A stretch of DNA of 63,929 bases, filler included, from an uncultured Methanosarcinales archaeon (GTDB lineage: Archaea > Nanobdellota > Nanobdellia > Woesearchaeales > CAZKBD01): NCBI GenBank assembly GCA_964550945.1. It is 5 parts of 5 records of this genome, joined end to end, with 100 filler letters (N's around TTAATTAATTAA, not from the genome) between each part and the next. Parts side by side here need not be neighbours in the genome. Positions count along the whole stretch, not along the records: positions 45,034 to 59,745 come from CAZKBD010000045.1; 4 more parts are not named here. One strand, given 5' to 3'. The translations under genes and the position numbers were made by a program. The stretch's first letter is position 1. Each line of letters starts with the position of its first letter. The notes beneath the pieces are model-generated. The model searched no databases, had not been told where the DNA came from, and saw only the letters and a program-made list of their open reading frames with translations. Below are positions 1 to 63,929 of this stretch, piece after piece.

Positions 1-1
1 A

Positions 2-877
2 TTGGGGAAGAAGATACATACTGCCCGTTCGAGAAATGATCAAGTTAAAGTTGCCCTGCACTTGTATTCCAAAGATAAAATAACCAATATAAAAAAATCA
101 ATAATCATATTAATTAATAGTTTAAAAAAATTATCAAAAAAGGATATTGCTATTCCTGGCTATACCCATTACCAGAAGGCAATGCCTTCCTCATTCAAGC
201 TATGGGCAAATGCATTTATTGCTGCTTTAGATGATGATATCAAACTGTTAGATAGCGCTTATCAAATAATTGACCAAAATCCATTAGGTAGTGCTGCAGG
301 CTATGGAGTTCCATATGAGATTGATAAACAATTAACAACAAAAGAGATGGGTTTTAAAAAGATACAGGAAACAGGTTATGTCCAGAATTCTCGCGGCAAG
401 TTTGAGGCTATTGTATTGAATGCCTTAACAAATGTCATGCTGGATCTAAATAAGATGGCAACTGACCTTATCCTGTTTAGCATGCAGGAGTTCAAGTTTA
501 TAGATCTGCCAGAAGAGTTTACTACAGGAAGCTCCATCATGCCTCAGAAAAAGAATCCAGATGTTTTGGAGCTTATAAGGGGCAAATATCATGTTGTATT
601 AGGTTATGAGTTTACTGTTAAGAATGTATGCGCGAATTTGATTAGCGGCTATCATCGTGATTTCCAATTGACAAAAGAGCCTTTGATGAAAGGATCTAAG
701 ATTACAGAGGATTCTTTAAAGGTAATGGCTCTTGTCATATCTGGATTGAATATTAATAAAGAAAACTGCAAAAAAGCTATGACAAAAGATCTATATGCGA
801 CAGAAGAAGCTTATAAGCTAGTCAAGAAAGGGATGTCTTTTAGGGATGCTTATATGAAGGTTAAGAAAAGTATATAA
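2..877 (+). CDS. argH: Argininosuccinate lyase (5'-truncated)
   Basis: HTARSRNDQ, PGYTHYQ and GSSIMPQKKNPD fumarase/ASL-family signatures. Confidence 0.95.
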   Translation: MGKKIHTARSRNDQVKVALHLYSKDKITNIKKSIIILINSLKKLSKKDIAIPGYTHYQKAMPSSFKLWANAFIAALDDDIKLLDSAYQIIDQNPLGSAAGYGVPYEIDKQLTTKEMGFKKIQETGYVQNSRGKFEAIVLNALTNVMLDLNKMATDLILFSMQEFKFIDLPEEFTTGSSIMPQKKNPDVLELIRGKYHVVLGYEFTVKNVCANLISGYHRDFQLTKEPLMKGSKITEDSLKVMALVISGLNINKENCKKAMTKDLYATEEAYKLVKKGMSFRDAYMKVKKSI

Positions 878-900
878 ACAAATATATTTTCTAAGTTATC

Positions 901-2577
901 ATGGACAAATTCAAAGAAGAGATTATTAAATTATTGAAAAAAGAGCTAAAACAGGATATAGAGCTTGAAGTGCCTCCGAATCCTGAGTTCGGGGATTATG
1001 CATTTCCCTGCTTTGCTCTGGCAAAGGTTTTCAAGAAAAATCCAAATGATATTGCTTATGAGATTTCTCAAAAGCTGAAGAAAACAGACCTTATAGAAAA
1101 GATAGAAACAAAAGGGCCTTACATCAATTTTTTTGTGAATAAATCTGATTTGACAGAGAACACTTTAGAGGAAATCCAAAAGAAAAAGGAAAAATATGGA
1201 TTTAGCTCTTTAGGCAAAGGAAAAAAAGTATTGATAGAGCATACAAGCATTAATCCGAATGCTAGCCCTCATGTCGGAAGGGCAAGAAATGCGTTGATTG
1301 GGGATGCTGTTGCAAGGCTTTTAAAGTCGCAAAGCTATAATATAGAAACGCATTATTTTGTTAATGATGTTGGAAAGCAGATTGCAATGCTTGTTCTTGG
1401 CGCTAAAAATAAGAAAGTTACATTTGAGGGCTTATTGAAGATATATATTGAGATAAACAACAAGATTGAGAAAAACCCTGAGCTAGAGAAGGAGGTTTTT
1501 GAGCTGCTGCATAAATTAGAGCAAGGGGACAAAGAAGTAAAGAAGAAATTTAAGGATATCGTTGATGTTTGCATCAAAGGTCAGTCAGAGATATTCTCAG
1601 ATATAAACATCAAATATGATAAATTTGATTATGAAAGCGATTATCTTTGGTCAAAAGAGACCGATGAAGTTCTTAAAAAACTGGAAAAAACAGGCAAGTT
1701 ATTTACAGATGATGAGAAAAGAAAGGTTCTTGACCAGAAAGAGTTTAATCTAGCGATGAAGAGCCCTGTTTTTGTCTTGACAAGAGCTGATGGCACTTCA
1801 CTTTATCCATTAAGAGATATAGCATATACTATTGGCAAAATCAAGAAAGGGTATGACAGAAACATAATCGTATTAGGGGAGGACCAAAAGCTTTATTTCC
1901 AGCAGATTAATGCTGCATTACAATTGTTGGGCTATAAAGCTCCTGAAGTTGTCCATTATTCTTTTGTTCTGCTTAAAACAGGAAAAATGTCAACAAGAAA
2001 AGGAAATCTTGTTCTGCTTGAAGAATTTATGAGCGAAGCTGTCAAGAAAGCAAAAGAAGAGATCAAAAAGAGGAATGAGGATGTCCAAGCTAAAGAATTA
2101 GAAAAGCTAGCCAAGAGCATAGGGTATGGTGCAATAAAATATTCCATACTAAAGGTTTCTCCAGAAAAGAATGTTATTTTTGAATGGGATTCTGCTTTGT
2201 CTTTTGAAGGCGAAAGCGCTCCTTATATCCAGTATGCCCATGCACGCATATGCTCTATTTTCAATAAGTATGGCAAAAAATTGCCTCCTAAGGTGGAATT
2301 ATCCTCTTTAGTTGAACCAGCTGAGGCAGAATTGATAAAACAGCTGGCTGAATTCCCTGAGATGGTTGATAAGGCGACTGAGCATCTACAGCCGCATTTG
2401 ATTGCAAATTATATTTACAACCTGGCAAAAACATTCAATGAGTTTTACCACAGCTGCCAGATTTTAAAAGAAGATGAGCATTTAAAAAACGCCCGCCTTT
2501 ATCTGATAAGCTGCGTAAGGCAGGTTTTGGAGAATGGATTAGGTGTTTTGGGAATTGAAGCTCCGGAGCATATGTGA
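901..2577 (+). CDS. argS: Arginine--tRNA ligase
   Basis: FGDYA, HVGR (HIGH-type), KMSTRKG, GESAPYIQYAHARICSI (DALR domain). Confidence 0.97.
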   Translation: MDKFKEEIIKLLKKELKQDIELEVPPNPEFGDYAFPCFALAKVFKKNPNDIAYEISQKLKKTDLIEKIETKGPYINFFVNKSDLTENTLEEIQKKKEKYGFSSLGKGKKVLIEHTSINPNASPHVGRARNALIGDAVARLLKSQSYNIETHYFVNDVGKQIAMLVLGAKNKKVTFEGLLKIYIEINNKIEKNPELEKEVFELLHKLEQGDKEVKKKFKDIVDVCIKGQSEIFSDINIKYDKFDYESDYLWSKETDEVLKKLEKTGKLFTDDEKRKVLDQKEFNLAMKSPVFVLTRADGTSLYPLRDIAYTIGKIKKGYDRNIIVLGEDQKLYFQQINAALQLLGYKAPEVVHYSFVLLKTGKMSTRKGNLVLLEEFMSEAVKKAKEEIKKRNEDVQAKELEKLAKSIGYGAIKYSILKVSPEKNVIFEWDSALSFEGESAPYIQYAHARICSIFNKYGKKLPPKVELSSLVEPAEAELIKQLAEFPEMVDKATEHLQPHLIANYIYNLAKTFNEFYHSCQILKEDEHLKNARLYLISCVRQVLENGLGVLGIEAPEHM

Positions 2578-2627
2578 ATTCAAAAAACCAAAACATTTAT
2601 ATAGTTCTATAATATAACATAAGTTAT

Positions 2628-3221
2628 ATGAAGAAACTGATTGTTCGAGAAAAATACCCTAAGTTATATGAAGAAACTGCCAGAAATAAAGTTCTCGAAA
2701 CATTGTTTAGGTTTCCAGAGAAAGAGTTTAGTTTAAGCGACCTCGCCAAAGAGGCTGGAGTTGCAAAAGCTAATGTTGGAAAAATTCTGGAAGAGCTCCA
2801 AAAGGTAGGGCTTATCGAAATAGTGAAGTTAAGTAAAATATGGAGAATCAAAGCTAACAGTGTAAATTGGTATTTTTTGAGGAGTAAGATTGTCTATAAC
2901 CTTAATTTTATTTATCAAAGTGGGTTAGTCGAGTTTCTTTCTGATTATTTTAAAAATCCCAGGTCAATTATTCTGTTTGGAAGCTTTCGGAAGGGTGAAG
3001 ACATATCAGAATCTGACATTGACATTGCTATAGAAGAGGATGGCAATCTTGGTTTGGAAGATTATAAGACGGTTAGATTAAAAGAGTTGGGTGTGTTTGA
3101 AGATGTAATTAAAAGAAATATCCAAATTCACCTGTTTAATAGGGGCAATGTTAATATTAACTTGTTTAACAACATTGCAAACGGGATAGTCCTATTGGGT
3201 TTTTTAGAGGTTAAGCCATGA
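2628..3221 (+). CDS. HTH + minimal nucleotidyltransferase (MntA-like antitoxin)
   Basis: N-terminal HTH; LFGSFRKG...SDIDIAI Pol-beta motif; 4-bp overlap with downstream HEPN gene. Confidence 0.85.
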   Translation: MKKLIVREKYPKLYEETARNKVLETLFRFPEKEFSLSDLAKEAGVAKANVGKILEELQKVGLIEIVKLSKIWRIKANSVNWYFLRSKIVYNLNFIYQSGLVEFLSDYFKNPRSIILFGSFRKGEDISESDIDIAIEEDGNLGLEDYKTVRLKELGVFEDVIKRNIQIHLFNRGNVNINLFNNIANGIVLLGFLEVKP

Positions 3222-3649
3222 AAAAAGAAATGATAAATCCCTTGATTAGATCAGGGATACTAAGAATAAGACAAATAGATTCCGAAAGAATAAAATCTAT
3301 GGTATCCTCTGTAGAAATCAATGTTAAAATTGCAAAAGATATTCCTTTGACTGAAGACAGCGCAACAGTTATATTTAGAGAGATATATGAATCGGTAAGG
3401 CAATTAGGAGACGCCAGTTGGTGGTTAAGAGGGTATGAGCCGACAAATCATGACATCAGCCTTGAGATTTTAAAAGAGGCGGATATAAAAGAGAAGCTTA
3501 AATTAAACTTTCTTGATAGGTTTAAGAAAATAAGGCACGATGCCAATTATAAGGGATTTAAAGTGCTTGCTTCCCAAGCAAGAGAAATAATAGAATTTTG
3601 GGATAAATGTGGAAAAGAGGTTATAGATATATTGAAAAAGCAATTATAA
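3218..3649 (+). CDS. HEPN-domain protein (putative toxin)
   Basis: RHDANY (R-x4-Y/H) motif; coupled to MNT gene. Confidence 0.8.
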   Translation: MKKEMINPLIRSGILRIRQIDSERIKSMVSSVEINVKIAKDIPLTEDSATVIFREIYESVRQLGDASWWLRGYEPTNHDISLEILKEADIKEKLKLNFLDRFKKIRHDANYKGFKVLASQAREIIEFWDKCGKEVIDILKKQL

Positions 3650-3689
3650 TATAAAGAGGCTAGTTTAAACAGTTAGTTAGAAAGGTAAA

Positions 3690-4928
3690 ATGCAAAACGA
3701 AATAATCATCCTAATTGTTTTGATTGCTCTTTCAGCTTTTTTTTCAGCCTCTGAAATGGCTTTGGTGCAAGTCAGCAAATTGAAAGCAAGGCATCTTCTT
3801 GAAAAGAATAAGCGCGGAGCTAGAACACTAAAGAAGCTAAAAGACGATCCTCAGCGCATGTTAATAACAATACTTATTGGAAATAATGTGGTTAATATTA
3901 CAGCAGCAGCAATTGCGACAAAATTAGCTATTGGGATATTTGAGAACAATGCTGTTGGCATTGCTACAGGAGTTATGACTTTTTTATTGCTGGTGTTTGG
4001 CGAAGTAACACCTAAATCATTGGTTATACCCAAATATGAGACAATCGCTTTATTGGTTGCGAGGCCAATATGGATAATTAGCATTATTCTTTATCCAATA
4101 AGTTTTCTATTAAACCTGTTTGTTAAGTTATTGAAGAAGATGTTTAATATCAAAAGAGAAAAACCATTGGTCACAGAAGAAGAGCTGAAAAGCTACATCA
4201 AGGCTGGAGAAGAAGCTGGCTCTATAAAAGAGATTGAGAAGGAGATGATAGACAATATTTTCAGATTTGACGATGTTAATGTTGAGGAGATAATGACTTT
4301 AAGGCAAGATATGGTCTGCCTTAATTCCAGCAGCAAGTTAAAAGATGCTTTAAGGACCATCAAGAGCAAACTTTTTCTAAGATTCCCTGTGTATGGAGGC
4401 AGCAAAGATAAGATAGTAGGCATCCTTAACTTAAAAGAGGTATATGAGTATTTAGGTAAGAAGGGTTTTTTTGATATGAAAATAGCAGATATGATGAGAG
4501 AGCCTTTTTTTGTTCCAGAAACAAAAAAGATTGACAGTTTATTAAAGCAATTCCAAAAAAGACAAGAGCATATGGCTATAGTTGTAGATGAGCAAGGTGC
4601 TGTTTCTGGGTTAGTGACAATGGAAGATGTTTTGGAAGAGATTGTTGGAGAGATATTTGATGAAACTGATAGGATTGCGCCAAATATTTCCGCTATAGAC
4701 AACAAAAGCTGGATTGTAATGGGTAAGACTGATATCGGAGAGATCAATGAAAAATTAAAGACGAATTTCCAGGCAGAGGAATTTGAGAGTTTTGGAGGAT
4801 ATATTTTGAACAAAACAGGAAAGCTGCCAAAAGAAAAAGATGAGATAGATTTGGATGAGAATTATAAAGTGATTATTGAAGATGTAAACATAAACAGGAT
4901 AAATCGTGTTAGGCTGGTTAAGAAATAG
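3690..4928 (+). CDS. HlyC/CorC (CNNM) family transporter
   Basis: SAFFSASEMA DUF21 TM domain, GEVTPK, CBS pair, EDVLEEIVGEI, CorC C-terminus. Confidence 0.93.
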   Translation: MQNEIIILIVLIALSAFFSASEMALVQVSKLKARHLLEKNKRGARTLKKLKDDPQRMLITILIGNNVVNITAAAIATKLAIGIFENNAVGIATGVMTFLLLVFGEVTPKSLVIPKYETIALLVARPIWIISIILYPISFLLNLFVKLLKKMFNIKREKPLVTEEELKSYIKAGEEAGSIKEIEKEMIDNIFRFDDVNVEEIMTLRQDMVCLNSSSKLKDALRTIKSKLFLRFPVYGGSKDKIVGILNLKEVYEYLGKKGFFDMKIADMMREPFFVPETKKIDSLLKQFQKRQEHMAIVVDEQGAVSGLVTMEDVLEEIVGEIFDETDRIAPNISAIDNKSWIVMGKTDIGEINEKLKTNFQAEEFESFGGYILNKTGKLPKEKDEIDLDENYKVIIEDVNINRINRVRLVKK

Positions 4929-4933
4929 ATGAG

Positions 4934-6181
4934 CTAATGTTGGAAATCCGCTTTTTTTTCTGCACGCATTCTTGCCCAGTAATCAATACCTGCGTCTAAA
5001 ATCCATTTTGCTGGTTCTGCTACTAAAGGCACAAATTGGGATGCACTATATTGGGGATGGCGTTTAGTAGCATACCTGTAGGCATTATGTAAAAGAGCAT
5101 CCTCAGTTTTAAAAGCCAACTTTTCATTGCTATCTGCTGAACGCCACATAGCCATGCCTAATTGGTATACAAGATAGGAAAGAGTAGGGTCAGGTAATAT
5201 GCTTTTGGGGTCATCTCTCATAGCTTTAAAGTTTTGCAGGGTTCTAACCCAGACATCCTCATATAAAGAAACACGGCCTAGTTGCTGTTGCTCTCCATTT
5301 ATGGCTAAGTATTCATCACCAATCTGGTAATTAGCTTCAATAGTAAAAATTTTGCCATCAATTGTTCCTTCTATCCTTACCTTTTTTTCTGGCAATGTTG
5401 GTTTAAATCCGTCAAATCTTTTGAAATTAACTCTTAAATTAATTGTGGTGTCTGGTGTTGCTATATCTCCTTGAGTGTATCCATTAACAACATGAGGATA
5501 ATCTTCCCTATTTAGAGGGTCATAAGGTTTAGCTCTAGCCCGTACACTAACTCCATCTGGAAACAAACTAGGAAAGGTTACTTGTTTGCCAGAGACTTTT
5601 GCCATCAAATACAAAAAAAGCGCGATTGGATGCCCTGCTTCCTGAAGTTCTACTGTCTCCATAATACAGGCGTTTCTTTCATCATGCCTTGATTCACGAT
5701 TCTTTTGAAAAGAGGCTTCAAAAATTTTAATAGCCACATCATCAAATGAAGTGAGATAGCCTAATATCATGTCCGTTATCTTATGAGGGATTAATATCCA
5801 GTTGTAAAGAATGTTAGTTTTACGATTCACTGCTTCTGCTATTAATTGTTCGCAACGGCCTGGCCTGCCAGCATTAGACATAGGTTTTTCAGACAAAATG
5901 TTGGTGCCAAGAGGGATAAGCGCATTAAGATATTTGTCTCGGCTAGGACCTGGGTGCAATGCAAGATAATAGATATCTGCACCACTATGGCAGAACATCT
6001 CTTCAGAAGCTACTATGTGAACTAATCCTGGCTTCCTGAATTCTTCTGGAACTCCTAGGCGATCATAAAGCACAATCCTTTCAATTCCCTGAGATTCAGC
6101 TATGCCTATCAATGCAGCAGTCATAAGGCTGCCTGCAAGACCCTTTGCACCTGCTACTGCGACTTTCATAACAGTAGACAA
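4934..6181 (-). CDS. Gfo/Idh/MocA-like oxidoreductase (divergent)
   Basis: N-terminal Rossmann KVAVAGAKGLAG and SEKP motif. Confidence 0.55.
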   Translation of the reverse strand: MSTVMKVAVAGAKGLAGSLMTAALIGIAESQGIERIVLYDRLGVPEEFRKPGLVHIVASEEMFCHSGADIYYLALHPGPSRDKYLNALIPLGTNILSEKPMSNAGRPGRCEQLIAEAVNRKTNILYNWILIPHKITDMILGYLTSFDDVAIKIFEASFQKNRESRHDERNACIMETVELQEAGHPIALFLYLMAKVSGKQVTFPSLFPDGVSVRARAKPYDPLNREDYPHVVNGYTQGDIATPDTTINLRVNFKRFDGFKPTLPEKKVRIEGTIDGKIFTIEANYQIGDEYLAINGEQQQLGRVSLYEDVWVRTLQNFKAMRDDPKSILPDPTLSYLVYQLGMAMWRSADSNEKLAFKTEDALLHNAYRYATKRHPQYSASQFVPLVAEPAKWILDAGIDYWARMRAEKKADFQH

Positions 6182-6292
6182 ATTTTATGCTGCTTTTAAA
6201 TGTTGCTATGTTAAGATATTTTTAACTTCTTAATAGTAGTTACAAAATCGAAAGGTTTATATATTAGTTATTATGTATGGGTTATGTATAAG

Positions 6293-6433
6293 ATGGCTCA
6301 ATACACAATAACCAAAAGAATCGCAAAGCACGGAAACCAGGCAATAATAGTCATACCTAGGCTGCTGGAAGATGAACTGAAGCCAGGGACTATTGCTAAA
6401 GTCACTATTGATGTCATAAAACAAAATAATTAA
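6293..6433 (+). CDS. Small AbrB/SpoVT-like DNA-binding protein (46 aa, not in ORF track)
   Basis: Translated by hand: MAQYTITKRIAKHGNQAIIVIPRLLEDELKPGTIAKVTIDVIKQNN; TTTATATA box upstream. Confidence 0.7.
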   Translation: MAQYTITKRIAKHGNQAIIVIPRLLEDELKPGTIAKVTIDVIKQNN

Positions 6434-6435
6434 AA

Positions 6436-6583
6436 ATGTCAGAAACTTTTTACTAGTCTAGGACCGGTGGCTTAAAGCCAATCCATTTTGGGATTGTAAA
6501 AAGTTTCTGAGCATGCTCAAAAACCACGACATATATAAATGGATTATACTTGCCACTAATATCTGATCAGTGGTTTTTGACAT
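6436..6583. repeat. Double-hairpin repeat, TGTCA...TGAGCATGCTCA...TGACA family, copy 1
   Basis: 15-bp arm 6439-6453/6496-6510, central palindrome 6508-6519, 11-bp arm 6517-6527/6570-6580. Confidence 0.85.
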
Positions 6584-6606
6584 AAAGCTAAAAACTATGA
6601 TATAAA

Positions 6607-7014
6607 ATGGCATACCAATGCAACAATTGCGGACCAGGATGTGGAAGTTCTAATTACAGCACTCATGACTATGAAGGCCATGGCGCTGATCTCAGCAGAT
6701 TTGGCCCTGATTCAAAGGTAAACCAATATGATGATATCAATAAATACGAGAACAGCCCTTCACAAGATTATCATACAGTTGATAAGGATGAAGCAAAGAA
6801 AGAGGACGAAGAAAAGCAGCATACAATAGAAGATGATATTAAAAAAGGAGAGCAAAAAGAAGAAAAAGGGGATGAATTTAAAGCAATTCATGAAAAATTA
6901 CCCAAAGAGTTATTAATGCAGAATAAAAATATAGAGATAAGGAAGAAGAAAGTTGATTCGATCGAAGAGGCCATCAACAAAGCGATAAAATGCCAGAAAG
7001 AGGTAATGAATTAA
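6607..7014 (+). CDS. Hypothetical acidic protein with N-terminal Cys cluster
   Basis: 135-aa ORF, CNNCGPGCG; operon-like with next ORF. Confidence 0.7.
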   Translation: MAYQCNNCGPGCGSSNYSTHDYEGHGADLSRFGPDSKVNQYDDINKYENSPSQDYHTVDKDEAKKEDEEKQHTIEDDIKKGEQKEEKGDEFKAIHEKLPKELLMQNKNIEIRKKKVDSIEEAINKAIKCQKEVMN

Positions 7015-7015
7015 G

Positions 7016-7477
7016 ATGACATACCATCACCCAAGCTACCAAGCAAGCCACAAAAATGACAGCCCAAGCTATGCATTCTCTACAGCTGGAGATGCGGCAG
7101 CTACTGCGGATTATATGGTCAAAGCAGACCTTCCAGGTTACACTGCCAGATTTTACAGCCCAACTGAGCATGAGCAGTTCACAGATATAAAATATGACAA
7201 GATATTGGTCAATTATGATAAAGGTTTTCAGGCAATAAGAGAATCTGTGCAAGGATTTCCTTTAGAAGCTTATATACCTAGGTCATTGATGTTTGAGAGC
7301 GGTGGCGGCTCGCCATTTGTCGTTCCAAAAAAGAGCGCTACAGAAAAAGTAGCCAGGGAGATTGAAGAAGCTCAAAGAGAGGTTAAGGGAAAAGCCATAA
7401 TAATTGATACTATAATTGATGAGCTTATTATTGCAAGAAGAAGGATAAGAAAGAGGCAGATAATTGCAAAAAAATAA
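7016..7477 (+). CDS. Hypothetical protein
   Basis: 153-aa ORF 1 bp after previous stop. Confidence 0.7.
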   Translation: MTYHHPSYQASHKNDSPSYAFSTAGDAAATADYMVKADLPGYTARFYSPTEHEQFTDIKYDKILVNYDKGFQAIRESVQGFPLEAYIPRSLMFESGGGSPFVVPKKSATEKVAREIEEAQREVKGKAIIIDTIIDELIIARRRIRKRQIIAKK

Positions 7478-8189
7478 GTTATTAAAAAGAGGCATAAGGT
7501 ATTGTATATATATTCTGGTCTTATTTCTAATCCTCAATATATCACTCCATCTATATCTAATCAGTTTTAGGCTTATTGTTTTTGATGAAAAATTCTATAA
7601 ATCTGAATTTAAAAAATATAATGTATACGAAAGATTAGCCGGCCAGGATATTGATAAAATAAATTCAGATATTTTAGGTTATTTCAGGCATGAGGAAAGG
7701 GCTGTACCTATCGGCAATGATTTCTTTAATGAAAAAGAAAAAGCTCATCTGATAGACGTGAAATTATTGGTCAGGCTGGTGTTATTTCTTCTTTATAGCG
7801 GATTTCTAGCCATTGCGTTAAAGTTCATATTGTTATGGGTTTTAGTCAACTACCAAAAAGAGGACATTTGGAATTATAGTTATTTTATGTTAACTGCAGG
7901 TGGTATCTTAACAATCATACCTGCACTGTTTATTTGGGCTGTAATGAAGCTGAATTTTGATTCCTTTTTCACATTTTTTCATAAGATTGCCTTTGACAAT
8001 AATCTTTGGCTGATGAATCCAGCTACAGACAAAATAATCCTGATGTATCCTCAGGGCTTGTTTTATGACATTGCGATAAAGATTGCAATATTCACGCTAA
8101 TCCAAGCAATTGCTCTGATAGTTATTGGCATATCCTGCTATAAAATTAGGCAAAGATTTAAAAATAAAGAAACTATCTCTAGAAGATAA
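7464..8189 (+). CDS. DUF1461/TIGR01906 integral membrane protein
   Basis: EKAHLIDVK, FFTFFHKIAFDNNLW, LMYPQGLF motifs. Confidence 0.85.
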   Translation: MQKNKLLKRGIRYCIYILVLFLILNISLHLYLISFRLIVFDEKFYKSEFKKYNVYERLAGQDIDKINSDILGYFRHEERAVPIGNDFFNEKEKAHLIDVKLLVRLVLFLLYSGFLAIALKFILLWVLVNYQKEDIWNYSYFMLTAGGILTIIPALFIWAVMKLNFDSFFTFFHKIAFDNNLWLMNPATDKIILMYPQGLFYDIAIKIAIFTLIQAIALIVIGISCYKIRQRFKNKETISRR

Positions 8190-8190
8190 T

Positions 8191-8946
8191 ATGAGAAAGA
8201 CTATTATTGCAGCAAATTGGAAGATGAACAAGACTATTCAGGAGTCTATTTCTTTTGTCAAAACCCTGAAAAAATTGATTAAGAGTGATGTTGAGATTGT
8301 TATCTGCCCTATGTTCACTGCTTTGGAAGCTGTCTCTAAAGAATTAAAAGGCACAAAGATAAAGTTAGGAGCCCAGAACTGCTATTTTGAGGAGAAAGGC
8401 GCTTTCACAGGAGAGGTGTCACCTGTGATATTGAAAGACATTGGATGCGAATATGTGATTTTAGGCCATTCTGAGAGAAGAAAATATTTTAAAGAGACTG
8501 ATGATCTTATTAATAAAAAAATAAAGAAAGCTCTTTCTTGCGGATTGAAATCAATAGTTTGCGTTGGAGAGCTTCTTGAAGAAAGAGAAAATGGCATGAC
8601 CAATAAGGTTATTGAAAAACAGATTAAAGAATGCCTTAATGGGCTTACAGATAAGGATATGGCTGGTGTTGTTATTGCCTATGAGCCTGTCTGGGCTATT
8701 GGCACTGGAAAAAACGCAACGCCAATCCAGGCTGAAGAGTCTCATCTGTTCATGAGGGAGCTAATCGCTAAGATGTTTAATAAAGATATTGCAAAAAAAT
8801 TGAGGATACAGTATGGTGGCTCAGTCACAACAGAGAATATTAAAGACTTATTGCTGCAGGAAGATGTAGATGGCGCATTAGTTGGCGGAGCTTCATTAGA
8901 TTCAGATAATTTCTCAAAGATTGTTAATGGTTATGGCAGCAATTAG
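8191..8946 (+). CDS. tpiA: Triosephosphate isomerase, bacterial-type
   Basis: AANWKMN, GHSERR, AYEPVWAIGTG, YGGSV, LVGGASL; start moved to ATG 8191. Confidence 0.96.
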   Translation: MRKTIIAANWKMNKTIQESISFVKTLKKLIKSDVEIVICPMFTALEAVSKELKGTKIKLGAQNCYFEEKGAFTGEVSPVILKDIGCEYVILGHSERRKYFKETDDLINKKIKKALSCGLKSIVCVGELLEERENGMTNKVIEKQIKECLNGLTDKDMAGVVIAYEPVWAIGTGKNATPIQAEESHLFMRELIAKMFNKDIAKKLRIQYGGSVTTENIKDLLLQEDVDGALVGGASLDSDNFSKIVNGYGSN

Positions 8947-9535
8947 CGCATATGACAAATTTGCAAAACAGTACACTCAATATAGCTATTCTAGATTGCC
9001 TCAGTTCGAGCTTGATAGCTTTATTTCTATTATCTCTAAGAAAGCGCTGATTTTGGATGTTGCCTGCGGCCCTGGAAGGGACAGCGAATATTTTACCAAT
9101 GAGGGTTTTAAAGTGATTGGAATCGATCTTTCAAAAAAACTGATTGCAGAAGCTAAAAAAAGAGTAAAATCAAAAAAAGCCAAGTTCAAGGTGATGGATC
9201 TGGAGAAGATTAAGCTAAAAAAGAACAGCTTTGACGGGATATGGTGCTATAATTCCTCGGTGCATATAGATAGAAAGAACATCGCAAAAGTTCTTAAGAG
9301 ATTTTTTGATTTATTAAAGAAAGATGGCGTTTTATTTATTGATATTCTTGAGGGCAAAGAAGATAAAGTGGTCAAAAGCATTGAAGTAGGGAATATGCCA
9401 AGAAAATTCTCGTTTTTTGGGCAGGTTGAGACAGAAACAATGATGAAAGATATTGGATTTTATATCACAAGCATAACTCCAGTCAGGGTTGATAACTTTA
9501 CATGGATAAATATTTTTGCAAAAAAGCTAAGTTAA
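8933..9535 (+). CDS. Class I SAM-dependent methyltransferase
   Basis: ILDVACGPGRD, GIDLS, FDGIW motifs. Confidence 0.9.
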   Translation: MAAISAYDKFAKQYTQYSYSRLPQFELDSFISIISKKALILDVACGPGRDSEYFTNEGFKVIGIDLSKKLIAEAKKRVKSKKAKFKVMDLEKIKLKKNSFDGIWCYNSSVHIDRKNIAKVLKRFFDLLKKDGVLFIDILEGKEDKVVKSIEVGNMPRKFSFFGQVETETMMKDIGFYITSITPVRVDNFTWINIFAKKLS

Positions 9536-10120
9536 TTGATCCACTATATTGCCTAATCTCTGGTCTTGAGCATATTGCGCATAATAGCTTGCTTTGTAGT
9601 TTTGTATCAGCCTCTGTATATTGGCTACAGCCTGCACAGCATTATCAATGAATTGCAGCTTAATCTCTTTTTGCTCCATTCCGGATAATTCCAGAGCAAT
9701 ATTGCCCGTATTTGGAAAAGCTTTTTCGAAAGAGACTTTAACAATGTTGGAATAGGGTATCATGTCTTCTTTAACCTGGATCATCAAAAAGCTTCTGTAC
9801 AAAGCAAGCCGGTTGCTGTAAAAGATGTATCTCACTTTTCCAAGCGCAATATAATTAAACAACATAAGAAATATGCCCATTCCAAACAAAGCTATTGTAA
9901 CCCACATTATTATTTGTGTTTGGCTTGGTGGTGAAAACTGGATCCCTATTCCGCTAAATCCTTCCTGAATACCCTTATACACTTCTTTGATATCAATCAT
10001 GTAATTGAGAAATGCCACAGCAGTAATAATAACACCGACTGCAAAACCTATCTTTAATATATTAAGCAAGAATATCTTCTTTATATTTGGCCTAAGTTCT
10101 CCTAAAGCTTGCTCTTCCAT
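9527..10120 (-). CDS. Membrane protein with probable bacterial PH-like domain
   Basis: Two TM helices followed by beta-rich domain (IPYSNIVKVSF). Confidence 0.6.
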   Translation of the reverse strand: MEEQALGELRPNIKKIFLLNILKIGFAVGVIITAVAFLNYMIDIKEVYKGIQEGFSGIGIQFSPPSQTQIIMWVTIALFGMGIFLMLFNYIALGKVRYIFYSNRLALYRSFLMIQVKEDMIPYSNIVKVSFEKAFPNTGNIALELSGMEQKEIKLQFIDNAVQAVANIQRLIQNYKASYYAQYAQDQRLGNIVDQLT

Positions 10121-10217
10121 ATGCTCTATTTTAGAGAGATAGTATTAATATTTTTCTATCTGCAAAACAAAAATTATTTATATCCATCAATCTATACAGC
10201 TTATTTGGGGTGATCGA

Positions 10218-10727
10218 ATGAAGCCAAATATTTTAATAAGTTATGATCCTTCTCACAGCGGAACTGCCAAAGACAATATTGTGAACCTATTCAAAGATAT
10301 AAAACATGATGCAAAGCAGATAAAAAAAGAGGTTGACGGCTTGTTTTCTGCAAGTGTAAAAGATGCAAGAAAGGCTGTAAAGGATTTAACTGTATTATGC
10401 AAAAAAGATGCTGCAAGATTTGAAAAAACTTTCCATTATATACCTATAGATAAATGGTGCAAAGCCACAATCAAAGACATGCAGAAGGTAGTTAAAATAC
10501 TTGCAAAAGACATCAAGGACAAAGAGAAATGGAAGATGGAGTTAGGCAAGAGAAAAAGAGAAGGCCATGAGATGGAGTTGATATTAAAACTTACTGAATT
10601 AGTTGAGAAGCCAAAGGTTGATCTTGAAAATCCTGACAAAATCATCAGAGTGGAGATTATAGGGAATAAAGCTGGAATGTCATTATTGAAAAAAGGAGAA
10701 TTGCTGAAAGTGCCAAAAGGTGCATAA
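10218..10727 (+). CDS. THUMP domain protein
   Basis: KVDLENPDKIIRVEIIG motif; GGGGTGA SD upstream. Confidence 0.85.
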   Translation: MKPNILISYDPSHSGTAKDNIVNLFKDIKHDAKQIKKEVDGLFSASVKDARKAVKDLTVLCKKDAARFEKTFHYIPIDKWCKATIKDMQKVVKILAKDIKDKEKWKMELGKRKREGHEMELILKLTELVEKPKVDLENPDKIIRVEIIGNKAGMSLLKKGELLKVPKGA

Positions 10728-10729
10728 AA

Positions 10730-10894
10730 ATGTACAACCAATGCGAATCTTGCCGCAAGATGATTGAGAGCGCAGATGACTGCAGGTTAACCAGCCATGA
10801 CGGAATTAAAGTGCATACCTACTGCAGAAGCTGTTTTGACAGGATAACAAAGGAAAAGACAGGCAAAGAGATGAATAGGATAGTTATCCAATAA
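10730..10894 (+). CDS. Small zinc-finger protein (54 aa, not in ORF track)
   Basis: MYNQCESC...YCRSCF, two CxxC; starts 2 bp after THUMP stop. Confidence 0.65.
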   Translation: MYNQCESCRKMIESADDCRLTSHDGIKVHTYCRSCFDRITKEKTGKEMNRIVIQ

Positions 10895-11019
10895 GCATGA
10901 GATTCTAGAAAGGGATTAGATGAGGTTAGTTAGATTATTTCTGGTTCATATGGTCGTTTAGTTGTAATTGGTTGTCTAATTTAATATTTGCGAAAGACTG
11001 AGTCAGGTTCTGCATATAA

Positions 11020-11250
11020 TTAAAGATAATGTTTCTGGAAAAGAAAAAATATCAGCATGAATATTGCGGTTAGTGCAATGGTAAAATAAAGCATTCTTTT
11101 ATCATTGGCAAAACCAAATGGTATAAAACCTATAAATCCGCCGACAGCTATTTTGGAATCTTGTTTAGTAGTTTGCGATAATGCTCCAATAAATATCAGA
11201 ATCATGCCGATAAATATCACAAAAACACCTATCGGAATTAGCTCTTTCAT
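11020..11250 (-). CDS. DUF131/TIGR00304-like small membrane protein
   Basis: GGFIGFIPFGF motif between TM helices. Confidence 0.75.
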   Translation of the reverse strand: MKELIPIGVFVIFIGMILIFIGALSQTTKQDSKIAVGGFIGFIPFGFANDKRMLYFTIALTAIFMLIFFLFQKHYL

Positions 11251-11528
11251 ATGGTACAGAGATGCTAGCTCGTCTATAAAAATTTGGGTGTTACAAAATA
11301 TATATTACAAAATACTATAAATCCGAAAGCTTTAAATACTACTAGTATACATATTAGTATACCAATTTCCAAAAACCTTGTGTTTTTGGATCTCATAGAA
11401 AGAGGCAGTAATTTTGGCGTAACACTCGAAAAGAAAGAGGCCAAACAAAACAACCTTTTGATCCTCACTAATATTTCGAGTATAAAACTGCCTCTTCATC
11501 CTATTAAACGGGCTAGGGATTTCCTAAA

Positions 11529-11783
11529 ATGAACCAAGAATTGATAGTAAACAAAGAATTCGTTGAATTCAAGAACAATGTGGACGCATGGATCAAACAA
11601 ATTAGAGCTGAGTTTAATGAGTTACAGGATGTTTCTGATATTGTAGAAGAGAATGTTGGCAATGTTCAGCACAACTACGAGTTAATTTACGAGCTTAAGG
11701 ATGAAGTGGAAAAAATGAAGGAAGAGCTCAAGGCCCTAAAGTTGATCCAATTAGTAACCCTAAAAAAACAGATACAGCACTAA
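11529..11783 (+). CDS. Hypothetical coiled-coil protein
   Basis: 84-aa ORF with heptad pattern. Confidence 0.65.
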   Translation: MNQELIVNKEFVEFKNNVDAWIKQIRAEFNELQDVSDIVEENVGNVQHNYELIYELKDEVEKMKEELKALKLIQLVTLKKQIQH

Positions 11784-12544
11784 GCTATCTCATTTCCAAG
11801 CTCCTTTTTAAGGTCTTCGCTTGTTTTTAACATTATCTCTATCTCTCCAAAATGCTGTTCCTGGAATAGCTCTATTTTTTGCTGGTTTGTTAGATGCAGC
11901 AATGGTATGAATGTGTATACCTTATCTTCCTTGGAATCTGATGGGATCAGCTCGGAGAATGTTAGGACACTTTTTTTATCTTTATAAAAAAAAGATTTGA
12001 TTCTTCCATAAACATCCATGATTATTGCGGTTATATCCTTTCTTTTTGCAGGCATGGTGATATTTGTTGGAGGTATGCTCTGCAAAACTCTTCTCCTTTT
12101 TGTTTCCAAAGCCCTCTCAAGGGCATTCACAAGATCATATACCGAGACCTTTCTTTTTCTTGGCTGAGGGGTTCTTGGGATCAAGCTTGCTCTTTCCTGA
12201 GGCGTCATTTTGACATCTGGTGCCTCCTCAAAATCACTCTCTTCTTCCTCGCCTGAGAACAACCTATCAAGCTGGTCAAGATCTTCTCCCATCAACCTGG
12301 TTGATTTTATCCTTAGCAATATGGCTGCTGCCAATAATACTTTTCCAGAACCCCTGAAGTCCATCTCTTTCAGCTTTTTGACCATTTCCAGGTATTTTTG
12401 AGTTAATAAAGAGATGTCAATATCCCAAGGATCCATTTGCTCAGTCCTTACTAATTCAAACAGAATGCTCTGCCAGGTAATCTCATCTTTATCGAATAGA
12501 AGCTGGAATACGTGCTCATGGTTCTTAATAACGGGCAGTTGCAT
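11780..12544 (-). CDS. scpA: Segregation and condensation protein A (kleisin)
   Basis: MDPWDIDI, AAILLRIKS, FIPLLHL...QEQHFGEI. Confidence 0.92.
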   Translation of the reverse strand: MQLPVIKNHEHVFQLLFDKDEITWQSILFELVRTEQMDPWDIDISLLTQKYLEMVKKLKEMDFRGSGKVLLAAAILLRIKSTRLMGEDLDQLDRLFSGEEEESDFEEAPDVKMTPQERASLIPRTPQPRKRKVSVYDLVNALERALETKRRRVLQSIPPTNITMPAKRKDITAIIMDVYGRIKSFFYKDKKSVLTFSELIPSDSKEDKVYTFIPLLHLTNQQKIELFQEQHFGEIEIMLKTSEDLKKELGNEIA

Positions 12545-12660
12545 TATAACTGATTATAACCTAGTTCATATATAAATTTAGTGATTAAATACAGATTAAA
12601 TAGAATATAAAAATTGGAAAGCAAAACATTTTTAAATGAAAATATAATTCTGAGAATCAA

Positions 12661-12745
12661 GGGCTCGTGGTCTAGCGGCTATGACAGCACCCTTACAAGT
12701 TACTATGAAAGGTGTTAGTCCCCGGTTCGAATCCGGGCGGGCCCA
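12661..12745 (+). tRNA. tRNA-Val(UAC) with 12-nt intron at 37/38 (12698-12709)
   Basis: Acceptor GGGCTCG/CGGGCCC, anticodon stem GCACC/GGTGT, T arm CCCGG-TTCGAAT-CCGGG. Confidence 0.92.
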
Positions 12746-12756
12746 CTTTATCAAAT

Positions 12757-12891
12757 GCGCCAGTGATCTAATGGCTACGACTGGCTAGGCTTAAATTTAA
12801 CCAGTTGCCATGAATGATAGGACCTTGCCAAGGTTCTCATCCGAGAATTTTAGCTTTGCTAAGATCGGAAATTCGAATCTCGGCTGGCGCA
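12757..12891 (+). tRNA. tRNA-Gly(GCC) with D-loop intron (12777-12813) and 53/54 intron (12846-12871)
   Basis: Acceptor GCGCCAG/CTGGCGC; BHB helices ATGG/CCAT and TCCG/CGGA with 3-nt bulges restore a standard cloverleaf. Confidence 0.9.
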
Positions 12892-13803
12892 TTTACTTTC
12901 TTTCACTGATTTGTAGAAGAAATACCCCACTATACAGCAAGTCACTACTGGGGTGACCCAGGAGGGAATATGCAGCTTAAAACTTTCCAGAATCATTATT
13001 GTGCCTAGTGCAAAAATAGAATACATTGCTCCATTTTTAAGATATTTGTACTTTTTTACATTCTCAATATTCTTGATTGTTATTTGCCTTACAACAATCG
13101 CACCTATCCCGTTTCCTATCAATATAAGGGGGATAGATAAAGTAAACGCAAATGCCCCTAAAACACCGTCAACAGAGAAAGTAGCATCTATCACCTCAAG
13201 ATAAAGGATTTTGCTTATATCAGAGATGTTTGTCTTCCCTTCAAGCATCTGTTTTTCCATCTTAGCTGCATTTTCCTTAAATCCGTGTGTTATGAAGAAG
13301 GCTGTTGAGCCTATAACTGCTCCAAAAGCCATAAAAGGGTTTTGCTTAATTGATAACCAAACAAGCAAAGCCAATATCACTGATACTATTGTGAAGAACC
13401 ATACACCATGTTTTTCAATCAATTCCTCTCCTGCGATGCCGTAGTGTTTAGGCTCCAAAAAAAGCCAATGAAAGAAAAGAAAAACAAGAAAGGTGCCACC
13501 TCCAATAAATAAAACCGGTGAAGATTCCTCAACTGCCTTTAAGATGATAGGATCTGAGCTAAATGCTAACCTCAAAACACCATTTATACCAATCTGAGGG
13601 TTGCTCCCCCAAAGAATTAAAAAAGGCAGCAAGCCCCTAACCAAAAAAACTGCGATAATCAGCCCCCATATCAAAAACCATCTTCTGGCTTTTTTTGAGA
13701 CTGTTGCCAGAACCTCTCCATTTATGATCGCATTGTCTATGCTGCTAATCACTTCAAAAAGGCTTAAGCCAATAATTATCAAGATTATTTCAAATATGCC
13801 CAT
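12859..13803 (-). CDS. DUF475 (TerC-like) membrane protein
   Basis: SSIDNAIIN, YLEVIDATFSVDGVLGAFA, YLKNGAMYSI. Confidence 0.9.
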   Translation of the reverse strand: MGIFEIILIIIGLSLFEVISSIDNAIINGEVLATVSKKARRWFLIWGLIIAVFLVRGLLPFLILWGSNPQIGINGVLRLAFSSDPIILKAVEESSPVLFIGGGTFLVFLFFHWLFLEPKHYGIAGEELIEKHGVWFFTIVSVILALLVWLSIKQNPFMAFGAVIGSTAFFITHGFKENAAKMEKQMLEGKTNISDISKILYLEVIDATFSVDGVLGAFAFTLSIPLILIGNGIGAIVVRQITIKNIENVKKYKYLKNGAMYSIFALGTIMILESFKLHIPSWVTPVVTCCIVGYFFYKSVKESKCASRDSNFRS

Positions 13804-13920
13804 GGTGTTCCTAAAACTGGTAAGGGTATATAAATTTATTGTGAGTTAAAATCTCATTTTCCACCGGTGTATCTCACTGGTGAATTGCTGCCAGTTATGT
13901 AATCAGGGGAAAATGAGAAC

Positions 13921-13985
13921 AAGAAAATCGGCCCGAGCGAAGCGAGCATACAACCAGTCTATTGACTAAGGTGGCCGATTTTCTT
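13921..13985. repeat. Intergenic hairpin carrying REP-like core
   Basis: 13-bp IR AAGAAAATCGGCC/GGCCGATTTTCTT enclosing CGAGCGAAGCGAG. Confidence 0.75.
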
Positions 13986-14039
13986 TGATATCCAAACAAA
14001 AATCTTTATAAATATACTAAGTTCTCTGGCTTATTAAAT

Positions 14040-14236
14040 GGGCTCGTAGCTCAGCCTGGTTAGAGCGCTGGTCTTATATGACCACGCTTTATGCAACTAA
14101 GACAGCCAGCGGTCGAGGGTTCAAAACTTAGGGACTGCACCCTAAAGGTACCGGCAGTCAAGTGGGACATTCCTCACTTTGTTCGGAAGTCCCACGAACT
14201 TGATGCAATCCCTTTGCGAAAGTCCCTTCGAGCCCA
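14040..14236 (+). tRNA. tRNA-Ile(UAU) with 37/38 intron (14079-14103) and 97-nt 59/60 intron (14126-14222)
   Basis: Acceptor GGGCTCG/CGAGCCC, stem CTGGT/GCCAG, CTTA/TAAG BHB; splicing restores GAGGG-TTCAAAT-CCCTT. Confidence 0.88.
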
Positions 14237-14289
14237 TTTTTCTCTTTTTAGAAGGAGATTAATAGAAAACAAAAAATTAGGTGATATAA

Positions 14290-14487
14290 ATGCCAATTGT
14301 AAACATTGAAACATGGCCAATGGATAAAAAGAAGAAACCAGAGCTTATTAAGAACATTACAGAAGTCTTTACAGAAATGGGAATACCTGCTCAGGCAGTA
14401 ACAGTAATTATCCATGAAACTGAGCTTGATAATTGGGGAAGCGGAGGAGAGCAGCATTCTGTGAAGTTCAAAGATTTAAAAAGATAG
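14290..14487 (+). CDS. 4-oxalocrotonate tautomerase family protein
   Basis: N-terminal catalytic Pro (MPIV), VTVIIHE...NWGSGG. Confidence 0.9.
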   Translation: MPIVNIETWPMDKKKKPELIKNITEVFTEMGIPAQAVTVIIHETELDNWGSGGEQHSVKFKDLKR

Positions 14488-14535
14488 TAAAAAACAATAA
14501 CGTTTATAAATGGGATAAAAAATACAACTTTTAAG

Positions 14536-14732
14536 GCCCCCATGGTGTAGTCCGGTCACAGAAATGCTGGAGAATCATTTCGGCTTTTCGAGCCGAAGAC
14601 GTGGGTTCAAAACGAACCTTTTTGCTCTGCAAAAATGTTCGATCGAAATGGGGAATCTCACTTCGTTCGATTCGTTACTTTTAGAAAAAGTAACCAAAAT
14701 GAGCAGGTTTGGTGAAAGTCCCGCTGGGGGCA
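14536..14732 (+). tRNA. tRNA-Glu(UUC) with 15-nt D-loop intron (14558-14572) and 107-nt 59/60 intron (14612-14718)
   Basis: Acceptor GCCCCCA/TGGGGGC, TCGGC-TT-TTC-GA-GCCGA; BHB helices CCGG/CTGG and perfect TTCA/TGAA. Confidence 0.9.
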
Positions 14733-14757
14733 TTTTTATTACAAAGGTGGTAACTAA

Positions 14758-14859
14758 ATGAAACGTGGATCAAGAAGATGGAAGAAGAAAGGCCAGATGA
14801 GATGGAAATGGCAACGCAAAAGAATGAAGAAAGAGAAAAGAAAAAGAGTAAGAAGATAA
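14758..14859 (+). CDS. rpl41e: Ribosomal protein L41e/eS32-like (33 aa, not in ORF track)
   Basis: MKRGSRRWKKKGQMRWKWQRKRMKKEKRKRVRR; AGGTGG SD upstream. Confidence 0.8.
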   Translation: MKRGSRRWKKKGQMRWKWQRKRMKKEKRKRVRR

Positions 14860-14985
14860 TTATTCTCTTAAATAGGTAACGCCATTAACAACATTAACTA
14901 ATTTCTTCTTATTTAAAGCTTCAACTAATTGGTTTGCAATGTCAACAGCAACGTTCTCCTGGGCTTCTATTGTTGATGCGCCTAG
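14860..14985 (-). CDS. serA: C-terminal end of D-3-phosphoglycerate dehydrogenase-like enzyme (cut by gap)
   Basis: LGASTIEAQENVAVDIA...NVVN matches the HLGAST.EAQ signature. Confidence 0.75.
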   Translation of the reverse strand, partial: LGASTIEAQENVAVDIANQLVEALNKKKLVNVVNGVTYLRE

Positions 14986-15085
14986 NNNNNNNNNNNNNNN
15001 NNNNNNNNNNNNNNNNNNNNNNNNNNNNNTTAATTAATTAANNNNNNNNNNNNNNNNNNNNNNNNNNNNNNNNNNNNNNNNNNNN
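14986..15085. other. Artificial contig linker
   Basis: N-run + TTAATTAATTAA + N-run. Confidence 0.97.
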
Positions 15086-16240
15086 ACAGGCCTAGTTCCA
15101 GGCATCCATATAAACTTGGTTAGCTTATTGCTGGTCAGTTTCTCTGGCTATCTTCTTGGATTTACCTCTCCATTAAGCTTAGGAGTTTTCATTATTTCAA
15201 TGGGCATAACTCATACATTTTTAGATGCAATACCCTCTATTTTTCTAGGCGCGCCAGATGCTGAAAAGGCTTTAATAGTATTGCCAGGCCATAAGCTATT
15301 ATTAGAAGGAAGAGGTTTTGAAGCAGTAAAATTGACAGTGATAGGAGCTTTTTTTGGCTTAGTGATTACAGTCCTGCTTACTCCCTTGATGATCCCTTTT
15401 GTGCCATTTATCTATAATTTTATACAGCCTCTTATAGGATACCTCCTGATATTTGTTGTCCTGTTCATGACCTTAAGGGAGAAAGGCATTAAAAAATTAT
15501 GGTCATCATTTGTTTTCCTTCTTTCAGGAATTCTTGGTATAATTGTCTTTAGCTGGCCAAACTTGAATCAGCCCTTGTTTCCAATGCTTAGCGGATTGTT
15601 TGGAATAAGCTCTTTGGTGATATCCTTGTCAGAGAAGGTCAAAATCCCTGAGCAGACAATAAGCGAGACAATCCATGTCAGCTTAAAAGAAAGGGTTAAA
15701 GCAATACTAACCGCTGTATTTTGCGGAAGCTTGACAGGATTATTGCCTGGATTAGGAGCAGCAGAAGCAGCTGTCATCGGGATGGAGATTGTAAGGAACA
15801 TCTCTAATTACGGCTTCATGATAATGATTGGCGGCATAGGCACTATTAACTTTTTATTTGGGCTTGTCGCATTTTACACGATCAATAAGGCAAGAAATGG
15901 GGCAATAGTGGCTTTGATGGAAATAATAGAATCAATCAGTTTTACAGATTTATTGATATTTTTAGCAGTAGCATTGATTGTAGGCTCTATCGCCTTATTT
16001 TTGTCGTTGGAAATCACCAAAGGCTTTGCCAATTTCATTGGAAAGGTGGATTACAAGAAGATTTCGATAATAGTGATATCATTCATAACTGTATTGGTTT
16101 TTGTGTTCAGCGGTTTTACCGGGCTTTTAATCTTAGTGATAAGCACAGCAATCGGCATTATCTCTCCCTTAGTCGGCATAAAGAGAAGCACAGCAATGGG
16201 CTGTTTATTATTGCCCGTTATACTCTATTTTGTTTTATAG
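15086..16240 (+). CDS. TctA/DUF112 family permease (5'-truncated)
   Basis: GLVPGIHIN, HTFLDAIPSIFLGAP, LPGH, many TM helices. Confidence 0.88.
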   Translation, partial: TGLVPGIHINLVSLLLVSFSGYLLGFTSPLSLGVFIISMGITHTFLDAIPSIFLGAPDAEKALIVLPGHKLLLEGRGFEAVKLTVIGAFFGLVITVLLTPLMIPFVPFIYNFIQPLIGYLLIFVVLFMTLREKGIKKLWSSFVFLLSGILGIIVFSWPNLNQPLFPMLSGLFGISSLVISLSEKVKIPEQTISETIHVSLKERVKAILTAVFCGSLTGLLPGLGAAEAAVIGMEIVRNISNYGFMIMIGGIGTINFLFGLVAFYTINKARNGAIVALMEIIESISFTDLLIFLAVALIVGSIALFLSLEITKGFANFIGKVDYKKISIIVISFITVLVFVFSGFTGLLILVISTAIGIISPLVGIKRSTAMGCLLLPVILYFVL

Positions 16241-16402
16241 AAAAAGTGATTTTAATCAATTTATCATTAATAAGTAATAAAAAAAGAAAGGTTTGTATAC
16301 CCGTTATGCTTCAACGTTAACTTTGCAAGCCTGCTATGGTTTATGCAAGAAGCTAGAATTATATGTGATGTCAAATAACATAGAAGGTCTAGAAGAACAA
16401 AA

Positions 16403-16906
16403 ATGGCAAAATACAAAACAATTGGGGCGATTTTGAGTGGGATTGCAATAGGCGCTGTTGGAGTCCTTGGATTGGAAGCACTCTTAAAAGAACCAGAACA
16501 CTCCGAAAAATATGCTCAAACTATTCCAGAGCAAAGTTTACAGGTTGCAAAACCCGAGATCTCTAATAACCAAGGAACAATCCAAGTAATAAATGAAGGA
16601 ATATACCATGGCGAATCTTATCAAGGTAAAGTAACCATCTCAACCGAAGGTCTGATAGTACCCCCGAATTACAAACCCACTTTGAATTTTTTTGATACAG
16701 CTACTAATCAAACCCACTATATTCCTTTTGATAATGTTAAAAGTTGGCAATATCTATACAGCGAGTATAACCTTAGATACGGTCGGCTTGAACTAAGGGA
16801 CGGTAAACCATTAACAGGAACCATTGGAAACAATTTCTCAGTTGAAACCAGCATTGGTAGAGTGATTATTGACTATCATAGTATACAAAGCATAGTAATG
16901 GACTAA
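16403..16906 (+). CDS. Hypothetical membrane-anchored protein
   Basis: N-terminal TM, beta-rich remainder. Confidence 0.65.
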   Translation: MAKYKTIGAILSGIAIGAVGVLGLEALLKEPEHSEKYAQTIPEQSLQVAKPEISNNQGTIQVINEGIYHGESYQGKVTISTEGLIVPPNYKPTLNFFDTATNQTHYIPFDNVKSWQYLYSEYNLRYGRLELRDGKPLTGTIGNNFSVETSIGRVIIDYHSIQSIVMD

Positions 16907-17093
16907 AAGTTACAAGACATCCGGGGTTATACTCTAACTCACAGGCGGTTCTATTAGTACTTTTAAAAACCAGATTAGGACAATATGTCAAACATTTTTC
17001 CAACTCGTTACGGCTTATTCCATAAACTGAACCAGTAAATCCTGCTTATCTAAGAAATTATTAATGTCAACTTAATTTTGTTTAAATAAAAAC

Positions 17094-18035
17094 CTAACGT
17101 ATAAAGGATTGTCTTTTGTATTCCCAACCATCCCATGTGTGATCATGTACAGTAGCCGTTCTAAGAGCCCCTTCCTCGATTGTAGCTAGGCTTCTTATGG
17201 GGTTAGAAGTTCCAAACCTTGCTATTATACTCTTTTTATCAGCACCTCTAAATTCAACATAACTGAATGCTAATTTAAGCTCGATTATCATTTGATGCTC
17301 AGTGAGGGGGTAATCAGAGTCATAATTAGGATCCCACTGTTTTAAATGTGTGCTTGTTGTGCATTCTGCATAAAATCTTACTTGGGGCATGTTTCTAACT
17401 TCTCTCGCAGCATCATTTTGGAGTTCTAGATACAGATCTCCACTTCCTCCAGTAAGAGTATAAAACCATGGCATAATCCGCCTTGCACAAAGATACTCTT
17501 TCTTTTCCCGATGTTTCCACCATTGGCTTGATTGTGATTTCCCTACAGCTTGGGTTTGGACATCATATTCATATACCTTCATATCACTCAATTCGTATTC
17601 CACACCTATACACACTCGGAATGCTCCTCTTTTTTCTGTATCATATTTTCCTAACCAGACAATTGGATTTCGATCTTCGTTAACACTCCTTCCATCAGGA
17701 TTCATTGTGTTTGGATTAAAATCAATTTCAAAGCGCAAAGGCATACTTCGAACTCTATTCAGGGCATCGCGCAATACCCCATATTCTTCGTTCTTCCTTT
17801 TGTGGTCCTCATCTGTATCAAATTCGTCTTTTTCTGGATAAGGGATGCTACTATTTGGACCATCATTAAATAGATCATCGATTGTGAAGGATTCTTTTTC
17901 ACCTCTACAAAATTTAATGCCATACCAATTAGTAGGTGTCGATGCAGTTTGGGCAGAGGTTAATGTAGGAATAACTAATCCTAAAGATGCCATTGCAGTT
18001 GTTTGTAGCATCTGCCTTCTTGTTAATGCGTTCAT
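17094..18035 (-). CDS. Hypothetical protein with twin-arginine-like signal
   Basis: TRRQML + hydrophobic stretch + TSA/Q cleavage-like site. Confidence 0.65.
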   Translation of the reverse strand: MNALTRRQMLQTTAMASLGLVIPTLTSAQTASTPTNWYGIKFCRGEKESFTIDDLFNDGPNSSIPYPEKDEFDTDEDHKRKNEEYGVLRDALNRVRSMPLRFEIDFNPNTMNPDGRSVNEDRNPIVWLGKYDTEKRGAFRVCIGVEYELSDMKVYEYDVQTQAVGKSQSSQWWKHREKKEYLCARRIMPWFYTLTGGSGDLYLELQNDAAREVRNMPQVRFYAECTTSTHLKQWDPNYDSDYPLTEHQMIIELKLAFSYVEFRGADKKSIIARFGTSNPIRSLATIEEGALRTATVHDHTWDGWEYKRQSFIR

Positions 18036-18187
18036 TTTATGAGAAGCAAAATATGTTTTAATTTATAAAACTTATGTAAATGATTTATTTTTGTTTGTTT
18101 CCCTCATGGAAGGTTGTTTCCCCATTATTCATACAAATCTTTCAATTTACAGAAACCTTTTTAAATCTACCCTGATTTTTACCAGCT

Positions 18188-18439
18188 ATGCAAGGGATAA
18201 TTGTCAATTTCAGGAAAAGCAAGCGCGTACAGAAGACCAATCATATAATAATCAAGGTTGGCGAAAAGAAAGAAGATGCTGTTAAGCTAATTGGTAAATC
18301 AGTTTCTTGGAAAAGCCCTGCTGGAAAAGAAATAACAGGCAAAATAGCAAAGGAACACGGAAGAAACGGCTGCATAAGGGCAATCTTCGAAAAAGGCCTG
18401 CCTGGGCAATCTGTTGGACAAAAGGTTAGCATTAGTTAA
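18188..18439 (+). CDS. rpl35ae: 50S ribosomal protein L35Ae
   Basis: WKSPAGK.I.GKI...HG.NG.IRA.FEKGLPGQ. Confidence 0.93.
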   Translation: MQGIIVNFRKSKRVQKTNHIIIKVGEKKEDAVKLIGKSVSWKSPAGKEITGKIAKEHGRNGCIRAIFEKGLPGQSVGQKVSIS

Positions 18440-18496
18440 TAATATTTTATAATTCTTAGATAGTTACTATTTTGGTCTAATTATAATCCAATAATC

Positions 18497-18988
18497 TTAT
18501 TTTGCAATTTTTAATAAGTCACTACCGACCTTTTCTAACATAACTCTGAATTCTTGTTGCGCATATTGTATTCTTGCCTCTTCATCATGTAAAGGTTTCC
18601 ATTGGGGATATTTTGCTCTTAGTTTCTGATTCTCAGAAATAATTTTCATTAGGCCTTCCAAAACCAATTGCGCAATTGCAACAGTATCTTGAATAGCTTT
18701 ATGGAGATCTTCACTTATCTTTTTAACCATTAGTAACTCATCATTCTCGATAACTAACAGTTTGCGAGCATTACTACCTCTTAATCCTTTTCTAAGTCCT
18801 TCCATAATAATTGCTTCGATTTCATCCCGATCATGAATCATGCGCCCTTCCACTGAATACATTCTTATCGCTTCACCTTTTAAGTCTCTAGTCGGAGCTC
18901 TCTGGGGACCCATCTTTCGTCTTGCATCTATCATGCTAGTATCAACTACCGCTCCAAAAATCCTTGGAAAAATAGCCATAATTATCAC
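18497..18988 (-). CDS. Hypothetical helical protein
   Basis: 163-aa ORF with GGAGGGTGA SD. Confidence 0.65.
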   Translation of the reverse strand: MIIMAIFPRIFGAVVDTSMIDARRKMGPQRAPTRDLKGEAIRMYSVEGRMIHDRDEIEAIIMEGLRKGLRGSNARKLLVIENDELLMVKKISEDLHKAIQDTVAIAQLVLEGLMKIISENQKLRAKYPQWKPLHDEEARIQYAQQEFRVMLEKVGSDLLKIAK

Positions 18989-19065
18989 CCTCCTGAATAT
19001 TATACACTCTTACTTAATATACTCCTATTTAAACATTTATATTCTAAAGAAATAGAATAAAGAAT

Positions 19066-19188
19066 TTAAGGGCAGACCTGTACAGGTATAACTCCTCTTG
19101 CCGCTAGTACTGTCAGAATAACCCCTAAAATAAATGCTGTAACAATCCAGGTCGCTGGATGCAAAATTATGGCTTTTTTATTAAACAT
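19066..19188 (-). CDS. Mini-protein with class III (pilin-like) signal peptide (40 aa, not in ORF track)
   Basis: MFNKKA/IILHPATWIVTAFILGLFLTVLAARG...; AGGTGA SD. Confidence 0.55.
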   Translation of the reverse strand: MFNKKAIILHPATWIVTAFILGVILTVLAARGVIPVQVCP

Positions 19189-19311
19189 TAACATCACCTT
19201 TTTTTGTTGATAATACCACCTTATCTAGCAGCTATTTAAATATTTCGATTTATTGCTTTAAAACCCATTCATTCAAAAACAGCAAATTATTTAAACCCTG
19301 ACAAATAAGAA

Positions 19312-20289
19312 ATGCGTATGGTGCTTGACAAGTCAAATATGCTGGCAGTCCTTGAAAATTTTCCAAAGCAATGCAGGGATGCATTGGCAATTTCTAAAGG
19401 AGAGAAGCTCTCTAAAAAAGTGACAAACATAGTCGTGACAGGCATGGGCGGTTCTGCAATCGGAGGGGATTTATTAAAAACCTGCCTTTCAAATACAGAG
19501 ATGCCTGTTTTTGTCAACCGCAGCTATAAGCTGCCTAATTTCGTTGACGAGAGCACATTGGTCTTTGCAGTTTCTTATTCAGGCAACACAGAGGAAACAT
19601 TGAGCGCTTGCCAGGATGCAATAAACAAAAAAGCCAATGTGATTGCAGTAGCTTCTGGAGGAAAATTGGCAGAGCTCTGCAAAAAAACAATAGTAATACC
19701 CTCAGGCTTGCAGCCAAGAAATGCAATTGCTTACCTTTTTTTCCCGATGTTAGGCCTTCTCTTTAATTCTGGGCTGATCAATATCTCTAATAAAGAATTA
19801 AACGAGATGTTAATAGTCTTAAAAAACGTGAATGAATTTAAGGAAAGGGCAGAAAAGCTTGCAAAATCCATACAAGGCAAGACGCCAATAATATACTCTT
19901 CTGATTTTTTAGAGCCTGTTGCATACAGGTGGAAATGCGAGTTTAATGAAAACAGCAAACAGCCAGCTTTCTGCAATGTGCTCCCGGAGATGAACCATAA
20001 CGAAATAGTGGGCTATCATTCTATGAGAAAAGACCAATATATCGCAGTATTGATAAGAGACAGGTTTGACCATCCAAGAATCCAAAAAAGAATGGATATC
20101 TGCTCGAATATTATGGAAAAGCGCATAGAAGTAGCGCAAGTGCATACTCAAGGAGAGAGCATTCTTGCAAGGTTGTTCTCAGCAATCTATCTTGGGGATT
20201 TCACTTCATACTATCTTGCTGCGCTCAATAGAATAGACCCAACACCAGTAGAAGTGATCGAATATCTCAAAAAGGAGTTGGTAAAATGA
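19312..20289 (+). CDS. Bifunctional phosphoglucose/phosphomannose isomerase
   Basis: GMGGS, SYSGNTEET, ENSK, PEMNHNEI. Confidence 0.93.
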   Translation: MRMVLDKSNMLAVLENFPKQCRDALAISKGEKLSKKVTNIVVTGMGGSAIGGDLLKTCLSNTEMPVFVNRSYKLPNFVDESTLVFAVSYSGNTEETLSACQDAINKKANVIAVASGGKLAELCKKTIVIPSGLQPRNAIAYLFFPMLGLLFNSGLINISNKELNEMLIVLKNVNEFKERAEKLAKSIQGKTPIIYSSDFLEPVAYRWKCEFNENSKQPAFCNVLPEMNHNEIVGYHSMRKDQYIAVLIRDRFDHPRIQKRMDICSNIMEKRIEVAQVHTQGESILARLFSAIYLGDFTSYYLAALNRIDPTPVEVIEYLKKELVK

Positions 20290-20534
20290 AAAAAACAAAA
20301 AATAAACAAAAAATCAATAATAAAATCCTGTTTTTTATTATATTCCTTCTTACAATAGCTTGGATTTTGTCAATAAGCGCCTTATTGGTGGTCTGGCTTA
20401 GGCAGCCAATGTGCCCAGAAGCCTTGTTAGGCCCTCCAGAATTTCCAGTATTCTTATTTGTATTCATTGGAGCATTTGTAGCTTTCTGCTTTGGCGGCCT
20501 GTATGCAGCGTATAGGGTTGCTTTTTCCAATTAA
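20286..20534 (+). CDS. Small two-TM membrane protein
   Basis: 82 aa, overlaps PGI/PMI stop. Confidence 0.55.
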   Translation: MKKTKNKQKINNKILFFIIFLLTIAWILSISALLVVWLRQPMCPEALLGPPEFPVFLFVFIGAFVAFCFGGLYAAYRVAFSN

Positions 20535-20583
20535 TCAAAAAAATTATATATCCAGCTGGATATCTTGCTAATTGGGGGATTAA

Positions 20584-22647
20584 ATGATAATTAAATCTTT
20601 AAAGCTAAACAATATCCGGTCTTATCTAAATAATGAGATAATATTCCCAGAAGGATCAACCTTGCTAAGCGGCGATATTGGCTCTGGAAAATCTACAATC
20701 TTGCTGGCAATAGAATTTGCATTGTTTGGTGTAAAAAGAGCAGACCTTTCTGCGTCTGCATTATTAAGGCATGGAAAAAAAGAAGGTTCTGTTGAAATGA
20801 GATTCAACATCAGCAATAAAGACATTCTAATAAAAAGGAATCTAAAAAGAGGCAAGGAAGACATAAAACAAGAAACAGGTTATATAATAATTGACGGAAT
20901 CAAAAGAGAAGGCACAGCCATAGAACTTAAAACAATAATTCTAGACTTGTTAGGCTATCCAAAAGGGTTAGTCGCAAAAAGCAAAGACCTAATCTATCGT
21001 TATACTGTCTATACGCCCCAGGAGGAGATGAAGCAAATCTTAACAGAAGACAGAGAGATAAGGCTTGATATATTAAGAAGGGTCTTCAATATAGACAAGT
21101 ACAAGCGGATAAAAGAAAACTCAGCAATACTAATAAAAGAGATCAAAGAGACAAGAATTGCTTATGAAGCAAAAATCCATGATCTTGATCTAAAACAAAA
21201 GCAAAAAGATGAAAAACAGGGCGAATTCAAAAAAACAGATGAAAGATTAGGAGAGCTCTCACCAAAATTAAAAGAAGCAAAACAAAGGTTAAATGCAGAA
21301 AAGGGCAATCTGGAAAAAATTGAAAACATGATTAAAGAGCTGGAGAGATTAAAGCATGAATCAAAAATCAATGAACTAAACTTAAAAAACAAAGTAGAGG
21401 GCATAAACCGGAACAGGTTAAGGCTTGACATGCTCCAAAGGCAGACACAAGCGCTAAAGCAGGAACTGGAGCAAACAGAAAAAGCAGATGCTGAAACACT
21501 AGCAATTCCAATAAAAGAAAAGGAAAATGAAACAAGGCTGATGGAGCATACCCTCAAATCCATTAATGAAAAAATATACGAATTTCTCGCCAAAAAAAAT
21601 CATTCTCTAGGCATAAAAGAAAAAATAACTAAGATTGACAAATGCCCGACATGCCAGCAGGATGTTTCTCATGCTCACAAAGAAGCCATCCATAAAAGAG
21701 AAGACGAATCGCTTGTAAGGTTGGAAGAAGACCTCTTGCTCTATCAAAATCAGGAAAAGCAGGCAGAAGCCAAGCTTAAGGAGTTAAAAGAGATCCTTAA
21801 CCAGCTGAAAGAAAAAGAAAAAATCGCTTCTATCCAAAAAATAAAATCAGAGTCTTTAAAAGAAAAATCCAAGGAGATCCAGGATATCGAAGAGCATGAG
21901 CAGACGCTAAGAAAAGATATCAGCAAAATACGCGCAGTTAATGAAGAATTGATCAAACAGATCCAAAGCTACGAAATTACTGAAGAGGATTACAAGAAAA
22001 TAAAAAACCAGCTTGATTTTGCAATGATCGAAGAGAGAAAGCTTGAGCTGCAAAAAACAGCGCTGGAAAAAGAAAAAGAAGGCATTTTGAAAATAATAGG
22101 CATATTAGAAAAGGAAATCAGGGAAAAGATAGAGGTAAAAGAAAAACTTGCTCATCTATCACAGATGCAGAATTGGCTTGAAGAGCATTTCATAAACCTG
22201 ATGTCCACTATAGAAAAGCATATCATGTTAAAGATTCATTATGAGTTTAACAAGCTGTTCCAAAATTGGTTTGATACAATAATCGAAGACGAGATAATCT
22301 CAGTTAGAATAGACGATGAATTCAGCCCTGTGATAGAGCAAAACGGATATGAAACCAGCCTGGAAAATCTCTCTGGCGGTGAAAAGACATCATTAGCTCT
22401 AGCTTATAGGCTAGCCTTAAACAAAGTTATAAACGACATTGTAAGCGAGATAAAGACAAAAGACATCATTATGCTGGATGAGCCTACAGATGGATTTAGC
22501 ACAGAGCAGCTTGACAAAATCAGGATTGTCTTGGAGCAGTTAAATGTCAAGCAAACCATTATTGTCTCGCATGAAAACAAGATAGAAAGCTTTGTTGACA
22601 ATGTAATCAAAATAAATAAGAATGAGCATGTTAGCGATATTGCATAA
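20584..22647 (+). CDS. rad50: Rad50/SbcC-family ATPase
   Basis: Walker A GDIGSGKS, Q-loop, CPTC zinc hook, LSGGE, LDEPT, SH. Confidence 0.88.
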   Translation: MIIKSLKLNNIRSYLNNEIIFPEGSTLLSGDIGSGKSTILLAIEFALFGVKRADLSASALLRHGKKEGSVEMRFNISNKDILIKRNLKRGKEDIKQETGYIIIDGIKREGTAIELKTIILDLLGYPKGLVAKSKDLIYRYTVYTPQEEMKQILTEDREIRLDILRRVFNIDKYKRIKENSAILIKEIKETRIAYEAKIHDLDLKQKQKDEKQGEFKKTDERLGELSPKLKEAKQRLNAEKGNLEKIENMIKELERLKHESKINELNLKNKVEGINRNRLRLDMLQRQTQALKQELEQTEKADAETLAIPIKEKENETRLMEHTLKSINEKIYEFLAKKNHSLGIKEKITKIDKCPTCQQDVSHAHKEAIHKREDESLVRLEEDLLLYQNQEKQAEAKLKELKEILNQLKEKEKIASIQKIKSESLKEKSKEIQDIEEHEQTLRKDISKIRAVNEELIKQIQSYEITEEDYKKIKNQLDFAMIEERKLELQKTALEKEKEGILKIIGILEKEIREKIEVKEKLAHLSQMQNWLEEHFINLMSTIEKHIMLKIHYEFNKLFQNWFDTIIEDEIISVRIDDEFSPVIEQNGYETSLENLSGGEKTSLALAYRLALNKVINDIVSEIKTKDIIMLDEPTDGFSTEQLDKIRIVLEQLNVKQTIIVSHENKIESFVDNVIKINKNEHVSDIA

Positions 22648-22681
22648 TTTTAATATAGGGGATTAAATTCTTGCCTTTCAA

Positions 22682-22786
22682 GGGGCTGTAGTGTAGTTTG
22701 GCTATCACTGGCGCTCGGGGAGGACTTAAAGTCTTTCTTTTATCGCCTAATAGCGTCCAACCCGTGTTCAAATCACGGCAGCCCCA
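22682..22786 (+). tRNA. tRNA-Pro, probably GGG, with 31-nt intron (22721-22751)
   Basis: Acceptor GGGGCTG/CAGCCCC, stem GGCGC/GCGTC, CCGTG-TTCAAAT-CACGG; C at position 33 atypical. Confidence 0.8.
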
Positions 22787-23037
22787 TACATTCCTTACTT
22801 CTACAGGGGCGTTCATGCTATTGAGTGTAACGAAATAGCATAAACTCATCGCCGGTATCTGTAGGGTGCAGTCCCTCCAACGAATTCCCTTCATATAGTT
22901 CGTGAGACTTCCGAGCAAACCTCAGAAAACACAGTTTTATGATGGTTTAGAAACCATTTATTTCTAAAAGCGAGGAATGTCTCACTAGACTGTAGAATGC
23001 AAACGTACTCGTTTGCGTGGGAACCACGGCAGCCCCA
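22787..23037. mobile_element. Modular palindromic element ending in a duplicate of the tRNA-Pro 3' end
   Basis: CACGGCAGCCCCA at 22774-22786 and 23025-23037; internal modules shared (inverted) with the tRNA-Ile intron. Confidence 0.7.
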
Positions 23038-23119
23038 CATCCTTCACCTTTTGGCTAAATTTGCACCAAAAAGCAAAAAAAGAAACCTTTAAATAGTAGT
23101 AATCTCATTATTCCTAGTT

Positions 23120-24559
23120 GTGATTTTAATGGTAATGAAAAAGGGTGTTTTTTTATTAACTTTTGTTCTATTGCTTATGCCAATTATTTACGCAGAAGAT
23201 TTTAAGGTCTCTTTCACGCCAGTCCAAAACCAAATCAAGGCAGAGGAGGCAGCAAAATTTAATCTCACTATATCCAATAGCCTTGAAAGAATTGAACAAT
23301 TCAGGGTTTTTACAATGGATTACCCCACTTGGGATATCTATACAGACCCGATCCAAAATCCCATTATAGTTGAAGTGCAGCCAAAATCAGAAAAAACCAT
23401 AATTCTTCTTGTAGACCCTTTAAAAATATACGAAATTGGAGCATATAATGTAAACATCAAGGTTGAATCCACAACTAAAGGGCCTGCCATCAACACTCCT
23501 GTCAGGGTTTCAATTATTTCAAGCGAAGCAATGACCTATATACCCACAGTCACAGCAGACCTAGAAATTCCCGGCAGTATAGACCCAAGAGAAAATATCC
23601 TAATCAAAGTTAATCTTATAAATCAGAATATCTTGGATATTAAAGACTTGGTTATCAGGATAGAGAGCAATTTAATAAATGACGAGATAACAAATGAAAT
23701 TGGTCCAAAGGAAAGAAAAACAGTAGAACTTACAAAACAGCTGGATCCATTAACATCCCCCCAAAAAGGCATGCTGACCCTCACCCTATTAAAAGGCCAG
23801 GAAATGATAACAGGCCCTATCGCTAAAGAGTTTTCAATCGTAGAATACGCTTCTCAGTCAAAAGAAACAGTAACCAAACAGTTTCTTAAGACCCAAAAAG
23901 AGATACAATTCTCCTCCAACGATGAAAACTATAAAGGCGTTATGAAAGTTGAGACTAATCCCTTAAAAAGCCTATTCATAACAACAAAGCCCAAATCAAC
24001 TATTGTCAAAGAAAATGGAAAAACCTATTTGGCTTGGCCAGTTACTTTGGAAGATAAATTAATGGCAGTGAAAATAACCGAGAATTATAGGCCTTTGCTT
24101 TATCTGGCAATATTGATCATAATATTGATATTACTCTACCTTAAATTTAGGGGACCATTAACAATACAGAAGAGTGTAGCAGGCATTGAAAAACGAGAAG
24201 GTGGAATATCCAACGTAAACATAATTCTAGCAATAAAAAATCGCGGGAAAACAGCACTTAAGGATATTGAGTTGATGGACAGAATCCCTAATCTTGCCGA
24301 TATTGAAAAAGAAATCTCAATAGGCACATTGCAGCCAGTCAAGATATTAAAGCACGAGAAGAAAGGCTCCCTTGTCAAATGGGTCCTTGACAATTTAGAC
24401 GCCAGCGAAGAAAGAGTTATTAGATACAGAATAAAATCAAAGCTTTCAATTATTGGCGGTTTCAATCTTCCAGCTGCTGTTGCAAAGTACAGGCATAACA
24501 ATAAAGAAACTAAATCAAGGTCCAATAAGGTAACAATAACATCTCCTTCTCAATCATAA
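23120..24559 (+). CDS. Surface protein with Ig-like/DUF11-like domains and TM helix
   Basis: Signal peptide, beta-sandwich-like repeats, TM near residue 330, IKNRG..LKDIELMDRIP. Confidence 0.7.
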   Translation: MILMVMKKGVFLLTFVLLLMPIIYAEDFKVSFTPVQNQIKAEEAAKFNLTISNSLERIEQFRVFTMDYPTWDIYTDPIQNPIIVEVQPKSEKTIILLVDPLKIYEIGAYNVNIKVESTTKGPAINTPVRVSIISSEAMTYIPTVTADLEIPGSIDPRENILIKVNLINQNILDIKDLVIRIESNLINDEITNEIGPKERKTVELTKQLDPLTSPQKGMLTLTLLKGQEMITGPIAKEFSIVEYASQSKETVTKQFLKTQKEIQFSSNDENYKGVMKVETNPLKSLFITTKPKSTIVKENGKTYLAWPVTLEDKLMAVKITENYRPLLYLAILIIILILLYLKFRGPLTIQKSVAGIEKREGGISNVNIILAIKNRGKTALKDIELMDRIPNLADIEKEISIGTLQPVKILKHEKKGSLVKWVLDNLDASEERVIRYRIKSKLSIIGGFNLPAAVAKYRHNNKETKSRSNKVTITSPSQS

Positions 24560-24595
24560 TATTTATAAATAGCCTTCGATTTTCTTTAAGTTATC

Positions 24596-24740
24596 CCCCG
24601 CCTAGCTCAAACTCATTAAATATGAGGAGCATCGGCTAGAGCGTTCGGCTGTAGAAATTGTTTTGATATGTGCAGAGCACTCTGATGATAAACAATCAGC
24701 CGTTACCGAAAGGTTCCTGGTTCGAATCCGGGGGCGGGGA
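24596..24740 (+). tRNA. tRNA-Tyr(GUA) with 15/16 intron (24611-24632) and 50-nt 37/38 intron (24655-24704)
   Basis: C1-G72 acceptor CCCCGCC/GGCGGGG, stem TTCGG/CCGAA, BHB GCTC/GAGC with CTCAT/ATGAG stem. Confidence 0.88.
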
Positions 24741-24813
24741 TTTAGCTGGAAGCAATTCCAGCATTTTCTTTTTTACAAAACCTATATAAACTGATAACAC
24801 TCTCTCTTTTGAT

Positions 24814-25476
24814 ATGATCAAAGCAATCCTTTTTGATTTAGACAACACATTGATAGATTTTCTTAAAATGAAAAAGATTTCATTAGAAGCAGCAGTAGAC
24901 GCTATGATTGACGCAGGGCTGAAAGTGAATAAATCTTCAACATTAAAGAAATTTTATAAGATATATGATAAGAAAGGGATGGAATACCCTAAGCTATTCC
25001 AGGATTTCCTGAATGAGCAGACAGGCAAGATTGATTATAGGATATTGGCATATGGCATAGTTGCGTACAGAAAAGCAAGAATAGGCTTCTTAGAGCCCTA
25101 TCCTCATACAGACTATGTCTTGCTAAAGCTAAAGCAAAAAGGCATCAAATTAGGAATAGTAACTGACGCGCCTCGTTTAAAGGCGTGGATAAGGATTGTA
25201 TCTATGCGATTAAGTAACTTCTTTGATATTGTTGTTGCTTTTGAGGATACAAATCAGTTAAAGCCAAGCCAGCTTCCTTTCAAAGTAGCATTGAAAAAAC
25301 TGAATCTAAAGCCAGAAGAGTGCTTAATGGTAGGTGATTGGCCAGAACGTGACATAAAAGGAGCCAATGCTATTGGTATGAAGACATGCTTCGCAAGATA
25401 CGGCAATCCCAAAGCAGCTAAAATAAAGGCAGACTACGAAATAAATGACATTAAAGAGCTCCTAAGCATAATTTAA
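24814..25476 (+). CDS. HAD-superfamily hydrolase (TIGR02253-like)
   Basis: FDLDNTL, KP, VGDWPERDI. Confidence 0.92.
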   Translation: MIKAILFDLDNTLIDFLKMKKISLEAAVDAMIDAGLKVNKSSTLKKFYKIYDKKGMEYPKLFQDFLNEQTGKIDYRILAYGIVAYRKARIGFLEPYPHTDYVLLKLKQKGIKLGIVTDAPRLKAWIRIVSMRLSNFFDIVVAFEDTNQLKPSQLPFKVALKKLNLKPEECLMVGDWPERDIKGANAIGMKTCFARYGNPKAAKIKADYEINDIKELLSII

Positions 25477-25730
25477 GCGCCCATTATCCTAATAATTGTC
25501 TTTAAAAGAATGGCAAATAATCCATATACCCCAATAAAAATAAAGACTGTAGCAAAAATCCTTTTGTGCTTTTCAATCTTCTGCGGCAAAAGCAAATAAA
25601 TCGCATAAGAGATAAAAAAACAAAAGAACAGCGTAGCAATCAAAAAAGTAGAAACTTCGCTTTCAGCTTGAGGAATATAAACAGTAGGAATTGCCATTAG
25701 TCGCCTCTTAATCAAATATCTGATGAACAT
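25473..25730 (-). CDS. Small membrane protein
   Basis: Two TM helices; start uncertain. Confidence 0.5.
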   Translation of the reverse strand: MFIRYLIKRRLMAIPTVYIPQAESEVSTFLIATLFFCFFISYAIYLLLPQKIEKHKRIFATVFIFIGVYGLFAILLKTIIRIMGA

Positions 25731-25857
25731 ATTTAAATAACTTTTGGTTTATTGCATATTCACCATCAATCAGTAAATCACAGAAGAATTATTTTTATCC
25801 AAAGATTTAAATACTAATTATGATAAAACCCCTAGTTTACAAAGGAGGTGTATCTTG

Positions 25858-26007
25858 ATGGCAGAAGAATTGTCGTTTTATGATGTAAAAGGCAAAAAGA
25901 AATTTAACGCTACTGAATACAAGGTAGTTACAAAAAAAGGAAGAAGATTTGCTGTTGCTAAAGCTCCTTCTGGAATCGATGCTTATAGAATTTTAGGAAA
26001 AGCATAA
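25858..26007 (+). CDS. CC1-like small chromatin protein (49 aa, not in ORF track)
   Basis: MAEELSFYDVKGKKKFNATEYKVVTKKGRRFAVAKAPSGIDAYRILGKA; TTTAAATA box and GGAGGTG SD. Confidence 0.8.
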   Translation: MAEELSFYDVKGKKKFNATEYKVVTKKGRRFAVAKAPSGIDAYRILGKA

Positions 26008-26024
26008 TTCTTTTCTTTTCCTTT

Positions 26025-26528
26025 TTATTTTGTTTTGCCTGCTAATAAAGCTATGGTAAACACAGCAACCAATAAAACAAAGATCATTCCTACCACTTTT
26101 GGATGGAATATAACTGAAGTGCTTTTTGAATAATCTGTTCCAGTCTCATTGCCTGGGATATTGCTCTCATCCCTGATATAGCTTAATGCGCCTATAATCA
26201 AGCCAACGATTATAATCACAACCACAACCCATTTTAGGCTTTCAAATTGTGTCCCAGACACCCCAAATAGCTTTGTGGCCATTATAATAAACAGAATAAA
26301 GATAAATATGACCCCAAACCAAGGCAGTATAAATTTGATTGAGCCAATAGCAATCGGGCTGAACCATACTAATAATCCAACTACAAGGCCAATAATCCAT
26401 ATTATGGCTTTATTCTCTCCTAAAGTCTTTGTCGCTGTAAGTATTGCCACTACACCTAACCATACAAGAATAAAAACAAAAAGATTGGAAAATTGCGCTA
26501 AACCAGCTACATCCAAAAAGGTAGCCAT
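26025..26528 (-). CDS. Hypothetical membrane protein (paralog 3)
   Basis: 5 TM; related to two upstream ORFs. Confidence 0.75.
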   Translation of the reverse strand: MATFLDVAGLAQFSNLFVFILVWLGVVAILTATKTLGENKAIIWIIGLVVGLLVWFSPIAIGSIKFILPWFGVIFIFILFIIMATKLFGVSGTQFESLKWVVVVIIIVGLIIGALSYIRDESNIPGNETGTDYSKSTSVIFHPKVVGMIFVLLVAVFTIALLAGKTK

Positions 26529-26538
26529 TATCTAAACC

Positions 26539-27144
26539 TCACTTCTTTGGGCTGAAAAAGTCCTGGAATGACTTTCCCATGCGGCCTAGAGCGCCAGTCT
26601 TTTCTTCTGCAGACTCTCCTTTGGTTACCCACCAGATTATTATTGCAAATACCAAAATCATTACTATTACTGCAATCGTGTCTGTCCCAAAGAAATTCTC
26701 AAACCAACTCCAGTTTGCCCACCAGCCAGCAGCAGACCCAAATATGACAGCAATAGCAATAATTGCTACAATAGCTACCCAGCCAGATAAAGCTCCACCC
26801 ATCCAGTTTCTTTCTCCTCCTAATACACCTATCAATATCAGCAACATTACAATTGCAACTAACAAAACTGAAACTTGTGGAAGAGCCTTATTCATAATAT
26901 CCACAGGATCCCATCCCCACGAGCTGTAAACCCCAGTTACATGAGGGATAACAAACATTAATCCCAGCACTATTGAGAAGATAGCGTTAAATCTTCTCCT
27001 TCCTTCCCCTAGAATTTGCGTTTTTTGCAATACCGCAAATATAACTACAAATACCAGCAAGAAAGGCAACAGAACATCCATTATGCCCCATGATTCTAAT
27101 ATCCTGACAAATTCTTCAAGATTATATGCGCGACTTAATGCCAT
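26539..27144 (-). CDS. Hypothetical membrane protein (paralog 2)
   Basis: DVLLPFLLVF...FAVLQKT.ILG motif. Confidence 0.8.
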   Translation of the reverse strand: MALSRAYNLEEFVRILESWGIMDVLLPFLLVFVVIFAVLQKTQILGEGRRRFNAIFSIVLGLMFVIPHVTGVYSSWGWDPVDIMNKALPQVSVLLVAIVMLLILIGVLGGERNWMGGALSGWVAIVAIIAIAVIFGSAAGWWANWSWFENFFGTDTIAVIVMILVFAIIIWWVTKGESAEEKTGALGRMGKSFQDFFSPKK

Positions 27145-27217
27145 TTTTTACACCTCTAAATTTTTTAAAAATTTTGAGGGGTTAGGAATTCTTAATTCCT
27201 AAGACCTCATTTGTTTT

Positions 27218-27793
27218 TTATTTTGAACTTTCTGATTTTGGGGAAGTTTTTTCCCTCTCAGTTACAATGAACCAAACACATAATACAATAAGTATTAATA
27301 AAACTATCGAACCGACAGCATTGCTTGCATTATTTCCGCTAACCCAGGACCAGAATATATTGAGCCAGCTTTCTCCTTCAAATTCAATTGCATTGAGGAA
27401 AATCAAGACAATTCCAATGAACATTATCACCGAGAAAAATACCTTCCATCCTTTGCTTAAGTCAAATTCTCCTTCTTTGTAGAAAGACCCGACTAACAAT
27501 AAAAACAATACTGCTAGCATCAACAAAACAACCATCTGGCTTGAAACCGTTGATATGATTGCAACCAATTTTGAAGAAGCAACAACTAAAAATGCTATCA
27601 CAAAAGCAGCCATTGTGTTAAGGTTTTTTCTGGAGTACTTCTTATTGTCAATGGTCTCCTCTCCTAATACCCTTGTTTTTTCAAAAATCGCAAAAACAAT
27701 TGTAAAAACAAGCAAGAAAGGCAGAACTACATCATATAATCCTATTTCTCCAAAAAACTCTATAACGCCTCTTAATGGCGATTCAACTACCAT
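27218..27793 (-). CDS. Hypothetical membrane protein (paralog 1)
   Basis: DVVLPFLLVF...FAIFEKT.VLG motif. Confidence 0.8.
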   Translation of the reverse strand: MVVESPLRGVIEFFGEIGLYDVVLPFLLVFTIVFAIFEKTRVLGEETIDNKKYSRKNLNTMAAFVIAFLVVASSKLVAIISTVSSQMVVLLMLAVLFLLLVGSFYKEGEFDLSKGWKVFFSVIMFIGIVLIFLNAIEFEGESWLNIFWSWVSGNNASNAVGSIVLLILIVLCVWFIVTEREKTSPKSESSK

Positions 27794-27875
27794 ACACTTT
27801 AACTATGAGACGAATGATATATAAACTTTTCGATTTTCGTAAACTTTAAATAAGGCACCAATTTCTATATGGATA

Positions 27876-28445
27876 ATGCTTGATAAAACTGATTTTAACC
27901 GGATTAGGTCAAATTTGGATAGGTATGATAGTAAGCGGGAAGAGTTAATCAAGAAAGCAAGGGAAGTGCTGAAGCTTTCAAAGCAGCTGATATATTCTGT
28001 TCACCGGAATGATCTCAAAGAGGCAGATGGCATTTTCACATCCCTCAAAAAAGAAAAGATCAACCTTGACAAGATTGCAGTTTCTCATAAAAATCTTTTT
28101 GGTGAAGGAAGCTATTCAGAAGCAATGCAGGAATATGTTGAAGCTATGGCTTATTATGGTATCACTAAAGATAGAAAAATCCCTACTCAATCAAGTTTAA
28201 AGGTTTCAGAAGAAGATTATCTCATGGGTATATGTGACTTAACAGGCGAACTTACAAGAAAGGCAGTAACAATAGCTCATAAAGACAACAAAGAGGTTGA
28301 AAAGATAAAAGACCTTGTTGAAGAGATATTTGGCGAATTCTTGAAATTCAACCTAAGGAACGGAAATCTAAGGAAGAAATTTGACCAGATCAAATGGAAT
28401 CTGAAGAAGTTAGAAGAAATTGTTTACGATACAAAGAAGAGATAA
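27876..28445 (+). CDS. Translin/TRAX family protein
   Basis: REELIK, QEYVEA, YLMGICDLTGELTR, LRKKFD. Confidence 0.92.
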   Translation: MLDKTDFNRIRSNLDRYDSKREELIKKAREVLKLSKQLIYSVHRNDLKEADGIFTSLKKEKINLDKIAVSHKNLFGEGSYSEAMQEYVEAMAYYGITKDRKIPTQSSLKVSEEDYLMGICDLTGELTRKAVTIAHKDNKEVEKIKDLVEEIFGEFLKFNLRNGNLRKKFDQIKWNLKKLEEIVYDTKKR

Positions 28446-28476
28446 ATTTAAATAAACTCTCACAATTATTTTTTCT

Positions 28477-29667
28477 ATGTTCAAACTAATCTCACAAGAT
28501 AAAAAAGCCCGCCTTGGCATAATCAAAACCCCTCACGGCTCTTTTGAAACGCCTTATTTTATTCCGGTTGCTACAGCAGCCACAGTAAGAGCATTAGACC
28601 AACAAGACATGAAATGTCTAAAAGCAGGCGTTCTTTTAGCAAATACTTTTCATCTTCATCTAAGGCCAGGAGACGAATTGATAAAAAAACTTGGCGGCTT
28701 GCATAAATTCATGAGTTGGGAAAATCCAATTGTAACAGATTCTGGCGGCTTTCAGGCATTTAGCTTAGGGTTTGGGATGGAGCATGGTGTTGGTAAAATT
28801 GGAAATATCTTCACTAATCAAACACCCAACCAAAATCCCAAGCTCGCAAAAGTGGATAATTTTGGAGTTACCTTTAATTCGCAAATAGATGGAAAAATAA
28901 TAAGATTNNNNNNNNNNAGATTAACCCCAAAAACCTCCATTGAGATCCAGAACAATTTAGGAGCCGATATTATTTTCGCGTTTGATGAATGCACCTCTCC
29001 ATTATCTGGCTATGAATACACCAAAATTGCCCTAAAAAGAACGCATAGCTGGGCAGAAGAATGCATTAGATATCACAAAAACAAAAAACAGGCTTTATTT
29101 GGCATTGTACAAGGTGGAGCATATAATGATTTAAGGATTAAAAGCGCCAAATTCATTAATTCTTTAAGCTTTGATGGTTTTGGCATTGGCGGCTCGTTAG
29201 GAAACTCAAAAACCGACATGCACAAAATACTTGACTGGACCATCCCTTTGCTTGACAAAAACAAGCCAAGGCATCTTTTAGGGATAGGCGCTATAGAAGA
29301 CATATTCAATTCTGTTGAGAAAGGCATTGATACTTTTGACTGTGTTGCGCCAACAAGGTGGGCAAGAAGAGGCCATCTCTATATCTCACCAAAAGAAAAA
29401 GGGAGCCAAAAAAATAAATTCAGGATAAATATCGCAACAGCAAAATTCAAAGAAGACAAAAAACCAATAGACAAAAGCTGCAGCTGTTATGTCTGCAAAA
29501 ACTATTCAAGAGCCTATCTCAGGCACTTACACACAGCAAATGAGCTGACTTATTTTAGATTGGCAAGCTACCATAACCTTAATTTTATCCTAAGATTGAT
29601 GGAGCAGATCAGAACTTCAATTAAAGAGAATAGCTTTCAAAAATTAAAAAAGGAATGGTTGAGATGA
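28477..29667 (+). CDS. tgt: Bacterial-type tRNA-guanine(34) transglycosylase (10-N gap at 28908-28917)
   Basis: NTFHL, TDSGGFQ, FDEC, GIVQGG, FDCV, CSCYVC...H zinc site; no PUA extension. Confidence 0.92.
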
Positions 29668-29993
29668 TTTGTTATAACTAAACTTTCACAGTTTATTTAA
29701 ATAGGCGTATCTATTTATGCCTATATGGAATCAAACTATCTTTTTCTAAGAATAGGGGTGGAAAAAATAAAAAAAGGTGATGATTTTGTTTATAGAAGCC
29801 CCTATGTTTGTTATGATTTTCTGCTTAATGTTTAAGCAGGCTTTGACTAAACCGCAAAGAAAGCATTTTGGTTTATTTTTGACTCAGCGAATGGTCGGTT
29901 CACCAAAACACCAGACAATTTCAAAAATAAGAAATTTATTTCTTAATCCCGCCAAGAGTTCGTCATGGTCTGAAAGACCTGACGGTGAATTGG

Positions 29994-30093
29994 NNNNNNN
30001 NNNNNNNNNNNNNNNNNNNNNNNNNNNNNNNNNNNNNTTAATTAATTAANNNNNNNNNNNNNNNNNNNNNNNNNNNNNNNNNNNNNNNNNNNN
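29994..30093. other. Artificial contig linker
   Basis: N-run + TTAATTAATTAA + N-run. Confidence 0.97.
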
Positions 30094-30103
30094 AAGCAAG
30101 AAA

Positions 30104-31369
30104 ATGATCAAGATAATTAAATCAGAAGACAAAAAAGAACTGGAAAGAATAAAAAAAAGATCTTCAGCAGAATTTGAGCTAGTTTTGGATAGGGTGAAGC
30201 CCATAATAAGAGACGTCAAGCTAAAAGGCGATAACGCATTGTCTTATTATTCAAAAAAATATGATAATTTTAATCTGACAAAAAACAACATATCAATAAA
30301 AAAAGAAGAGATTGAAAGAGCTTATAAAAAAGTTGATAAAAAAGTGATAGAAGCGTTTAAGCAAGCAAAAAAGAATATTGAGAGGTATTGCGAGCTTCAA
30401 AAGCCAAAAGAATGGTTTAAAGAGGTTGAAAAAGGCGTTACATTAGGCCAGCTAGTAAGGCCATTAGAAAAAGTAGGCTGTTATATCCCAGCAGGAGCCT
30501 ATCCTCTTCCGAGCTCTGTTTTAATGACTGTTGTTATTGCAAAAATAGCAGGTGTTCCTGAAGTGGTTATATGCTCTCCTCCCCGAGAAAAGAATTTCGA
30601 GATTATAGTAGCTGCAGATATTGCTGGTGCTGATCAAATCTTCAGGCTTGGAGGGGCTCAGGCAATTGCAGCAATGGCTTATGGGACTGAAACTGTTCCA
30701 AAAGTGGATAAGATAGTGGGGCCAGGAAACATATTTGTGACAGCAGCCAAAAAATTAGTCTATGGTGATGTGGGCATTGATTTTTTGGCAGGCCCAAGCG
30801 AGATAATGATTATCGCAGAGAAAGGCGATCCAGAAAACATCGCAGCAGACATGCTGGCTCAGGCAGAGCACGATAGATTAGCTTCAGCTATCCTGTTAAC
30901 CTCAAATAAAGAGCTGGCAGAAGAAGTTAAAGAAGAGATAAGCGAGCAGCTTAAAGAATTGAGCAATATCACAGCGCAAGAATCAATAAGGAAATTCAGC
31001 GCAATTGTCCTTACTAAAAATATGGATGAATCTTTTGATATTGCAAATGATTTTGCTCCAGAGCACTTAGAAATAATAAGTGAAGACAGAAACTTGCTAA
31101 AAAAAGTGAAAAATGCAGGAGCTGTATTTTTAGGCGAATACAGCTGTGAAGCAGCAGGAGATTATTGTGCAGGCCCAAGCCATGTGCTCCCAACAGGAGG
31201 GAATGCAAAAATAAGGTCAGGTTTATCAATTTACGATTTCATTAAAATGCCCTCTTTCCAGTCTATTACAAGAGAAGGATTAAAAAAACTGAAAGATACA
31301 ATCACAACAATTGCTGATGTTGAAGGGCTTACAGCCCATAAAAAAAGCGTTGAAAAAAGGTTCAAATGA
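30104..31369 (+). CDS. hisD: Histidinol dehydrogenase
   Basis: GGAQAIAAMAYG, KIVGPGN, AGPSE, QAEH, APEHL, GPSHVLPT. Confidence 0.97.
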   Translation: MIKIIKSEDKKELERIKKRSSAEFELVLDRVKPIIRDVKLKGDNALSYYSKKYDNFNLTKNNISIKKEEIERAYKKVDKKVIEAFKQAKKNIERYCELQKPKEWFKEVEKGVTLGQLVRPLEKVGCYIPAGAYPLPSSVLMTVVIAKIAGVPEVVICSPPREKNFEIIVAADIAGADQIFRLGGAQAIAAMAYGTETVPKVDKIVGPGNIFVTAAKKLVYGDVGIDFLAGPSEIMIIAEKGDPENIAADMLAQAEHDRLASAILLTSNKELAEEVKEEISEQLKELSNITAQESIRKFSAIVLTKNMDESFDIANDFAPEHLEIISEDRNLLKKVKNAGAVFLGEYSCEAAGDYCAGPSHVLPTGGNAKIRSGLSIYDFIKMPSFQSITREGLKKLKDTITTIADVEGLTAHKKSVEKRFK

Positions 31370-32412
31370 TCAATCCAAAAAAATCAATAATAGAAATGAA
31401 GCCTTACAACCCTCCTCTTGAAAACAGAAGGGGAAAATTAAGGCTTGACTTTAATGAGAACACGATAGGCTGCTCTCCAAAGGTTATTGAAGCGATAAAA
31501 AACATAAAGCCAGAGGACATTGCAAGCTATCCCGAGTATTCTCCATTTATCAAGAGGTTAGCAGCTAATCTTAAAGTTAGCGAAGATAATCTGATGATAA
31601 CAAATGCAGGCGATGAAGCGATAATGGTTTTGATGCAGGCTTTTGTAGATAAAGGAGATGAAGTAATAATTCCAGTCCCAACATTCACAATGTTCAAATG
31701 TTATGCGCAGATTGCAGGCGCAAAGATAACTGAAGCATTATACAATCCAGACCTATCATTCCCGACAGAAGCAATTACAAAAAAGATAACCAGCAAAACC
31801 AAAATTGTGATTTTAGTGACGCCAAACAATCCAACAGGAACGTCAATTAAAAAAGAGGATATAATAAAGATAATTGAGAAAGCAAAAGACTCTATTGTGT
31901 TAATTGATGAAGCATATTATCAGTTCTCTGGGATAAGTTTCTTAGGCCTTATCAAAAAATATGATAACCTGATCATTTTAAGGACATTTTCAAAAGCATT
32001 TGGGATGGCTGGATTGCGCTTAGGCTGCTTATTCTCAAATAAAGAGATTATAAAGACACTAAAGAAAGTGAGAAGCCCGTACAGCATTAACACAGCAGCT
32101 GTAATTGCTGCAAATGCTGCCCTAGATGATAAAAAATTTGTTGATAGTTATGTTGCAGAAGTCCTGGAAGCGAAGGATATCTTATGCAGCAAGCTAAGCC
32201 AGTTAAAGATCCGCTATGTAAAAGGCGATGCTAACTTTGTTCTGGCTTATTTTGGCGATGATTGCAAAAAAGTGGTTGAAAAACTAAGGAAAAAGGATAT
32301 TTTAGTCAGGGACAGAAGCAGCGATCCATTGCTTGATGGTTTTGTCAGGATAACAATCGGCACAAAAGAGCAGATGAATTTAGCTGCTGCTGCCTTGGAA
32401 GCGATAAGATGA
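31366..32412 (+). CDS. hisC: Histidinol-phosphate aminotransferase
   Basis: LDFNEN, PNNPTG, DEAY, RTFSKAFGMAGLRLG. Confidence 0.95.
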   Translation: MINPKKSIIEMKPYNPPLENRRGKLRLDFNENTIGCSPKVIEAIKNIKPEDIASYPEYSPFIKRLAANLKVSEDNLMITNAGDEAIMVLMQAFVDKGDEVIIPVPTFTMFKCYAQIAGAKITEALYNPDLSFPTEAITKKITSKTKIVILVTPNNPTGTSIKKEDIIKIIEKAKDSIVLIDEAYYQFSGISFLGLIKKYDNLIILRTFSKAFGMAGLRLGCLFSNKEIIKTLKKVRSPYSINTAAVIAANAALDDKKFVDSYVAEVLEAKDILCSKLSQLKIRYVKGDANFVLAYFGDDCKKVVEKLRKKDILVRDRSSDPLLDGFVRITIGTKEQMNLAAAALEAIR

Positions 32413-32555
32413 GCGACTTATTACTACTCATCCTGTCAATTATTGGCTTAATGGCGCTTTACTGGGTTTTGTTTGGGCAATGGAGATACAATAAAATGAT
32501 GTCTCAGGAATCAGGCCAGAAGATGGATAATGGACTGAAAGGAAATGAAAAATAG
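32409..32555 (+). CDS. Small single-TM protein (48 aa, not in ORF track)
   Basis: ATGA overlap with hisC stop; hydrophobic N-terminus. Confidence 0.5.
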   Translation: MSDLLLLILSIIGLMALYWVLFGQWRYNKMMSQESGQKMDNGLKGNEK

Positions 32556-32748
32556 AATATTAATCTGCCCAAAATGCGGCAGCATAGACATTAAATCGCA
32601 CCCAGACCATCTATCGGCCGTTATTGGAGTTACTCCAATCGAAAGCCAATGCAAGAATTGCGGATTTTTGAGCAAGATTTTTCCAGAGATTGGCATTAAA
32701 GGCATTCAAGGATTCAGAAATCAGATAAAAAAGAAAACAAGAAGATGA
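32545..32748 (+). CDS. Small zinc-ribbon protein
   Basis: CPKCGS...CKNCGF. Confidence 0.7.
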   Translation: MKNRILICPKCGSIDIKSHPDHLSAVIGVTPIESQCKNCGFLSKIFPEIGIKGIQGFRNQIKKKTRR

Positions 32749-33401
32749 AAGCATTAATCTTTGACATGGATGGGGTGTTAGTAGATGTAAGCCAGTCATA
32801 CAGAATAGCAATCAAAAAGACAGCAGAGTATTTTACCGGAGAGGAGATAACAAAAGAGGATATACAAAAACTTAAGAACAAAGGCGGCTTTAATGATGAT
32901 GTTGATCTGACTGAAGCATTGATCTCGATCAGAGGCAAAATGCCAGATGGAAAAAGAGTACTAAAAAAATTTGATGAGATTTACAGCACGTTGAAAGAAA
33001 AAGAGCTCTGGCTGCTTAAGCCCGAGATTTTAAGGAAGCTATATTTAAAATACAAACTGGGGATAGTGACAGGCAGGCCGAAAAAAGACGCAGATTACAC
33101 CTTAAAAAAAGAGAATGTAAGCAAATTTTTTGAGGTTGCGATAACCATGGAAGACGTTCCAAAAAACAAGAGAAAGCCTGACGCATATGGCCTGAAACTA
33201 GCGATAATGAGGTTAGGCGCTACAGAGGTATTTTATTTTGGAGACAACATTGATGACATGAAGATGGCTGTTAGTGGAGGAGCCACACCAATAGGTGTTT
33301 TGCCTCCTGGAATAAACGGAAAATTAAAAAGCCTGCTGATAGAGAATGGAGCTAAGGAAGTGCTTGATGATATCAACAATTTATTAACAGTTATTAAGTA
33401 A
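32745..33401 (+). CDS. HAD hydrolase, probable histidinol-phosphatase
   Basis: FDMDGVLVDVSQSY, GGFNDD, GDNIDD; position in his cluster. Confidence 0.8.
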   Translation: MKALIFDMDGVLVDVSQSYRIAIKKTAEYFTGEEITKEDIQKLKNKGGFNDDVDLTEALISIRGKMPDGKRVLKKFDEIYSTLKEKELWLLKPEILRKLYLKYKLGIVTGRPKKDADYTLKKENVSKFFEVAITMEDVPKNKRKPDAYGLKLAIMRLGATEVFYFGDNIDDMKMAVSGGATPIGVLPPGINGKLKSLLIENGAKEVLDDINNLLTVIK

Positions 33402-33425
33402 TAATAAAAAAATAATTAATAAAAA

Positions 33426-34013
33426 ATGCGGAAATCAATCGTTGAAAGAAAAACAGCAGAAACTGAGATTTTGATAGATTTGGATATAGACGGCAAAGGT
33501 AAATCAAAGATAGATACAAAAATAAATTTCCTAAACCACATGCTTGAGCTGTTTTCTAAATTCGGGCTTTTTGATTTGATGATCAAAGCTAGAGGCGATT
33601 TAGATATAGACCAGCACCACACGACAGAGGATATTGGAATTGTCCTAGGCCAGGCTTTTGAAAAAGCGCTGGGCAACAAAAAAGGGATTAACCGCTCTGG
33701 GTATTTTGTTATGCCTATGGATGAAGCGCTTGCAATTATCGCAGTTGACATAGGTGGAAGGCCATTCCTAAGTTATGAAGCGGAATTCTCAAAAGAGAAG
33801 ATTGGCGACCTTGATGCAGAATTGCTGCAGGATTTTTTCCAGGCTTTCACAGCCAATCTTAAATGCAATCTTCATGTAAAAGTGCCTTCTGGAAGAAGTG
33901 ATCATCACAAAGCAGAAGCCATCTTTAAGGGATTTGGCAAAGCGATGAAGATGGCATGCTCAAAAGACCCAAGGGCAATTGAAGATATACCAAGCACAAA
34001 AGGGATGGTATGA
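33426..34013 (+). CDS. hisB: Imidazoleglycerol-phosphate dehydratase
   Basis: RKTAET, HHTTED, PMDEA, HHKAEA.FK, PSTKG. Confidence 0.96.
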   Translation: MRKSIVERKTAETEILIDLDIDGKGKSKIDTKINFLNHMLELFSKFGLFDLMIKARGDLDIDQHHTTEDIGIVLGQAFEKALGNKKGINRSGYFVMPMDEALAIIAVDIGGRPFLSYEAEFSKEKIGDLDAELLQDFFQAFTANLKCNLHVKVPSGRSDHHKAEAIFKGFGKAMKMACSKDPRAIEDIPSTKGMV

Positions 34014-34624
34014 TAGCAATAATTGACTACGGTGCAGGCAATCTGCAAAGCGTAAAGAATGCTTTAGATTTTATTAGGGTAGAGAATAAGATAACCAATA
34101 AAGCAGGCGATATAGAAAAAGCAGACAAGATTATTTTGCCTGGTGTAGGCTCATTTGGCAACATTATAAGCTATCTGGAGAAGAATAACCTTATTGATCC
34201 TATCAAAGATAGCATCCTAGCTGGAAAGCCCTATCTTGGCATCTGCCTTGGCTTGCAGATACTTTTTGAAAAAAGCGAAGAAGATAGAAAAGCTAAAGGA
34301 TTAGGCATTTTCAAAGGAAATGTAGTCAAATTCAAGAGTAAAAATCTAAAAATTCCTCAGATTGGATGGAATTCAATTAAGATAAATAAAGATAATAAGA
34401 ATGGATTATCGCTAAAAGACGGCTCTTATTTCTATTTTGTGCATTCTTACTATGTTAAACCGAAAGATGGAATCATAGTTTTGGCAGAAACCGATTACGG
34501 CATTAAATTTGTCAGCGCAATCGCTAAAGGCAATGTGTTTGGAGTTCAATTCCATCCAGAAAGAAGCGGCTCAGTCGGGCTTAAGGTATTGGAGAATTTC
34601 TGTAAGATCCACCGAAAGGTTTAA
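34010..34624 (+). CDS. hisH: Imidazole glycerol phosphate synthase glutaminase subunit
   Basis: DYGAGN, PGVG, GICLGLQ, YFVHSY, QFHPE. Confidence 0.96.
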   Translation: MIAIIDYGAGNLQSVKNALDFIRVENKITNKAGDIEKADKIILPGVGSFGNIISYLEKNNLIDPIKDSILAGKPYLGICLGLQILFEKSEEDRKAKGLGIFKGNVVKFKSKNLKIPQIGWNSIKINKDNKNGLSLKDGSYFYFVHSYYVKPKDGIIVLAETDYGIKFVSAIAKGNVFGVQFHPERSGSVGLKVLENFCKIHRKV

Positions 34625-34634
34625 ATATATCACT

Positions 34635-34652
34635 TAACTAGTATACTAGTTA
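34635..34652. promoter_or_regulatory. Perfect 18-bp palindrome, probable operator
   Basis: TAACTAGTATACTAGTTA between TTTAAATA box and ATG 34654. Confidence 0.65.
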
Positions 34653-34653
34653 T

Positions 34654-35496
34654 ATGAACAAAACAGCGCTAATGAAAGAGCTTGAGCCTATTTTAAGCGA
34701 TAAAGAGATTGAGGTAGTGTTAAAAAGACTGGATAACAAGCATATAAGCCAGACAGAAAGCAATTATTTAGCTAGATCAATAAGGCCCAAGCTGAGGTCA
34801 GCTGAATTTGCTGCCTCTATAGAGCTGCTTTCGCTGCTAGACTACAGAAGAAAAAAATATGAAAGAGAAGACAGCTTATTAAAAGAGAAGATATTAGCTG
34901 CTGTTCAAGATTATATCAGGAATGTAAAAGCCATAATTTTATTCGGCTCATACATAAGGAACAGGCACACTAATTACAGAGACATAGACGTGATGGTTGT
35001 CCTGAACAAGAAATCATGGAAAAGCTCATCTGAAAAAAATAAGCTTGAGAAAATGGTTCAGAAGGCCATAGACGTCAAAACAGACATAAAATTGATTTCC
35101 TATAATGAGCTGATAAGCCTCATGCCCTACAGCCCATTGTTGCAGACCGAACTTGAAGAGCATAAAGTCATTTATGGGAGTATACAAATAAAGGCGGATA
35201 TAACCCCAAAAAAAGAATACCTTCACAAAAAATTATTAGAAGCTGAATACGCTATAGAGCTGGGAAAGAAAATTAAGCCAAGGTATATATACAACGCAAT
35301 AAGAAACTGTCTTGCTATAAAATTATACATAGATAAGACAGTGGACAATAAGCTGATAATAACCACGATCGAGAATAACATTGGCAAGCTAACAGCTGAA
35401 AGCCTATTGGATAACCAGGCTAATCCTGTCCAGAGGGACATTGCTTTAAGATACTTGGACTACCTATATAATAAACTAAGTGGGGTTTTGGCATAG
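34654..35496 (+). CDS. Nucleotidyltransferase-domain protein with N- and C-terminal extensions
   Basis: ILFGSYIR...DIDVMV motif. Confidence 0.75.
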   Translation: MNKTALMKELEPILSDKEIEVVLKRLDNKHISQTESNYLARSIRPKLRSAEFAASIELLSLLDYRRKKYEREDSLLKEKILAAVQDYIRNVKAIILFGSYIRNRHTNYRDIDVMVVLNKKSWKSSSEKNKLEKMVQKAIDVKTDIKLISYNELISLMPYSPLLQTELEEHKVIYGSIQIKADITPKKEYLHKKLLEAEYAIELGKKIKPRYIYNAIRNCLAIKLYIDKTVDNKLIITTIENNIGKLTAESLLDNQANPVQRDIALRYLDYLYNKLSGVLA

Positions 35497-35813
35497 TGAG
35501 CAAAAAGGAACAGCTTGAAAATTTGGCTACATTCATTGGCCTAAGGGCTGCGCATGAGATATTAATCAGATTAACTAATAAGCCAGAGTCAATTCCTCAC
35601 CTAAAGCAGGAAGTGGACACATACAATGATTTGATTTTTGACTTAGCAGAGGGAAACTGGAATAATGAAGATATTAAGAAAATCGAAGAATCTGCAAAGA
35701 AAAAGTGCAATAAGAAACTTGATACATATATAGATATTGGCAATGAAAAATTCAGCCTAGCTGAGAAGGTTATAGCAGATATCATGATCGATTTAGAGCT
35801 TGAAAATGCTTAA
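35496..35813 (+). CDS. Hypothetical partner protein of the nucleotidyltransferase
   Basis: 1-bp overlap with upstream gene. Confidence 0.65.
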   Translation: MSKKEQLENLATFIGLRAAHEILIRLTNKPESIPHLKQEVDTYNDLIFDLAEGNWNNEDIKKIEESAKKKCNKKLDTYIDIGNEKFSLAEKVIADIMIDLELENA

Positions 35814-36405
35814 GGCAATTATCTTTGACATGGACGGCGTTTTGTTTGAAAGCCATGACGCCTGGGTGAAGGTATTTAACAAATCAAGAGAGCATTTTGG
35901 GCTTAAGCCAATATCTGTAGAGGAGTTTGACAAAAACTGCTGGTCTGTTGATTCAAGCATCGTTGTTCCTAGATATTTTCAGGGAAAGTCAACAAAAGAT
36001 GTTACATCATATTATGACAAGATCTTTTTGGAGTTCATTGATGATGTAATCCTGACAAAAAAGGCTAAGGAAACATTAGAGGGGCTAAAAAAGCGCAAGA
36101 TTAGATTGGCAATTGCTACTAACACCTATCACAAGCAGGCAGAGCGGATTTTAAAAGTGATGGGCTTGCGTAAATATTTTGAGGTTATTGTAGGCGCAGA
36201 TGATGTCAGGATAGGAAAGCCTGAGCCAGACATCATATACAAAGCAGTAAAAGAGCTCGGCTTAAAAATAAGTGAAATTGTTTTTATTGGAGACAATAAG
36301 ATAGATATGCAGACATGCGAAAATGCAAGATGCAGCACAATAGGGTATAAGATTGATGGGCACAAAAGAATAGATAATTTTGAAGACTTGTTGAAGGTAG
36401 TCTAA
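35800..36405 (+). CDS. HAD hydrolase (phosphoglycolate phosphatase-like)
   Basis: FDMDGVL, KPEP, IGD. Confidence 0.88.
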   Translation: MKMLKAIIFDMDGVLFESHDAWVKVFNKSREHFGLKPISVEEFDKNCWSVDSSIVVPRYFQGKSTKDVTSYYDKIFLEFIDDVILTKKAKETLEGLKKRKIRLAIATNTYHKQAERILKVMGLRKYFEVIVGADDVRIGKPEPDIIYKAVKELGLKISEIVFIGDNKIDMQTCENARCSTIGYKIDGHKRIDNFEDLLKVV

Positions 36406-37170
36406 ATGCTGGCAAAAAGGATAATTCCATGTATGGACATTGACAAAGGAAGGGTAGTCAAAGGAATAAACTTTGTAGGAATAAGGGATGCAGGGAATCC
36501 AATTGAGCTGGCAAGGGAGTACAACAGGCAAGGCGCTGACGAGCTTGTTTTTTTAGATATAACTGCAAGTCATGAAAAAAGAAAAACAGTGGTTGATCTG
36601 GTAAAAAAGGTTGCTAAAGAGATATTCATCCCATTCACAGTTGGTGGAGGAATATCAACAGTAGATGATGTAAGGGCAATACTAAATGCAGGAGCAGACA
36701 AGATAAGCATAAACACTGCTGCTGTGAAAAACTCAAGTTTTATTAAGGAATCTAGCCAGAAATTTGGCTCTCAATGCATTGTTCTAGCAATAGATGCTAG
36801 AAGAAATGAAAAGATGAAGAGTGGATATGAAGTTGTTATATATGGTGGAAGAGAAGGAACAGATAAAGATGCGGTTGAATGGGCAAAGCAAGGAGAAAGA
36901 TTAGGCGCAGGCGAGATATTGCTGACATCTATGGAAAGAGACGGCACAAAGCTTGGCTTTGACCTGCCAATAACAAGAAAAATAAGCGAAGCTGTAAACA
37001 TCCCAGTAATAGCCTCTGGCGGTGTTGGCGAGCTAAACCATTTTGTAGAAGCCTTTAAAGAAGGAAAAGCAGACGCTGCATTAGCCGCTTCTATATTCCA
37101 TTACGGCGAATATACTGTAAAGGATATCAAGGATTTCTGCAAAAAGAAGGGGATTGTAGTCAGAGAATAA
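36406..37170 (+). CDS. hisF: Imidazole glycerol phosphate synthase cyclase subunit
   Basis: [40 protein letters not shown]. Confidence 0.97.
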
Positions 37171-37234
37171 ATTGCCACTTTTTAGTGGTTAAAATAGAAA
37201 GATTTATAAAGAATAAAAATAATTATTTCTGATA

Positions 37235-38230
37235 ATGGACACTAGAACTAGAAGATTATTTCTTGGATTAGAAGAGTTGGTCTCTGTAGGCAGTATTGCA
37301 CTAGCTGGCATTCTTCCTCCAGAGTATGAAGCAAAGCCAGTTCCAAAACATCTTACTATTAGCAGGAGAAGTTTTCTAGGAGCTGCAACAGGAGCTTCAG
37401 CAGCAGCTTATGCAACATTATATCAACCATTTGTAGCAGCTGAGACTTCATTTGATCAAAAAGACTTAGAAGAAGCTGTAGGACAGAATGTAAGGTTGAA
37501 ATCAGTTGAGCCAATATATATTGGCCCAAGATATGATGGAAAGCCAACAAAACCAGCTTATATGTGTGAATTGGCTCATAATGTGAAGAGGAAGACACTT
37601 TCACTCAGCGAGGTGATTACTAATCATGCTATTTACTTTATTAGAAATGGTATGATAAGGAGATTAGAGAGTGTAGCAGAGGTGTTAGCAAACAGGAACA
37701 ATCCAAGATTAAATAAGGATCCAGAGATTCTGCTTGTACTAAGGGAGTATGAAGGCAAGCCATTTTCAAAAGAAGATTTTGTAAGTTATAATTTCAATCT
37801 AGAGAACAAAGACGCCTTAATTTGGACGTTAATTGAGCACGTGAAGCAACATGACTATGACCTATCCTCAGGTAAGATGGACGGAGGTTTTGGCTGCGGT
37901 TGGGGTCCTCGCTATTATCAAATGAAGCAAGAAACAGGATTCCCAATAAACTCCACTGTTTTAGCAGAAGAAAGGGGATTGATTGCTGGATTGTTGCGCT
38001 GCAAAAAAGAATATTATTGGTTATCAGAAGTATTTGCGCTCCAAAAGCTTCCTAAAAAAGAATACCACCTGAGAACCGCAGGCACAGTATTGATACAATT
38101 ATTTGACAGAAGAATGCAGGAGATTGGAATACCAGCTAATCAATATACTAGCCTGTCAAGGCAGCAGATAACTGATGTTGCAGTGGGTTTTGCGCAAAAA
38201 TATTTTCCTGATTTGGTCGAGAATAAGTAA
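37235..38230 (+). CDS. Hypothetical protein with twin-arginine-like motif
   Basis: 331-aa ORF; SRRSFLG followed by Ala-rich hydrophobic stretch. Confidence 0.65.
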   Translation: MDTRTRRLFLGLEELVSVGSIALAGILPPEYEAKPVPKHLTISRRSFLGAATGASAAAYATLYQPFVAAETSFDQKDLEEAVGQNVRLKSVEPIYIGPRYDGKPTKPAYMCELAHNVKRKTLSLSEVITNHAIYFIRNGMIRRLESVAEVLANRNNPRLNKDPEILLVLREYEGKPFSKEDFVSYNFNLENKDALIWTLIEHVKQHDYDLSSGKMDGGFGCGWGPRYYQMKQETGFPINSTVLAEERGLIAGLLRCKKEYYWLSEVFALQKLPKKEYHLRTAGTVLIQLFDRRMQEIGIPANQYTSLSRQQITDVAVGFAQKYFPDLVENK

Positions 38231-38256
38231 GAATCACTCCTGTAACTTATGTTCTG

Positions 38257-40287
38257 TTATGGTTGTATAGTCCTAAGATAATTCCCAAACATTGTTAGTC
38301 TTTGGTTGTTATTACCTTCACTGCCTTCTGAATAGATTTCAACATCAACATGCGGCCCAGTTGCAATGCCTGAATCTCCTACTCTGGCGATATTATCTCC
38401 TGGCTGAACCCAATTACCTAATTGAGCATCCTTATCATTAAACCTTGCATGGTGATGGGTTTCCATAAAAATTTTGTTGCCATCATTATCTAAAAGGATG
38501 GTGCCATCTTTGTTGTACAATTCTATTTTCATTGTGTTACCATAACCGCCATTATATCCTTTTTTAATGCCAACAACCTTGCCATAAATCGCTCCTTGTT
38601 CGCCAATAGCTTCTCCAAGATCAGGGAATCCCACATAAGATCCTTTTGGAGCAGCAAGATCATAAGCAATATGATTACCCGCTGGAAGGTTGGGATCTTT
38701 TTCATTGGTGCGCTCTCTAGGAACATCGCTAACATAATTAAAATTATTAATCCAACTACTACCATGATTACCTACCCAATAAAGCAAAGCTTCTGAGCTG
38801 ATATCAGTGCTGCCAGGTCGTTTAGTTGGAATTGACCTAGCTCCAGCAGACTCAATTTTATCCGAAACAGTCACAGAAGCATCAAACAAGAAATCTGATG
38901 ATTCGTCACGGCCTTTTTTATTAATTAATTGGTCTAAAGTAAAACCCGTGTTATCTTCAATAATTTGAGCTGCTTTATCAGCATGTTCTTGTGTTGGAGT
39001 GCCTGTTCCATCCCAGCCAGCTAACCTATAAGCATAATTAATCAATTCCTGGACCGTCTTATATTTCCCTTCTCTGTGGCCTTCCAACAAGGGATTATTT
39101 GTATTTTTCTCTTGGGACATTATATTATGCTCTCCATAAACCCTATCTCTCATTTTAGGTGTGTTCAACAGATAATTGTTATCAATTGATCCTAATTTCC
39201 ATCTTATTTCATCTTGAACATAAAGTAGTTCTCCTTTGTCAGAATTTTTAATCCATGCAGAGCCGTCAACATATATGAAAGGGCCAACATCTCTGTTAAT
39301 AGCTGTTAGGGTTTCTGGCCCAAGAACGCTTAATTCCGTTTCTCTACCAGAAGCTAACTGGCCTTTCTCAGTTAAGTATTGCTGATATTCTTTCAAAGCA
39401 GATTTTGTTCTAGGACCAAGAACATTATCTGGAACAAGAGCCTTGCCTTCGTAATCCTTGTAGCCCAATTCGTTCAATAAGAGCTGCAGCCCATATACAT
39501 CACCTGCCTCAAGTTGATTCCTAGTCTCAAATTTCGCATCTGCAATATAAGCCCTAATCCCAGTCTGGTAAACAACACTAAGGCCTTTAGCTTCCCCCAT
39601 AAGTTTACTATCATAAATGCATATGCCTGCTTGGCCACATTTGTTAAAAAGAATTTTTTTGTCCTCACTATCACTATTTTCAATTTCTTTTACAACCCCA
39701 TTATTTATCTCTAAGTTCTCTCCTTCTTTCAACCAGAATTCCCCTTGCTTTGCCTGTAACTTCCCCTTAACAGCAATGCCATCAACTTTTATTCCCTCTT
39801 CCCCATTGATGGTAAATTCACTATCTGAGCTCGGTTTGCCAACCGCGCTTCCCTTAGGGTAAGTTATTTCAATATTATTACTCTTGACGCTTATTTGAGT
39901 GCCTGCTGGAAAATTTTTGTAATCATCAGGAGCCAGCTTATCAGCTCCAACTGAAATAGTGCCATCAGCACCCCAATTGATTATAGAAGCATCTTTTATA
40001 GAAGCATCTTTGCTGAATTTTAAATCCTTACTGCCACCGAAACTCTGAATGAATCTATCGCCATCCACCATATTAGAGTTTTGATTGATAAGGATATAAT
40101 CCAGATTACCTAATGCATAGTTCATCTCTTTCCACTTCACCCCATCTGCATTTCCGTGCTCAAGAGCAGAGTTTATACTGTTTGGATCATTCATATCAAC
40201 TGCGTTTTTCTCTTCAGTAGCTGGCTGGCCTATAGCAAGAAAGCTGCATAAAACCAAAACTATTATTAATATTACCTTCAGTTTCAT
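38257..40287 (-). CDS. Secreted protein with peptidoglycan-binding domain and C-terminal M23 peptidase
   Basis: Signal peptide; DVYGLQLLLNELGY...LGPRTKSALKEYQ; HIAYDLAAPKG, GGYGN, VQPGDNIARVGDSGIATGPHVD. Confidence 0.85.
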   Translation of the reverse strand: MKLKVILIIVLVLCSFLAIGQPATEEKNAVDMNDPNSINSALEHGNADGVKWKEMNYALGNLDYILINQNSNMVDGDRFIQSFGGSKDLKFSKDASIKDASIINWGADGTISVGADKLAPDDYKNFPAGTQISVKSNNIEITYPKGSAVGKPSSDSEFTINGEEGIKVDGIAVKGKLQAKQGEFWLKEGENLEINNGVVKEIENSDSEDKKILFNKCGQAGICIYDSKLMGEAKGLSVVYQTGIRAYIADAKFETRNQLEAGDVYGLQLLLNELGYKDYEGKALVPDNVLGPRTKSALKEYQQYLTEKGQLASGRETELSVLGPETLTAINRDVGPFIYVDGSAWIKNSDKGELLYVQDEIRWKLGSIDNNYLLNTPKMRDRVYGEHNIMSQEKNTNNPLLEGHREGKYKTVQELINYAYRLAGWDGTGTPTQEHADKAAQIIEDNTGFTLDQLINKKGRDESSDFLFDASVTVSDKIESAGARSIPTKRPGSTDISSEALLYWVGNHGSSWINNFNYVSDVPRERTNEKDPNLPAGNHIAYDLAAPKGSYVGFPDLGEAIGEQGAIYGKVVGIKKGYNGGYGNTMKIELYNKDGTILLDNDGNKIFMETHHHARFNDKDAQLGNWVQPGDNIARVGDSGIATGPHVDVEIYSEGSEGNNNQRLTMFGNYLRTIQP

Positions 40288-41027
40288 TTTAATTGCGCCA
40301 CAAACCTGAAAACATATGGCTCCTCAATGTCAGTTGTATAATCCTTTATTGTGAAAAGCACTTTTTTTTCTCCGATCATATTTACTGCAATTTTTAGATT
40401 GTTCTGCTCAGCCAGCTCAACCAAGCAGCTCAAGCAGACAGTTTCCGGGTCTTTAACAAGCTCATTCACAATTGCTCTGCTTATATCATATATCTTCCCA
40501 AGCCTCATTGGCTCGATTGTCACAAGGAACGGCTGAAGATTATTTGATTTTTCTTGCTGGAATAAAGTCAAATCAGCATTTACATTAAAAGTGACTTTGT
40601 CTTGCGCAACTGTAGTTTTTGTTATAGGATTGCCTTCCTCAAATGAAAATCCAATATCCTCTCCAGTACAATCATAGATAAACTCATTCATAAAGTCAGA
40701 CAGCTCAGATTCTATTGTTGCCATTGAAGGCGTAATTGCCGCATTGTCAAAAAAAACCGCGGATTGTGCATCGTTATAATCAAAACCATCTGGAAGGATA
40801 TAATACCCGCCTTGCGCCCCAATCAATTCCAAAGCATCTGTTCCTACCTCTTCCATGCACCTCTGCATATACTCTCTAACCGGTTTTACATCCAGCTCGC
40901 TAACTTCATCAGGAGTTAGCTCACTCTTCTGCGTATTTAAACTTACTATATAAGCCATTAAAGACAAAACAAGGATCACCAAACCCAGGATAATAAATAA
41001 AGTTATCTGCCCCTTTTTTCTAACCAT
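40284..41027 (-). CDS. Class III signal peptide (pilin-like) protein
   Basis: RKKG/QITLFIILGLVIL. Confidence 0.8.
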   Translation of the reverse strand: MVRKKGQITLFIILGLVILVLSLMAYIVSLNTQKSELTPDEVSELDVKPVREYMQRCMEEVGTDALELIGAQGGYYILPDGFDYNDAQSAVFFDNAAITPSMATIESELSDFMNEFIYDCTGEDIGFSFEEGNPITKTTVAQDKVTFNVNADLTLFQQEKSNNLQPFLVTIEPMRLGKIYDISRAIVNELVKDPETVCLSCLVELAEQNNLKIAVNMIGEKKVLFTIKDYTTDIEEPYVFRFVAQLK

Positions 41028-41073
41028 ACCTTATTTTTGCATCAGCTTATTTAAATAGTTTACTAATCAAAAA

Positions 41074-41239
41074 GGCTGTGTTCAAAATATAGGTGGCATC
41101 AATTTTGTGAGGCTCTTCTGTTACAAAAGCAAAAGAGTTAAGAGGGTTGGCTCCTACGGAGCTTTAACGATATGTGTACTATCAGGAGCTAAGCCGAACA
41201 CCGATGCCACCCGAACGAAGTGAGATTTTGAACACAGCC
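41074..41239. mobile_element. 166-bp MITE with 15-bp TIRs and 10-bp target-site duplication
   Basis: GGCTGTGTTCAAAAT/ATTTTGAACACAGCC; TAATCAAAAA at 41064-41073 and 41240-41249. Confidence 0.85.
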
Positions 41240-41307
41240 TAATCAAAAACGCAATCAATTAGCAAAAAAACATAGATATATAAATTAGTGATATTAATAA
41301 TTAATTG

Positions 41308-42333
41308 ATGGTATCAATAAAAAGAGAGGGCATTATTTTAGAGCCTACAAAGTTGGGTTTTGAAAACAAGGGCGTCTTTAATCCAGCCTGCATTCTAAAG
41401 GGCAAGTATATCCACATGTACTATCGGGCTTGGGATGTTAATAACCGTTCAACAATAGGCTATTGCAAACTAGAAGGCCCTTTAAAAGTCATAGAGAGGT
41501 CAAAAAAGCCAGTATTATTTCCTGAAGCTGGCTATGAGCTTAATCTCGAAGATCCAAGAGTTGTCTTGCTTGATGAAAAATATTATATGACTTATACTGC
41601 TTATGACGGCAGAAATGTGAGGATTGCTTACGCAACCAGCAAAGACCTTAAAAAATTTAAAAAACAAGGCATCATATCGCCAGAAATAACCTATGATGGA
41701 GCAGAGGATATTTTTAAGGCTTGCAGCTCTAAGCTAAAAGAAAGATATTTTCTTTTTGAATCATATTTTAAGGACATAGTTGGAAAAGATGTGTTGTTGT
41801 GGAACAAAGATGCTTTTTTGTTCCCAAAAAAGATCAATGGAAAGTATGCATTGATCCACAGGATCCTCCCAGACATCCAGGTTATATATTTCAAGGGTTT
41901 CAAAGAGCTGACATTAGATTTCTGGAAAGAGTATTTTAAAAGATTGAGTGATTTTGTGGTTCTTGAATCAGAGTACTGGTATGAGTCAAGGAATATAGGG
42001 GGAGGATGCCCTCCAATAGAAACCGATAAAGGCTGGCTTATGATATATCATGCAGTAGATGACATGGACAGAGGAAAGATATACCGGGCAGGAGCTGCTT
42101 TGCTTGACAAAAAAGATCCGACAAAGGTTATAGGGCATTTAAAAGAGCCGTTGTTTTCGCCAGAAGAGGTTTGGGAAAAAAAGGGCAATGTCCCTAATGT
42201 AGTGTTTCCCACAGGCGCAGTCATCTTAAAGAACCGGCTTTATATTTATTACGGAGCTGCTGATACAAGGATAGCTGTTGTTTCCCTTGACCTCAACGAG
42301 CTCTTAGACGAGCTAACCCTTAGCAAGAAATAG
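41308..42333 (+). CDS. GH130-like glycosidase/phosphorylase
   Basis: VFNPA, EDPR, NKDAFLFP, IHR, GWLMIYH, VPNVVFP, YYGAAD. Confidence 0.9.
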   Translation: MVSIKREGIILEPTKLGFENKGVFNPACILKGKYIHMYYRAWDVNNRSTIGYCKLEGPLKVIERSKKPVLFPEAGYELNLEDPRVVLLDEKYYMTYTAYDGRNVRIAYATSKDLKKFKKQGIISPEITYDGAEDIFKACSSKLKERYFLFESYFKDIVGKDVLLWNKDAFLFPKKINGKYALIHRILPDIQVIYFKGFKELTLDFWKEYFKRLSDFVVLESEYWYESRNIGGGCPPIETDKGWLMIYHAVDDMDRGKIYRAGAALLDKKDPTKVIGHLKEPLFSPEEVWEKKGNVPNVVFPTGAVILKNRLYIYYGAADTRIAVVSLDLNELLDELTLSKK

Positions 42334-42362
42334 CTAGTTTGTATTGACTGCAAAGTCCTACA

Positions 42363-42488
42363 TGTCAAGAACTGCGGACTGAAGTCCACAGCATGCAGTT
42401 CTTGAGCATGCTCAGAAATATACCCTAATCACCAAGCGGATTGGAATTTGTCCATCAGTCAAAATAAGCTAAGGGTATATTTCTGACA
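42363..42488. repeat. TGTCA...TGAGCATGCTCA...TGACA repeat, copy 2
   Basis: 11-bp arm 42365-42375/42395-42405, palindrome 42403-42414, 15-bp arm 42412-42426/42472-42486. Confidence 0.85.
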
Positions 42489-42524
42489 CATAAATATTTA
42501 TATTAGTAACATTCTTATTTTCTA

Positions 42525-44726
42525 ATGGAAGACAAATCATCATGGATTCTATATATGTGCACCTATCCTCCAAGAGAATGCGGAATAGCCACTTTTAGCA
42601 AGGACTTGACAACAGCCATTGACAGGAAGTTCGCTCATTCTATAAAATCAAAGATCCTTGCAATGAACAACGACTTAACCAATATATACAACTACCCTGA
42701 AGATGTCATTTTCCAGATATCCGACGCTGATATCCAGGAGTATATCAATATTGCAAAGAAAATCAACATGGCAGACAAGATTAAATTAGTCAATATCCAG
42801 CATGAATTTGGCATCTTTGGAGGAGAGTACGGAAGTTATCTGATAGCATTCCTTGAGATCATAGAAAAACCTGTAATAATCACTTTTCACTCTATTCTGC
42901 CAAAGCCAGATGATAAGATGAAAAAGATTGTCCAGACTTTAGCAGAGAAATCAGAATGTATGATTGTGATGTCAAAAATAGCAGCTAACATTTTAAGAGA
43001 GGTATATGGCATCAAAACAGGCATTGAGATTGTGCCTCATGGCATCCCCACTGTCTCATTTAGCCATCCTACAACCGAAAAAACAAGAATGGGCTATAAA
43101 GATAGGATTATTCTATCTTCATTTGGAATGATAAACCCTGGAAAGGGGTATGAGCAGGTCATAGATGCTCTCCCCAAGGTTATTGCAAAATTTCCTAACA
43201 TATTATACCTCATAGTAGGCGAAACCCATCCTGTGGTAAGAAGAAGAGAAGGAGAACAGTATAGAAACTTCCTTGAAAAGAGAGTGAAAAAATTAAAGCT
43301 TGAAAATAACGTAAAATTTTATAATAAATATGTAAAGCTAAAAGAGATTGTGCAATATCTGCAGGCAACTGACATATACATATCCTCAAACACCGACCCA
43401 AATCAAGTGACTAGCGGAACACTATCCTATGCTGCTGGCACTGGCCGCGCAGTAGTATCAACGCCTTTCTTGCACGCCAAAGAGCTTGTCACGCCAGATA
43501 TTGGAGAATTAGTTAAATTTGGCGATTCAGAATCATTTGCTAATGCCATTATAAAGGTTTTATCCCATCCAAAGCTAAAGTCTGATATGGAAAGAAACGC
43601 GTATGCAAAAACAAGGAATATGACTTGGGATAATGTAGCATTGGCTTACATGGAAATTTTCAAGAAGCATGTGGGCATGTTCGAGGAGTTTGGCATAAAA
43701 ATTCCAAGTGTCAAGCTGAACCATGTAATTAAGCTGACAGACGACTTCGGCATGATTCAATTTGCCAATAACACTCATCCAGATATATCTTCAGGTTATG
43801 CTCTTGATGATAATGCAAGGGCAATGATTGTCTGCTGTATGCACTATAATACGTTTAAGGACTCTTCTAAACTCAGTTTAATCAAAGAGTATATGAATTT
43901 TATCAGCCATACGCAGCAAAGTGACGGAAGATTCTTTAATTTTGTTAACCATGCAAGGGATATAGACTTAGAGCAATGGAGTGATGATCCTCATGGAAGA
44001 GCTTTATGGTCTCTTGGGTTTTTGATCAATACTCCAGGGATACCTAATGATATGAAAGCGAACGCAGAGCAGATGTTTAAAAAAGCGTTGCCTATTGTTG
44101 ACAATATAAGGTCGCCAAGAGCAGTCGCATTTAATATTCTTGGATTATATTTTTACAACAAAGCAAAGCCAGATGTTGAAAATACCCAAAAGATCAAGGA
44201 ACTGGCTGATTACCTTGTCAAGTTGTATAATAATTGCTCATCTGATAAATGGCACTGGTTTGAGGGCTATCTAACTTATTCCAACAGCAAGCTTCCTGAA
44301 GCGCTTTTTTATTCATACCTGGCAACAAAAGAAAAAAAATATTTGGATGTTGCGCAAAAAACCCTAGATTTCCTAAGTTCAATAACCTTTGACGATGGCA
44401 TATTTGCGCCTATTGGCCAAAATGGATGGTACATGAAGAATGGCCAGAAAGCTCATTTTGACCAGCAGCCTGTGGATACGGCCTCTATGGTGCAGACGCT
44501 TCTTCTGGCAAACAAGATTACTAATAAATCAAGTTATCTGAAAGATGCTGTCAAAGCATTCCAATGGTTTCTGGGCAGGAATTGCCTGAATAGGATTGTT
44601 TATGATGAATCAACAGGCGGCTGCCATGACGGCATTGGAGAATCAGCAATCAATCTCAACCAGAGCGCAGAATCAACCATCTCTTATCTTATTGCAAGGC
44701 TTTCATTATACAAGAATAATCAGTAA
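42525..44726 (+). CDS. GT4 glycosyltransferase fused to alpha/alpha-toroid domain
   Basis: YPPRECGIATF, QHEFGIFGG, SGTLSYA; C-terminal DDNARA, FDQQP, NQSAEST. Confidence 0.88.
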   Translation: MEDKSSWILYMCTYPPRECGIATFSKDLTTAIDRKFAHSIKSKILAMNNDLTNIYNYPEDVIFQISDADIQEYINIAKKINMADKIKLVNIQHEFGIFGGEYGSYLIAFLEIIEKPVIITFHSILPKPDDKMKKIVQTLAEKSECMIVMSKIAANILREVYGIKTGIEIVPHGIPTVSFSHPTTEKTRMGYKDRIILSSFGMINPGKGYEQVIDALPKVIAKFPNILYLIVGETHPVVRRREGEQYRNFLEKRVKKLKLENNVKFYNKYVKLKEIVQYLQATDIYISSNTDPNQVTSGTLSYAAGTGRAVVSTPFLHAKELVTPDIGELVKFGDSESFANAIIKVLSHPKLKSDMERNAYAKTRNMTWDNVALAYMEIFKKHVGMFEEFGIKIPSVKLNHVIKLTDDFGMIQFANNTHPDISSGYALDDNARAMIVCCMHYNTFKDSSKLSLIKEYMNFISHTQQSDGRFFNFVNHARDIDLEQWSDDPHGRALWSLGFLINTPGIPNDMKANAEQMFKKALPIVDNIRSPRAVAFNILGLYFYNKAKPDVENTQKIKELADYLVKLYNNCSSDKWHWFEGYLTYSNSKLPEALFYSYLATKEKKYLDVAQKTLDFLSSITFDDGIFAPIGQNGWYMKNGQKAHFDQQPVDTASMVQTLLLANKITNKSSYLKDAVKAFQWFLGRNCLNRIVYDESTGGCHDGIGESAINLNQSAESTISYLIARLSLYKNNQ

Positions 44727-44804
44727 GGGCTAAGGGACATATTTATTTTCTGAAAAGAATTATGAGAATTCTAAAAAAGGTATATGCAGTTCAGCATCAG
44801 CTAT

Positions 44805-44921
44805 AAAAAATTTTAACAACAATGGCAGCGGCGAGGCAGGGGAACCCCTGTGGGATGCCGAGCAGGGCATTTTGCAAAGCAAAATGACCGTCGCCTGCCA
44901 TTTTTGTTGTTAAAATTTTTT
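44805..44921. repeat. Long imperfect inverted repeat with internal hairpins (MITE-like)
   Basis: AAAAAATTTTAACAACAATGGCAG/CTGCCATTTTTGTTGTTAAAATTTTTT enclosing CAGGGGAACCCCTG and CATTTTGCAAAGCAAAATG. Confidence 0.7.
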
Positions 44922-44933
44922 AAAAAGAGGTTT

Positions 44934-45033
44934 NNNNNNNNNNNNNNNNNNNNNNNNNNNNNNNNNNNNNNNNNNNNTTAATTAATTAANNNNNNNNNNN
45001 NNNNNNNNNNNNNNNNNNNNNNNNNNNNNNNNN
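44934..45033. other. Artificial contig linker
   Basis: N-run + TTAATTAATTAA + N-run. Confidence 0.97.
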
Positions 45034-45170
45034 CATGATTTAAGGAAGCTCACTTCTTGATTGAACTTCTCACCTACGTCTTCAGCGTATTGAGCTATAG
45101 CATCGCTATAAGTGCTCTCCTTAGCCGAAGGCCGGATTTAAAATTCCTTCTCAGGCTGAGCTACCGTCCC
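45034..45170 (-). tRNA. tRNA-Phe(GAA), 3'-truncated, with at least three non-canonical introns (45121-45151, 45090-45111, 45039-45070)
   Basis: Splicing at three BHB motifs gives GGGACGG-TA-GCTC-AGCCTGGGA-GAGC-A-CTACG-CT-GAA-GA-CGTAG-GTGTC. Confidence 0.87.
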
Positions 45171-45214
45171 ATTAGTATCATAGAATTAGTAAATAGTTTA
45201 TAAATATTATTGTT

Positions 45215-45631
45215 TTATAATTCGTCAATATCTTCTTCGTCATCAACAGGCTTTTCAGGCAGTTCATCATCAGATACGCCCTGCTCCATCCTTTCCAATT
45301 GCTCAGGGGCATTTGTGTAGACTGGCTCTTGGTTTTTGTCTGATTTTTCAATTATCTCCAGTTTGCCTAATTTGCCTGTTGTCAATTGCTTTTCGCCCTG
45401 CCATTCATTTACATATCCATTTATTATTTTTACCTTATCTCCTTCATTGACTTTATCAATCTGGTCATTCCATAAAGTGAGTTTGATCTCACCAGAATCG
45501 TCTTTGACTTTTGCATTACAGACTCTGCCTGGCTTGCCAAATTTTTCAAATTTCCTAGGCTCTTCTTTAGAAACAACTTCTACTGTTAGAGTTACGTTGC
45601 CTTGTTTTGCCTGTAAGTCTGATATTGCCAT
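45215..45631 (-). CDS. Single OB-fold ssDNA-binding protein (SSB/RPA)
   Basis: KDDSGEIKLTLWN, NGYVNEWQG, acidic tail. Confidence 0.9.
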   Translation of the reverse strand: MAISDLQAKQGNVTLTVEVVSKEEPRKFEKFGKPGRVCNAKVKDDSGEIKLTLWNDQIDKVNEGDKVKIINGYVNEWQGEKQLTTGKLGKLEIIEKSDKNQEPVYTNAPEQLERMEQGVSDDELPEKPVDDEEDIDEL

Positions 45632-45668
45632 ATTATTGTTGGAAGTATTAGTTTATTTATAAACTTAA

Positions 45669-47417
45669 TCATAAAATCTTGCCAAGATTTTCAAGTTTTT
45701 CATTGTTTAATAGCTTGGGGATCATCTCTTTTAGAGCTTCAATTTTAACTCTTACCTGTTTTGTTGTATTACGGTCGCGGATAGTTATTGATTTATCATT
45801 CAAAGTATCAAAATCAATTGTTATGCAGAATGGGATACCAAGTTCGTCTGCTCTGGCATACCTCCTTCCAACTGAGCCTGATCTATCATACTGGCAGGTG
45901 AATTCTTTATTTAACAGGCGGTATACTTTTCTTGCTTCATCTTCCAACTTATTTACTAAAGGGAATATGCCTAACTTGACTGGTGCTAGTTTTGGATTTA
46001 ATTTAAGGACAATATTTCCTCTTTCCTTGTCATCGTTATATGCGTCAAATAAGAATGCCAATAAAGCCCTGTCAACTCCCTGAGAGGGCTCAATCACTTT
46101 AGGCAATATTTTTTCTTTTGATTCTTCATCATAAACTTCCAGGTTTTGTTTTGATGTGTTTTTGTGCTGCTGCAAGTCAAATTGGCCCCTATTTGCGTTC
46201 CCATGGATCTCTTTCCAACCGAATGGAAATTGATATTCAATGTCAAAACATGCGCTGCTGTAATGGGCTAATTCGTCTTTTAAATGCTCTCTTAATCTTA
46301 AGTTATCTGGATTGATTCCAAGGTCTAGAAACCATTGGTAAACCTCTTTTAGCCAGTAAACATGCCATTCGTCCAATAGTTTTTTGTCAAGCATATCCTT
46401 GATTGACATTTTAATGTGTTCTTTGTTTTGTTTTTGGAGTTCTGCTGTCAATATGTTGAATTTGAAATTAATTTCCTTAAGGTATTTGCATTTTGTTTCA
46501 GCTGGATGGATAAAATATTCAATCTCCATCTGTTCAAACTCTCTAGTTCTGAATAAAAAATCTCTTGGAGAAATTTCATTTCTGAATGCTTTTCCGATCT
46601 GCGCTATCCCAAATGGCAATTTTTGCCTTGTTGTGTCTAAAACTAATTTGAAGTTTGTGAATATCAGCTGAGCTGTTTCTGGCCTAAGATAAGAGATTGA
46701 TTTTTCATCCTGCAAAGGCCCAACATGGGTTGTAAACATCAGGTTAAATTGAACTATTTCGTTTTCTAATTCATAGCCTGCTTTTTTGAAATCTTCCTGA
46801 GCATTTTGGATATGTTCTAGGAGTTGCTCTTTTTTTAATCCGTCTGTCTTGATTTTTAATATCTCTTCAACTAAATGGTCTGCCCTGTAGTATTTCTTGT
46901 GTTTGCTGCAGAAAATCATTTTATCTGAGAAAGAATCAACATGGCCTGATGCTTTCCACACTAAAGGATGAGATATGATAGTTCCATCAATCCCAACAAC
47001 ATCTTCCCTGGACTGCACAAAGGTTTTCCAGAAATCCTGCTTGATGTTGTTTTTTAGTTCAACTCCTAACGGGCCATAATCAAAAAATCCTGCTAAGCCA
47101 CCATAAATTTCAGAGTTTTGATAAACAAAACCTTTCTTTTTGCAAAATACAGCCATATCATTTATTGATAGCATTGTTTTAATAGGATTTTGTATTGGTT
47201 TATATATGTTTTCTTTAGGTACTACACTATTAGGAACGATGTTTTTTTTAGGTACTACTTTGAGTTCAGCTAGTTTAGCTGCTATCTCCTTTTTAGAAGG
47301 CTTTAGTTTGCCGAAGTAAGCTATGTTTTTTGATATGACTTTAGAGCCTGTTCTTTTGGATTCCCTAAGATAATAATACAGCTTGCCATGGATCTTTTTC
47401 TGCACAAGGTAGGGCAT
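45669..47417 (-). CDS. glyS: Glycine--tRNA ligase (alpha2); core starts at 47174, preceded in frame by an 81-aa extension
   Basis: EIYGG, WKASGH, LRPETAQ, FRNEISPR, REFEQMEIE, VIEPS.GVDR, GRRYARADE. Confidence 0.93.
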   Translation of the reverse strand: MPYLVQKKIHGKLYYYLRESKRTGSKVISKNIAYFGKLKPSKKEIAAKLAELKVVPKKNIVPNSVVPKENIYKPIQNPIKTMLSINDMAVFCKKKGFVYQNSEIYGGLAGFFDYGPLGVELKNNIKQDFWKTFVQSREDVVGIDGTIISHPLVWKASGHVDSFSDKMIFCSKHKKYYRADHLVEEILKIKTDGLKKEQLLEHIQNAQEDFKKAGYELENEIVQFNLMFTTHVGPLQDEKSISYLRPETAQLIFTNFKLVLDTTRQKLPFGIAQIGKAFRNEISPRDFLFRTREFEQMEIEYFIHPAETKCKYLKEINFKFNILTAELQKQNKEHIKMSIKDMLDKKLLDEWHVYWLKEVYQWFLDLGINPDNLRLREHLKDELAHYSSACFDIEYQFPFGWKEIHGNANRGQFDLQQHKNTSKQNLEVYDEESKEKILPKVIEPSQGVDRALLAFLFDAYNDDKERGNIVLKLNPKLAPVKLGIFPLVNKLEDEARKVYRLLNKEFTCQYDRSGSVGRRYARADELGIPFCITIDFDTLNDKSITIRDRNTTKQVRVKIEALKEMIPKLLNNEKLENLGKIL

Positions 47418-47569
47418 AATATAGTTTTAGGGACTACAGGTTTAAATAGATTTTGGTGTTTAGAAGATATAATGATTGGAGGTCTAAAAGTTTGTTTGAT
47501 AGGTGTTCTATTCAATTATGACTACGAGGCACACACGAACTAAAACTATACCGAACGGAAGGGGCACAC

Positions 47570-47764
47570 TCAAAAACGGATTTCTTTCTTTATCATCAAA
47601 ATAATCATAAATATTACAAATCCACTCCATAAAACCCAAACAGGTTTAATTATACCCAAAGCAACTAAGATTAGAATCACAATTATGCTTACAAGAAGAA
47701 CAATAGATAATACTTTCTGCCAAGTTTTCAAATGATTCCAAACATCTCTTATGATATTAGTCAT
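47570..47764 (-). CDS. Small two-TM protein
   Basis: 64 aa; stop codon lies inside the left IR. Confidence 0.65.
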   Translation of the reverse strand: MTNIIRDVWNHLKTWQKVLSIVLLVSIIVILILVALGIIKPVWVLWSGFVIFMIILMIKKEIRF

Positions 47765-47767
47765 TTT

Positions 47768-48709
47768 TTACTCCCAGAAATCTCTCGCAGCATCTTTTAA
47801 TTCTTCCCATTCTTTTTCAGCAATTTTATCTGGATCATCACCACAAACAGTTTTTACAAATTGCTGATTTTCATCATAGATATTGTAAAATGACTGCTTT
47901 ACTGTTTTTCCAATTGAACCATCAGAATTAATCATTGTTTTCTGCATAAAAGCCATAGTGGTTTGACTAGATTGATCACCACAATACCAATAATTTGGAT
48001 TTTGGCCTTGCTTGCTTCCTTTATGACAATAGATTGTTCCAAAATTAAAGCCCAACATAGTATTAGTGTCATACGGTGCTATCTGCCATCCTTCAAATTT
48101 TTTAACATCCATAAATGGTAATAATCCTTCCACTTTTCTAAGTGGGACATTTATTTGAGGACACTCTTTTGAGATAGTCGCTGGTAATATGTTATTTAAG
48201 GAATCTAAAATGCCCCCAGTATTTGTACTGGTACTTTGTGATGTTGAATAAACCATATTTTGCTGATTTGAAGATGAAGATTGTGTAAAGAATAATAATA
48301 ACAGGAGTAGGACTACTGAAACCCACAAAATAGTTTTTGTAATGTTAAATCTTCTCACAAGATATGCAACTAAAACAAGACCAAGTGATGTCAGCAATAG
48401 AGAAATTAGATAATTATTAATGTTTAATATATTTGTTAGAATGAAGAAACTCCAAATTGTAACAGAATTAATAACAGACCAAAATATAAACCATTTATCA
48501 ACAACAAATCGCTTTTTGGCAGTAAATATTTTTGCTATTCTTGCAAAGATTGTTACACCACATCCCATAAGAAGCAACTGAATAAAACTATTCTGAAAAT
48601 TGAGATAATTTAGTATCCTACTTAAGAGAAATAATGAAATTGAATGGATAACTATCCAAATTAAAGACCATTTGAGACTGAATTTAGTTTTCTTCTTTTT
48701 AGGTTTCAT
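47768..48709 (-). CDS. Multi-TM protein with Cys-containing extracellular domain
   Basis: 5 TM then CHKGSKQGQNPNYWYC. Confidence 0.75.
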   Translation of the reverse strand: MKPKKKKTKFSLKWSLIWIVIHSISLFLLSRILNYLNFQNSFIQLLLMGCGVTIFARIAKIFTAKKRFVVDKWFIFWSVINSVTIWSFFILTNILNINNYLISLLLTSLGLVLVAYLVRRFNITKTILWVSVVLLLLLLFFTQSSSSNQQNMVYSTSQSTSTNTGGILDSLNNILPATISKECPQINVPLRKVEGLLPFMDVKKFEGWQIAPYDTNTMLGFNFGTIYCHKGSKQGQNPNYWYCGDQSSQTTMAFMQKTMINSDGSIGKTVKQSFYNIYDENQQFVKTVCGDDPDKIAEKEWEELKDAARDFWE

Positions 48710-48864
48710 TTTCGATATCCTAATTCCTTAATTGCCTCATGAAAAATTGCTGTTGGACTATAATGGTTCTTCTTCAACCAATAACTGATATCATCTGTTA
48801 TTCTAACAGTTATATGTTTTGTTCTTTCTCTTCTGCTCCTTTTCTTACATCTGTTTGGATCCAT
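48706..48864 (-). CDS. Small RHH-like DNA-binding protein (52 aa, not in ORF track)
   Basis: ...RTKHITVRITDDISYWLKKNHYSPTAIFHEAIKELGY; ATGA overlap with downstream gene. Confidence 0.65.
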   Translation of the reverse strand: MDPNRCKKRSRRERTKHITVRITDDISYWLKKNHYSPTAIFHEAIKELGYRK

Positions 48865-48878
48865 TTTCAATCTGTATA

Positions 48879-48919
48879 TACATAAATAAATACATAAATA
48901 AATACATAAATAAATACAT
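48879..48919. repeat. Tandem 12-bp repeat (TACATAAATAAA)x3.4
   Basis: Read directly; lies between TATA box and RHH start. Confidence 0.85.
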
Positions 48920-49000
48920 CAAGTATATAAATCTTGCTATTTTTGAGTGTGCCCCTTGACGATTGTCCTTGATACGGTATTTCTTTCGACTTTTCATTCA

Positions 49001-49027
49001 AAATCCAACAGAACTTTAGAATGCAAA
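49001..49027 (+). repeat. 27-bp direct repeat, left copy
   Basis: AAATCCAACAGAACTTTAGAATGCAAA, identical at 49963-49989. Confidence 0.85.
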
Positions 49028-49097
49028 AAGTTTACATTAGGTTATAAACCTCGATGTTCAGCAAATTATAAATACTAATCTGCAACAGATATAAACA

Positions 49098-49520
49098 ATG
49101 GCAGACAAATACTGGTTTGACACATGCATCTGGAGAGATTTCTATGAGAATAGGTTCAGTAAAGCAGGAAATCCATTGGGTGAATACGCCACAAACGCAT
49201 TTATGAAAATATTTAGGAAAGGTTGTAAAGTTTTATTTTCCGAATCCCTCATAAGAGAACTACACAAAGATTATAGCACGGACGAAATCAATGATATGCT
49301 TAACCTCCTTTTTATGAGCAATATTCTTTTTAAAGTTGATATAACCCGAGAAGACTATCTTGAAGCAAAAGATTTATCAGAAAAGAGAAACCTTCCCTTT
49401 GTTGATTGCCTAAATGCTGTACAATCTAGGAATCATAAATCAATAATGGTCTCTCAAGATGAGCACTTTACAAAAAATCTTTCAGACATTGTCAAAGTAA
49501 TAAAACCTCAGGATCTCTAG
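49098..49520 (+). CDS. PIN-domain (VapC-like) protein
   Basis: FDTCIW, E, LPFVDCL, SQDEHF acidic tetrad. Confidence 0.88.
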   Translation: MADKYWFDTCIWRDFYENRFSKAGNPLGEYATNAFMKIFRKGCKVLFSESLIRELHKDYSTDEINDMLNLLFMSNILFKVDITREDYLEAKDLSEKRNLPFVDCLNAVQSRNHKSIMVSQDEHFTKNLSDIVKVIKPQDL

Positions 49521-49783
49521 CTGAATCTTTTGCCTAACTCTGCCATTAATTCCCTGCTAACTGCTTGTTTTGTCTTTAGATTATCCTTATATGTTGTTTT
49601 CTTCCTGGCTTTTCCCCGATACTTCAAGAACTCTTTCATCAATTCTTCCTTGCTTAGCTCAGCAAGCTTGTCTCTTACAGCTTCCCTGATAAACTCAGTC
49701 CTGGAATTAAAGTTATGCTCAGTTATAGTCTCGTCTATCTTTTTCAATACATCTTCCTGGAACTTAACAGTTACGGCTTCCAT
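49517..49783 (-). CDS. CopG/RHH antitoxin-like regulator
   Basis: VTVKF...IDE...FNSRTEFIREAVR. Confidence 0.88.
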   Translation of the reverse strand: MEAVTVKFQEDVLKKIDETITEHNFNSRTEFIREAVRDKLAELSKEELMKEFLKYRGKARKKTTYKDNLKTKQAVSRELMAELGKRFS

Positions 49784-49962
49784 TGTATGCCGGAGTAATA
49801 CATAGTATTATTTAAAACTTTTGAAAATTCAGCTATTCTTCACCCCCAACCCCACAGAATAGCCAACAGCCTCTGATTCCTAACGCTCAAAGTGCGCCTC
49901 TTTGCCTTCTAAATTCTAGTCCCGTCTTCGGCTTGTTTTGCCACAATTCAGACTTCCGTTCG

Positions 49963-49989
49963 AAATCCAACAGAACTTTAGAATGCAAA
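49963..49989 (+). repeat. 27-bp direct repeat, right copy
   Basis: Identical to 49001-49027. Confidence 0.85.
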
Positions 49990-50061
49990 CAATTTACCAA
50001 TTATCTTATCATGAGCCTTTTCTGCAGTATATCTAACGGGTTTGCCTTTTTTGGATAGAGT

Positions 50062-50205
50062 TTATATCAACCCAATAGAGCTGGTTGGGAGAGACTGATC
50101 TTCTTCAACAATAAGGATCTTTTTTGGAATCTTAAAAAGACATTCGTCACAATACAACCTATCATTAGCTATTTCAGACCTACATTTTAAACAGTTGTTT
50201 GTCAT
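50062..50205 (-). CDS. Small zinc-finger protein (47 aa, not in ORF track)
   Basis: MTNNCLKCRSEIANDRLYCDEC; AGGGGGGA SD. Confidence 0.5.
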   Translation of the reverse strand: MTNNCLKCRSEIANDRLYCDECLFKIPKKILIVEEDQSLPTSSIGLI

Positions 50206-50760
50206 TATAATCCCCCCTGGGTTTAGTTTTTTAGCAATATTATATCTGGTTATAATTGATCGACCAGTTTATTTCATAATTACTAAACCCAATTCTCTTT
50301 TTGCTCTAGCCTGCTTTTGTTTACTATGCTACTATTTTCAAATAAACTGTCAAATTCGCTTATTGTGTTTTTGGTTACAAAGTGATCAGCATTACTAAAC
50401 AATACTTTTTGTTCCATTTTCTACCTCGCAATATCTGTTCTACGCTTTTTATCAACTAATTCTATATACTCGCCATCCTCGTTTTCAATAATCGCCTTTC
50501 CCTGGAATTCAAACATTTTTTACATCCTCCGATACAATTGATAAAATCCCTATTTATCTTCAAAATCGTACATAACGTCTTCAGAGCCATATCTATGAAA
50601 GATCCAATATGGATTTTCGTCAAATGGTTTTCTCTCAAAATTTGTCATTTTAATCATCTTTGATTGTTAAATGCAAGATTAGGCAGATTCTTTACAATCC
50701 CTTTCTACCCTAAGTTGCTTGTTTTTGCCTATCTATCTGCATTCGCCTCATTTTTTCTAA

Positions 50761-50877
50761 CTACTCACTTGGTTTTTCACAGTAAGGACAAATTAATGCA
50801 AGCCCGACAAGTTTTACCTTGCCTTTTATTTGCCTCTTGCAATGCTTACAAATAGCTGTCCTGGTTGTTTTAACCAT
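50761..50877 (-). CDS. Small zinc-ribbon protein (38 aa, not in ORF track)
   Basis: CKHC...CPYC. Confidence 0.5.
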   Translation of the reverse strand: MVKTTRTAICKHCKRQIKGKVKLVGLALICPYCEKPSE

Positions 50878-50949
50878 ATCTACATATTAAGCAGGATAAC
50901 TATAACTAGTTAGGGTAGTAGAAATTATCTAAAATGCCTTAGAAAGTTG

Positions 50950-51504
50950 TTATTTACCCAAGAAAAATTGATTTGTACTGGCTAATTTTTTATCGAGGAT
51001 ATAGTTCAATAAACCAACAGAACTTGTTTTAATCATCCTATCCACTGAAAATGGATATACATGCACTATCTCAATCTCTTTAGAGTATTTTGCCTGTAAT
51101 TTCATAAGATACCTGTCCTTTTGGTCTATATTCTTAAATCCCATAACAAGGAGATGAGAGATATTTGATTCAGGAATACGATAACAGGTTATCACTTCTG
51201 GGATTTTTTGTATATTCTGGGCGATTTGCTCTTCAGAATATTTCCCCCAGACATATTGAGTGAATTTTATACCAAGAACAACCAGTGCTTCAATTCCTAT
51301 TTTTTTAAAATCAATTATCGGCATATACCCCCTTATGATCCCCACACGCTCTAGTTTATGCCTGATCTTAAAGATCGCTTGTTGAGAAAGCCCCATTTTT
51401 TTAGCTATTTCTAAATCCGGGATTTTAGCCTGTTCAATAATCTTTTTCAGAACTTTTTGTTCGTTTTTTGTTAATTTTGGCAGGTTAATATCTGGCTTTT
51501 CCAT
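50950..51504 (-). CDS. Lrp/AsnC family transcriptional regulator
   Basis: HTH EIAKKMGLSQQAI...LERVGIIRGYMPIIDFKKIG. Confidence 0.88.
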   Translation of the reverse strand: MEKPDINLPKLTKNEQKVLKKIIEQAKIPDLEIAKKMGLSQQAIFKIRHKLERVGIIRGYMPIIDFKKIGIEALVVLGIKFTQYVWGKYSEEQIAQNIQKIPEVITCYRIPESNISHLLVMGFKNIDQKDRYLMKLQAKYSKEIEIVHVYPFSVDRMIKTSSVGLLNYILDKKLASTNQFFLGK

Positions 51505-51662
51505 ATTAATGACGAAGACGATATCCTATATAAAGGTTCTTATCATCTCATTACCCAATTTTATTAGAATTATTTCCTCAGCCATTCAATTTATTCTGTA
51601 GACAACCCTAATCAGTCTGAAATTGTATTGGTCCTGTTTTTATATTATATAACCTAAAACGG

Positions 51663-52289
51663 TTATTTATCCTTTGTGGTTATATCATCTAACTTAGCTA
51701 AGATAGCCTTCCGAGCAAGCCTCTCGGGAAGCAGCACAGGGATGAACTTATATTCCAATTTCCAGAAATCAAAAAAATCACGAGCTTGTTCTATTTTGAT
51801 TAGGGGAACAAAAATGGTGTTGTCAGAGATTTTTATTCCTTCAAAGGTGCCTATTGCGCCGTTAGATCCGCCTCTGCCATTAAGCGCATAGTAAAATCTA
51901 GTCTTAGTGGTGTTATCCAACTGGCTTGTTTCATAGATAAAGGCTCCAAAAGAAGCAAAACCATAATCAGAAGCTGTATAGTGAGACTTAACCAAGCTAA
52001 ATCCCTCAAACAAATAGCCTTCTCGTCCATCAAAATGTCTATCTAAGCAAGTTTTTAATGTTTTGGATATTACTGATATATTTGCGGGCATTTTTTTTCT
52101 ATAATCATATTCAAGATTTTTATCGATATTTTCTTTAAAAATCATTAAAATATCAATATCAGAAGGTTTTTCTTTGCCCCTCATAAATGAGCCAAAAACA
52201 ACTATGTCTTCTATCTTACCTATATTTCTTTTATAGAAACTTTTAGTTATTTTCTTTAATTGAGTAATTTTTGAGTTCATTTTCAACAA
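51663..52289 (-). CDS. Nucleotidyltransferase (MNT) with C-terminal extension
   Basis: VFGSFMRGK..PSDIDI; RFYYALNGRG tail. Confidence 0.82.
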   Translation of the reverse strand: MLKMNSKITQLKKITKSFYKRNIGKIEDIVVFGSFMRGKEKPSDIDILMIFKENIDKNLEYDYRKKMPANISVISKTLKTCLDRHFDGREGYLFEGFSLVKSHYTASDYGFASFGAFIYETSQLDNTTKTRFYYALNGRGGSNGAIGTFEGIKISDNTIFVPLIKIEQARDFFDFWKLEYKFIPVLLPERLARKAILAKLDDITTKDK

Positions 52290-52578
52290 TCCTTTTTATC
52301 CTATCACATTCTTCTCTGGTCAATAACTTAGAATAAGTATCCCTGTAGGTATTAAACTCTTTATCCAGCTCTCTGTAAGTAGAAGGAAAGCCTTTTTTAA
52401 GGAACTGAAATCTTTCGGTGTGGTCTTTTGGGCTTTGACCAATCTTGTTTAACAGTATAAAATCTTGCAAGGCAAACCATGTCTTGAAATACAGAATTAC
52501 AGCTGAGGTGTAATCTTTTAAATCATATAAAGTATCGGCTGATATTTTGAATTTGATAATCTGGTCTTTAGTCAGCAT
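52243..52578 (-). CDS. HEPN-like partner protein
   Basis: AVILYFK, PKDHTERF, YRDTY; overlaps MNT gene. Confidence 0.7.
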   Translation of the reverse strand: MLTKDQIIKFKISADTLYDLKDYTSAVILYFKTWFALQDFILLNKIGQSPKDHTERFQFLKKGFPSTYRELDKEFNTYRDTYSKLLTREECDRIKRIVENELKNYSIKENN

Positions 52579-52634
52579 GTTATACTATAAAACAGTTATG
52601 TTATATTTAAACTTTTGGGTTAGAGTGTATAACA

Positions 52635-53840
52635 TCATTTCTTTAACCACTCAACCTCTTCTTTTGACAATTCAAGCTCTTCTGTTATCTGGTTAGCCAT
52701 TTGCCTGTTTTTTTGGAAAATAATTTGAAAATAAGGCATGTCTTTTATGATTTCTTTTATTGAGGAATGTGTTTTTTCTGCTATTTTTGCTGCAATTGCT
52801 TTTTTCTTTGCTAATTTCTGGTTGGCCCACCATATCTTCAATAATTTACCGGTTGGCTTATACTGCACCATGTGCTTGTATTTCTCGTCTTTTGATAAAG
52901 CAACTCCAGCAGTTATTAACTCGTTGATATAAACCAAGAAACGCCAGTGCTGCCATCTTCTTATCCTTCTGTTAAAGACGTCTGCTTTGCTTAGTTTATC
53001 ATAAGCTCGAGCCAGATCTTTTGGCTTTGTGTATTCTCTTGGTATATTCTCATCAAGCCAGAGCAATTGCTGGTCTAAGTCTTCCCTAACATTTTCAAAA
53101 GCTGTTAATGCCACTTTTGGATCCGTTGTTTTGAATATCTTAAACAGGGCATTGAGTATAGTGTCTTCCTTATTCCTTTCGTATAATTCTTCCAGGCTTT
53201 CTTTTGTTAGCTCTTTTGTCTCAAAAGAAAGGGTTTGCAAGTCGTTTATTGCTGCCCTGCAATCACCGCCTGATCTTCTTGCTAATGACTTTAATATTTC
53301 ATCCTGGAATCTTATCTTTTCTTTGATGCAGATATTTTTTAATACATCATAGACTGCTGAATAATCCAACGGCTTAAATTCTATGAGCTGCGTCTTGGAC
53401 CTTAAAGAAGCGAATTTATAGTCCCAGGGATTCTGCATAGTAAGAATTATCGGAAAAGAGGTTTCCTGGATTATCTTAAGTATAGCCTGCAAACCCCCTC
53501 TGTCATTTGTTCCTGACAAGCCGTCAACTTCATCTACCAAAATGAGTTTTCCTCTTGAAAATAAGCTTTGCTGATAGACTGCTGAGCCTAATTTTTCATT
53601 TATCTGCTCTTTATTGCGGACATCGCTAGCATTTATTTCATAAATTTCATAATTAAATTCATGAGCCAAGGCATATATGCTCATGGTTTTTCCAGAGCCG
53701 CTAGGGCCGTAGACCAGGCACGATTTCTTGCTTTGCTGCTTAAACCTCTCAATAAAATGCTTTAATAAGTTTATAGCTGCATCCTGGCCTTTTATCTCTG
53801 CAAGTGTTTTTGGCTGGTATTTTTTTATGAATGGGAGCAT
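52635..53840 (-). CDS. rfcL: Replication factor C large subunit
   Basis: KKYQPK, GPSGSGKT, EINASD.R, DEVDG, GDCRAAINDLQ, WLDENIP. Confidence 0.94.
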   Translation of the reverse strand: MLPFIKKYQPKTLAEIKGQDAAINLLKHFIERFKQQSKKSCLVYGPSGSGKTMSIYALAHEFNYEIYEINASDVRNKEQINEKLGSAVYQQSLFSRGKLILVDEVDGLSGTNDRGGLQAILKIIQETSFPIILTMQNPWDYKFASLRSKTQLIEFKPLDYSAVYDVLKNICIKEKIRFQDEILKSLARRSGGDCRAAINDLQTLSFETKELTKESLEELYERNKEDTILNALFKIFKTTDPKVALTAFENVREDLDQQLLWLDENIPREYTKPKDLARAYDKLSKADVFNRRIRRWQHWRFLVYINELITAGVALSKDEKYKHMVQYKPTGKLLKIWWANQKLAKKKAIAAKIAEKTHSSIKEIIKDMPYFQIIFQKNRQMANQITEELELSKEEVEWLKK

Positions 53841-53866
53841 AATTAAAGGGAAGAATAAGAGGTTTA

Positions 53867-55045
53867 TTAAGATTTTGGTGCAGCAATTAATTTTACCAAT
53901 TGTTGAATGTATTGCGCAGGATCTTGACCATTGCAGAAGGCCTTCTGAACAGCACCTGGAGTTGGTTCTGAAATCATATGGTGTAGAAAAATTAATTTAT
54001 CAGGTTTGTTTAATGAGTTATACAAACTCAATAAACCGTGCAGGGCTGGTGCAATTTGTGCAGGATTATGAGTTTCTGCTAAAAGTGCACTTGTCCTGTA
54101 AGCTGCATCAGCACGATTGGCCTCATGCAGTTGTACAAAACTATCCCCTAATAAGCAATACCAGCATGGATTTTGAGGATCAGTAGTTGTTTTTGCAATT
54201 AAGGATTTTACTCTGTTGATTTCTCTTGTTGCCTTGGCTTGTTCCTGCCATTTATGATATTGTGTTGCTTGAGTATGCAACCAAGTTAATACATTATCTT
54301 TTTCGGCGCTTTTCTGTAAATGACCCAAATATTCAACAATCTTGCCAGTTGCTGGAATAAACCGGCTTCTGGCGTAACTTTGTTTTGGAGTAGTGTCAAG
54401 ATATTCTAATCTTGCGGCTTTAGGTGCAAAATAGCCTCTGGCAGCAGTGTTTCCACTTTGTGCAATTGCTCTGTATAACCCATGGAGTGATTGTAATACT
54501 TTATGAGTTAGTTCTAAATCAAGAGTCTGCCAAGCAAAGGCAGCACAAAATTCATATGTACCAACAGCTTCAAAAGGTGTTTTTAATTTTGCGCAGCTGC
54601 TAGCTAAAGTCTCCAAGGATTTTGGCAAAGCTTTACAACCAAATGCCTGCATTGAAAGCTGTGCAGCCATTTTGTGATAATTTTGTGTGTTGCCTTCAGA
54701 ATCCAGGAAAGCTGCTAGTTCCATATATGGCACAACATCTTTTGGTTGTGCGGCAATTGCTGCTCGATACTTCTCAATAACCTGATCAATAGTAGATGCT
54801 CCCACTGGAAGGTGTGTTGATTGCGCTGCTAATCTTGCTTGCTCTAATGGCGGGTCTTTGGCAAATAAATCTAATACAGATGAAAAACCTGATTCTGGTG
54901 CAAATAGGTCTGTTTCTAGTTTAAGATTTGGATCAGGTGCAAATAAGGCCTCGACAATTTTGGGACGTCGTATTGCACCTGGTGGTGCAGTTGTCCTTCT
55001 ATGATCTTCTTCAGTTTTTGCTGAGTTTTGTCTCCACCATAACAT
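53867..55045 (-). CDS. Hypothetical alpha-helical (TPR-like) protein
   Basis: Internal repeated helical units; LFAP repeats at N-terminus; AGGTGG SD. Confidence 0.65.
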   Translation of the reverse strand: MLWWRQNSAKTEEDHRRTTAPPGAIRRPKIVEALFAPDPNLKLETDLFAPESGFSSVLDLFAKDPPLEQARLAAQSTHLPVGASTIDQVIEKYRAAIAAQPKDVVPYMELAAFLDSEGNTQNYHKMAAQLSMQAFGCKALPKSLETLASSCAKLKTPFEAVGTYEFCAAFAWQTLDLELTHKVLQSLHGLYRAIAQSGNTAARGYFAPKAARLEYLDTTPKQSYARSRFIPATGKIVEYLGHLQKSAEKDNVLTWLHTQATQYHKWQEQAKATREINRVKSLIAKTTTDPQNPCWYCLLGDSFVQLHEANRADAAYRTSALLAETHNPAQIAPALHGLLSLYNSLNKPDKLIFLHHMISEPTPGAVQKAFCNGQDPAQYIQQLVKLIAAPKS

Positions 55046-55177
55046 TAGTTACCACCTTAACGTAGAAGAATGGTATTTGGCTTTTAAAGATTTCGTGAAT
55101 TCTGGTTTTGAGGCTCACCTCAAGTTGAAACACCCTGCTAAATGTGAGGAATCGCTTCAAAAAGGATAATGTTTAAA

Positions 55178-55957
55178 CTAATCTGAAACATAGCTTCCGG
55201 TAATATTTGCTAATCCAATGAGGTTTCTAGCGTATAACACTAAAAAATTTCCATGGCCTGCAAATACCATTTCAACTTTTGCGCCTTTATTTCCACTATA
55301 GTTAGCTAATAATCCTTCTAATTTCTGGAACCCTTCAAGCCTGATCCCATAAGCATTTTGGTGCGCTTTTAATCCATCCATCACTATTGGTTTAACTGGA
55401 TCGAAATAATCCTGAAATATTTGCGAAAAGACCTCAGAGGGAATAAGCCCGCGTTCTTTTGATTCTGAAAACCATCCTGGCCTATAAGCATAAATGTGAG
55501 TGTACTCGCATAATTTTTCTGCGAGCAGGGCATCATTGGGATTAGTTAATCCAAAAAAAGGAGGGTCATTTTCACCTGCTTCACAATACCCAAAGATTTC
55601 GAATAATTCTCTTTCTAATTCTCGCGTATATCCATCCCATTTTTGCCTGTCTTCTCGCGTTAAGACATTAGAATAAACATTATTCCCAATCTCGTTGATC
55701 ATTGATCCAAAATCTAAAGCGCAGTTTCTTGATGTTGAGGAATTATCCTGAAGATATACTACATGTGAAGTTCGATCAAATTCACCCCCAGGATGATTGT
55801 CATCAAGACCAAATAATCTTGGCAGCATTGGCTCATAATCTGAGCATACTACAAAAGCCAGCCCATCATAAAATAAAGGAGGTATGTTTGCTTTGTCAAG
55901 AACACTTGCCAGATCATCCCTTGACTTTATGTGAATGTTTTTTTGCAGTCCACGCAC
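55178..55957 (-). CDS. Hypothetical protein
   Basis: 259-aa ORF; NEIGN..Y and downstream SEVF resemble a degenerate zincin site. Confidence 0.55.
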   Translation of the reverse strand: MRGLQKNIHIKSRDDLASVLDKANIPPLFYDGLAFVVCSDYEPMLPRLFGLDDNHPGGEFDRTSHVVYLQDNSSTSRNCALDFGSMINEIGNNVYSNVLTREDRQKWDGYTRELERELFEIFGYCEAGENDPPFFGLTNPNDALLAEKLCEYTHIYAYRPGWFSESKERGLIPSEVFSQIFQDYFDPVKPIVMDGLKAHQNAYGIRLEGFQKLEGLLANYSGNKGAKVEMVFAGHGNFLVLYARNLIGLANITGSYVSD

Positions 55958-56184
55958 AAGGATGGCTGATGATTCTGTAGAAGTTGAGTAATATGTCCTT
56001 ATAGTCTGGCCTAATGCGATTGATGCTTATGTTAAAAAAACTGCCGAAGCAGTTAGATATAATAACCTCCTTGGAGTTGTTTTTAATTGCTTTTTAATTC
56101 TTGACAATAACTGCAGCATTTTAATAGCTAAATAATGATTGTGTTTTTAAAAAGATATCTGAAATAAGTTAGCTTTTTTCTTTT

Positions 56185-56401
56185 TGTCAAAAACTACCTA
56201 TCACAGATGAGTGGCATGAAGCATTAGTGTCTGTTAATTATTGATGAACCTGTGGTTTTTGAGTATGAACTGAGAAATTTGCTTTGCAAATTTCTGGTTT
56301 GTTAGAAATGCCTTGCATTTCAAACACTCAGAAACTTTCGATATTACTATTGAAGATTTGATTTCGGCCATCAATTCTAAACTGGCAGGAAGTTTCTGAC
56401 A
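56185..56401. repeat. TGTCA...TGACA repeat, copy 3, centre split by nested double hairpin
   Basis: TCAAAAACTAC/GTGGTTTTTGA, TGAGTAT...ACTCA, TCAGAAACTT/AAGTTTCTGA. Confidence 0.8.
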
Positions 56402-56498
56402 TTTCCAAAATGTTTTAGAAATTGAGGATTTCTAAACCTTTATCGTTTCGCTCTGCTCAACAATAAAGTTTAAATAATAAGCGAGTTCTCCAGTAATC

Positions 56499-58916
56499 GT
56501 GGAATTACCTAAAAACTATAATTACAAAGATGCTGAAGAGAAGTGGATAAATTATTGGATAGATGAAGGAATATACAAATTTGATGTTAATGACAATAAA
56601 AAAGAGATTTATTCTATAGATACTCCTCCTCCAACTGTTTCTGGGAAGATGCATCTAGGCCATGCTTTCAGCTATGCGCAGCAGGATTTTGTTGTCAGGT
56701 TTCAACGGATGCTTGGAAAGAATGTTTTCTATCCTTTTGGGACTGATAACAATGGTGTTGCGACTGAGCGATTGATAGAGAAAATGAGGAATATTAAAGC
56801 CAGGAATATGGACAGGGAAGAATTCAGAAAGCTTTGCATGGAAACCTTGGATAAAGAATTAAGGCCAAAATATATTGCAGACTGGAAAAGGATTGGAATG
56901 AGCTGCGACTGGAATATTTTTTATGATACTATAGACGAGCATTCCAGAAAAATTTCACAGAGGTCATTCATCCAGCTTTACAAAGCAGGAAGAGAATATA
57001 GAAAGGATGCGCCAACAATGTGGTGCCCTGAATGTGAGACTGGAATTTCGCAAGTTGAATGCCAAGATAAGGAGCTTGATTCGTTCTTTAATGATATTGT
57101 GTTCAAAGTTGGAGATGAGGAATTGATAATAGCAACAACAAGGCCAGAATTATTACCAGCGTGTGTTGCCGTGTTCTATCATCCAACTGACAAAAGATAT
57201 CAAAAATTAAAAGGCAAAAAGGCTAAAGTGCCATTATTTGATTTTGAGGTTCCTATCCTGCCAGATGCAAGGGCTGATCCAGAGAAAGGAACAGGAATTG
57301 TAATGTGCTGTACTTTTGGCGACCAGACAGATATGGAATGGCAGAAAGCGCATAACCTGCCAATAAAGGTAGCGATAACGCAAGACGGAAAGATGACAAG
57401 CATAGCAGGAAAATATGAAGGCATGTCCATTCAAACTGCAAGGAAGATGATGATTGAGGATATGAAGGATTTAAGATTGCTGTTAAGCCAAGAGCCAATA
57501 AAGCACGCAGTAAATGTCCATGAAAGGTGCGGAACAGAAGTAGAATACCTAAAAACAAAGCAGTGGTTCATAAAATACCTGGATTTAAAAAAAGAGATGC
57601 TAAAATGGGGCAAGAAGCTAAAGTGGTATCCAGATCATATGAGAAGCAGATATGACCACTGGGTTAAAGGATTGCAGTGGGATTGGCTGATCTCAAGGCA
57701 AAGATATTTTGGCGTGCCATTTCCAGTCTGGTATTGCAAGAAATGCGATGAATCGATATTAGCAAGAGAGGAGGACCTGCCCGTGGATCCATTGAAAGAT
57801 AAGCCTGCTATAGAAAAATGCCCTAAGTGCGGCTGTGAAGAGTTTATTCCAGAAAAGGACATATTGGATACGTGGGCAACTTCTAGCTTAACCCCCCAAT
57901 TGTCAATTGAATTGATGCCAGAAAAATGGCAAAAAAGATTGTATCCAATGTCATTAAGGCCGCAAGCCCATGATATAATCACATTCTGGCTGTTTAACAC
58001 AGTTGTTAAATCACAATTACACAATAATTTGAATCCATGGCAGGATGTTATGATTTCAGGGCATGCGCAAGATCCTCATGGAAAGAAAATGTCTAAATCA
58101 AAAGGGAATGTTATTGAGCCTCAGGAAGTAATTCAGAAATATGGAGCAGATTGCTTGAGATTTTGGGCAGCTGGCTCTAAGCTGGGAGATGATTTGCCAT
58201 TCCAGGAAAAGGATTTGGTTACAGGACAAAAGTTTATCACAAAATTATGGAATGCCTCTAAATTTGCATTTATGCATCTTCAAGATTATGATTGTGAAAA
58301 GCCAAAATTGGAAATAGCAGATAAATGGATTCTCTTAAAGTTAAGCATGATAATAAAAGAGTCAACAGAATCTTTTAAAAAATATGAATACGCAAGAACT
58401 AAATCTGATGTCGAGAATTTCTTCTGGCACACCTTTTGTGACAATTATTTAGAGGTTGTGAAAGACAGATTGTATAATCCGGACAAAAGAGGAAAGGAAG
58501 AGAGAAAGTCAGCACAATATGGATTGTATCACAGCTTAGCTGCAATACTCAAGATGATGGCTCCTGTCATGCCATTTGTTACAGAAGAGATTTATCATTT
58601 ATACTATGCCAAGAAAGAAAATACAAAAAGCATCCATATATCCAAGTGGCCTGATTTGAATATTGTTGATAAGAAAGCTGAGAAGATTGGAGATGTCATT
58701 ATAAATGCGGTCCAGGATGTAAGAAGGGCAAAAGCTGAAAAGAATATATCATTAAAAAGCCCTGTCAAGAAGCTGTTAATCAAAGCCAAAATAACTGAAA
58801 ATGATTTTAAGATTATTAAGGACGATATAATAGGGGCTACAAATGCAGAGAATATTGAATTTGAAGCTTTAGACGAGAAATCAGAGATGGATTTTGAGAG
58901 CAAGGTTGAGGTTTAA
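56499..58916 (+). CDS. valS: Valine--tRNA ligase (archaeal type)
   Basis: DTPPPTVSG.MHLGH, TTRPE, DWLISRQR, KMSKS. Confidence 0.96.
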   Translation: MELPKNYNYKDAEEKWINYWIDEGIYKFDVNDNKKEIYSIDTPPPTVSGKMHLGHAFSYAQQDFVVRFQRMLGKNVFYPFGTDNNGVATERLIEKMRNIKARNMDREEFRKLCMETLDKELRPKYIADWKRIGMSCDWNIFYDTIDEHSRKISQRSFIQLYKAGREYRKDAPTMWCPECETGISQVECQDKELDSFFNDIVFKVGDEELIIATTRPELLPACVAVFYHPTDKRYQKLKGKKAKVPLFDFEVPILPDARADPEKGTGIVMCCTFGDQTDMEWQKAHNLPIKVAITQDGKMTSIAGKYEGMSIQTARKMMIEDMKDLRLLLSQEPIKHAVNVHERCGTEVEYLKTKQWFIKYLDLKKEMLKWGKKLKWYPDHMRSRYDHWVKGLQWDWLISRQRYFGVPFPVWYCKKCDESILAREEDLPVDPLKDKPAIEKCPKCGCEEFIPEKDILDTWATSSLTPQLSIELMPEKWQKRLYPMSLRPQAHDIITFWLFNTVVKSQLHNNLNPWQDVMISGHAQDPHGKKMSKSKGNVIEPQEVIQKYGADCLRFWAAGSKLGDDLPFQEKDLVTGQKFITKLWNASKFAFMHLQDYDCEKPKLEIADKWILLKLSMIIKESTESFKKYEYARTKSDVENFFWHTFCDNYLEVVKDRLYNPDKRGKEERKSAQYGLYHSLAAILKMMAPVMPFVTEEIYHLYYAKKENTKSIHISKWPDLNIVDKKAEKIGDVIINAVQDVRRAKAEKNISLKSPVKKLLIKAKITENDFKIIKDDIIGATNAENIEFEALDEKSEMDFESKVEV

Positions 58917-59347
58917 TTGATCATCGCCTTTTCAAGCTCGGTTAGAACTTGATTTGCTTCATTAGTTCTGTCATAAACCTCTTGTCCACGTGTAAATCTT
59001 GGGTGGCTGAAATAACCATTATCACACATTTGCCTTAACAGGGGAACATATGATTTTAAAAAGACCTTTGATCGGTTAGGATCCAAAAGGAAAACCTGCC
59101 CCATATGGATCACTTCTGCTGGATGGATAAACGATTGGTGGGCTAGTCCATCATCGGTTATAGATTCCGTCATTTGCATCAGCAGAATGTCTATATAGCC
59201 TTGAGTGTAGACGCTTACTACACTAGACTCATGCTCACTGCCTTTGCTCCTACCGACAGCTGAGTGATTACGGCCTGAAGAAGTGCTATCTGGTAAATAT
59301 GCTCCTCCTACCCTTCTTAGATGTCCCATAATTGCTGGTCCAGACAT
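58913..59347 (-). CDS. Hypothetical protein
   Basis: 144-aa ORF with GGAGGG SD. Confidence 0.55.
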   Translation of the reverse strand: MSGPAIMGHLRRVGGAYLPDSTSSGRNHSAVGRSKGSEHESSVVSVYTQGYIDILLMQMTESITDDGLAHQSFIHPAEVIHMGQVFLLDPNRSKVFLKSYVPLLRQMCDNGYFSHPRFTRGQEVYDRTNEANQVLTELEKAMIN

Positions 59348-59403
59348 TTTCCCTCCAATTAAAACAGACAGGGGGCCTTTATCTAGCTATTGCCTGTTTA
59401 ACA

Positions 59404-59745
59404 TTATATATTTTTGACACTAACTCCCCCTTTTGTGTCCTCTATGAGATACCCCTTTTCTTTTAACTCGCCCCTTATTTTATCAGCTAAACTATAGTTT
59501 TTATCCTTTCTTGCCTGCTCCCTTAGGTCTACCAGGTTTTGGATTTCTGCTGGGGGGGTTTCTTGCTTTTTGAACTCCAACACACCAATAACCTTATCGA
59601 ATTGCCTCATCATATCTATGACTTTTTTTGCGTCTGATCTGCTTATGATTAATTTGTTTATTTCATTTGTAAGGTTGAATATAACTGCAATGGCTTCTGA
59701 TATATTAAGGTCATCATCCATTTTTTTCTCAAATTTGAGTTTTGC
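59404..59745 (-). CDS. cysS: Cysteine--tRNA ligase C-terminus (cut by gap)
   Basis: MDDDLNISEA, REQARKDKNYSLADKIR...IED. Confidence 0.9.
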   Translation of the reverse strand, partial: AKLKFEKKMDDDLNISEAIAVIFNLTNEINKLIISRSDAKKVIDMMRQFDKVIGVLEFKKQETPPAEIQNLVDLREQARKDKNYSLADKIRGELKEKGYLIEDTKGGVSVKNI

Positions 59746-59845
59746 NNNNNNNNNNNNNNNNNNNNNNNNNNNNNNNNNNNNNNNNNNNNTTAATTAATTA
59801 ANNNNNNNNNNNNNNNNNNNNNNNNNNNNNNNNNNNNNNNNNNNN
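59746..59845. other. Artificial contig linker
   Basis: N-run + TTAATTAATTAA + N-run. Confidence 0.97.
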
Positions 59846-60099
59846 GTATAGAGCAGCGCCCCTATCAAGAACATGAATCCAAGTATAACTAATAAGTCCA
59901 TTGCTCTTGCTAATTCCAGTGACTTCACAAATGGATCTAACAGGCTAGGAGCTAAAGACACAATAATAAATAGCGCCCATAAAAACACCCAAAAACTAAA
60001 CTCTTTTACAGTAAACTCTTTTCTTTTATAATGTAAAAATGTGTAATAAACCATAAACAAGCCAAACAAAGCCCCAATAATCTGTATTCCTAATATCAT
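59846..60099 (-). CDS. DUF2304-like membrane protein (3'-truncated)
   Basis: Three TM helices; ATGA-coupled to GT2 gene. Confidence 0.75.
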
Positions 60100-60755
60100 T
60101 TTGTCAACCGCCACCAAAACATGTTCATTACAATTTTTACTCCATCCATAACAGTAGTTCCTTTATATTTATCTGAGTATATGGTCTTTATTAATATCTC
60201 TTTGTATTTTAGTCTTTTCTTCCCGACATTCGCTATCATCTCAGATTCCATGCTGTAGTCAGAAGCTTGCCACCTTATTTTCTTGTAACTATCAGCTGTA
60301 AAAGCCCTGTAGCCGGATTGCGTGTCTTTTAGGCTGATTTTGAACAATATCCTAGTCGCTAAATTAATGACAAAATTGCCAAACCTTAATATGATGGGCA
60401 TATTTTCAGTTTCTTTCCTGGAGCCAAAAACAATGTCTGCTTCTTTTAATGTTTTAATAAAATTAGGTATCTCTTCTGGGTCATGCTGGGTATCAGCATC
60501 CAGTACAATTAGCATATCTGCTCCTTGAGTTATTGCATAATCACAGCCTGTTTTTAGTGCAGCACCTTTACCAAGATTGACAATGTGCTTCAATGTGACT
60601 GCTCCTGCATTCTTTGCAACATCATATGTCCTGTCAAAGGAGCCATCATCAACAACAATAACCTTATCCACATATCTCTTGGCGTTAGTAACAACATCAG
60701 CTACTCTATTTTCTTCGTTATATGCAGGGATTATTGCAAATATGTTTTCTTTCAT
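60096..60755 (-). CDS. GT2 glycosyltransferase (Dol-P-sugar synthase-like)
   Basis: IPAYNEE, VDDGS, NLGKG, DAD.QH, DTQSGYR. Confidence 0.92.
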   Translation of the reverse strand: MKENIFAIIPAYNEENRVADVVTNAKRYVDKVIVVDDGSFDRTYDVAKNAGAVTLKHIVNLGKGAALKTGCDYAITQGADMLIVLDADTQHDPEEIPNFIKTLKEADIVFGSRKETENMPIILRFGNFVINLATRILFKISLKDTQSGYRAFTADSYKKIRWQASDYSMESEMIANVGKKRLKYKEILIKTIYSDKYKGTTVMDGVKIVMNMFWWRLTK

Positions 60756-63700
60756 TATTCTACAGCTGTTTCATTCGTAGGCATAAATTCCTGTACAATA
60801 TTCTTTTCTGTGCCATTCCAGTCTACCTTCCAAACATATATCTCATTTCCATTAAAGCTCTTTTCATAATTAAAAGGCTTGAAATATCTTAAGCCATGGC
60901 CTTTAAGGTAATACAGCCTTGTGAACATAGAATCTGCCAATTCTGACGATGACATCACAATCTTATAACCTCCTCCATCTGGTACCAAAGTCATCCCAAA
61001 TCCTATGCTGTTATTTTCAAACCTTTTCACTTTCACATCTTTCCCTTCAACATAGACTAATGGATCAGGATGCAAAACTCCTTTATTCGTCGGCACATCT
61101 GCTTGCATTGTAGTCAGGTTAATATACGCAGAAGCTCCCTGGATTATATCACATCTTATCACATTCTCTATTGGCCCAGCGCAACCTCCTGTGCCTATAT
61201 AGCTTGGCCAGGGCGCTATCCAGCTATTTGCTTCATCATTAGTCATAATCGATTTTACCTCATTATAGGTGTTTTTTGATTCATCATACGTTAAATTAAA
61301 CCTATTTTGCAAGAATGAAGTATATAAATCAAGATCATTATTGCCTTCTTTGAATGTGTTGTACATCAATGCTTTATTGAAATCCCAAGAGCCAAAATGA
61401 GCCCACACGCCGGATTTGCCTATCATATCATCAGAAGTTATAAAATAGTTCTCAGGAGCTTCGCAATGAGTATGCGAAAGGAGATCATTAATCTTGCTTT
61501 CATCAAATCCATCCTTAGCCAAATCCGCTTCAGCCTTCTCCTTTTTAAGAGGAATGATTTCATTAAGTACATCCATAGTTTTAGGGGTGTCATTAGTTAT
61601 CTCAAAAATATCACTATATGCATTATTGCCTCCATTGCATTCGCATCCAGAACAATCCAACATTCTCAAAATACCCGCAGCAATAGTTTCGTTGTTTGTT
61701 AATAACGCCTTGCCGATCCAGTATGCCTGTGGCGTATTCTGTGATGTTCCGTCAAAAGTCACTGCTCTATCCCCAATAAACTTAAACCAATGGCCATAAT
61801 CCCACCAGGAATTGATTATCGCATCTGGTTCTGATTCAACTCTTATTTTGTCTAGTGAATTGAACCATGCATCATTGACCATAGGAATGTTATTTTTTGC
61901 AATTGCTTTTGATGATGCCCATGGGCCAATCAGAAGCAGGCTTAGTAATATGATCAGAATTACCTTAACGAGGATCTTGTTTATCTTAAGCTCTTGGATT
62001 ATCCACTGGCTGAGGTAATTATAAACAAAACCCACAGCTACTGCAAAAGCTACACTAAACGCAGGCATTAGCAATAAAGAAAATCTTATGCCTTTTGTGC
62101 TTGCATAGACTGTAGCAACAAACCACAATATCATAATCGAGGCATATTTTATGTCTATGCCTTTAACCGAATTCTTCATATCAATCAAAAACTTTGCTAA
62201 GAGAGGCGCACTTATTAACACAATAAACACCAATACACTATCAGGTTTGATCACAAACATTATTGCCAAATACCACAAGACAGAAAGTCCTAAGAACCGC
62301 CAACTTTGCTTATCTTTTCTTGTTAATAACAAAGCTAATCCCACTAATCCCATGAAAACCAAAAAAGGGCCGCCTAGGGATGTTATGACGCTATTGAGGG
62401 AAGCGGGGTTTTGCTCAGCAACTGTTGTAAATACATTAGGCCAGACACTTGAGATTTCCTTTAACTTCGTAAACCTTATTGGCTCAAATGGCGCATACTT
62501 AAATGTCTGGAAACCCTGGAATAATGATACAAACAAACCCGAGGAAGTTATAAACAATACTATCAACATAACTGTATCTTTTATTTGAGATTGCTTGATA
62601 AAATTAACAACGCCTTTCTTGAGTTCGTCTCTGTTAACAATGATCACATACAGTATGTATACAATAGAAGAGGCTAAAATAAAATCAAAGATATACCACC
62701 AACCTCCCCAGGTAAATGCATACAACCCGACTAAAAAACCAGAGATAGCGCATAAGCTCAATTTTTTTATCATCTTTTCAGATTCAAATGCCTCCAGGAA
62801 CAGCCACGTGATCATTAGAGGAAACAAAATATTATTGGCATCTGTGTCTGCTGACATTGTTCTTGAAATTGATGCTGGGTTGATTGCGATCATTACACCT
62901 GCGATTAAACCGCCAAAATTCCCTGCAAACCTTCGCGCGATAAAAAAAGCAGGGATTATCGAAAGAACAACTAACACAATAGGCACATAAAAAGTGACAT
63001 CCCTTAATTCTAATTGGTTATTGAAGAAATGGATGAATTTGAACAAATAAGCCATAAAATAAGCGTGGAATAGATCAGGTGTAATCGGTCTTCCTGCTGG
63101 AGCAAACATATGGCTATCCCATGCTTGGCCATTTACATATTCATCAGCAGGATGTCCTTTTTCCAGAATATTCCTTGAAAACCTAAGCCAATACCATGGA
63201 TCTAAATCAGTAGGGTAAGTATGGCCATCACTATCTTGCAATTGAGACTTAAAGTAAGAAGAAACGCCATTTAACTGCTCATCAATCTTGTCTTTCTGGG
63301 TTTTTAATACATTCTGGAATTCCCTTTCTACTAATGCATCTTTGTTAGTGTCCGGCAGATTAGGGTATTGTTGGTCTATCTGTGTCCTGATACTTGACCT
63401 TAGCTGGTCATACACAGAACTTTTAGCCCAATCATCAGTTATAGGCAGATAAGCAGGCATTGCTCTCAGATAAATTGCCAGAAACATAGGAATTAAAATC
63501 AAGAATATAACTCCATATTTTTTCATGAACAAGGATAATTTTTTCCAATCAACAGCCAATTCCTGCTCTTGAGTGTTCTCTTTTGCGCCTTCTTTTTTGC
63601 TTTTAAAAATATTTTTAATCTTGCCAAAATCTATGGTTATTTCATCTTCTTCTTTGGCTTTTTCAGTTTCTGATCTAATAATTTCTTTTTCAGTTTTAGC

Positions 63701-63796
63701 TTCGGGTTTTTTCTTCTTGAAGAAATTGGTCACTTTATTCAAATCAATAGATATTTCATCATCTTTGTCGCTATCTTTTTCCATCAAATCCCCCAT
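60755..63796 (-). CDS. aglB: Oligosaccharyltransferase AglB (STT3)
   Basis: DLDPWY, TVAEQ, WWDYG, DMIGK, many TM helices. Confidence 0.94.
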   Translation of the reverse strand: MGDLMEKDSDKDDEISIDLNKVTNFFKKKKPEAKTEKEIIRSETEKAKEEDEITIDFGKIKNIFKSKKEGAKENTQEQELAVDWKKLSLFMKKYGVIFLILIPMFLAIYLRAMPAYLPITDDWAKSSVYDQLRSSIRTQIDQQYPNLPDTNKDALVEREFQNVLKTQKDKIDEQLNGVSSYFKSQLQDSDGHTYPTDLDPWYWLRFSRNILEKGHPADEYVNGQAWDSHMFAPAGRPITPDLFHAYFMAYLFKFIHFFNNQLELRDVTFYVPIVLVVLSIIPAFFIARRFAGNFGGLIAGVMIAINPASISRTMSADTDANNILFPLMITWLFLEAFESEKMIKKLSLCAISGFLVGLYAFTWGGWWYIFDFILASSIVYILYVIIVNRDELKKGVVNFIKQSQIKDTVMLIVLFITSSGLFVSLFQGFQTFKYAPFEPIRFTKLKEISSVWPNVFTTVAEQNPASLNSVITSLGGPFLVFMGLVGLALLLTRKDKQSWRFLGLSVLWYLAIMFVIKPDSVLVFIVLISAPLLAKFLIDMKNSVKGIDIKYASIMILWFVATVYASTKGIRFSLLLMPAFSVAFAVAVGFVYNYLSQWIIQELKINKILVKVILIILLSLLLIGPWASSKAIAKNNIPMVNDAWFNSLDKIRVESEPDAIINSWWDYGHWFKFIGDRAVTFDGTSQNTPQAYWIGKALLTNNETIAAGILRMLDCSGCECNGGNNAYSDIFEITNDTPKTMDVLNEIIPLKKEKAEADLAKDGFDESKINDLLSHTHCEAPENYFITSDDMIGKSGVWAHFGSWDFNKALMYNTFKEGNNDLDLYTSFLQNRFNLTYDESKNTYNEVKSIMTNDEANSWIAPWPSYIGTGGCAGPIENVIRCDIIQGASAYINLTTMQADVPTNKGVLHPDPLVYVEGKDVKVKRFENNSIGFGMTLVPDGGGYKIVMSSSELADSMFTRLYYLKGHGLRYFKPFNYEKSFNGNEIYVWKVDWNGTEKNIVQEFMPTNETAVE

Positions 63797-63929
63797 ATAA
63801 AACAGTTACCAGTTCGGATATAACGCTAATTTATAAATCTTATGAAAATGAAAAGTAAATCATCTAACTTGATGTATACAGAAAAATCCAGCCATGGCGT
63901 TGATGAGGCAAAACAGGTTCGTATACGCA

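What the first reader, a model, noticed from the sequence alone, without database searches (positions are those of the whole stretch)
45034..45170. tRNA-Phe with three clean BHB introns before the T arm even begins
Seen (minus strand): helices AGCC/GGCT, GAGC/GCTC and TAGG/CTTA, each with two 3-nt bulges and intron stems GAAGG/CCTTC, TATAGC/GCTATA and GAAGTTCA/TGAGCTTC. The contig breaks 3 nt into the T stem. Established: three introns is about the reported maximum for archaeal tRNAs. Inference: the break may be caused by a fourth, repeat-filled T-loop intron like those in Ile and Glu.
Basis: partly seen in the sequence, partly recalled or inferred. Interest (0 to 1): 0.72.

Follow-up and report, generated by a model that had tools for sequence, protein, structure and literature searches.

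The report
Truncated three-intron tRNA-Phe gene, DPANN archaeon
This is the front two-thirds of a phenylalanine tRNA gene from a tiny uncultured archaeon, interrupted by three short inserts that are predicted to be enzyme-spliced introns and cut off by the end of the assembly; related genes carry none to five such inserts, so it is a good example of a known oddity, not a record.

Summary
Real gene, modest novelty. Window 45170-45034 (minus) is tRNA-Phe(GAA) positions 1-51 with inserts at 18/19 (31 nt), 27/28 (22 nt) and 46/47 (32 nt). The joined exons match intron-less orthologues, and each insert has a 4-bp central helix plus intron stem (0-1 of 100,000 shuffles). Only intron 1 is a strict two-bulge hBHBh'; introns 2 and 3 are relaxed HBh'. 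The 3' end was not found in the assembly or in the runs laid. A fourth, T-arm intron is about even odds (7 of 13 orthologues with the same three sites; 18 of 34 tRNA genes of this genome). A repeat-filled one causing the break is unlikely: the contig stops 8 nt short of 59/60, depth is about 3, and all four long T-loop introns here were assembled through. Three is not the maximum: 9 four-intron and 3 five-intron Phe orthologues were found, a 2026 preprint reports five in Asgard archaea, and this scan noted four to six on other DNA. Open point: the single EndA appears to lack the known specificity loops.

The parts
45152..45170 (-). Exon 1, tRNA positions 1-18 (with 17a): acceptor 5' strand, D-stem 5' strand, D loop to G18
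   Evidence: Sequence; identical start in Phe orthologues
45121..45151 (-). Intron 1 at 18/19, 31 nt, strict hBHBh' (central helix 4 bp, intron stem 5 bp, exon helix 3 bp)
   Evidence: site used in 34 of 87 distinct orthologues, a count inflated by the search pattern; intron-less junction in a contig of run X6
45112..45120 (-). Exon 2, positions 19-27
45090..45111 (-). Intron 2 at 27/28, 22 nt, relaxed HBh' (intron stem 6 bp, no exon helix)
   Evidence: site used in 22 of 87 orthologues
45071..45089 (-). Exon 3, positions 28-46, anticodon GAA at 45083-45081
   Evidence: Sequence; identical in L149
45039..45070 (-). Intron 3 at 46/47, 32 nt, HBh' with one closing exon pair (intron stem 8 bp)
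   Evidence: 26 of 33 columns identical to the 46/47 intron of L149; site used in 17 of 87 orthologues. Its 3' boundary rests on the helix and on homology: a free-end profile alignment misplaced it
45034..45038 (-). Exon 4, cut by the contig end: positions 47-51, the first three bases of the T stem
   Evidence: the intron-less orthologue L056 has the same acceptor and the same first three T-stem bases
45197..45204 (-). TATA-box-like element about 30 nt upstream, likely the tRNA promoter (inferred)
   Evidence: Lies in a 17-nt block identical in L149
45215..45631 (-). Single-stranded-DNA-binding (RPA/SSB-like) gene directly upstream; conserved neighbour of tRNA-Phe
   Evidence: best hits below curated cut-offs; found by tblastn in many Phe loci including L149, L133, L201, L211
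44934..45033 (.). Artificial N and linker spacer between unrelated contigs C44 and C45; not a sized gap in the gene

Best explanation
The sequence is the 5' 52 exon bases of a tRNA-Phe(GAA) gene with three inserts at 18/19, 27/28 and 46/47, which are likely cut out by the genome's single splicing endonuclease (EndA) and likely joined by RtcB, and the gene is probably complete in the cell and merely cut by a low-coverage contig end. Shown: the exon and insert layout, the helices, matching intron-less orthologues, one EndA gene and one RtcB gene in the assembly. Inferred: transcription from the upstream TATA-like box; cleavage two bases into each 3-nt bulge; stepwise rather than simultaneous splicing, because the central helices use the same bases as the D stem (22-25) and anticodon stem (41-44). 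Intron 1's helix forms best right after it is transcribed and intron 2's is stable throughout; intron 3's would need the anticodon stem open or capture by the enzyme. A short fourth intron in the T arm has about even odds.
For: Exons: an intron-less orthologue differs at 1 of the first 49 exon bases (read); a contig of run X6 runs without insert across junctions 1 and 2 exactly as predicted; L149 shares the acceptor, promoter block and intron 3 and is complete with four introns. Helix nulls 0-1 of 100,000. In orthologues, inserts placed without BHB scoring (helix used only to choose among equivalent placements) fall in a canonical class (4-bp helix plus a flank of 2 bp or more) in 103 of 136 cases; all 13 loci with four or five introns are called tRNA-Phe by ARAGORN after in-silico splicing. 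Genome context: 32 of 34 complete tRNA genes found in G000 carry inserts, 5 carry three. EndA at C4:40416-40988, RtcB on C85. No second Phe gene was found. Break: pieces identical to the window have depth 2.6-3.6 and stop at 45055-45056 in runs X1 and X3.
Against: No RNA was seen, so splicing is not shown. The 3' third of the gene was not recovered. At equilibrium only intron 2's helix is predicted in the fragment; intron 3's stays at 0.05 even with the other two removed, and low values also occur in complete orthologues. Two of three motifs are relaxed, while the EndA shows no CSL-type insertion (10 residues shorter than 2cv8) and its loop before the catalytic His equals M. jannaschii 1a79 in length; PMC5829648 (passages) found a loop-less enzyme inefficient on relaxed motifs. 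X1 and X3 may be the source samples, so they are not independent.
Confidence: 0.88

Rival explanations
1. One reading: a long, repeat-filled T-loop intron follows and caused the assembly break.
For: T-arm inserts are common: 18 of 34 complete genes in G000, 7 of 13 published orthologues with the same three sites. A relative in run X3 that shares introns 1 and 2 seems to have a 59/60 insert, judged from a 30-letter loose end. Four G000 genes have 89-110-nt T-loop introns.
Against: The contig ends 8 nt before 59/60 and holds none of such a repeat. All four long T-loop introns were assembled through, have 1-2 blastn hits each counting self, and none lies within 50 nt of a contig end. 27 of 28 T-arm introns in Phe orthologues are 15-42 nt. 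Depth is about 3.
Confidence: 0.06
2. The locus is a 5' remnant or pseudogene left by an integration event, and the working tRNA-Phe lies elsewhere.
For: The 3' part is unseen. G000 holds other tRNA 5' fragments, such as C5:22796. tRNA genes are integration targets (PMC3293823, passages).
Against: Exons show no decay, the promoter block and upstream ssb gene match the normal Phe locus, and no other Phe gene was found in a 92% complete assembly.
Confidence: 0.04
3. A split or permuted gene whose 3' piece is encoded elsewhere and joined in trans.
For: The 3' piece is missing next to the gene; split tRNAs are known in Nanoarchaeum (PMC4033280, passage).
Against: No matching 3' piece among 19 exact acceptor-complement hits or the wobble hits, read by eye. 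All 90 distinct parsed orthologues are colinear, although the parse could only find colinear genes. The sequence simply ends at the contig edge.
Confidence: 0.02

Closest known systems
Multi-intron tRNA genes of Asgard archaea (Freyrarchaeaceae, Jordiarchaeaceae, Atabeyarchaeaceae; PMC11291895; bioRxiv 10.64898/2026.10.13.758758)
   Same: Nearly all tRNA genes interrupted, many non-canonical sites, missed by standard finders, up to five inserts per gene; the preprint's example is a three-insert tRNA-Phe(GAA).
   Different: Different phylum. Most of those genomes have two EndA paralogues (44 of 60), whereas one gene was found here and in 10 of 10 relatives. The preprint's main text does not mention DPANN or Woesearchaeota.
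Multi-intron tRNA genes of Thermoproteales (Pyrobaculum calidifontis and others; PMC4033280, PMC8450103)
   Same: BHB introns at non-canonical positions, up to three per gene.
   Different: Spliced by an (alpha-beta)2 EndA with the Crenarchaea-specific loop, which the enzyme here lacks; orthologues here reach four and five.
Disrupted tRNA genes of DPANN archaea with alpha4 EndA bearing the L3 loop, and ARMAN-2 with epsilon2 EndA (PMC5829648)
   Same: Same superphylum by inference; that paper predicted unidentified disrupted tRNA genes in such lineages.
   Different: The loop before the catalytic His is 9 residues here, as in M. jannaschii, and 6 shorter than in N. equitans. I could not see the paper's figure 7, so whether it counts this short loop as L3 is open.

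Membership tests
Archaeal tRNA-Phe(GAA) | GAA anticodon in a 7-nt loop on a 5-bp stem, 4-bp D stem, conserved U8, A14, G18-G19 | tested here: met
   Joined exons
Archaeal tRNA-Phe(GAA) | T arm and paired acceptor stem with discriminator | tested here: inconclusive
   Beyond the contig end; not recovered. Present in close orthologue L149
Archaeal BHB (EndA-spliced) intron | 4-bp central helix between the exon before the 5' cut and the intron before the 3' cut, with at least one flanking helix | tested here: met
   3 of 3 inserts; class definitions as in the preprint's methods passage
Strict hBHBh' motif | Both bulges closed, by an exon helix and an intron helix | tested here: not met
   Met by intron 1 only; introns 2 and 3 have 0 and 1 exon pairs
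Archaeal BHB (EndA-spliced) intron | Insert absent at the same junction in orthologues | tested here: met
   29 intron-less of 87 distinct orthologues; X6 contig across junctions 1 and 2
Archaeal BHB (EndA-spliced) intron | Removal from the RNA by EndA and ligase | not testable with these tools
   No RNA holder listed; enzymes present
Broad-specificity EndA ((alpha-beta)2, epsilon2, or loop-bearing) | Second subunit, or an L1, L2 or L3 loop insertion | tested here: inconclusive
   One gene only; no insertion by length against 1a79, 2cv8, 3iey; L3 boundaries not seen; assembly 92% complete
Split or permuted tRNA | 3' piece at another locus or upstream, with complementary leaders | tested here: inconclusive
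   None found in the assembly, which is incomplete

The most novel reading that the evidence does not exclude
Woesearchaeota-like archaea gain and lose tRNA-Phe introns so fast that one genus spans zero to five, and they splice these relaxed, non-canonical introns with a single homomeric EndA that has none of the known specificity-loop insertions. That would break the rule that only loop-bearing endonucleases handle such introns; this gene, with two relaxed introns and perhaps a fourth, is a ready substrate to test it.
Probability: 0.4. Interest if true: 0.6.

Novelty: new member of a known kind. Interest (0 to 1): 0.3.

Why it matters
By itself a truncated three-intron gene is ordinary for this lineage. 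It matters as one more sign that standard tools miss most tRNAs here (12 found by Rfam and by ARAGORN against 34 complete genes by intron-aware parsing). The orthologue series gives two testable handles: near-identical exons with zero to five introns inside one genus, for how introns arrive and leave, and a loop-less single-subunit EndA facing relaxed introns, for what sets splicing specificity.

Tried and rejected
Extending the contig end failed: runs X1, X3, X5, X6 laid on the window and X1, X3, X6, X8 laid on L149 gave no piece beyond 45055; an exact 40-nt scan of metagenome contigs found nothing. No RNA holder listed. ARAGORN at a relaxed threshold was noise. A T-loop intron pattern in G001 and G272 matched no more than its reversed control (43 against 78, and 77 against 96), so other tRNA types in relatives were not surveyed. 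The Phe profile invents inserts in short-D-loop Phe genes, fragments and non-tRNA matches: 89 of 180 loci were dropped at score 70 or below, 4 of 18, and 15 of 105 (6 duplicates, 9 faulty parses, one of them also a duplicate). Equilibrium folding gave no clean splicing order for complete orthologues. A second EndA subunit was not found. TIGR03280 was my recalled guess for TiaS and is labelled otherwise, so it is not used. Supplementary Data 4 of PMC11291895 was not reached: the archive was cut and the search hit only EndA rows; per-gene intron counts there, and the closed supplements of the preprint, may bear on the published maximum.

Full report
What is there. The window is five contigs joined by N spacers; 45034 is the first base of G000:C45. 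On the minus strand the gene reads exon 1 45170-45152, intron 45151-45121, exon 2 45120-45112, intron 45111-45090, exon 3 45089-45071 with GAA at 45083-45081, intron 45070-45039, and five last bases 45038-45034. Cutting two bases into each 3-nt bulge joins positions 18/19, 27/28 and 46/47. ARAGORN and Rfam see only a tRNA-Val in the window.

Is it more than chance. Each insert has a 4-bp central helix and an intron stem of 5, 6 or 8 bp; shuffled introns reached that in 0, 1 and 0 of 100,000 trials. Independent of the motif, orthologues confirm the junctions: a contig of run X6 crosses junctions 1 and 2 without inserts, an intron-less Phe gene differs at 1 of the first 49 exon bases (read), and L149 has the same acceptor, the same promoter block and a 46/47 intron identical in 26 of 33 columns. 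The fragment folds only slightly better than shuffles (z -2.05), and at equilibrium only intron 2's helix forms (0.0, 0.94, 0.0); intron 1's reaches 0.8-0.9 in the transcript prefix that ends with it, intron 3's stays at 0.06 or less. The missing 3' third limits these folds.

Organism and machinery. G000 is unnamed. Most named records sharing the first 19 bases are Woesearchaeota, Nanoarchaeota or Aenigmatarchaeota, and named Woesearchaeota loci share the upstream ssb gene (L055 71%, L045 64%), so a Woesearchaeota-like DPANN archaeon is inferred. The best DNA holders are groundwater metagenomes, possibly the source. My intron-aware scan found 34 complete tRNA genes (acceptor 7 of 7 pairs): 2 without inserts, 14 with one, 13 with two, 5 with three, 18 with a T-arm insert; a few parses are imperfect (Leu-UAA, Ala-UGC, one Leu on C5), and two further genes fell outside the filter. 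One EndA gene and one RtcB gene are present. Ten of 10 relatives searched also have one EndA match; in the 10 of 11 proteins that my script extracted, the loop before the catalytic His is 9 residues, the same in genomes whose Phe gene has zero or five introns. That equals M. jannaschii 1a79 and is 6 shorter than N. equitans 3iey; the Crenarchaea-specific loop of 2cv8 is absent.

The missing end. No acceptor complement behind a T loop was seen elsewhere in G000 (by eye), and neither read-laying run nor the metagenome scan extended the contig. Pieces identical to the window have depth 2.6-3.6 and stop at 45055-45056. A repeat at 59/60 would be expected to stop an assembly at or inside the repeat (inference); this contig stops 8 nt before it. 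The four long T-loop introns of G000 (89-110 nt) were all assembled through, and 27 of 28 T-arm introns in Phe orthologues are 15-42 nt. Low coverage is the simpler cause. Whether a short fourth intron exists is open: 7 of 13 published orthologues with sites 18, 25 or 27, and 46 have one (8 of 16 with unpublished genomes).

Orthologue series. Pattern scans gave 44, 119, 17 and 15 loci. After the drops listed under Tried and rejected, 90 distinct complete genes remain, 87 without unpublished genomes: 29 with no intron, 20 with one, 13 with two, 13 with three, 9 with four, 3 with five. The pattern selects for the 18/19 intron and targeted an intron-rich family, so these are not frequencies. Five introns: L170, L133 (same gene as L211, G461) and L201 (G449); a fourth case, L184/L204, rests on unpublished G315 and is not needed for any claim; L191 and L192 (three introns) are unpublished too. 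Four introns include L180 of G001, the first-ranked relative. In genus g222 the 10 of 13 genomes that matched carry 4, 3, 5 (G315), 2, 1, 2, 0, 1, 3 and 5 introns. The 3' half of L149 is matched without differences over 126 nt by a contig of run X6, which may be its source.

Comparison with what is known. PMC4033280, PMC8450103 and PMC3293823 give three as the archaeal maximum (passages); PMC3728597 gives three for a red alga (passages). PMC11291895 reports 92-95% of tRNA genes with introns in three Asgard genomes (passages; its Supplementary Data 4 not reached). bioRxiv 10.64898/2026.10.13.758758 reports up to five in a single Asgard gene and finds EndA permissive rather than causal (abstract, passages, sections 2.1, 2.6 and 3; supplements closed). 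PMC5829648 links loop-bearing EndA to disrupted tRNAs in DPANN (passages and a supplement search). Seven searches listed no paper that, by title and abstract start, describes four- or five-intron tRNA genes in Woesearchaeota; the library lacks most subscription papers. Earlier notes of this scan report four to six introns in Woesearchaeota tRNA genes, Phe included, on other DNA, and T-loop introns in this genome; these are unchecked leads, one of which sent me to the Asgard papers and lowered my novelty score.

Verdict. A real, likely functional three-intron tRNA-Phe gene cut by a contig end; a new member of a known kind, below the counts seen in its relatives. Interest 0.3. The one open surprise is the apparently loop-less single EndA.

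Noticed in passing
window 14040-14236 (+): tRNA-Ile with anticodon UAU and inserts at 37/38 (25 nt) and 59/60 (97 nt). No TiaS_FLD match in G000 (92% complete). That this pairing is known in some DPANN archaea is recalled, not checked.
   Followed up: partly
L093, L133/L211, L180 (4/5) and L109, L154, L170, L201 (3/4): Acceptor-stem introns whose central helix uses 2-3 bases of the 5' leader, so they would have to be spliced before leader removal.
   Followed up: partly
G000:C162:2002-2068 and the end of G000:C75: Another tRNA gene cut by a contig end inside its anticodon-arm region; C75 begins with an uninterrupted T arm whose acceptor strand could pair with it. The link is my inference.
   Followed up: partly
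L196:231-1788 (G000:C4): The EndA gene lies head to head with ribonuclease Z.
   Followed up: no
G000:C14 and C77 (near C77:985): Two near-identical stretches ending in a T-loop-like and acceptor-like sequence with no recognisable tRNA 5' half.
   Followed up: no
G000:C5:22796 and C21 near 20370: Short tRNA 5' fragments resembling neighbouring Lys and Thr genes, possible integration remnants.
   Followed up: no
window 44818-44900: A GC-rich inverted repeat with AT-rich outer arms at the end of the neighbouring, unrelated contig C44 (read by eye).
   Followed up: no
L020; L042 and L181: A two-intron archaeal tRNA-Phe with the ssb neighbour sits in a record titled Armatimonadota, likely mis-binned; L042, titled Methanosarcinales, has the same gene as G078 of the window's order.
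   Followed up: no
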